Virus record (IMG/VR): IMGVR_UViG_3300045988_103075 | Span: 1-17,516 of that record | DNA from: a virus | Lineage: Duplodnaviria > Heunggongvirae > Uroviricota > Caudoviricetes | Direction: 5' to 3' (one strand) | DNA length: 17,516 nt | Part shown: positions 1-17,516 of the stretch, in pieces | How the letters are laid out: every line of letters begins with the position of its first letter | Numbering within the stretch: the stretch's first letter is position 1 | Program-made: the position numbers and the translations under genes | The notes under the pieces: generated by a model | What the model was told of the DNA's origin: nothing | What the model saw: only the letters and a program-made list of their open reading frames with translations | Databases searched by the model: none

Positions 1-73
1 TGGATACGGTGGAAATGACGCGGGTGCCGTCGTTAATCTCCAGCACCTGCACGCCATGATGATAGTCACTCAT
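1..73 (-). CDS. FI: Tail sheath protein FI, N-terminal 24 codons only (gene continues beyond window start)
   Basis: Reverse complement of 1..73 translates MSDYHHGVQVLEINDGTRVISTVS, matching the N-terminus of P2 tail sheath FI as I recall it. ATG at 73..71 is preceded by GGAG. Not in the ORF track because it is truncated. Confidence 0.8.
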   Translation of the reverse strand, partial: MSDYHHGVQVLEINDGTRVISTVS

Positions 74-160
74 CCGTTTAACTCCGTGGTTAATGGGTGC
101 AACTATTTTCTGTTGTGCAGAGCATGAGACGCTATTTGACCTGGCTGGTCAGTGGATGAA

Positions 161-197
161 ACAACAGATAAAGAAAAGGCGGGCAATTCGCCCGCCT
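161..197 (-). terminator. Rho-independent terminator downstream of the 403..996 cargo gene
   Basis: Perfect inverted repeat GGCGGGC (178..184) / GCCCGCC (190..196) with 5-nt loop AATTC. On the minus strand it is followed by UUUCUUUAUCUG (complement of 161..176). Confidence 0.55.
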
Positions 198-402
198 GTC
201 CTGATTTGAACTCACTCATTTTCCGACTGACAATTTACATAGCCCAAAAGTTATCAAATCTGACGGTCTGCTTTGAACAAGAAGCGGACATTTGCCTGTC
301 AGGGTATATACCGCTCTGCGGTTATTATCCAGAATCAATAATTCATCTGAGTTGGATTACATATAAAACATAGTTACCCCATGAATAACCATTAGCAGAT
401 TA

Positions 403-996
403 TCAATTATGTAAATCTTTTGTTTTATGTTCTTTGGTGTGTTGTGACAACAAATGGCTATAGCGTTTAAGCAAAATATTAGAAAGATTAAGCTCATTCA
501 TGAAGTGTTCTTCTAATAAGTAACCATCAATATCAACTTTAATATCATTACCACTTTTCATCTTCTGTAACGTAGATTTTACACGCTCCAGCAGGATGCT
601 TTGCTCATGGTAATAGTCCATAAGAAGAGTAACATCCTCTTTATCAAGCTTACTTAATTCGCTGAAGTAGGATTTAAACACTTTATCAGTCTGGTTTAAT
701 GCAATCTGTAAGCGAGGCCCCCCTAATGATTTGACATTAATGGCAAAAGGCTCGCCAACAAAATGCTCCGAATTTTCGTCAAAGCCAATATATCTCGTTT
801 TATCAAGAAAAGTGAGAGCGCGATGGTTATTAGCGATTTCATATGCAAACATTGTTCTGATACTGTCCCTCTCAGCCTCCATAGTTATATCATCACGATG
901 ATTTGTATAAAATATATTTCCAACAAAGAGAACCATAGCAAGAATCACTGAACTTGCCTCCCAGTTAATATTTTTTAATCGTCGCTTAGTAAACAT
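403..996 (-). CDS. Hypothetical protein, 197 aa, AT-rich cargo gene with a predicted N-terminal membrane anchor, in the Z/fun slot between G and FI
   Basis: Intact ORF. AAGGTG lies 6 nt upstream of the ATG on the minus strand. Hydrophobic segment SSVILAMVLFVGNIFY follows a basic N-terminus (KRRLK). Sampled lines count about 30% GC against mid-to-upper 50s% in flanking phage genes. No family recognised. Confidence 0.75.
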   Translation of the reverse strand: MFTKRRLKNINWEASSVILAMVLFVGNIFYTNHRDDITMEAERDSIRTMFAYEIANNHRALTFLDKTRYIGFDENSEHFVGEPFAINVKSLGGPRLQIALNQTDKVFKSYFSELSKLDKEDVTLLMDYYHEQSILLERVKSTLQKMKSGNDIKVDIDGYLLEEHFMNELNLSNILLKRYSHLLSQHTKEHKTKDLHN

Positions 997-1217
997 ACCG
1001 CACCTTAATTATCAAAAATATTCCTTCAGTGTTATCTGGTTAGCCTAAACCAAGTCATTAAAGTCTGCAGGATATCATATACATAAAATGTATTGATTAG
1101 AATTTGCACTAATAAAATAATGCTTTACTAAAATCTACTCCAGACACAGAGCGGCCTGTCAGATTAGGCTTTACTCTGTGCCATAGATATGTTTGCTCAC
1201 TCCAGAGATCATACAAC

Positions 1218-1745
1218 TTATTGCGGCATTTCCGGCCATTCAGGATTTGCAGGATCCACACGACTGACCAGAACGCTGTAACGCTCCCATGCATCCAGTC
1301 GGCTACGCTCCTCATCTGTTGCCATGTTCAGTCTGACCGCGCGCTCCAGCGGCAAAATCACGGATTCAGCATCTGCAAGAAGTCTGGCTTTCCGGTTTTC
1401 TGCCTGCTGCAGCAATTCCTCTGCCGTATAAATGCGTTTAATCACTTTGCCGTCCTTAAACATCCAGTTCCCTGAAATGTCCGCCCGTCGGTTAGCAGTA
1501 ATATCCGCCACTTCAACAACACTTAATCCATCCGGTCTGATAGCTGTCACATCCTTTTCCACATAGCGGATGATATTATCTTTGTCGTACGCTATTTTTA
1601 GCGTGTCATCAGCAAAATACTTTTGTTCTTCGTACCAGTTCTTACCATCTTCTGAAAAAAACCAGACAACATCAAAGTCTTTTGTCAATTGATATTGTTC
1701 AACCGTTTTTGGATTACCCGCCGTAATATTTTTTAAATGCTGCAT
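1218..1745 (-). CDS. G: Tail fiber assembly chaperone (P2 gpG-like), 175 aa
   Basis: Protein [14 protein letters not shown]...[13 protein letters not shown] resembles P2 gpG as recalled, same length, sits immediately downstream of H. Confidence 0.9.
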
Positions 1746-1748
1746 AAA

Positions 1749-4508
1749 TTATACCTGCGCCACGTTATACCATGTCCCGTTAATGTATTTCTGAACCGGT
1801 CTGTAATATACACCACCAATGTTATCGGCAGAGTTTGAGCCGGTATCCTGAACAATAATGCCGGAATATACACACCCGGACGGTGCCTGATGTGTCCATG
1901 TCATGCCATTGTTCGCAGGTTTGTATGTGGCAGCACCACCAAGCCGGATATCCCGGACATAGCGGGAATCAAAGTTACCGTAATCCGAGGGATTAACACG
2001 CCCCGTAATATTTATGGTTTTATTACTTTGAATACTTCCCGAGACAAAGCGCATAACATGGACGCTATTAGCATAAACATCCAGATTACCATCACCATTT
2101 TGTTTAAAGCCCGTGTCATTATCACCCAAAACAATCGAATTACCGCCAAGAGCACTGGATGTTCCTATACCCAGAGCACCATTCAATTGACCACCAGATA
2201 ACGGCAGTGCACCGACATCTCCCGCTGTAGGTTTTCGCGTTGTGGTATAAAACTCAGACCAGTCAGCCTCGAATCCGTAACCGTCACGAGCAGAACGATA
2301 AAAAATACCGCCGTTCTTATAATTAACGCGGAACTGGGCGGCGGGACAACTTCCTTCACCGATATTAAAATGAAGAATTAACGTTGATGCCCCACCAGTA
2401 GTTGCGTTATAGGCTCCGCTACTCCAGTTCCACCCAACGGCTTTATCATTCGCAACGGTGTCTCCTGTTTTTCCTGAAGCAAATGCACCAATATTTTTCG
2501 GCGTCAGGTTAATATCTGATGTTCCATCAAACGAAACGTTATTAATTTTACGGGCTGTTTTCAGCTTTGTTGCTGTCGCCGCATTGCCGGACAGTTCACC
2601 AGAAAGGCCAGCACTGAATGTCTGTTTCGCGCCCCATGTCTGGGCTTCGTCAATGATTGGTACTCGTCTTGCTGTGATCGTGCGGCTTCCCGGATTTCCT
2701 GAAATACGCACCATAAAAAATCGGTAGTTCGCTTTACTTACAGTGCTGCGCCATACATGCATTGAGCGCCCCGTACCGGAATCATCACTCGGACCAACTG
2801 CGATGTTTATCAGGTTGCCATCAATGACGCCCCAGTCCATACCGTCGGGAATATTGGTCATATTATCCAGCCTAACGGTTATCAGACTGCCCGGCACAAA
2901 ATCGTAGGTCTGCCAGTCCAGGCTGGTGAGCTTTGCCACAGCACCGCCGATACCCAGATTCAGGGGAAGTGAATACGAGGTGTAGACTTCCCGCCATTCG
3001 CTCCATGAGCTGCCGGTAAAGACGCGCTCAAAGGTGCGGCCTTTAAGGGTTGTACCTGTTCCGGCAGTTGTATAACGCTGCCATACATTAACACCATCAA
3101 ACCGCCTCAACACTTCCAGAATGCCGAGTACAGTCACGCCGTTTCCGTCCAGTACTGGACCGTTGGTCGCTTTACCTGTAACGCTGTAAATACCTGGTGA
3201 GGTTACATCATTCAAATCACCTTCGTAATAACGACTCTCTGACTGATGACCGACTCTTAACCACGGTTCCCACTGCGGATTTGATGCATCCCAGCTTGCC
3301 GCAAGGCAGCGGACATACATATTTCCACGGCGAGTGGTATAACGTTGCGTTCTTCCATAATTTCCGCCTTCGAGGATCTCAAGCATCCCCTGAGCAAAGC
3401 CGCCTTCCTCTGGATAATTGCGTTCATATGAAGCTATAGCCGAGCTACTGTTACGCCATAAACCAAGATGTTCGGCGGCTCCAAGCGTATTCAGGTCTAT
3501 AGTCGTACTCAAAGGGCGGGTAGCTGATTGAGTGTGACGCCATATGCCCCACGGACCATCAGAGCCATTCCACTTATTGGCGAGTCTGCGTATGTATACA
3601 TTGCCGTCTCTCGTGGTGAAGCGTTGCGTACCTGCAAAATTGCCGGCAGCAAAAACCTCAAGCACACCGACAGCATTATCTTCCGGGAAATTTTTCTCCA
3701 GTGTTGCGTTAGTTGAGGTAGTTTTAGACCAGATTCCCAGATAAGCCTTAACGGGACCAAATGTATTCAGATCAGCATCAAGCGGCATTTCGCCATTGTT
3801 TTTCATAAACGTCAGGCTGGTAACGCCAACATTGTCCAGAAAAGCGTCCTTATCTGGAATATCGCCACCGTTCTGGTCTTTCTGCAGACGTTTCTCAGCA
3901 TTGTCATAGGCTGCTTTTACTGCCTTTGGCGTTGCAGCCTGCTTTTCACTGGTGCTGTTTGTTGCACTGCTTAACTGAGTAAAACCTTTTTCTGTCAGCG
4001 TGGCGTCAGGATGGCGGCGGGACTGCTCATGCTCTGCGATTTTGTCATCGACGTAATCCTGCGTCGCCATCACTGTGCTGGCATCAATACTCAGCTCAAC
4101 GGACGCCACGTTGCTGAGAATAATAACCATGCGGCAGGTCTGCGCACGTCCGGAGCCTTCAGCCAGTTCTGGCTTATAGCTTTCTGCCATGTTGGATACC
4201 GCAATCAGTGTTCCGGCATCGTCATACAGACCAAGCTCACGCATCCAGAAGCCGCCCACTTCTGGCGGAACAACCAGTTCAGCCACGATATAGTTTTTAT
4301 TCTTGTTATCCACACTGACTTTATTCAGTGCATGACGCCAGACTTCATGCACCAGTTTCGTCTGACCGGCATCCGGCACCGGCAATTGGCCATTACCGTC
4401 ACCCACAGCCATTGCAGACAGGTTTACTTTTTTCCCGCCGGGAACAGTGGCGGCTGCCAGCTTCGCGGCTCCGGCAGTAGTGATAACGGTTTTAAATTTC
4501 GTGCTCAT
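1749..4508 (-). CDS. H: Tail fiber protein (P2 gpH-like), 919 aa, conserved N-terminus with a long divergent repeat-containing C-terminal region
   Basis: N-terminus MSTKFKTVITTAGAAKLAAA... matches the P2 gpH N-terminal baseplate-attachment region as recalled. The gene is followed by G. Confidence 0.9.
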   Translation of the reverse strand: MSTKFKTVITTAGAAKLAAATVPGGKKVNLSAMAVGDGNGQLPVPDAGQTKLVHEVWRHALNKVSVDNKNKNYIVAELVVPPEVGGFWMRELGLYDDAGTLIAVSNMAESYKPELAEGSGRAQTCRMVIILSNVASVELSIDASTVMATQDYVDDKIAEHEQSRRHPDATLTEKGFTQLSSATNSTSEKQAATPKAVKAAYDNAEKRLQKDQNGGDIPDKDAFLDNVGVTSLTFMKNNGEMPLDADLNTFGPVKAYLGIWSKTTSTNATLEKNFPEDNAVGVLEVFAAGNFAGTQRFTTRDGNVYIRRLANKWNGSDGPWGIWRHTQSATRPLSTTIDLNTLGAAEHLGLWRNSSSAIASYERNYPEEGGFAQGMLEILEGGNYGRTQRYTTRRGNMYVRCLAASWDASNPQWEPWLRVGHQSESRYYEGDLNDVTSPGIYSVTGKATNGPVLDGNGVTVLGILEVLRRFDGVNVWQRYTTAGTGTTLKGRTFERVFTGSSWSEWREVYTSYSLPLNLGIGGAVAKLTSLDWQTYDFVPGSLITVRLDNMTNIPDGMDWGVIDGNLINIAVGPSDDSGTGRSMHVWRSTVSKANYRFFMVRISGNPGSRTITARRVPIIDEAQTWGAKQTFSAGLSGELSGNAATATKLKTARKINNVSFDGTSDINLTPKNIGAFASGKTGDTVANDKAVGWNWSSGAYNATTGGASTLILHFNIGEGSCPAAQFRVNYKNGGIFYRSARDGYGFEADWSEFYTTTRKPTAGDVGALPLSGGQLNGALGIGTSSALGGNSIVLGDNDTGFKQNGDGNLDVYANSVHVMRFVSGSIQSNKTINITGRVNPSDYGNFDSRYVRDIRLGGAATYKPANNGMTWTHQAPSGCVYSGIIVQDTGSNSADNIGGVYYRPVQKYINGTWYNVAQV

Positions 4509-4518
4509 TGTTTCTCAC

Positions 4519-5049
4519 TTATCCGGGATAAACAGTAATAACATCACCATCACAGACCACACCGCCTGTATACAGACAGCCGGGAATGTCCTGGATAATG
4601 TTCAGACCGATAAGGTGGCGACTTGCGGGTTTGGCATCGGCAATAAGCCGTTCCATTTCCAGATACATCTCCTCCGTGATGCCGCTTTCCAGTACGCCGA
4701 TATCAAGGCGGAAGGTTCCGGGCGGGTCGTTTGTCTCCCACCATTCCTTTACGTTAATGAGATAGCCGAGCGGCTCCACCACACGCCGGATTGCGCCGAC
4801 AGTGCCTTTATGACAGTGGATGAAATAGGCATCGCGGATAACGGCGCGTTTTGTCGCTTCCGGCCACTTTTCATCCCACCTGTCGACCGAAAATGACCAC
4901 GCCAGCCACGGCAGCAGATTTGCCGGGCAGGTGTCCGGGTTCCACAGCTCACGAATACTGACCGGCGTTTTTTCAATTTCCGCACAGGCTTTTGCGGCGG
5001 CAACTTCAAGCGGCGATGAGCCGGTTGGCAGCAGGCGCGAATCACTCAT
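4519..5049 (-). CDS. I: Baseplate protein (P2 gpI-like), 176 aa
   Basis: Protein MSDSRLLPTGSSPLEVAAAKA... resembles P2 gpI as recalled. Position between J and H, overlapping J by 8 nt. Confidence 0.9.
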   Translation of the reverse strand: MSDSRLLPTGSSPLEVAAAKACAEIEKTPVSIRELWNPDTCPANLLPWLAWSFSVDRWDEKWPEATKRAVIRDAYFIHCHKGTVGAIRRVVEPLGYLINVKEWWETNDPPGTFRLDIGVLESGITEEMYLEMERLIADAKPASRHLIGLNIIQDIPGCLYTGGVVCDGDVITVYPG

Positions 5050-5950
5050 CCGAGCCTCCGGTCACGACGCGGTATTCGGTGCAGAAAGACGCCTGCGTAT
5101 TGTTAAGCACGATGTCGGCCAGCGGTGCAGCCAGTTCGACACGCTGCACGCCTTCCACATGCAAAGCGGCATAAATGGCAGACAGACGGATGTCGCGCCC
5201 CAGCCGGTGCTGTGCCGTGATGTACGCTTCCAGTTTTTTCACGGCAGCAGCGCGGATGGGTTCGCTTTCTGGACCAGGGTAAAGATACAGCGTGGCGTTT
5301 ATCTGGTATTCAACAATGGCGGCAGACTGCACGGTCACACGGTCAGCCACCGGCCTGACGTCCTCGCCATTAAGGGCGTTACGCACCACAGCCAGCAGGT
5401 CTTCGGATGCCACACCGTTATTTTCACGTGACAGCACGGAGATGGTGACGCAGGCCGGAGACGGACTGGTAACAGAGATATCCGCGACACGCCCGTCAGC
5501 ACTGCGACCATGATACTGATAGGCCCCCACCGACCCGGCGACGCTTAAACCTTCAAACGCCTGCTGAATACGCAGACGATAATCCGTGTCAGATTCCATC
5601 ACTGCCGGTGTCGGCGGGAGGGTCGAATCATCTGCCGGGGTGATAATCAGGCGCGTGGTGTTGTAATTGGCACCAATCACATCAAGGTCATTACCGGCGG
5701 CACAGGCCAGCATCACCGCCCGTGCAGCCTCATTCACACGCTGACGCCAGATAAGCTCACGATAAGCATTTTCCTCCAGCAGTTTGACGAGAGGCTCGGA
5801 TTCCAGCGTCAGGGTACGGGCGACCGCCTCCTGCTGGTCTTCCGGGTAAAGGGAAATCAGTGTCGCCTTGCGTTCAGCGAGAATGGTTTCAAAGTCCAGC
5901 TCCTCGACCACATCCGGTGCGGGTAGCTGGTTCAGGTCGATAATCGGCAT
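5042..5950 (-). CDS. J: Baseplate assembly protein (P2 gpJ-like), 302 aa
   Basis: Protein MPIIDLNQLPAPDVVEELDFE... resembles P2 gpJ as recalled. Correct length and order W-J-I. Confidence 0.9.
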   Translation of the reverse strand: MPIIDLNQLPAPDVVEELDFETILAERKATLISLYPEDQQEAVARTLTLESEPLVKLLEENAYRELIWRQRVNEAARAVMLACAAGNDLDVIGANYNTTRLIITPADDSTLPPTPAVMESDTDYRLRIQQAFEGLSVAGSVGAYQYHGRSADGRVADISVTSPSPACVTISVLSRENNGVASEDLLAVVRNALNGEDVRPVADRVTVQSAAIVEYQINATLYLYPGPESEPIRAAAVKKLEAYITAQHRLGRDIRLSAIYAALHVEGVQRVELAAPLADIVLNNTQASFCTEYRVVTGGSDE

Positions 5951-5954
5951 GGTT

Positions 5955-6302
5955 TCAACTCACAGGGATGGTTAACGAAAGTGGCTGGCCGGTGTCGTTG
6001 TGCTGGCCGGTTAACGTGACCGTCATTCGCCCGTCAAAACTGCGCGCCGTGGTGACGGATGACAGGGTGACGCGGGGTTCCCATTTCAGCACCGCCATGT
6101 AACTGGCGACCTTAATCTGCAACTCAAGCGCCGGGGTCTGCGGCTGGTCAATCATTGACGCCAGCAACGAGCCGTAATCACGACGCATCACCCGTGAGCC
6201 GACCGGTGTGCGCAGGATATCGCCGATACTCTGGCTGATATGCTCAAGGTCAGTGACAGTCAGGCCATCACTGCGATTCATTCCGAGATAACGCGCAGTC
6301 AT
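5955..6302 (-). CDS. W: Baseplate assembly protein (P2 gpW-like), 115 aa
   Basis: Protein MTARYLGMNRSDGLTVTDLEHI... resembles P2 gpW as recalled. Its start overlaps the V stop as ATGA. Confidence 0.9.
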   Translation of the reverse strand: MTARYLGMNRSDGLTVTDLEHISQSIGDILRTPVGSRVMRRDYGSLLASMIDQPQTPALELQIKVASYMAVLKWEPRVTLSSVTTARSFDGRMTVTLTGQHNDTGQPLSLTIPVS

Positions 6303-6934
6303 AGAGGTCCCCCTGTTGTGCCGCCGCTGTCGCCGGGGTGTTTATGGGTATGCAGTACCTTACCGTTTGATGAGAGTTCACCGCCGGTATGCGCGATGTT
6401 GCCGCGCATCGTCCCGCCCTTCTGCACTTCCAGCGTGCCGGTAGTCAGTTTGTTGGTGCAGACCACTTCCGGTGTGTCCAGGGTGACGCGGGTTGATGCT
6501 TTCACCGTGACCACCGGCACCGTGGCAGTAACAGAATCAGAAGCCATCACGCTGGCCGTTTTAATTCCGCTTGCCGTGAGTGCACTGGTTTCGGGTTCAT
6601 ACTCAATCACCGCCCCGTCAGGGAAACGGATATGCAGGGCATCCTCCGACGCAGACGGCGCGGGGTTATCACCGGAATAAATCCCCGGCAGAACGAACGC
6701 CGTGTCGAGTTCACCGCCCACGGCCAGAATCAGCACCTGCTCCCCCACGGAAGGTGCCCACCATGTGCGCGAACGTCCGGCGCGATGGGTCAGCCACTGA
6801 AGCCAGTCGGTACACATGCCGCCGGTCTGCACACGGCAGCGACCGGCGTTAAGGTCGGTTTCGACGATAATGCCGGTGCGAATCATGTTGCGCAGTACGC
6901 GCGCGAGTTCCTGAATACTTGATAATGTGCTCAT
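6299..6934 (-). CDS. V: Baseplate spike / assembly protein (P2 gpV-like), 211 aa
   Basis: Track ORF 6299..7003 trimmed to the ATG at 6934..6932, giving MSTLSSIQELARVLRNMIRTG..., which matches the P2 gpV N-terminus and length as recalled. No strong SD seen upstream. Confidence 0.85.
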   Translation of the reverse strand: MSTLSSIQELARVLRNMIRTGIIVETDLNAGRCRVQTGGMCTDWLQWLTHRAGRSRTWWAPSVGEQVLILAVGGELDTAFVLPGIYSGDNPAPSASEDALHIRFPDGAVIEYEPETSALTASGIKTASVMASDSVTATVPVVTVKASTRVTLDTPEVVCTNKLTTGTLEVQKGGTMRGNIAHTGGELSSNGKVLHTHKHPGDSGGTTGGPL

Positions 6935-6980
6935 ATGACAATAATGGGGAACATATGCTCGAAAAACTATTGCAACCCGT

Positions 6981-6998
6981 TGTATCATTTTCGGCACA
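6981..6998. promoter_or_regulatory. Perfect TGT-N12-ACA dyad, candidate Ogr/Delta-type late-activator site in the V upstream region
   Basis: TGT (6981..6983), 12 nt, ACA (6996..6998). This is the dyad described for P2/P4 late promoters centred near -55. Geometry is imperfect: the centre is only about 55 nt from the V start codon. Confidence 0.35.
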
Positions 6999-7017
6999 AC
7001 CAAGAAGGAGCCGAAGC

Positions 7018-7761
7018 ATGGATAAATATCAAATCTGGGAAAAACAAAAAGACACCATCGCCCATAAAGAATATTTAAAAATTTCCGACACCAATTTACT
7101 TGGACATATACACATTGCCAATTATGAGGTGATTCAAAGTGAATTAAGCAAATTCAACTCTCCTGAAATTGTATTCCACTACTCACTTAATAGAAATGAA
7201 TTAAAAAAACAGCACATAAATATATCAAGACATTTTCTCAACTATATCTCCTCAGCATTATCATTTAGAGATTCAACGCGTAATCTACATAAAATCAATG
7301 TATTAAATATTGATGATATTACCAATAAATCCAGAGAAATCATCAATGAAGAATTTTTAAAAAATCCAATCATAAAATTAATGGAAGATTTAAGAAACAT
7401 CCTAACCCATCAAAAAATGATCTCCCCATTAATATCATCATTTATGCACCTCCAGAAAAAAATAAACATACACGGATTTGCATTTAAGATTGAAACCATA
7501 CTGGAGAATGACCGGCTTTCTGGTAAATCAAAAGAATACCTGAAGTCAACAGAACAAAAAAATTTATTCATCTTGCCGATAATAGAGGAATACCAATACA
7601 CAACTCTTAAATACCAGCACTGGCTTTTAGCTTGTATCTACAATGCTCATCAAAACACATATCCAGAATATTGGGAAGCAAGAAAAAACATAATGGACGT
7701 CTGGGGTGGAGATATCCAACTAATACCTGAAGAGAGTACCCTCACTTATTTGACCAGATAA
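7018..7761 (+). CDS. Hypothetical protein, 247 aa, AT-rich cargo gene between V and S on the opposite strand, with a HEPN-like R-N-x3-H motif
   Basis: ATG at 7018 is preceded by AAGGAG (7005..7010) with a 7-nt spacer. A sampled line counts about 27% GC. Motif RNILTH at codons 126..131 (7393..7410). Stop TAA at 7759..7761. No family recognised. Confidence 0.75.
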   Translation: MDKYQIWEKQKDTIAHKEYLKISDTNLLGHIHIANYEVIQSELSKFNSPEIVFHYSLNRNELKKQHINISRHFLNYISSALSFRDSTRNLHKINVLNIDDITNKSREIINEEFLKNPIIKLMEDLRNILTHQKMISPLISSFMHLQKKINIHGFAFKIETILENDRLSGKSKEYLKSTEQKNLFILPIIEEYQYTTLKYQHWLLACIYNAHQNTYPEYWEARKNIMDVWGGDIQLIPEESTLTYLTR

Positions 7762-7794
7762 CAATCTAATTAGCTCACAAACATAAGACACCTT

Positions 7795-7826
7795 GGCCAC
7801 GATATTTTATCGTGGCCTTATATGAT
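7795..7826 (+). terminator. Putative intrinsic terminator after the 7018..7761 cargo gene
   Basis: 9-bp inverted repeat GGCCACGAT (7795..7803) / ATCGTGGCC (7809..7817) with 5-nt loop, followed by TTATATGAT. The U-tract is weak. Confidence 0.4.
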
Positions 7827-7974
7827 AAAGCGACTACCTTCGATGAGTCCTTATAACTCTCATCCACTGCACATTTTCAAGTTACAATTAAAGTTCATTT
7901 AGTTGAAATATAAAAAGGATGCCGCAAGAGGATAATGGCGATATTTCATCAATAAGGCGCAAGAAATGGCACAA

Positions 7975-8427
7975 CTAACGGTCGAGGTGAGCCAGGATAA
8001 TCTCTTCAATCATCTGCACATCCTCACCGGTAAAGCCGAGCAGAGGACGCGCCGGATAATCAATTTTCTTACCGTCTTTCCGGTTTTCTTCCGACAGACC
8101 GAACTGATGCACGCTGGCGATTTTCGGTGACTTCCCGCCGTAAAACTCCATTGATGCCTGTTCCGGGCTGGCGCGGATATGCAAAAAACGACTGGTGATA
8201 AGTTTCGCAAACATTTTTCGCTTAACGCGACCGGTCTTTTTTCTGGCGCTCTGCTGCTGGCGTGGCGCGTAGGGTGTGCCGTCCGGGGCTTTCTGTGCCA
8301 TCACCCGGCGCTGCTGACTCTGCCGCAGACGTTTCGCCAGTTCGGCGCTCAGTCGCCGACGCCCTGACGGTGACTGCGATTCAATAAGTCCGGTCAGCCG
8401 GTCTTCAAAACGCTTAAACTCATTCAT
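7975..8427 (-). CDS. S: Tail completion protein (P2 gpS-like), 150 aa
   Basis: Protein MNEFKRFEDRLTGLIESQSPSGRRR... resembles P2 gpS as recalled. Overlaps the R stop by 8 nt. Confidence 0.9.
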   Translation of the reverse strand: MNEFKRFEDRLTGLIESQSPSGRRRLSAELAKRLRQSQQRRVMAQKAPDGTPYAPRQQQSARKKTGRVKRKMFAKLITSRFLHIRASPEQASMEFYGGKSPKIASVHQFGLSEENRKDGKKIDYPARPLLGFTGEDVQMIEEIILAHLDR

Positions 8428-8887
8428 CCCACTTGCTCACCAGTTCGCCATTGATATAAAGCTCCACCGGGCGGGTGACCGGCTCCGGCGGCGGAGGTTC
8501 CGGGATATTCTTCACATGCAGTGCGCCGTCCACCTCACTGACCAGCGTGCGCTCGGTCAGCATCAGGCTGATGCTGATATCAAAGCTGCTGTCATTGTTG
8601 ATGTCCGCATAAAACGTGAAGCCCTTTTTCTGGCCTTCGTCGGTGGTCATGATGTCGGGCTGATTTTCCCGCAGCCACGCCAGCACCGGCACGATGAGCA
8701 GGTCAAAATCACCGGTAAAGTCGGTCACAATGACATTGAGCGTGTAACGCTTTTCGAATGACAGCGACGTCGCCAGTGTGGAGGCAATACTCCCGTTATC
8801 AACGAATATCCGCAGCATATCGGGGTTAGTTTTCAGCACCGTGACGGCATCAGTCAGCGCCCTGCGCAGGCTGTCGGGTTTGAGCAT
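8420..8887 (-). CDS. R: Tail completion protein (P2 gpR-like), 155 aa
   Basis: Protein MLKPDSLRRALTDAVTVLKTNPDMLRIF... resembles P2 gpR as recalled. Confidence 0.9.
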   Translation of the reverse strand: MLKPDSLRRALTDAVTVLKTNPDMLRIFVDNGSIASTLATSLSFEKRYTLNVIVTDFTGDFDLLIVPVLAWLRENQPDIMTTDEGQKKGFTFYADINNDSSFDISISLMLTERTLVSEVDGALHVKNIPEPPPPEPVTRPVELYINGELVSKWDE

Positions 8888-9140
8888 CGTTTTCGTCCTG
8901 ACAGTGTTTAATCATTTTTACCTGGCTGGCACAGCGTGCCAGCGCGTTTTCAAGCTGCCGGATATCGGCACTTAAATCGCCGTTCGTCTGCGGGTCACTG
9001 CCCGGCATCGGGCAAAGGCTCACTTTCGGGCAGGCGTTGTGGACAATCACTGGCGTCGGTGCAGGCCGGACGCTGGTGCAACCGGCGCACAGCATCAGGC
9101 AAGTCAGCGCCGTACCAGCGGCGAAAATCTTCGTTTTCAT
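8850..9140 (-). CDS. lysC: Rz1-type outer-membrane lipoprotein spanin (P2 LysC-like), 96 aa, embedded out of frame in lysB
   Basis: Track ORF 8850..9257 trimmed to the ATG at 9140. MKTKIFAAGTALTCLMLCAGC has a lipobox-like LCAGC with Cys after a signal peptide. Different frame from lysB and overlaps the R start. Confidence 0.8.
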   Translation of the reverse strand: MKTKIFAAGTALTCLMLCAGCTSVRPAPTPVIVHNACPKVSLCPMPGSDPQTNGDLSADIRQLENALARCASQVKMIKHCQDENDAQTRQPAQGAD

Positions 9141-9420
9141 TGAGTAACCTCGTGATGGTTTTCTCGCGCTGTGCTTCACGCTTCGCGGCGTTCTCCAGTT
9201 CCTGACGCAGTGCCACCTGCGCCAGCTCGTTTTTGTCTGCTCTGGTGAGGGCAACATGAAGCTGATTTTTCAGCATGGTGATGGTCGTCTGCTGCCCGCT
9301 GGCGACGTTGTTCGCCCTGTCCAGCGAGGCGCGCAGGCTGGCGTTTTCATGCTTCGCCAGAAACAGCCCCGCCACCGCCAGCGATAACAACACGACCAGC
9401 ACAATCATCAGCTTTGACAT
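8995..9420 (-). CDS. lysB: Rz-type inner-membrane spanin (P2 LysB-like), 141 aa
   Basis: N-terminal transmembrane segment LMIVLVVLLSLAVAGLFLA followed by a charged, coiled-coil-like periplasmic domain. Position after lysA. Confidence 0.85.
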   Translation of the reverse strand: MSKLMIVLVVLLSLAVAGLFLAKHENASLRASLDRANNVASGQQTTITMLKNQLHVALTRADKNELAQVALRQELENAAKREAQREKTITRLLNENEDFRRWYGADLPDAVRRLHQRPACTDASDCPQRLPESEPLPDAGQ

Positions 9421-9830
9421 GGTTCCCGCCCCTCAAAACGCTGACGGCAGGCTTTACGTATCAGCCGGAAGAACACCGACGCCACAAGATAAATCAGCGC
9501 GGTAAAAATCCACCCGGCAGCGACCAGCGCGATAAACGTCGCCACCACCACCAGAGCCGCCGCCCGTCTGCGCCACGGCACCGGCTGCAAAAACAGCGAC
9601 GTGACAATCTTCACGGCCAGCGATTCCGGCGGCAGCTCCCGCCCGTAGCGCTCCAGTACATACTCAGTGGCATACACGCCGACACCACCGGCAACCACAC
9701 AGATAACCGTCGCCAGAATCGCCCAGGTGGCGACAAAACTGACGGCCACGCTCTGCGGGTAAATCAGGGACAGTGCCAGCATCAGCGCCAGCGACACGTT
9801 CAGCATCAGTGAAAGGGATAATTTCTTCAT
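9408..9830 (-). CDS. lysA: Lysis-timing membrane protein (P2 LysA-like), 140 aa
   Basis: Multi-pass hydrophobic protein located between K and lysB, as in P2. Confidence 0.8.
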   Translation of the reverse strand: MKKLSLSLMLNVSLALMLALSLIYPQSVAVSFVATWAILATVICVVAGGVGVYATEYVLERYGRELPPESLAVKIVTSLFLQPVPWRRRAAALVVVATFIALVAAGWIFTALIYLVASVFFRLIRKACRQRFEGREPCQS

Positions 9831-9844
9831 GGTGTTTACTCCGT

Positions 9845-10342
9845 TTAAGCCGGTACGCCGCCAGCGGTACGCCAGACGGTGACCAGTTTTTCCAGTGAAT
9901 GCTCACGCTGACCATAACCGGCACCCGGCAGGGACGCCCAGATATTGCGACAGCGTGAAATGGCGCGCTCAATGCGTCCCGCCCGGATGTCATCCAGTGC
10001 ACCGCGTTCGCGGATCAACTGAATGGCGAGCCTGTCCTGTGACAACGGACTGAAATCCGGCAGGGCAAGCTGTTTGCGGTAATGCGGCCAGAACAGGTAA
10101 AGCTGCTGATAGCGACCGGAGGCCGTGGATTTTTCACCGCGACGGTTAAACACCTTCGCCGGTCGGCCATGCGCGAACGGGTGGTCGCTGTAGTCGGTGA
10201 AGATTTCCGGCTTCCCGTCCAGTCCGGTGACTATCACGTCATAGCCCCGGTTTTTCGTCAGCGGATGATTTGCCGTCCCTTCGGACACGGCCAGCATGTC
10301 GAGAAAGGCGGCGATATTCTGATGCGTGTTAATTACCGGCAT
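9845..10342 (-). CDS. K: Endolysin / lysozyme (P2 gpK-like), 165 aa
   Basis: Protein MPVINTHQNIAAFLDMLAVSEGT... resembles P2 gpK as recalled. Start overlaps the Y stop (TAATG). Confidence 0.9.
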   Translation of the reverse strand: MPVINTHQNIAAFLDMLAVSEGTANHPLTKNRGYDVIVTGLDGKPEIFTDYSDHPFAHGRPAKVFNRRGEKSTASGRYQQLYLFWPHYRKQLALPDFSPLSQDRLAIQLIRERGALDDIRAGRIERAISRCRNIWASLPGAGYGQREHSLEKLVTVWRTAGGVPA

Positions 10343-10623
10343 TACGGTTTCCCCCTGCCCTTAAAGCGGCGCTGAATGGCAATCTCAATCACCTGATAAC
10401 CGGCGATACCCAGCATGGAGCCGATGCCGCACACCGCAGGCAGTGACAGGTCAGGAAACTGCACCAGAACAACACCCGCAACCATCGAGACAAAACCACC
10501 GAGCAACATGCGCCCGATAAACAGACGCGGGGTGATGGGTTCACCACCGGCAAGCACCTTGCCGACAACAATCAGCACCCCAATCATGAAAAGCGACAGG
10601 ACGCTTTTTTCTTCTGCTGTCAT
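10342..10623 (-). CDS. Y: Holin (P2 gpY-like), 93 aa
   Basis: Small membrane protein with hydrophobic helices, immediately upstream of the endolysin. Confidence 0.85.
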   Translation of the reverse strand: MTAEEKSVLSLFMIGVLIVVGKVLAGGEPITPRLFIGRMLLGGFVSMVAGVVLVQFPDLSLPAVCGIGSMLGIAGYQVIEIAIQRRFKGRGKP

Positions 10624-10626
10624 GCG

Positions 10627-10830
10627 TTACTCCCACAGATTGACAGTTTCAGCCACGGGCGCGGTCTGAACGTCGGGCAGTTCGACGGCGGTGCCGTGCG
10701 GCAGCACCGCACCCAGTTCAGCCATTCCCGGATTTGCGGCGAGCACGGTCTCAACCACGCCCTCAGTGCGCCCGTAATACCGGACACAGATGGCGTCGAG
10801 CGTGTCGCCCTGTAGCGCAAAGGTCTTCAT
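10627..10830 (-). CDS. X: Tail protein X (P2 gpX-like), 67 aa
   Basis: Track ORF 10627..10899 trimmed to the ATG at 10830 (MKTFALQGDTLDAICVRYYG...), which overlaps the L stop as TGATG. Length matches P2 gpX as recalled. Confidence 0.8.
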   Translation of the reverse strand: MKTFALQGDTLDAICVRYYGRTEGVVETVLAANPGMAELGAVLPHGTAVELPDVQTAPVAETVNLWE

Positions 10831-11339
10831 CAGATTTGACTCACGATACAGCGCGGCTTGTCCTGGATGCGCGCCACTGCCCAGCGCATATCCCGCCACA
10901 GCTCATCAATGGTGCTGTCAATGCTGTCGGCCTTCTTGTCGCCTTTCGCACTGGCATCCACGCCGCGATAACGCTCATAAAGCGATGCGGTCGCCATCGC
11001 ACACACGGCGCGCTCGTAGTAAAAAACTTTGATGCTTTCACCGTCGATGTCGTCCGCCGGGACGTCCGCCAGACGCGTAAAACCGGCAGCAATTTTCTGT
11101 TCGCGGTACTCGTACAGCTCCGCATTCGTCTCCGCCATGCCTGACTTGATGGCCTCACGCAGACGGGCCGGGGCGACGGTCTGCTCAAGGCGCATACGTT
11201 CCCGGACGCGCTTCGGGTCGATATCGGGAAAAAAGAACGTGTTTTTAATCACCGGCTCGTCGCCTGCCGGTTGCGGGATGACCACCGTACCCTCACAGGA
11301 TACGGGAGCCTCCTTTCGCGGAATAATCAGCGTCATCAT
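10830..11339 (-). CDS. L: Capsid completion protein (P2 gpL-like), 169 aa
   Basis: Track ORF trimmed to the ATG at 11339 (MMTLIIPRKEAPVS...). Length and position match P2 gpL as recalled. Confidence 0.85.
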   Translation of the reverse strand: MMTLIIPRKEAPVSCEGTVVIPQPAGDEPVIKNTFFFPDIDPKRVRERMRLEQTVAPARLREAIKSGMAETNAELYEYREQKIAAGFTRLADVPADDIDGESIKVFYYERAVCAMATASLYERYRGVDASAKGDKKADSIDSTIDELWRDMRWAVARIQDKPRCIVSQI

Positions 11340-11438
11340 GACTACCTCTGAAAAGTCGGGCGGTGGACGCCGGTACAGTGTCAGGTGATTCACCCTCACT
11401 GACCGGCGTGCCGCCCTGGCGCGGGGCGCATTCGGTTG

Positions 11439-12182
11439 TTAACTGGCTTTCTTTTTCGGGCGTCCACGTTTTGCCGGTGTCGCACTCCGGGTCTTACGCG
11501 GGGCGCGGGTGGCTGCTTTGGGCTGCGGCTCCGGCTTCGGTTTCAGCTCCCGCTCCAGTCGTTCAATCTCTTTTTTGACGCCTGCCTGACAGTCGAGCTG
11601 TGTCGCACGTTGCAGGTGAGCCAGCGCACCGGCGGCATCACCACCGTCACGCAGAAACAGACCGGTGATTTTGTGCAGCTTTGCGCGCACTTCATCAGGC
11701 ATGTCAGCAGTGGCGGTCAGTTCAAGGGTCTCCGTCAGCAGGCGGATATCCACGGATTCACCGGCAGCGTGAGCGCGCATGGCCGCGAGCGCCACCTCCT
11801 CGGTGAACATGTACGGCGGGGTGCGGCGGTGTTTACCCGGCATGGTCAGACCGTACTTCAGGGCATAACGGGCAATCTCCAGCGCACCAGCAATATCGCC
11901 GGTATCCAGACGCCACAGCATGACCGTCATCAGAATGTCATCCTGTGCGCCTTTGCCCTGCTCCAGCACGCCGTTCACCCACGGCAACCAGAACGGCAGC
12001 AGTTCGCGTTTTTTCGCGGCCTTCAGCTCTTTTGAATAAATCGCTTTCAGTGTGCGCTGGTCTGCGGCCAGCTTGACCAGCATCTGCTCATAGACAGTTG
12101 CATGTCGCAGCGGGGCGGCGTCCCGCTGCGCGGTCATCGCTGCCGAGACCCGCATCATGTGGCGCTGTGCGGGACTCGTCAT
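11439..12182 (-). CDS. M: Terminase endonuclease (small) subunit (P2 gpM-like), 247 aa
   Basis: Protein MTSPAQRHMMRVSAAMTAQRD... with a basic Lys/Arg/Pro-rich C-terminal tail. Length and position match P2 gpM as recalled. Confidence 0.9.
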   Translation of the reverse strand: MTSPAQRHMMRVSAAMTAQRDAAPLRHATVYEQMLVKLAADQRTLKAIYSKELKAAKKRELLPFWLPWVNGVLEQGKGAQDDILMTVMLWRLDTGDIAGALEIARYALKYGLTMPGKHRRTPPYMFTEEVALAAMRAHAAGESVDIRLLTETLELTATADMPDEVRAKLHKITGLFLRDGGDAAGALAHLQRATQLDCQAGVKKEIERLERELKPKPEPQPKAATRAPRKTRSATPAKRGRPKKKAS

Positions 12183-12185
12183 CGG

Positions 12186-13259
12186 TTACGCTCCCGGCTC
12201 TGCGGTCACTTTAGCCGGTGTGGAGAAGTCACCGACCTTAATTTTTTCCACCAGACAACCGGCGGCGTAGTCTTCCACTACGTAATCAATGTTCATTGAC
12301 TCGTAGTTCTCCACGCGGTCGAGTTTCGGGTTTTCCACAATCACGCGGCGATGGCTGTCATCCATGTAGTAGATGGACAGGTTTTCCAGCTTCGTGATGA
12401 GCATCGCATCCGCCGGGAAGTACGGGACGCGTACCGCCGGCAGGTTACCGATGCGTTTCTGGCTGATGATGACGTCAGCGGCCAGCATTTCGCTGTTGTC
12501 CTGCTCCTTGTTGACGATGGGGAAATACTTGTCCGCCAGTAGCTGACGCCCCACAATCACCACAAGGTCAGGGTCTTCCTGATACCACGGCTCAATCAGG
12601 TTGTTGGTCGCATCCATCACCAGTGCATCGAGGCTGGCATAATCACCGCCCTTACCCACGCGGATGACCTCAGAGGTCGTGTGACCTTCCTCGTCAGTAA
12701 CCTTGCTCATCACGCGCGCCGGGGCTTCATTGCGGTATTTCTGCAGCCAGCCGACCGCCACATCCTGCAGCATCTGGTTACTGCTGCGGTCAGAGGTTTC
12801 GGCACGCCTCACGCCGTTAAAACCGGCCATGATTAAATCAAGGGACTGGCGTTTGATAATGGCGTTACGGACACGGAGCTGGAAATCCTGATAACGCGCC
12901 CACAGGTCAAGCGTTTTGTAGCGGATATAAAAATCGAAGTTAATCTGGTCGCATTCATACTTGTTTGACGCCAGCTTCGAGAAGTCCTTCGGCTGACGCT
13001 CGGTGCCACCGGCGGTGTCGGTGGTGCTGGCGATGGAGCCGGTGACACCGATACCAATTTTTTCCCCTTTCATTTCGCTGACCGGCACAATGTTGATGCG
13101 GGTCAGAAAGTCAGAGGACTCCTGCATGGTGTTCATCAGGGTCTGGGTGACCGACGGTTCAACGGTGAATTTTTTCGACACATCACCGGCGTCGATGCCG
13201 TTCAGTTCGGCAACACGGGACAGGTAGGCATTAAATTTAAAGCGGGTTTCCTGGCGCAT
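12186..13259 (-). CDS. N: Major capsid protein (P2 gpN-like), 357 aa
   Basis: Protein MRQETRFKFNAYLSRVAELNGIDAGDVSKKF... resembles P2 gpN as recalled, same length. Confidence 0.9.
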   Translation of the reverse strand: MRQETRFKFNAYLSRVAELNGIDAGDVSKKFTVEPSVTQTLMNTMQESSDFLTRINIVPVSEMKGEKIGIGVTGSIASTTDTAGGTERQPKDFSKLASNKYECDQINFDFYIRYKTLDLWARYQDFQLRVRNAIIKRQSLDLIMAGFNGVRRAETSDRSSNQMLQDVAVGWLQKYRNEAPARVMSKVTDEEGHTTSEVIRVGKGGDYASLDALVMDATNNLIEPWYQEDPDLVVIVGRQLLADKYFPIVNKEQDNSEMLAADVIISQKRIGNLPAVRVPYFPADAMLITKLENLSIYYMDDSHRRVIVENPKLDRVENYESMNIDYVVEDYAAGCLVEKIKVGDFSTPAKVTAEPGA

Positions 13260-13317
13260 AGTTTTTCCTGAAATTAAGGGTTAATCGTGAAGGTTTTCCC
13301 GGACTGACTGACGACGG

Positions 13318-14172
13318 TCAGCAGTTCGTCATCAGGGCATCACCGCCACCGCCGGTGGCCTTGCTGCGGCGCTGCTGGGTCAGACTTTCGGTGTGGTCGA
13401 GGCTGTTTTTCAGGCGGGTGAATGCCTGGCTGGTTTCATCCGCCCTGTCAGCTACATCCTGCTTAAGTGCGGAAAAGGCGGTTTCCATCTCTGCGAGGCG
13501 CTGCTCAGTGGCGCTCAGTTTTTCCTGCACATGTTCAGCAACAGCGGTCACCGCTTCATGCACATCATTCAGACGGGCGTCATCGCTGGCCTGTTTGCGG
13601 CCAAAAATGGATTTCACCTTTTCAGTCAGGGCGGTGAACACGGTTTCAGGCAGGTCTTCAAATTCCAGCTCAACAGGCGTTGCCACTGAAATCAGGTTTT
13701 CAGGGCTTAATTTGAAGCGGTTCAGAGGGTTGTGTTTTGCCGTGCGGCAGAATTCCAGGTATTCCGTGCCGAGGCTTGCCGGGTCATCGGTGACGGCCAG
13801 CCCCACCAGATAACATTTGCCGGTGTTGGCAAAGTTCGGCTGAATTTCCATTGAGGTATAGACCTTCTGCGCGGCCTTGTTCATCGCGATAAGGTCATCG
13901 GTCGGGGTGATTTTCGCAAACAGCGCCCATTTGCCTTTCAGCGCCGAATCATCGTCAATCTTTTCGGCCTTCAGTTCGGCCACATCACCATAACGTTTAA
14001 AAATACCGTCAGGCAGGATGCCGCGCAGATGTTCCAGGTTAATACGGCAACCATAGACACGCGGGTCAAAGGTTTCGGCCATTTCCTGAATATCCTGCGC
14101 ACTGATGACACGCCCGTCACAGGTGTCACCCTCAACGCCGATACGAAAGAATTTTGAGACTTTTTTTGCCAT
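13318..14172 (-). CDS. O: Capsid scaffolding protein (P2 gpO-like), 284 aa
   Basis: Track ORF trimmed to the ATG at 14172 (MAKKVSKFFRIGVEGDTCDGRVIS...). Length matches P2 gpO as recalled. Confidence 0.85.
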   Translation of the reverse strand: MAKKVSKFFRIGVEGDTCDGRVISAQDIQEMAETFDPRVYGCRINLEHLRGILPDGIFKRYGDVAELKAEKIDDDSALKGKWALFAKITPTDDLIAMNKAAQKVYTSMEIQPNFANTGKCYLVGLAVTDDPASLGTEYLEFCRTAKHNPLNRFKLSPENLISVATPVELEFEDLPETVFTALTEKVKSIFGRKQASDDARLNDVHEAVTAVAEHVQEKLSATEQRLAEMETAFSALKQDVADRADETSQAFTRLKNSLDHTESLTQQRRSKATGGGGDALMTNC

Positions 14173-14345
14173 TGTCAGGAGTCCTGAATAGTGATTAGAG
14201 GAGTCACATGTCGGCATCAGTTTCCCGACGATGCGCATCCTCCGCCATCAGTCCCGGATGGCTTATCACTGACACAACAGCACCTTAGCGAATCGCAGGG
14301 CGCGACTCAGTAGCCTTGCCGTGTATTCATCACGGCGAGGTATTC

Positions 14346-16118
14346 ATGACCATCACCACAGACACCACTCTTTTACACGACCCGCGTCGTCAGGCGGCGC
14401 TGCTGTACTGGCAGGGGTTTTCCGTGCCGCAGATTGCCGCCATGTTGCAGATGAAACGCCCGACGGTGCAGAGCTGGAAACAGCGCGACGGCTGGGACAG
14501 CGTTGCCCCCATCAGCCGTGTCGAAATGAGCCTGGAAGCGCGGCTGACCCAGCTCATCATCAAACCGCAGAAAACCGGCGGTGACTTCAAGGAAATTGAC
14601 CTGCTGGGACGCCAGATTGAACGACTGGCACGGGTAAACCGCTACAGCCAGACCGGCAACGAGGCAGACCTTAATCCGAACGTCGCTAACCGCAACAAAG
14701 GCGGGCGTCGCAAACCGAAAAAGAATTTTTTCAGTGACGAAGCCATCGAAAAGCTGGAGCAGATTTTCTTTGAGCAGTCTTTCGACTATCAGTTGCACTG
14801 GTATCGCGCCGGGCTTGAGCACCGCATCCGCGATATCCTGAAATCCCGCCAGATTGGCGCAACGTTTTATTTTTCCCGCGAGGCGCTGCTGCGCGCCCTG
14901 AAAACCGGTCATAACCAGATTTTTCTGTCGGCCAGTAAAACGCAGGCGTATGTGTTCCGCGAATACATCATCGCCTTTGCCCGTCTGGTGGACGTTGACC
15001 TTACCGGTGACCCGATTGTCCTGGGCAATAACGGCGCAAAACTGATTTTTCTCGGCACCAACTCCAACACCGCGCAGAGCCATAACGGCGACCTGTACGT
15101 CGATGAGATTTTCTGGATCCCGAATTTTCAGGTACTGCGTAAGGTGGCATCAGGTATGGCCTCACAGAGTCACCTGCGTTCGACCTATTTCTCCACCCCG
15201 TCCACGCTGGCGCACGACGCCTACCCGTTCTGGTCGGGTGAACTGTTCAACCGGGGACGTGCCAGCGCCGCCGAACGTGTGGAAATCGACGTCAGTCATA
15301 ACGCCCTTGCCAGCGGGCTTCTCTGTGCGGACGGCCAGTGGCGGCAGATTGTCACCATTGAGGACGCCCTGAAAGGCGGCTGCACGCTGTTCGACATTGA
15401 GCAACTCAAACGCGAAAACAGCGCCGACGATTTTAAAAACCTGTTCATGTGTGAATTTGTTGACGACAAGGCGTCGGTGTTCCCGTTCGAGGAGCTGCAA
15501 CGCTGCATGGTCGACACGCTGGAAGAATGGGAAGACTATGCGCCGTTTGCCGCCAATCCGTTCGGCTCACGCCCGGTCTGGATTGGTTACGACCCGTCAC
15601 ACCGTGGCGACAGCGCCGGATGCGTGGTACTGGCACCGCCGATGGTTGCCGGTGGCAAATTCAGAATACTTGAGCGTCACCAGTGGAAAGGCATGGACTT
15701 TGCCACCCAGGCTGAATCCATCCGCAAACTCACCGAAAAATACAACGTCGAATACATCGGTATTGATGCCACCGGCCTCGGTGTCGGCGTGTTCCAGCTC
15801 GTGCGCTCGTTCTATCCTGCCGCGCGCGACATCCGCTACACGCCGGAAATGAAAACCGCAATGGTGCTCAAGGCAAAAGACGTTATCCGCCGTGGCTGTC
15901 TGGAATATGACGTCAGCGCCACCGACATCACCAGCTCGTTTATGGCTATCCGCAAGACCATGACCAGCAGCGGACGCAGCGCCACTTATGAGGCCAGCCG
16001 CAGCGAGGAAGCCAGCCACGCCGACCTCGCCTGGGCGACCATGCACGCCCTGTTAAATGAGCCACTCACCGCCGGTATCAGCACCCCGCTGACATCCACC
16101 ATTCTGGAGTTTTACTGA
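14346..16118 (+). CDS. P: Terminase ATPase (large) subunit (P2 gpP-like), 590 aa
   Basis: Track ORF trimmed to the ATG at 14346 (MTITTDTTLLHDPRRQAALLYWQGFSVPQIA...), preceded by GGCGAGG. Length matches P2 gpP as recalled. Divergent from O. Confidence 0.9.
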   Translation: MTITTDTTLLHDPRRQAALLYWQGFSVPQIAAMLQMKRPTVQSWKQRDGWDSVAPISRVEMSLEARLTQLIIKPQKTGGDFKEIDLLGRQIERLARVNRYSQTGNEADLNPNVANRNKGGRRKPKKNFFSDEAIEKLEQIFFEQSFDYQLHWYRAGLEHRIRDILKSRQIGATFYFSREALLRALKTGHNQIFLSASKTQAYVFREYIIAFARLVDVDLTGDPIVLGNNGAKLIFLGTNSNTAQSHNGDLYVDEIFWIPNFQVLRKVASGMASQSHLRSTYFSTPSTLAHDAYPFWSGELFNRGRASAAERVEIDVSHNALASGLLCADGQWRQIVTIEDALKGGCTLFDIEQLKRENSADDFKNLFMCEFVDDKASVFPFEELQRCMVDTLEEWEDYAPFAANPFGSRPVWIGYDPSHRGDSAGCVVLAPPMVAGGKFRILERHQWKGMDFATQAESIRKLTEKYNVEYIGIDATGLGVGVFQLVRSFYPAARDIRYTPEMKTAMVLKAKDVIRRGCLEYDVSATDITSSFMAIRKTMTSSGRSATYEASRSEEASHADLAWATMHALLNEPLTAGISTPLTSTILEFY

Positions 16119-17152
16119 TGAGCAAGAAAAAAGGGAAAACACCGCAACCTGCGGCAAAAACAATGACCGCCAGCGCCCCGAAAATGGAGGCATTCACCTT
16201 TGGTGAGCCGGTGCCGGTACTCGACCGCCGTGACATTCTGGATTACGTCGAGTGCATCAGTAACGGCAGATGGTATGAGCCACCGGTCAGCTTTACCGGT
16301 CTGGCAAAAAGCCTGCGTGCTGCCGTGCATCACAGCTCACCGATTTACGTCAAACGTAATATTCTGGCTTCAACGTTTATCCCGCACCCGTGGCTTTCCC
16401 AGCAGGATTTCAGCCGCTTTGTGCTGGATTTTCTGGTGTTCGGTAATGCGTTTCTGGAAAAGCGTTACAGCACCACCGGTAAGGTCATCAGACTGGAAAC
16501 CTCACCGGCAAAATATACCCGCCGTGGCGTGGAGGAGGATGTTTACTGGTGGGTGCCGTCCTTCAACGAGCCGACAGCCTTCGCGCCCGGCTCCGTGTTT
16601 CACCTGCTGGAGCCTGATATTAATCAGGAGCTGTACGGCCTGCCGGAATATCTCAGCGCCCTTAACTCTGCCTGGCTGAATGAGTCGGCCACGCTGTTCC
16701 GCCGCAAGTATTACGAAAACGGCGCACATGCCGGATACATCATGTACGTCACCGATGCCGTGCAGGACCGCAACGATATCGAAATGCTTCGCGAAAACAT
16801 GGTTAAGTCGAAAGGCCGCAATAACTTTAAAAATCTGTTTCTCTATGCCCCGCAGGGGAAAGCCGACGGCATTAAAATTATCCCCCTCAGTGAAGTGGCG
16901 ACGAAGGACGATTTTTTTAATATCAAAAAAGCCAGCGCCGCTGACCTGCTGGACGCACACCGCATCCCCTTTCAGTTGATGGGTGGCAAGCCGGAGAACG
17001 TCGGGTCACTGGGTGATATTGAGAAAGTGGCAAAGGTCTTTGTCCGCAATGAGCTAATCCCGTTACAGGACAGGATTCGGGAAATAAACGGCTGGCTCGG
17101 CCAGGAGGTCATCCGCTTTAAAAACTACTCACTGGACACTGACAACGGCTGA
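16118..17152 (+). CDS. Q: Portal protein (P2 gpQ-like), 344 aa
   Basis: Protein MSKKKGKTPQPAAKTMTA... Start overlaps the P stop (TGATG). Length matches P2 gpQ as recalled. Confidence 0.9.
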   Translation: MSKKKGKTPQPAAKTMTASAPKMEAFTFGEPVPVLDRRDILDYVECISNGRWYEPPVSFTGLAKSLRAAVHHSSPIYVKRNILASTFIPHPWLSQQDFSRFVLDFLVFGNAFLEKRYSTTGKVIRLETSPAKYTRRGVEEDVYWWVPSFNEPTAFAPGSVFHLLEPDINQELYGLPEYLSALNSAWLNESATLFRRKYYENGAHAGYIMYVTDAVQDRNDIEMLRENMVKSKGRNNFKNLFLYAPQGKADGIKIIPLSEVATKDDFFNIKKASAADLLDAHRIPFQLMGGKPENVGSLGDIEKVAKVFVRNELIPLQDRIREINGWLGQEVIRFKNYSLDTDNG

Positions 17153-17157
17153 ACATC

Positions 17158-17180
17158 GCCGCCTGCGGGCGGCTTTTTTA
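17158..17180 (+). terminator. Rho-independent terminator after Q
   Basis: GCCGCC (17158..17163), loop TGCG, GGCGGC (17168..17173), followed by TTTTTT (17174..17179). Confidence 0.6.
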
Positions 17181-17322
17181 CACCCCCGTCATCACGCCCT
17201 CACACGCTCATCACCGCACAAAAAATCCCGCAGACACACCAACGCCCCAGCAGGCCAAGTAAACGCCTTCACGACGCGCTCAGACGCTGAAAAAATAAAA
17301 TCAGCACCACCGCCAGCGCGCA

Positions 17323-17341
17323 GTGCTTTCCCCGCCTCGCC
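17323..17341. other. P2-type cos, the 19-nt cohesive-end sequence
   Basis: Reverse complement of 17323..17341 is GGCGAGGCGGGGAAAGCAC, which I recall as the P2 cohesive end. It lies next to Q as in the P2 map. Identity is from memory. Confidence 0.7.
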
Positions 17342-17471
17342 CGCCCGCTTCATGGGGCGGTTTTAATGCAGTTGCATGAGTACGTTGAATCCTCGCTAGC
17401 TGTGACGTAAAGCAATGAGGACGCATAACTTTGACACATGCAAAACCATGCACCTGATACATTCATAGTTA

Positions 17472-17516
17472 CTGTCTCTTATACACATCTCCGAGCCCAC
17501 GAGACATCTCAGGATC
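17472..17516. other. Illumina Nextera adapter (Tn5 mosaic end plus read-2 adapter), a sequencing artefact and not genomic
   Basis: Exact CTGTCTCTTATACACATCT (17472..17490) followed by CCGAGCCCACGAGAC (17491..17505), then 8 nt resembling an index and ATC at the window end. Confidence 0.9.

Follow-up and report, generated by a model that had tools for sequence, protein, structure and literature searches.

A one-gene cargo unit from the variable Z slot of a P2-like phage, encoding a predicted inner-membrane protein and candidate phage-exclusion factor

Between the tail fibre assembly gene G and the tail sheath gene FI of a P2-like phage, the segment at 289..1144 (minus strand) is best explained as a self-contained, horizontally acquired cargo unit of one gene occupying the variable Z slot. 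All positions are those of the window, the whole 17,516-nucleotide stretch of DNA that was analysed. The cargo gene (403..996, minus strand) starts with ATG and encodes a protein of 197 aa with a basic N-terminal tail, one transmembrane (TM) helix at approximately residues 12–31, and a four-helix bundle predicted to extend to about residue 180. The genomic setting is already known, whereas the protein family within it is without prior characterisation. Exclusion of incoming phages at the cell envelope, in the style of superinfection exclusion, is tentatively put forward as a candidate function. The gene is common and compact, at less than 0.9 kb including its signals, and none of its detectable relatives has a known function.

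The flanks of the unit are P2 backbone. The first 24 codons of FI are present at 1..73 (minus strand), where the gene is cut by the window edge; this stretch, which has 85% identity to the P2 pF/FI region, encodes MSDYHHGVQVLEINDGTRVISTVS when read from 73 to 1 and is labelled as tail sheath protein in E. coli genomes. The late promoter region pF, with an Ogr-type activator site and the transcription start, is placed at approximately 95..170 (minus strand) by P2 homology alone: window positions 1–288 align by blastn with P2 17433–17724, within which the P2 annotation gives the activator site at 17555–17583 and the start site at 17626–17628. Upstream of pF is an intrinsic terminator (177..197, minus strand) whose 9 bp stem includes 7 G-C pairs and gives way to a T-rich tail. 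Its folding energy of -20.1 kcal/mol (z = -5.4) agrees with the strong terminator described in the initial annotation, and it lies inside the P2-homologous block and is therefore part of the conserved backbone. On the other side, G (1218..1745, minus strand) matches Caudo_TAP (E 2e-34) and PHROG 136 and has 77% nucleotide identity to P2 G. The location of the ORF between G and FI, as first proposed, is thus established from both sides.

The insert has no counterpart in reference P2. Its blastn boundaries are at 288/289 and 1144/1145, and between conserved flanks it stands where P2 has positions 15347–17432, containing fun(Z). The GC content is 0.341 for the insert and 0.348 for the ORF, compared to 0.526 for the whole window; the AT-rich island of the initial annotation is therefore real, but its value of about 30% GC was slightly low. 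In its deviant composition, its place between conserved genes, and its absence from close relatives, the unit resembles a moron, or lysogenic conversion cargo.

Fun(Z) of P2 (NP_046777) is the product of a lysogenic conversion gene that blocks T5 when cloned and is associated with FUdR sensitivity. It shares with the window gene the G-FI slot, with the same conserved flanks and palindromes, and both genes are AT-rich, non-essential cargo. However, Fun(Z) is 528 aa long rather than 197 aa, and fun(Z) is on the P2 minus strand with G and FI on the plus strand, whereas the window ORF is on the same strand as G and FI. Comparison of the two proteins gave a BLASTP E value of 2.1 and an hhalign profile probability of 0.13%, and P2 is absent from the tblastn matches to phage records described below. 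The possibility that the gene is a Z/fun homologue was rejected on these values and on the differences in length and strand, which settles as other cargo a question that the first reading of the sequence had left between the two. Fun(Z) itself has no Pfam match.

The literature already recognises the G-FI slot as a defence hotspot, the second one in P2-like phages (PMC9519451; PMC13586616). Three validated systems came from it (PMC9519451) and 16% of P2 defence systems sit in it (PMC13586616). Further occupants found here include a restriction endonuclease, an HNH endonuclease, and a DUF3800 protein. The Z slot is thus a proven source of anti-phage genes, most of its occupants being unnamed. 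P2 hotspots also carry non-defence cargo, such as the cytolethal distending toxin and partition genes (Rousset 2022); the survey in that study was confined to the A-Q hotspot. Location in a hotspot is therefore a weak argument for a defence function.

The block is present at 95–100% identity in 203 of 5,426 complete E. coli genomes (3.7%), and is chromosomal every time. The pF/FI junction is present in 1,685 genomes, so that about one in eight genomes with a P2-type junction has the gene. The exact protein is encoded on 305 contigs, and some truncated copies exist. By tblastn against 50,697 phage records, the protein was detected in 13 P2-like phages, reference P2 not being among them. Beyond this slot, relatives are found in P4-like satellites after the primase gene, a site described as a minor defence hotspot of P4 (PMC13586616); at the end of a Salmonella prophage, adjoining a DNA methylase; in the tail module of a Pectobacterium siphoprophage, encoded on the opposite strand; in a Salmonella ICE; in a Dickeya island, beside SIR2 and DUF87 genes; and on an IncFII plasmid. 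No conserved neighbour gene accompanies the relatives across the satellite, prophage, ICE, island, and plasmid contexts. As the relatives in P4-like satellites, other prophages, the ICE, and the plasmid stand alone, the gene is an autonomous single-gene cargo. An Rhs/WHH toxin accompanied by SUKH immunity genes is found approximately 3.5 kb away from one Pantoea copy.

The family corresponds to PHROG 3829, of unknown function, and carries the NCBI name "lysogenic conversion protein". Approximately 30 family representatives were found among 1.84 billion proteins, all from Enterobacterales. Full-length identity between family members is 53–94%, and the architecture and full-length conservation persist down to 20–39% identity. 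PHROG matches were limited to three function-unknown families, with none to any PHROG annotated for superinfection exclusion. No family among the 5,027 models of PADLOC-DB 2.0 matched at E <= 1, and Pfam, NCBIfam, and PADLOC together returned nothing but a sub-threshold match to YydG (E 0.029). When all 30 members were searched against Pfam there were only scattered single matches, with E values above 0.002, and no member matched a catalytic or nucleotide-binding family. The PDB sequence profile search gave no match (best E 0.37). In fold comparisons de novo designed bundles scored highest, the fold matches being generic, and Foldseek found nothing at E <= 0.001 among viral models (BFVD); the best named viral match, at a TM-score of 0.34, comes from the P2-like Haemophilus phage HP1 and is itself uncharacterised. 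The protein is not among the novel systems tested in a 2026 NAR paper.

Palindromes are present at both edges of the slot. At the 3' edge is an R-type palindrome (266..289, minus strand), GTCCGCTT-CTTGTTCA-AAGCAGAC, with one mismatch, which folds weakly (-6.9 kcal/mol). The R element is also found 3' of the cargo in other P2-like slots, and 3' of the gene on the plasmid and in Pantoea. The L-type palindrome at the other edge (1133..1156, minus strand) is decayed, retaining the arm GGCCGCT but having AGTAGAT as its second arm instead of AGCGGAC. P2 homology stops within it, at 1145. Intact copies of L (GTCCGCTCTGTGCCAAGAGCGGAC) are found at the equivalent place in P2 and in other P2-like phages.

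Cargo units of the slot are bounded by conserved L and R palindromes, and cassette arrays with these elements occur elsewhere in Enterobacterales. In tandem arrays there is a regular composite junction, with the R and L palindromes 18 nt apart; in one array (L013) the 82-nt stretch spanning the junction folds into a long hairpin (-35.8 kcal/mol). Integron cassettes are likewise one-gene units delimited by imperfect palindromes, but the units described here are bounded on both sides. The sequence of the boundary palindromes is not known to be related to the core sites of attC. Neither an integron integrase nor any other integrase family was found among the genes annotated near the arrays. How defence cargo is swapped so fast at hotspots is an open question (PMC13586616), on which the boundary palindromes would bear if they are recombination sites. 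It is quite unlikely, taken as a whole, that the protein is the first of a new family of phage-exclusion proteins that are encoded by one gene and act at the envelope, and that it also travels as a palindrome-bounded cassette. On this reading L and R would be the sites of a putative exchange mechanism, moving defence genes among phages, plasmids, and chromosomal arrays.

The 197-aa reading of the gene is correct, because residues 10–16 (INWEASS) are invariant in the family despite synonymous codon changes and because the GTG at V17 is GTT in Pantoea. The 181-aa start at this GTG, given in some public annotations, was rejected on the same grounds. The ribosome-binding site AAGGTG claimed for the gene was found at 1006..1001 (minus strand), 4 nt before the ATG, in the block TTTTTGATAATTAAGGWG, which is conserved with the copies from other contexts. 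Further upstream is a conserved block (1066..1100, minus strand) that is a candidate promoter of the cargo gene, its best -10 candidate being TATGAT at 1079..1074; the sequence TCTAATyAATAyATTTTAyrTATATGATATyCT is common to the window and the Pantoea copies. A scan for the promoter consensus gave a single match, ATAACA-16-GATAAT at 1035..1008, but this was rejected as the main promoter as transcription would begin within the ribosome-binding site. No canonical terminator was found between G and the ORF. Terminator-like hairpins flank the gene in P4-like contexts, and all three Rfam matches in 1..1400 had E values above 0.4. It is probable that the cargo gene is transcribed in the lysogen from its own candidate promoter. 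Read-through from the late V operon is probable as well, since no canonical terminator separates G from the ORF, and the transcripts would end at the terminator at 197..177. The dN/dS ratio is approximately 0.14 against the Salmonella and Pantoea copies and, judged from these sequences, the family is under purifying selection.

A single hydrophobic segment is present in the protein, at residues 13–31 (Kyte-Doolittle 19-residue mean of 1.54), following a tail with 4 K/R residues; this agrees with the membrane anchor after a basic N-terminus that was described initially. No second hydrophobic segment was found by Kyte-Doolittle analysis of the 197 residues. The AlphaFold model has a pLDDT of 84 and a pTM of 0.72 when the alignment includes distant relatives, and a pLDDT of 62 with an alignment of the close family only. 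In the model the helix of residues 12–66 is unbroken, so that the TM helix runs directly into a four-helix bundle of approximately 150 residues, and the protein terminates about 15 residues past the bundle. Sequence and modelling together predict a bitopic protein of the inner membrane. A cleavable signal peptide was rejected as no small-x-small site is visible by eye after the hydrophobic stretch, and a lipoprotein was rejected because the protein has no cysteine. On the positive-inside rule alone, the tail would be cytoplasmic and the bundle periplasmic. The number of K/R residues on the N side is 2–8 across the family, and within the close family there is a modest charge bias, with 2–4 on the N side and 1–5 on the C side. 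The TM segment is the best conserved part of the protein (0.48 bits entropy), with an invariant polar residue, Asn27, and the small residues S16 and A20 within the helix. Such conservation points to a role in the membrane that depends on sequence.

If the protein does exclude phages at the envelope, the conserved TM helix would be the part that meets the injection apparatus of the phage or a component of the inner membrane, which the periplasmic bundle would recognise or block. Such exclusion would protect the host, and hence whichever mobile element carries the gene. In phage P2_AC1 the same slot is occupied by a copy with 94.9% identity. A lysogen of this phage was reported to be protective only against lambda and LF82_P8, and this protection was reproduced by a cloned TIR system from the other hotspot (Rousset 2022). 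The slot gene is thus not required to account for any of the protection seen, and no effect was visible on T4, T7, P1, 186, CLB_P2, or AL505_P2; the panel had no T5-like phages. Should an exclusion phenotype be positive, the gene would represent a very small membrane-level defence module, easily dissected as it consists of one helix and one bundle.

The protein may instead be a lysogenic conversion factor unrelated to phages, acting as an orphan immunity protein against a periplasm-acting bacteriocin or type VI effector, or altering envelope physiology or host colonisation. A helical domain in the periplasm with an inner-membrane anchor, as predicted here, would suit many immunity proteins just as well, and this reading is in keeping with the NCBI name of the family, with the toxin and SUKH immunity genes near the Pantoea copy, and with the non-defence cargo of P2 hotspots. 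It is considered rather unlikely, since no toxin gene is consistently linked to the family, no Pfam immunity family is matched, and anti-phage systems are enriched at the P2 slot as well as at the P4 primase-att site.

A single-gene abortive infection effector is also an unlikely explanation. Such a protein would oligomerise via the TM helix, through Asn27, S16, and A20, and permeabilise the inner membrane on sensing infection, killing the cell before the phage cycle is complete. In favour of it, conservation is greatest in the TM helix, which includes small residues and an invariant Asn, the gene is carried in a hotspot, and membrane proteins have been discussed as suicide effectors in defence systems of the same elements (PMC9122126). 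Yet there is no conserved adjacent gene for a sensor or partner, the protein has just one TM helix and matches no known pore or effector family, and there is no sign of toxicity, the gene being intact in the 203 complete E. coli genomes.

The orientation of the gene, the same as that of G and FI, and the probable inclusion of the gene in late transcripts through the lack of a canonical terminator after G, would also be consistent with an accessory late protein made by V-operon read-through, for example one that stops progeny from injecting into lysing or infected cells, or one that tunes lysis. This is improbable, given that the gene is missing from most P2-like phages (203 genomes against the 1,685 with the junction), that its place in reference P2 is taken by an unrelated gene of opposite orientation, and that the relatives in satellites, the ICE, and the plasmid are without such a late operon. 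That the ORF is spurious or decaying in AT-rich filler DNA, as its lack of matches in Pfam, PADLOC, NCBIfam, and PDB and the truncation of some copies could suggest, is refuted by the low dN/dS across genera, the architecture retained over the full length among distant members, the confident structure model, and the presence of a ribosome-binding site and terminator.

Envelope exclusion of phages remains the preferred, if tentative, reading. The superinfection exclusion proteins of temperate and lytic phages, such as lactococcal Sie2009, T4 Imm and Spackle, P22 SieA, and HK97 gp15, are small, phage-borne, single-gene products of the membrane or periplasm that lack enzymatic motifs. Those of the Sie2009 type are anchored by their N-terminus, while Spackle is small, helical, and periplasmic. 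The likeness of the window protein to these is one of kind only, as it has no match to a PHROG annotated as Sie and no significant fold match among viral models. The bundle also resembles the periplasmic ligand-binding domains 4HB_MCP and TarH of chemoreceptors and sensor kinases, but the second TM helix, HAMP, and signalling module of those proteins are all missing, none of the 30 members matches Pfam 4HB or TarH, and the resemblance is generic, as de novo designed bundles score higher. The protein differs from the PADLOC candidate systems as well, matching 0 of the 5,027 models. With the PD systems (Vassallo et al. 2022), which are validated defence systems of the same P2 hotspot, it has in common the slot and the design of compact cargo with native signals.

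The cargo gene is a real feature and was described correctly in the initial annotation. The window in which it lies is the half of a P2-like phage (Peduovirus) that holds the late genes. Peduovirus P2_2H1 is 93% covered by the window at 98.7% identity, and window bases 1-2000 are identical to it. The minus-strand order is H (1749..4508), the tail fibre assembly gene G (1218..1745; Caudo_TAP E 2e-34; PHROG 136), the cargo ORF (403..996; 197 aa, ATG start) and the first 24 codons of FI (73..1); the ORF call and the matches of its flanking genes confirm the position between G and FI. The ORF is AT-rich as had been claimed, with a GC content of 0.348 against 0.526 for the window, although this is about 35% rather than the earlier estimate of about 30%. 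Its own AAGGTG ribosome-binding site is present 4 nt upstream of the ATG, and the strong terminator at 177..197 has a 9-bp stem with 7 G-C pairs (-20.1 kcal/mol, z = -5.4). A second AT-rich island (6950-7960, GC 0.27-0.38), probably another cargo slot, separates baseplate gene V from the following tail gene, which is the position of P2 orf30. Its 246-aa ORF (7021..7761, plus strand, opposite to the late genes) has a full-length match to PHROG 12680, whose function is unknown, and none in Pfam or PADLOC.

The cargo protein has a full-length match to PHROG 3829 (function unknown; E 6e-137) and no match in Pfam, PADLOC or NCBIfam. It is carried by 13 sequenced P2-like coliphages at 95–100% identity. 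A search of 5.8 billion proteins found relatives in 38 clusters, all from the Enterobacterales (Escherichia, Salmonella, Pantoea, Kosakonia, Pluralibacter and Enterobacter). Several clusters carry the NCBI name 'lysogenic conversion protein'; no functional study behind this name was found in the literature, and it may simply reflect where the gene lies. When 1.84 billion representatives were searched exhaustively with a HMMER profile, no more than 30 proteins reached E <= 0.001; around a dozen of them are full-length relatives with 20–39% identity and an unchanged layout. In some public phage records the gene is annotated as a 181-aa product from an internal GTG start (LR595870.1 15480-16025, locus L002 4049-4594; OV192280.1 17235-17780, locus L062 2549-3094), so that the product lacks the conserved basic tail and begins a few residues into the membrane helix. 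This GTG (V17) start is wrong: residues 10–16 do not vary although their codons change synonymously, and Pantoea has GTT at V17. Conservation supports the ATG start and a length of 197 aa.

AlphaFold produced a poor model from the close family alone (pLDDT 62), and a pLDDT of 84.1 and pTM of 0.72 when distant relatives were added. The latter model has a continuous helix (residues 12–66), a loop (67–91), two short helices (92–100 and 105–116) and two long helices (119–148 and 151–178), and the protein is thus predicted to be a transmembrane helix running straight into an up-down four-helix bundle. Of the soluble domain without recognised motifs that had been described after the helix, the lack of a motif was borne out by the absence of a family match, and the domain itself is modelled as this bundle, reaching residue 178. 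A basic N-terminus followed by one hydrophobic helix is likewise found, the only hydrophobic segment being residues 13–31 and the tail having 2–8 K/R across the family. Remote-homology and structure searches found no relative of known function, with no significant match to PDB sequences or to viral structure models. The sole named weak fold match among the viral models was P51700, an uncharacterised 23-kDa protein whose gene lies between int and cI in HP1, a P2-like phage of Haemophilus; with a probability of 0.91 but a TM-score of 0.34 this is not significant, and P51700 could be an analogous cargo protein.

Relatives of the cargo gene are always alone, with no conserved neighbour. In Pantoea ananatis and Kosakonia they follow the primase gene of P4-like satellites. 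In Salmonella one lies at the end of a prophage, with a Lom/tail-fibre block on one side and a DNA methylase with DUF4928 on the other. Pantoea also has one in a small AlpA-type element, and an IncFII plasmid carries a truncated copy adjoining an IS91-family element. Relatives with 24% identity are in a Pectobacterium prophage (opposite strand, between distal-tail and probable tape-measure genes, the latter a 726-aa ORF without a family match), in a Salmonella ICE with TraG, TraU and TraC, and in a Dickeya island beside SIR2, DUF87, ArdC and CcdAB genes. This spread over unrelated mobile elements shows that the gene works on its own, and suggests an advantage to any element or host that has it. 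The satellite homologues (L005 4827-5000 and L015 4401-5000) have 62–63% identity. The site after the P4 primase has been described as one of the minor defence hotspots of P4 (PMC13586616), and a 2026 study reports that defence genes are almost never common to P2 phages and P4 satellites. If defensive, the cargo gene would be a family-level exception to this.

Location in a defence hotspot and, for relatives, in a second, satellite hotspot, autonomy across mobile elements, the lack of an enzymatic motif and the predicted envelope location with a sequence-specific membrane helix together best fit an exclusion function. Tentatively, and at somewhat less than an even chance, the cargo protein would act at the envelope to keep out incoming phages, much as superinfection-exclusion proteins do; the relatives in the independent P4-satellite hotspot are counted as pointing this way. 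The main contrary evidence comes from P2_AC1, which has a 94.9% identical copy in the same slot. Its lysogen was protected only against lambda and LF82_P8, from a panel, without T5, of lambda, T4, P1, 186, CLB_P2, LF82_P8, AL505_P2 and T7, and this protection is accounted for by the TIR system of the other hotspot.

With one hydrophobic segment and a basic tail, the protein is predicted by the positive-inside rule to have its tail in the cytoplasm and its bundle in the periplasm, the charge bias being modest in the close family. A conversion function not directed at phages, such as orphan immunity to a periplasm-acting toxin, is unlikely. Conservation is highest in the transmembrane segment (mean entropy 0.48 bits), with N11, W12, E13, A14, S16, V17, A20, M21, F24 and N27 invariant in the close family. 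Such conservation exceeds the need of an anchor and suggests a specific contact within the membrane. That the protein is a self-oligomerising abortive-infection effector is likewise unlikely. No canonical terminator was found between G and the ORF, therefore late V-operon transcripts probably read through the cargo gene and stop at 197..177, just upstream of pF, where the stem is followed by a T-rich tail. An accessory role late in the phage's own cycle is improbable. There are two candidate sites for a promoter of its own. An upstream block conserved with the Pantoea copies holds TATGAT (1079..1074) and is the best candidate for what a lysogenic-conversion gene would need; the other, 1035..1008, was reported by a consensus promoter scan and would put the transcription start inside the ribosome-binding site. 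A spurious ORF is refuted by selection, since the dN/dS of about 0.14 against copies from other genera places the protein under purifying selection.

The edges of the slot are marked by two palindromes of about 24 nt with a common stem and different loops. The L type, GTCCGCT-CTGTGCCAAG-AGCGGAC, is 60–85 nt after G, and the R type, GTCCGCT-yCTCGCTCAA-AGCrGAC, is about 190 nt before FI. P2 has an L type at 15335-15358 and a degenerate R type; the R type of the window (266..289) has one mismatch and its L type (1156..1133) is decayed, with P2 homology ending inside it. A repeat finder identified a 19-nt imperfect inverted repeat (257-275 / 1147-1165, 79% complementary) that corresponds to the outer arms of the two palindromes and flanking AATCTGAC. 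This repeat and a 9-nt perfect direct repeat, GCCTGTCAG (294-302 / 1154-1162), bracket the insert. Both palindromes flank the gene on the IncFII plasmid, outside P2-like tail modules, and partly decayed copies are present in the AlpA-type element of Pantoea and in a short-read contig closely similar to it. Two-unit slots read L..R-18 nt-L..R; of 9 junctions, 7 have an R-to-L gap of exactly 18 nt, and units measured from L to R are 0.6–4.9 kb long (n=38). An exact match to the L pattern was found in 45 viral contigs. In roughly three quarters of them a G homologue is beside the palindrome, usually with FI beyond (G-L-cargo-R-FI); some are arrays without G or FI nearby. It also occurs in 16 species-representative genomes, all Enterobacterales but one metagenome bin, and none of these sites is next to G or FI. 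Next to a Shango SngC gene, a Trabulsiella array contains two unknown genes together with AbiV and an Mrr-like endonuclease, and a Pantoea array contains ordinary-looking genes. Further sites were seen in the comparison loci L001 (1336-1359), L009 (5784-5807, 6606-6629), L013 (3020-3085), L051 (2245-5310) and L067 (953-6004). The intact L hairpin folds at -18.5 kcal/mol, and an 82-nt stretch over the R-18-L junction of L013 at -35.8 kcal/mol. Recombination sites, REP-like repeats and RNA elements are candidate explanations. The title of Nilsson et al. 2004 refers to site-specific recombination in P2-like phages, and the palindromes may already be described there. IS110-family elements often target palindromic repeats; the distant relatives of the Salmonella ICE (L003 10117-11355) and Dickeya island (L004 6640-7662) each have an IS110-family transposase no more than about 2 kb away, and reversed copies of the palindromes are present at both loci.

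The slot itself is known. It is the second defence hotspot of P2-like phages, with three validated systems and fun (PMC9519451), holds 16% of their defence systems (PMC13586616) and is also described in the iLund4u preprint. The P2-type pF/FI junction is present in 1,685 of 5,426 complete E. coli genomes and the cargo in 203, chromosomal every time. A survey of the G-FI junction in other prophages agreed with a known variable hotspot with several different occupants, the four inspected being a restriction endonuclease with a hypothetical gene, a hypothetical protein of 433 aa, an HNH endonuclease encoded on the opposite strand, and a hypothetical gene with a DUF3800 protein. G and the 72 nt past it (window 1145-1803) align to P2 14689-15346 with 77% identity, and the pF region with the start of FI (window 1-288) aligns to P2 17433-17724 with 85% identity, placing the gene in the Z/fun slot as proposed; the 856 bases of 289..1144 stand in place of 2,086 fun(Z)-bearing bases of P2. 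Whether it is a Fun(Z) homologue had been left open, and alignment rejects this (BLASTP E 2.1; profile comparison probability 0.13%). The proteins being unrelated, the cargo gene is a different, uncharacterised occupant of the same, already known hotspot, encoding 197 aa where P2 encodes the 528-aa Fun(Z) on the opposite strand.

Follow-up and report, generated by a model that had tools for sequence, protein, structure and literature searches.

What occupies the right edge of this contig, a working packaging site of the P2 type or a remnant of one, and which genes should follow it, are the questions raised by the stretch that separates the portal gene from the end of the record. The window, as the whole stretch of 17,516 nt is called here, represents that half of a P2-like (Peduovirus) genome which holds the late genes. 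Peduovirus P22H1 is 98.7% identical to the window, 93% of the length of which is covered, and many other P2-like phages are 96-98% identical to it. The interval 17315-17465 is very probably a complete P2-like cos in its joined form, followed by a contig end which falls before the known Q-A hotspot and leaves a probable PDC-S06 cargo out. The feature is a textbook P2-type cos beside the published Q-A hotspot, and as such is already known. Added by this analysis are the exact coordinates of the cos sub-elements, a cargo prediction, and statistics on the conservation of the distal ATGCA words.

The cohesive end and its gene context

The late ORFs from G to Q are all open and full-length, and the cognate terminase is encoded, in both its subunits (gpP and gpM), by the same element that carries the cos. 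Gene M (11439..12182, minus strand), assigned as an ORF and by synteny, codes for the 247-aa small, or endonuclease, subunit. Its DNA is ~97.7% identical to the syntenic gene of KFu022, annotated as 'terminase endonuclease subunit', and a 247-aa protein of L007, encoded at the same position, matches PF05944 (Phage_term_smal). gpM is presumed to be the protein which recognizes cos. Gene P (14346..16118, plus strand, within an ORF spanning 14316-16118) codes for the large, ATPase subunit; the ATG start at 14346 was adopted from the KFu022 annotation (590 aa), and in the P2 record NC_001895 P is annotated adjacent to Q. At loci of identical synteny the terminase subunits are matched by the Pfam families Terminase_6N/6C and Phage_term_smal.

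Gene Q (16118..17152, plus strand) encodes the portal protein, identical to P2 gpQ at 342 of 343 residues, and the equivalent gene is annotated as portal protein in the matching phages and genomes. It is followed on the same strand by tQ, a rho-independent terminator formed by a stem-loop (GCCGCC-TGCG-GGCGGC, 17158-17173) and a run of Ts (TTTTTT, 17174-17179). tQ was recovered by a terminator scan of the near-identical stretch of KFu022, and P2 annotates tQ at the equivalent spot. The two other accessory ORFs of the window have no match in Pfam or PADLOC. The tail-fibre protein (919 aa) does not lead back to the source assembly, its exact sequence being listed in 690 index blocks. On the whole, the element is apparently a standard and intact Peduovirus prophage, endowed with a standard cos.

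On the plus strand, positions 17323-17341 read gtgctttccccgcctcgcc, the reverse complement of which is GGCGAGGCGGGGAAAGCAC. The original prediction recognized in this 19-mer the cohesive end of P2, and the match is indeed exact: the 19-nt cohesive-end sequence (cosN; 17323..17341, minus strand) coincides at 19 of 19 positions with bases 1-19 of NC_001895, annotated as 'cosL; left cohesive end'. In a pattern search, GGCGAGGCGGGGAAAGCAC was found at 17323-17341 with 0 mismatches, and this is the sole match within the window even when up to 3 mismatches are allowed; the chance expectation is 0.01 per window (a match in 1 of 200 shuffles). The location that had been anticipated, behind the Q terminator as in P2, is also borne out, the 19-mer beginning 143 nt beyond tQ and 170 nt beyond the stop codon of Q. 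The order Q, tQ, cos in the window is the mirror image of the P2 map, in which cosL (1-19) is followed by tQ (160-181) and by Q on the opposite strand (187-1221).

In three linear phage records (P24E6b, P24B2 and vB_YpM_476A) the first base is the one aligned to position 17341, as expected if the left cohesive end has its 5' terminus there. Nicks are predicted at 17322/17323 on the plus strand and at 17342/17341 on the minus strand, the polarity being deduced from the annotation of phage 186 and from established knowledge of P2. Being 19 nt apart, the predicted nicks would leave 5' overhangs. A standard cos of this type provides a natural start coordinate for the prophage genome.

Conserved core, spacer and distal words

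The reference cos regions of P2, 186 and P4, reconstructed by joining right and left ends, were aligned with the window. The 19-mer is identical in P2 and exhibits 2 differences in 186, and the flanks align. A core of 65 bp (17315-17379), including 8 bp at the Q side (AGCGCGCA, 17315-17322), the 19-mer, and 38 bp at the hotspot side, is common to the window, P2, 186, PSP3 and the satellite P4, and is the only part of the site held in common with the satellite. The interval corresponds to the '55-bp core' of cos attributed to Ziermann and Calendar 1990 in PMC5694545. Homology breakpoints were mapped in a sample spread over the 2187 E. coli records which match 17153-17471. In most P2-like prophages of E. 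coli, the homology to the window breaks off at 17370-17379, and short core-only matches cover 17315-17379. One core-only match resides in a P2-like prophage which hosts the retron Ec48 between Q and cos, and another reverse transcriptase beyond cos. Both cos flanks have been replaced in this prophage, and the similarity to the window is restricted to the 8 + 19 + 38 bp of the core. The possibility that short core-only E. coli matches denote P4-like satellites was dropped, as the one opened turned out to be this P2-like prophage, with retron cargo on both sides.

A terminator-like G+C hairpin (CCGCCC-N8-GGGCGG followed by TTTTA; 17341..17365, plus strand), detected by terminator scan and by sequence inspection, starts on the last base of the 19-mer. 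According to the alignments, the hairpin is kept in P2 and P4, and is weaker in 186. The idea that the 17341-17360 interval is a conserved RNA or DNA structure was abandoned, because 186 lacks compensatory changes which would keep the pairing; the hairpin is therefore taken either as a part of the protein-recognized core, or as an incidental terminator. Adjacent to it lies the proximal inverted pair ATGCA-GT-TGCAT (17366..17377). ATGCA is found at offset 25 from the 19-mer in 61 of 64 non-redundant right arms, and the inverted pair is present also in 186, P4 and PSP3. The minimal cos fragment would be ~125 bp in size, a figure which was not used as evidence here; the P4 cosmid literature found does not give a minimal size.

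Conservation beyond the core was assessed on a set of 80 IMG/VR loci encoding portals at least 99% identical to that of the window. The 19-mer occurs in 79 of them, in 76 exactly. The 79 loci exhibit as many as 61 different sequences at offsets 39-130 beyond the 19-mer. Information averages 1.53 bit in the right core, as opposed to 0.25 bit at offsets 40-90, which fall in an unconserved spacer of 57 bp (17380..17436). Though variable in sequence, the spacer is constrained in length: in 60 of 65 arms, offset 96-98 is where the distal pair begins.

Past the spacer, at 17437..17465, the window carries distal phased repeats, CATGCAAAACCATGCA, and a degenerate third copy. The words read ATGCA at 17438-17442 and 17448-17452, and ATTCA, the degenerate one, at 17461-17465. 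Information climbs again to 1.0-2.0 bit over CATGCAAA-N3-ATGCA; this profile is anchored on the motif, and unanchored offset counts hence provide the fair test. Among the 64 non-redundant arms, ATGCA is found at offset 96-98 in 51, at 106-108 in 45, and at 117-120 in 23. Pairs of the type ATGCA-N5-6-ATGCA, searched by allowing up to 1 mismatch per word, start at offset 85-110 in 63 of the 64 arms, as against 0-3 arms in each of six control windows located further out. All the conserved elements of the cos of the window match the consensus, spacing included. The same distal ATGCA layout is found in P2, 186, P4 and the Salmonella phage PSP3. The phased words are kept in place also in the prophage having both cos flanks replaced. 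In P4 the distal pair is located on the arm facing psu, and the P4 hotspot (gop, beta, cII) on the other arm. This distribution indicates that the ATGCA words travel with cos, and neither with the cargo nor with the promoter of the cargo.

The likeness to known systems is graded. P2 shares with the window the cohesive end and the order Q, tQ, cos and accessory locus. Near-identity is seen in the Q-side arm and in the initial ~30 nt of the right arm, and ATGCA words are found at the same offsets; beyond ~30 nt the right arm of P2 is unrelated to that of the window, with the exception of the distal ATGCA words. 186 (Eganvirus) has the same cos architecture, and a cohesive end, GGCGTGGCGGGGAAAGCAT, different at 2 of 19 positions. 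Two blocks of the window, the proximal CATGCAACTGCATTAAAACC and the distal CAGGTGCAT-N5-TTGCATG, resemble 186 more than P2. In PSP3, also an Eganvirus, ATGCA is located at offsets 25, 97, 107 and 116. The satellite P4 (NC_001609) has an identical 19-mer, the same 65-bp core, and a distal ATGCA pair at offset 97. Its variable defence hotspot (the gop/beta/cII side) lies on the cos arm opposite to that of the P2-type hotspot, and the arm with the ATGCA words faces psu. P4 is packaged by the P2 terminase, as stated in PMC9122126, and the shared cos elements fit this notion.

More distant sites exhibit analogies in plan. The cos of lambda (cosQ-cosN-cosB) and that of the Pseudomonas phage phiCTX have no sequence relationship to the cos of the window. 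The overhang is 19 nt here, as opposed to 21 nt in phiCTX, and measures 12 nt in lambda. In lambda, the working plan is the same, a nicking site being flanked on one side, at a fixed distance, by repeated short words. These repeats bind the small terminase subunit, according to PMC4669245. The phiCTX record annotates the repeats R3-R6 and IHF sites around cos, and by our reading of the sequence CTGCR words are found in a comparable layout in its right arm. Repeats flanking cos have been thus already described in this phage family, and the distal ATGCA element is probably known, at least in outline. The words themselves are probably familiar to specialists, and the cos conservation map (core, fixed-length spacer, phased ATGCA) is likely to be known to them as well. 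The map may nonetheless be of help in designing P2/P4 cosmid delivery vectors.

A route to packaging can be sketched by analogy with P2 and with cos phages in general. The cos of the window is in the joined form, which is the state found in a prophage or in circular replicating DNA. Monomeric circles are reported to be the packaging substrate preferred by P2. The terminase formed by gpM and gpP would bind cos on joined DNA, nick it at 17322/17323 (plus strand) and 17342/17341 (minus strand), 19 nt apart, and thus generate ends with protruding 5' GGCGAGGCGGGGAAAGCAC, the DNA being then threaded through the gpQ portal. Recognition would probably involve the 65-bp core and, on the hotspot side, the phased ATGCA words with offsets of 25/32 and 97/107(/120). 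TGCA-containing words may represent contacts of the small subunit, arranged as an inverted pair at the nick site and two to three direct copies spaced by one helical turn. The two groups of words would lie 72 bp, or ~seven helical turns, apart, separated by a spacer fixed in length and free in sequence. On these grounds the distal repeats are proposed as a terminase-binding element, and terminase contacts at the ATGCA words would be the analogue of the cosB of lambda. A bolder reading, that the phased words (at 97, 107 and ~117-120) are a not-yet-defined gpM array, analogous to cosB, which sets the inner boundary of cargo exchange and makes up the minimal packaging signal of satellites, is put forward as an unlikely one.

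The hotspot beyond cos and its predicted cargo

The interval extending from gpQ/cos to gpA has been described as a highly polymorphic defence hotspot, for which 18,150 E. coli loci display 1,650 arrangements of genes, and which has old and tin as classical P2 occupants (Rousset et al. 2022, PMC9122126). The original prediction had placed a variable accessory locus past cos, and the data match the published picture: the 79 loci with portals at least 99% identical feature 61 distinct right arms. In the 60 loci in which A is within reach, it lies 907 to 3670 nt away from cos, and the median GC content of the first kb beyond cos is 0.37 in the 79-locus set. In the P2 record, old and tin are found beyond cos, and the old-tin transcript starts ~150 nt from cosR and runs away from cos; 186 carries on that side the tum/orf97 SOS operon.

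Beyond the last conserved cos element, genuine sequence goes on in the window for ~20 nt, and it stops 201 nt ahead of the first cargo codon of matching genomes. Cargo genes of the hotspot are absent from the window, in which only the allele-specific leader 17380-17471 is present, and neither old nor tin resides in the window. The expectation of a tin/old hotspot was thus right as to the locus and not as to the genes: P2 carries old and tin beyond cos, whereas the flank of the window is linked to a single AAA_13/PDC-S06 ATPase gene. The suggestion that the cargo locus is missing from the assembly holds for this contig, which is cut by adapter ~200 nt short of where matching genomes have the first cargo gene.

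The cargo to be expected can be read from the last 92 genuine bases (17380-17471), as these are allele-specific. The 17280-17471 region is matched at 95% identity or more, over its full length, in 20 of 5,426 complete E. coli genomes. These 20 genomes are exactly those which match, at 98.4-100%, the 2.6 kb that follow the flank in KFu022, and flank and cargo matches abut in the coordinates compared. The terminal 25-mer of the genuine sequence was found in two metagenome contigs, both of which run on into the same gene, with 9 and 21 mismatches over 2.9 kb; it gave no match in an exact scan of one-genome-per-species contigs. The human-gut contig OZZD01001396 (3,868 bp, coverage 9.6) has 0 mismatches to the window over 224 nt (17248-17471). 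Altogether, all the 22 other sequences found with this flank (the 20 E. coli genomes and the two metagenome contigs) carry one AAA_13/PDC-S06 gene. The order in the matching genomes is Q, cos, cargo, A, where the cargo is a single gene, coding for a 739-aa protein annotated as 'AAA family ATPase', and A encodes the replication endonuclease.

The 739-aa protein is matched by the PADLOC candidate PDC-S06 (E = 7e-253) and by Pfam AAA_13 (E = 6.5e-102), and its residues 457-734 by the PADLOC PrrC model (E = 2e-14). Walker A, ABC-signature and Walker B motifs are present, and the C-terminal motif RYINRGSH is invariant in homologues which are only 51-64% identical. PrrC and RloC combine an ABC/Rad50-like ATPase with a C-terminal HEPN nuclease, which has an Rx4-6H motif and cleaves tRNA anticodons (PMC3710099, PMC3874168). 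RYINRGSH fits the Rx4-6H pattern of these nucleases, a resemblance seen at the level of the protein sequence. Sequence searches with the 739-aa protein revealed no PDB or NCBIfam match. PDC-S06 does not figure among the validated P2-hotspot systems in the section of PMC9122126 consulted, and occurs in the literature found only as a PADLOC annotation or prediction.

Since the last 92 bases mark one particular hotspot allele, the cargo left out is most probably a single gene, transcribed away from cos and followed by A, which would encode the 739-aa AAA_13 ATPase (PDC-S06) with its PrrC/RloC-like C-terminus. The prediction depends on the near-identity of the flank, as a flank only 84% identical is followed by a gene for a Fic protein. 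Given the frequent recombination at the hotspot, the prediction is moreover statistical in nature. As the flank identifies the hotspot allele, it yields, without further sequencing, a testable prediction of a candidate defence gene.

The end of the contig

The Nextera mosaic end CTGTCTCTTATACACATCT is found at 17472-17490 as an exact match, with 0 expected by chance. It is followed by CCGAGCCCACGAGAC (17491-17505), by the index ATCTCAGG (17506-17513) and by the bases ATC (17514-17516). The whole 17472..17516 segment (plus strand) is Nextera adapter read-through, not biological, and should be trimmed from the record; we take its layout to be that of standard Illumina read-through, and the index to be N715. 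Genuine sequence stops accordingly at 17471, exactly 130 nt past the 19-mer, which is where the original prediction had set the adapter cut. Probably the assembler, on its way to the hotspot, met with Nextera adapter where the transposase had cut, at 17471. The other end of the contig lies 73 nt inside the FI sheath gene, and carries no adapter.

Different circumstances could account for such an end. It had been suggested that the template was packaged linear virion DNA, and that the end reflects a physical DNA terminus or a step in coverage at cos. The end is indeed close to cos (130 nt), and annealed cohesive ends can at times allow assemblers to bridge the site. Yet both predicted nick positions are crossed without interruption, the 130 nt past cos are 100% identical to integrated prophages, and at 17471 the sequence joins a Tn5 mosaic end, the mark of an insertion by the transposase and not of a natural end; the contig end is therefore technical. 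The opposite end of the contig falls inside the FI sheath gene, not at cos, and a virion template would be moreover expected to yield one contig of ~31-33 kb. An origin of the end from virion DNA is thus regarded as extremely improbable. That the 19-mer is a relic, left in a defective prophage devoid of a working packaging site, is slightly less remote, though still very unlikely. Many E. coli P2-like prophages are decayed: as an example, strain E302 has frameshifted capsid and terminase genes, and in CP043406 an IS-type transposase gene sits beside the capsid gene, where the scaffold and terminase genes are expected. The visible part of the element is, in turn, limited to 17.5 kb. Against decay argue the open and full-length G-to-Q ORFs, the 98.7% identity to phage P22H1, the 342 of 343 residues shared with P2 gpQ, and the agreement of every conserved cos element, and of its spacing, with the consensus.

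The remaining two explanations concern the break at 17471. The assembly graph may have branched there, either because more than one P2-like element or strain in the sample shared cos and flank, or because the cargo differs from PDC-S06. E. coli genomes host up to 5 places matching the region, the hotspot is extremely polymorphic, and on its left the contig ends within a conserved tail gene, free of adapter, as would be found at a repeat boundary. However, the contig proceeds for 92 nt beyond the end of the shared core at 17379, into allele-specific sequence, and the 22 of 22 independent sequences with this flank are collinear past 17471, which makes a branch caused by a second element less likely. 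The uninterrupted 17.4-kb late region also speaks against the sample containing a second close relative, and a branch is considered rather unlikely on the whole. Alternatively, sequencing depth may have been low in the AT-rich cargo, the read-through adapter having been left untrimmed, and the hotspot may be present in the sample, either in another contig or unassembled. This is a tenable explanation, to which a little less than an even chance is assigned. Nextera libraries under-represent very AT-rich DNA, the contig does end in adapter, and in matching genomes GC falls from ~0.60 to 0.25-0.33, starting at the equivalent of ~17380-17470 and for 2.4 kb. On the other hand, assembly of this contig did proceed across a 24-30% GC island (~7100-7500) and a 31-38% GC stretch (300-1100). 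AT-richness alone is hence insufficient to explain the break, and drop-out of AT-rich DNA was downgraded as its sole cause. The 9.6x human-gut contig, in which the 224 nt free of mismatches are joined to the cargo, shows how a neighbouring contig would look.

A possible recombination boundary beside cos and the adjoining cargo

The late genes of the window differ from those of the prophage of E. coli strain KFu022 (L001) by about 2.3% up to position 17263. From 17264 to 17471, no mismatches to the same prophage are found over 208 nt, where about 5 would be expected at that level of divergence. The abrupt change suggests that a recombination boundary lies immediately on the Q side of cos, near 17264. 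Such a boundary would mean that the same module of cos and cargo is here linked to another late-gene backbone. The predicted cargo gene of the PDC-S06 family lies outside the window, and is found in the KFu022 prophage at 9393-11612.

A short contig from a human gut metagenome (ENA OZZD01001396, positions 1-3868; 3.9 kb, 9.6x coverage) carries the same flank, with 0 mismatches to window positions 17248-17471 over the 224 nt compared. The matched flank is followed by the PDC-S06 ATPase gene and, judging by its extent of 3868 bp, the contig runs on into gene A. This contig might adjoin that of the window and derive from the same or a sister sample.

Relatives of the PDC-S06 protein reside in 4 of the 80 IMG/VR P2-like loci whose portals are at least 99% identical to that of the window (L052, L041, L038 and L088, the last a partial match). 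Protein identities range from 51 to 72%, and the cos flanks preceding these genes differ. This distribution makes the ATPase family a recurrent occupant of the hotspot, present in several diverged alleles. No experimental validation of this family was found.

In the P2-like prophage of NZ_AP022245.1 (locus L091, 1289-5278), a retron Ec48, made of a reverse transcriptase and a membrane effector, is inserted between the portal gene Q and cos, and a second reverse transcriptase is located on the opposite side of cos. Both sides of cos can therefore bear cargo, and what then remains is limited to the core of 65 bp and the phased ATGCA words.

Variable intervals among the tail genes

The interval between tail genes S and V contains an AT-rich island (7004-7974), with a GC content of 24-30% at approximately 7100-7500, and corresponds to the orf30 slot of P2. 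Its ORF of 280 aa with a TTG start (6919-7761, plus strand), oriented opposite to the late genes, had no match in Pfam and PADLOC scans. In contrast to the window, two P2-like loci (CP043406.1 and L008) feature an S-V gap of just 67 nt, and the island thus looks like a further accessory insertion.

The G-FI interval, the Z/fun accessory slot of P2, hosts a 197-aa ORF (403-996, minus strand; GC 31-38%), which similarly had no match in Pfam and PADLOC scans. A 197-aa gene is found at the equivalent position in CP043406.1, and the 181-aa gene call made in the same interval of L008 shares its end coordinate. The tail-fibre gene H (1749-4508, minus strand) encodes 919 aa, and is longer than P2 H (about 669 aa). 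The exact 919-aa protein is very widespread: the assembly collection lists it in 690 index blocks.

The left contig end and a disrupted prophage

The FI tail-sheath gene is cut by the left contig end, which lies 73 nt into the gene (1-73, minus strand); this stretch translates by eye to MSDYHHGVQVLEINDG... In contrast to the right end, the left end bears no adapter.

In the otherwise near-identical prophage of CP043406.1 (locus L007, 1-2220), a gene encoding rve and Mu-transposase C-terminal domains directly adjoins the capsid gene, in the place expected for the scaffold and terminase genes. A mobile element has apparently disrupted this prophage.

Follow-up and report, generated by a model that had tools for sequence, protein, structure and literature searches.

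The final 45 nt of the sequence analysed here (a stretch of 17,516 nt from an IMG/VR record assigned to the Caudoviricetes, hereafter referred to as the window) are almost certainly not biological in origin. They are Illumina Nextera adapter, which was probably sequenced by read-through, escaped trimming and was built into the assembly. The tail is identical to the synthetic construct over its whole length, homology to related genomes stops exactly at 17471, and the relatives continue from this point with a different sequence. The finding is correct and at the same time ordinary, adapter contamination being already well known in public assemblies. The DNA that precedes the tail is genuine and belongs to a P2-like prophage, and the break falls in the defence hotspot of that prophage.

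Composition of the 45-nt tail

Read directly from the + strand, positions 17472-17516 of the window are CTGTCTCTTATACACATCT-CCGAGCCCACGAGAC-ATCTCAGG-ATC. A direct string test found the whole tail to be an exact prefix of the construct formed by the Tn5 mosaic end (ME), the Nextera Read-2 site, index N715 and P7. The Illumina Nextera / Nextera XT adapter is thus identical to the tail at all 45 nt, with no difference. The individual parts are:

17472..17490, + strand: Tn5 mosaic end (ME), CTGTCTCTTATACACATCT, 19 nt, synthetic; exact match, single copy in the window
17491..17505, + strand: rest of the Nextera Read-2 primer site, CCGAGCCCACGAGAC, which is the reverse complement of GTCTCGTGGGCTCGG; exact match
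17506..17513, + strand: i7 index N715, ATCTCAGG (PMC7589761, Appendix B)
17514..17516, + strand: ATC, the start of the P7 flow-cell sequence ATCTCGTATGCCGTCTTCTGCTTG, by prefix test

A preliminary description of this DNA, made from the letters alone, had placed a Nextera adapter in the last 45 nt, and this identification holds at exactly those positions. As components it had named the ME, part of the Read-2 site and an index-like 8-mer. All three are present, but their lengths sum to 42 nt; the ATC that completes the tail, the start of P7, had been omitted. The 8-mer proved to be more than index-like, as ATCTCAGG is the catalogue index N715 (PMC7589761, Appendix B). In the same appendix the N715 primer is printed as CAAGCAGAAGACGGCATACGAGAT-CCTGAGAT-..., and in its reverse complement ATCTCAGG is immediately followed by ATCTCGTATGCC... 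(ATCTCG...), so that the final ATC is explained. P7 is 24 nt long, and the window leaves room for no more than 3 nt of it; these agree with the start of P7, although 3 nt alone carry little weight.

The adapter is on the + strand, occupies the 3' terminus of the window and points outward. The Read-2 transposase adapter is present here in reverse complement, the form expected in the 3' part of a read crossing a short insert. A search of both strands, in which up to 3 mismatches were allowed, returned one copy of the 19-nt ME in the window. Other adapter fragments (Nextera R1, TruSeq, P5, P7) were not found elsewhere in the window.

The presence of an ME might also be explained by a real cellular insertion, at 17471/17472, of a synthetic transposon derived from Tn5, as in mutagenesis of the EZ-Tn5 type. 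The 19-nt ME also forms the ends of commercial Tn5 transposomes. In the 26 nt after the ME, however, the Illumina Read-2 site is succeeded by an i7 index from the catalogue and by the first bases of P7, and there is no transposon payload. An insertion of this kind is refuted because these 26 nt are Illumina sequence; the second, inverted ME that would belong to it is also absent from the window, and we regard the explanation as extremely unlikely.

The ME was engineered from the natural ends of Tn5, and the ME of the tail has the 19-nt length and most of its positions in common with the ends of Tn5 and IS50. When counted by hand against the sequences that we take to be the natural outside end (CTGACTCTTATACACAAGT) and inside end (CTGTCTCTTGATCAGATCT), it differs from them by 3 and 4 mismatches, respectively. 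This partial similarity would be the basis for reading the tail as a natural IS50/Tn5 end, or else as a chance resemblance. Such an origin, less likely still than an engineered insertion, is refuted by the exact match of the 45 nt to the synthetic construct. In addition, no IS50 sequence follows the ME, the number of ME matches expected by chance is 0 (200 dinucleotide-preserving shuffles), and the 45-mer was not found in any of 5,426 complete E. coli genomes.

Adapter sequence in public records

The 34-nt core of the adapter, to which the index is attached, is present in at least 120 unrelated IMG/VR viral contigs. Among the matches listed, 123 of 124 occurrences are situated 34-76 nt from the end of the locus and point outward, so that these contaminated contigs resemble the window in both the terminal position and the direction of the adapter. 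The 8-mers found after the core, among the matches listed, are those of the Illumina i7 catalogue set (TAAGGCGA, CGTACTAG, GGACTCCT and others). Two unrelated IMG/VR contigs among the matches listed (L013 and L050) have the index of the window, ATCTCAGG, behind the 34-mer, and the bases past the index agree with P7 in 98 of the 101 terminal examples among them. The 34-mer was also detected in 43 GenBank phage records, with hosts that include Escherichia, Streptococcus, Listeria, Bacillus and Acinetobacter. Because unrelated organisms carry the core only at contig ends (apart from the internal cases considered below) and with laboratory indexes attached, it is a library construct. The warning in the preliminary description that any similarity within the tail would be spurious is well founded in view of this distribution.

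Among the matches listed, the public tails cluster at 47-49 and 76 nt, and the 45 nt of the window fall within the overall range of 34-76 nt. Tail length was also considered as an indicator of the k-mer size used by the assembler; this was dropped, as 45 fits no common k.

One of the 124 occurrences among the matches listed is internal, at 3701-3734 of an IMG/VR contig of 190 kb (L015). The 34-mer is likewise internal in several GenBank records of T4-like Escherichia phages (H74, H85-H87), deposited as 'complete' genomes, and in two public records the internal 34-mer sits under annotated genes. In the T4-like phages and in L015, the internal 34-mer suggests adapter-mediated misjoins. These cases lend themselves to an alternative reading of the window, in which the adapter would be an internal chimeric join, with unrelated fragments stitched together via shared adapter k-mers, and the window would end inside the join. 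Against this stand the terminal position of the remaining 123 occurrences, the range of their tails, which includes 45 nt, and the fact that the window stops 3 nt into P7. A join of this type is very unlikely here, and would in any case still be the same artefact.

As a matter of data hygiene, the 45 nt should be masked or trimmed, and the window should be regarded as ending where the assembly broke off, rather than at a boundary of the phage or prophage. An unmasked adapter would give rise to false similarity to contaminated records, namely the 43 GenBank phage entries and the IMG/VR contigs, of which there are at least 120. Several ORFs are open through the adapter (window 17435-17516), reading ...VSYTHLRAHETSQD, ...CLLYTSPSPRDISG and LLSLIHISEPTRHLRI on the + strand and ILRCLVGSEMCIRDS... 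on the - strand. Gene callers that allow edge-partial genes could report adapter-derived peptides from these ORFs.

A P2-like prophage and the break at 17471

What is genuine in the window corresponds to the late-gene half of a Peduovirus (P2-like) genome and runs in the opposite direction to the standard P2 map. In a comparison with Peduovirus P22H1, 93% of the window aligns at 98.7% identity, and the gene order from tail sheath to portal is the same. Close relatives are found as prophages in thousands of E. coli chromosomes. The features that lead up to the break are:

16118..17152, + strand: portal gene Q (344 aa), after which no further gene is complete; ORF, annotated as 'phage portal protein' in matching prophages
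17323..17341, no strand assigned: P2 cos site GTGCTTTCCCCGCCTCGCC, the reverse complement of the 19-nt cohesive end GGCGAGGCGGGGAAAGCAC; one exact match, 0 expected
17342..17379, no strand assigned: conserved backbone to the right of cos, independent of cargo, from comparison of P2-like prophages
17380..17471, no strand assigned: cargo-specific leader of 92 nt, the last genuine bases, from comparison of E. coli genomes

The assignment of the portal gene agrees with the Pfam family Phage_portal, which matches a protein identical to that encoded in the window. For the cos site, we take GGCGAGGCGGGGAAAGCAC to be the P2 cohesive-end sequence, as is established for this phage. Linear Peduovirus records start at cos, and position 1 of these records aligns with window 17340/17341. 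The genuine sequence of the window runs 130 nt beyond cos. Since the contig reads through cos, the template must have been either an integrated prophage or DNA in circular or concatemeric form, and 17471 does not correspond to a virion end.

The preliminary description had also held that the true sequence past 17471 is missing, and the E. coli genomes bear this out. Matches to the last kilobase of the window, or to its last 175 nt, all end at 17471, and none enters the final 45 nt. In 12 of 12 inspected relatives, which have the preceding sequence in common with the window at 96-100% identity, the equivalent of 17471 is followed by TTACTTTGTAAAAA[C/A]ATAAAAAAAGGAAATCCC..., and the mosaic end is absent from all 12 of these loci. 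The 35-nt junction had no match in three public collections (viral, genome and metagenome contigs).

We suggest the following origin for the tail. In the library, a fragment of P2-like E. coli prophage DNA produced by tagmentation would have ended at base 17471, and if the insert was shorter than the read, sequencing would have continued through the ME and the rest of the Read-2 primer site into index N715 (i7) and the first bases of P7. The adapter would have been left untrimmed on this read, which the assembler may have taken as its final extension before it stopped. The stop might be due to a coverage gap in an AT-rich island, where the adapter read was left as an unclipped tip; alternatively, the assembler might have extended along the adapter branch, which led no further. 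AT-rich coverage loss was rejected as the sole cause of the break. AT-richness is insufficient in this respect because an island of ~900 nt with 29% GC, at 7000-7900 of the window, was assembled without difficulty.

The 5' edge of the window also cuts a gene, as the window opens 73 nt inside the FI tail sheath gene (1-73, - strand; ATG at 73-71). No adapter was found at this 5' end. A stretch of low GC content (0.35) at 74-1217 separates the start of the FI tail sheath gene from the tail fibre assembly gene (1218-1745, - strand, Caudo_TAP). It occupies the position of the second P2 hotspot, Z/fun, and contains an ORF (403-996, - strand, 197 aa) that matches phrog_3829, of unknown function. An island of lower GC content (0.29) is located at 6900-7950, between baseplate gene V (6299-7003, - strand) and gene S (7975-8427, - strand). 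This island is missing from Peduovirus P22H1, and its position is presumably that of the orf30 moron site in P2. It includes an ORF (6919-7761, + strand, 280 aa) that matches phrog_12680 from residue 34 onwards, also of unknown function. Neither the 403-996 nor the 6919-7761 ORF had a match in Pfam or PADLOC.

Predicted cargo of the cos-proximal hotspot

Rousset et al. 2022 (PMC9122126) described a cos-proximal defence hotspot of P2-like phages, flanked by gpQ and gpA. The genuine sequence of the window ends inside this hotspot, 130 nt past cos. In contrast to the hotspot described by these authors, the window retains only the 92-nt leader; the cargo is absent and has to be deduced from relatives.

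Genomes with a portal identical to that of the window carry a variety of cargos, including GmrSD_N+HEPN, SIR2_2+DUF87, HATPase_c_3+DNA methylase, DUF7380 and AAA_13. Past cos, just 33-46 nt are common to the window and ten genomes in which the portal is identical and the cargo different; the conserved backbone therefore ends near 17379. Many phage and plasmid matches stop at 17376-17379.

A search of 5,426 complete E. coli genomes detected the 92-nt leader in 20 of them; it had no match in phage records. About 200 nt downstream of the leader, the same gene of 2,220 nt, encoding a 739-aa 'AAA family ATPase', is found in 12 of 12 inspected genomes, and in all 12 it is followed by the replication endonuclease gene (gene A). 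In Pfam the ATPase is matched by AAA_13 (E = 5e-102), and in PADLOC by PDC-S06, a candidate defence family (E = 1e-252); its C-terminal end shows a weaker similarity to PrrC. An example is the locus at 5331-7550 of L002 (E. coli CFSAN061770), and 11 other loci carry the gene as well. The predicted cargo is carried by 20 of the 5,426 complete genomes, and its location is invariably a P2-like prophage, with cos on one side and gene A on the other. In the relatives, the GC content of the continuation is 29%, as against 53% in the window. The term PDC-S06 is absent from a recent paper on the P2/P4 hotspot.

Judging from these relatives, the lost sequence is most likely an island of ~2.4 kb with 29% GC that would encode the 739-aa AAA_13/PDC-S06 ATPase, a candidate defence protein, and would be followed by gene A. 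Because the hotspot is hypervariable, there is a small chance that the lost cargo differs from this ATPase, in which case the adapter would hide an undescribed prophage-borne defence gene. This is unlikely, as the 92-nt leader was accompanied by the ATPase gene in each of the 12 genomes inspected.

The cos-proximal defence hotspot is the part of a P2-like prophage that varies most and is of greatest biological interest, and it is this part that is lost at the break. Surveys of defence cargo that make use of this contig would therefore wrongly score the hotspot as empty or unknown.
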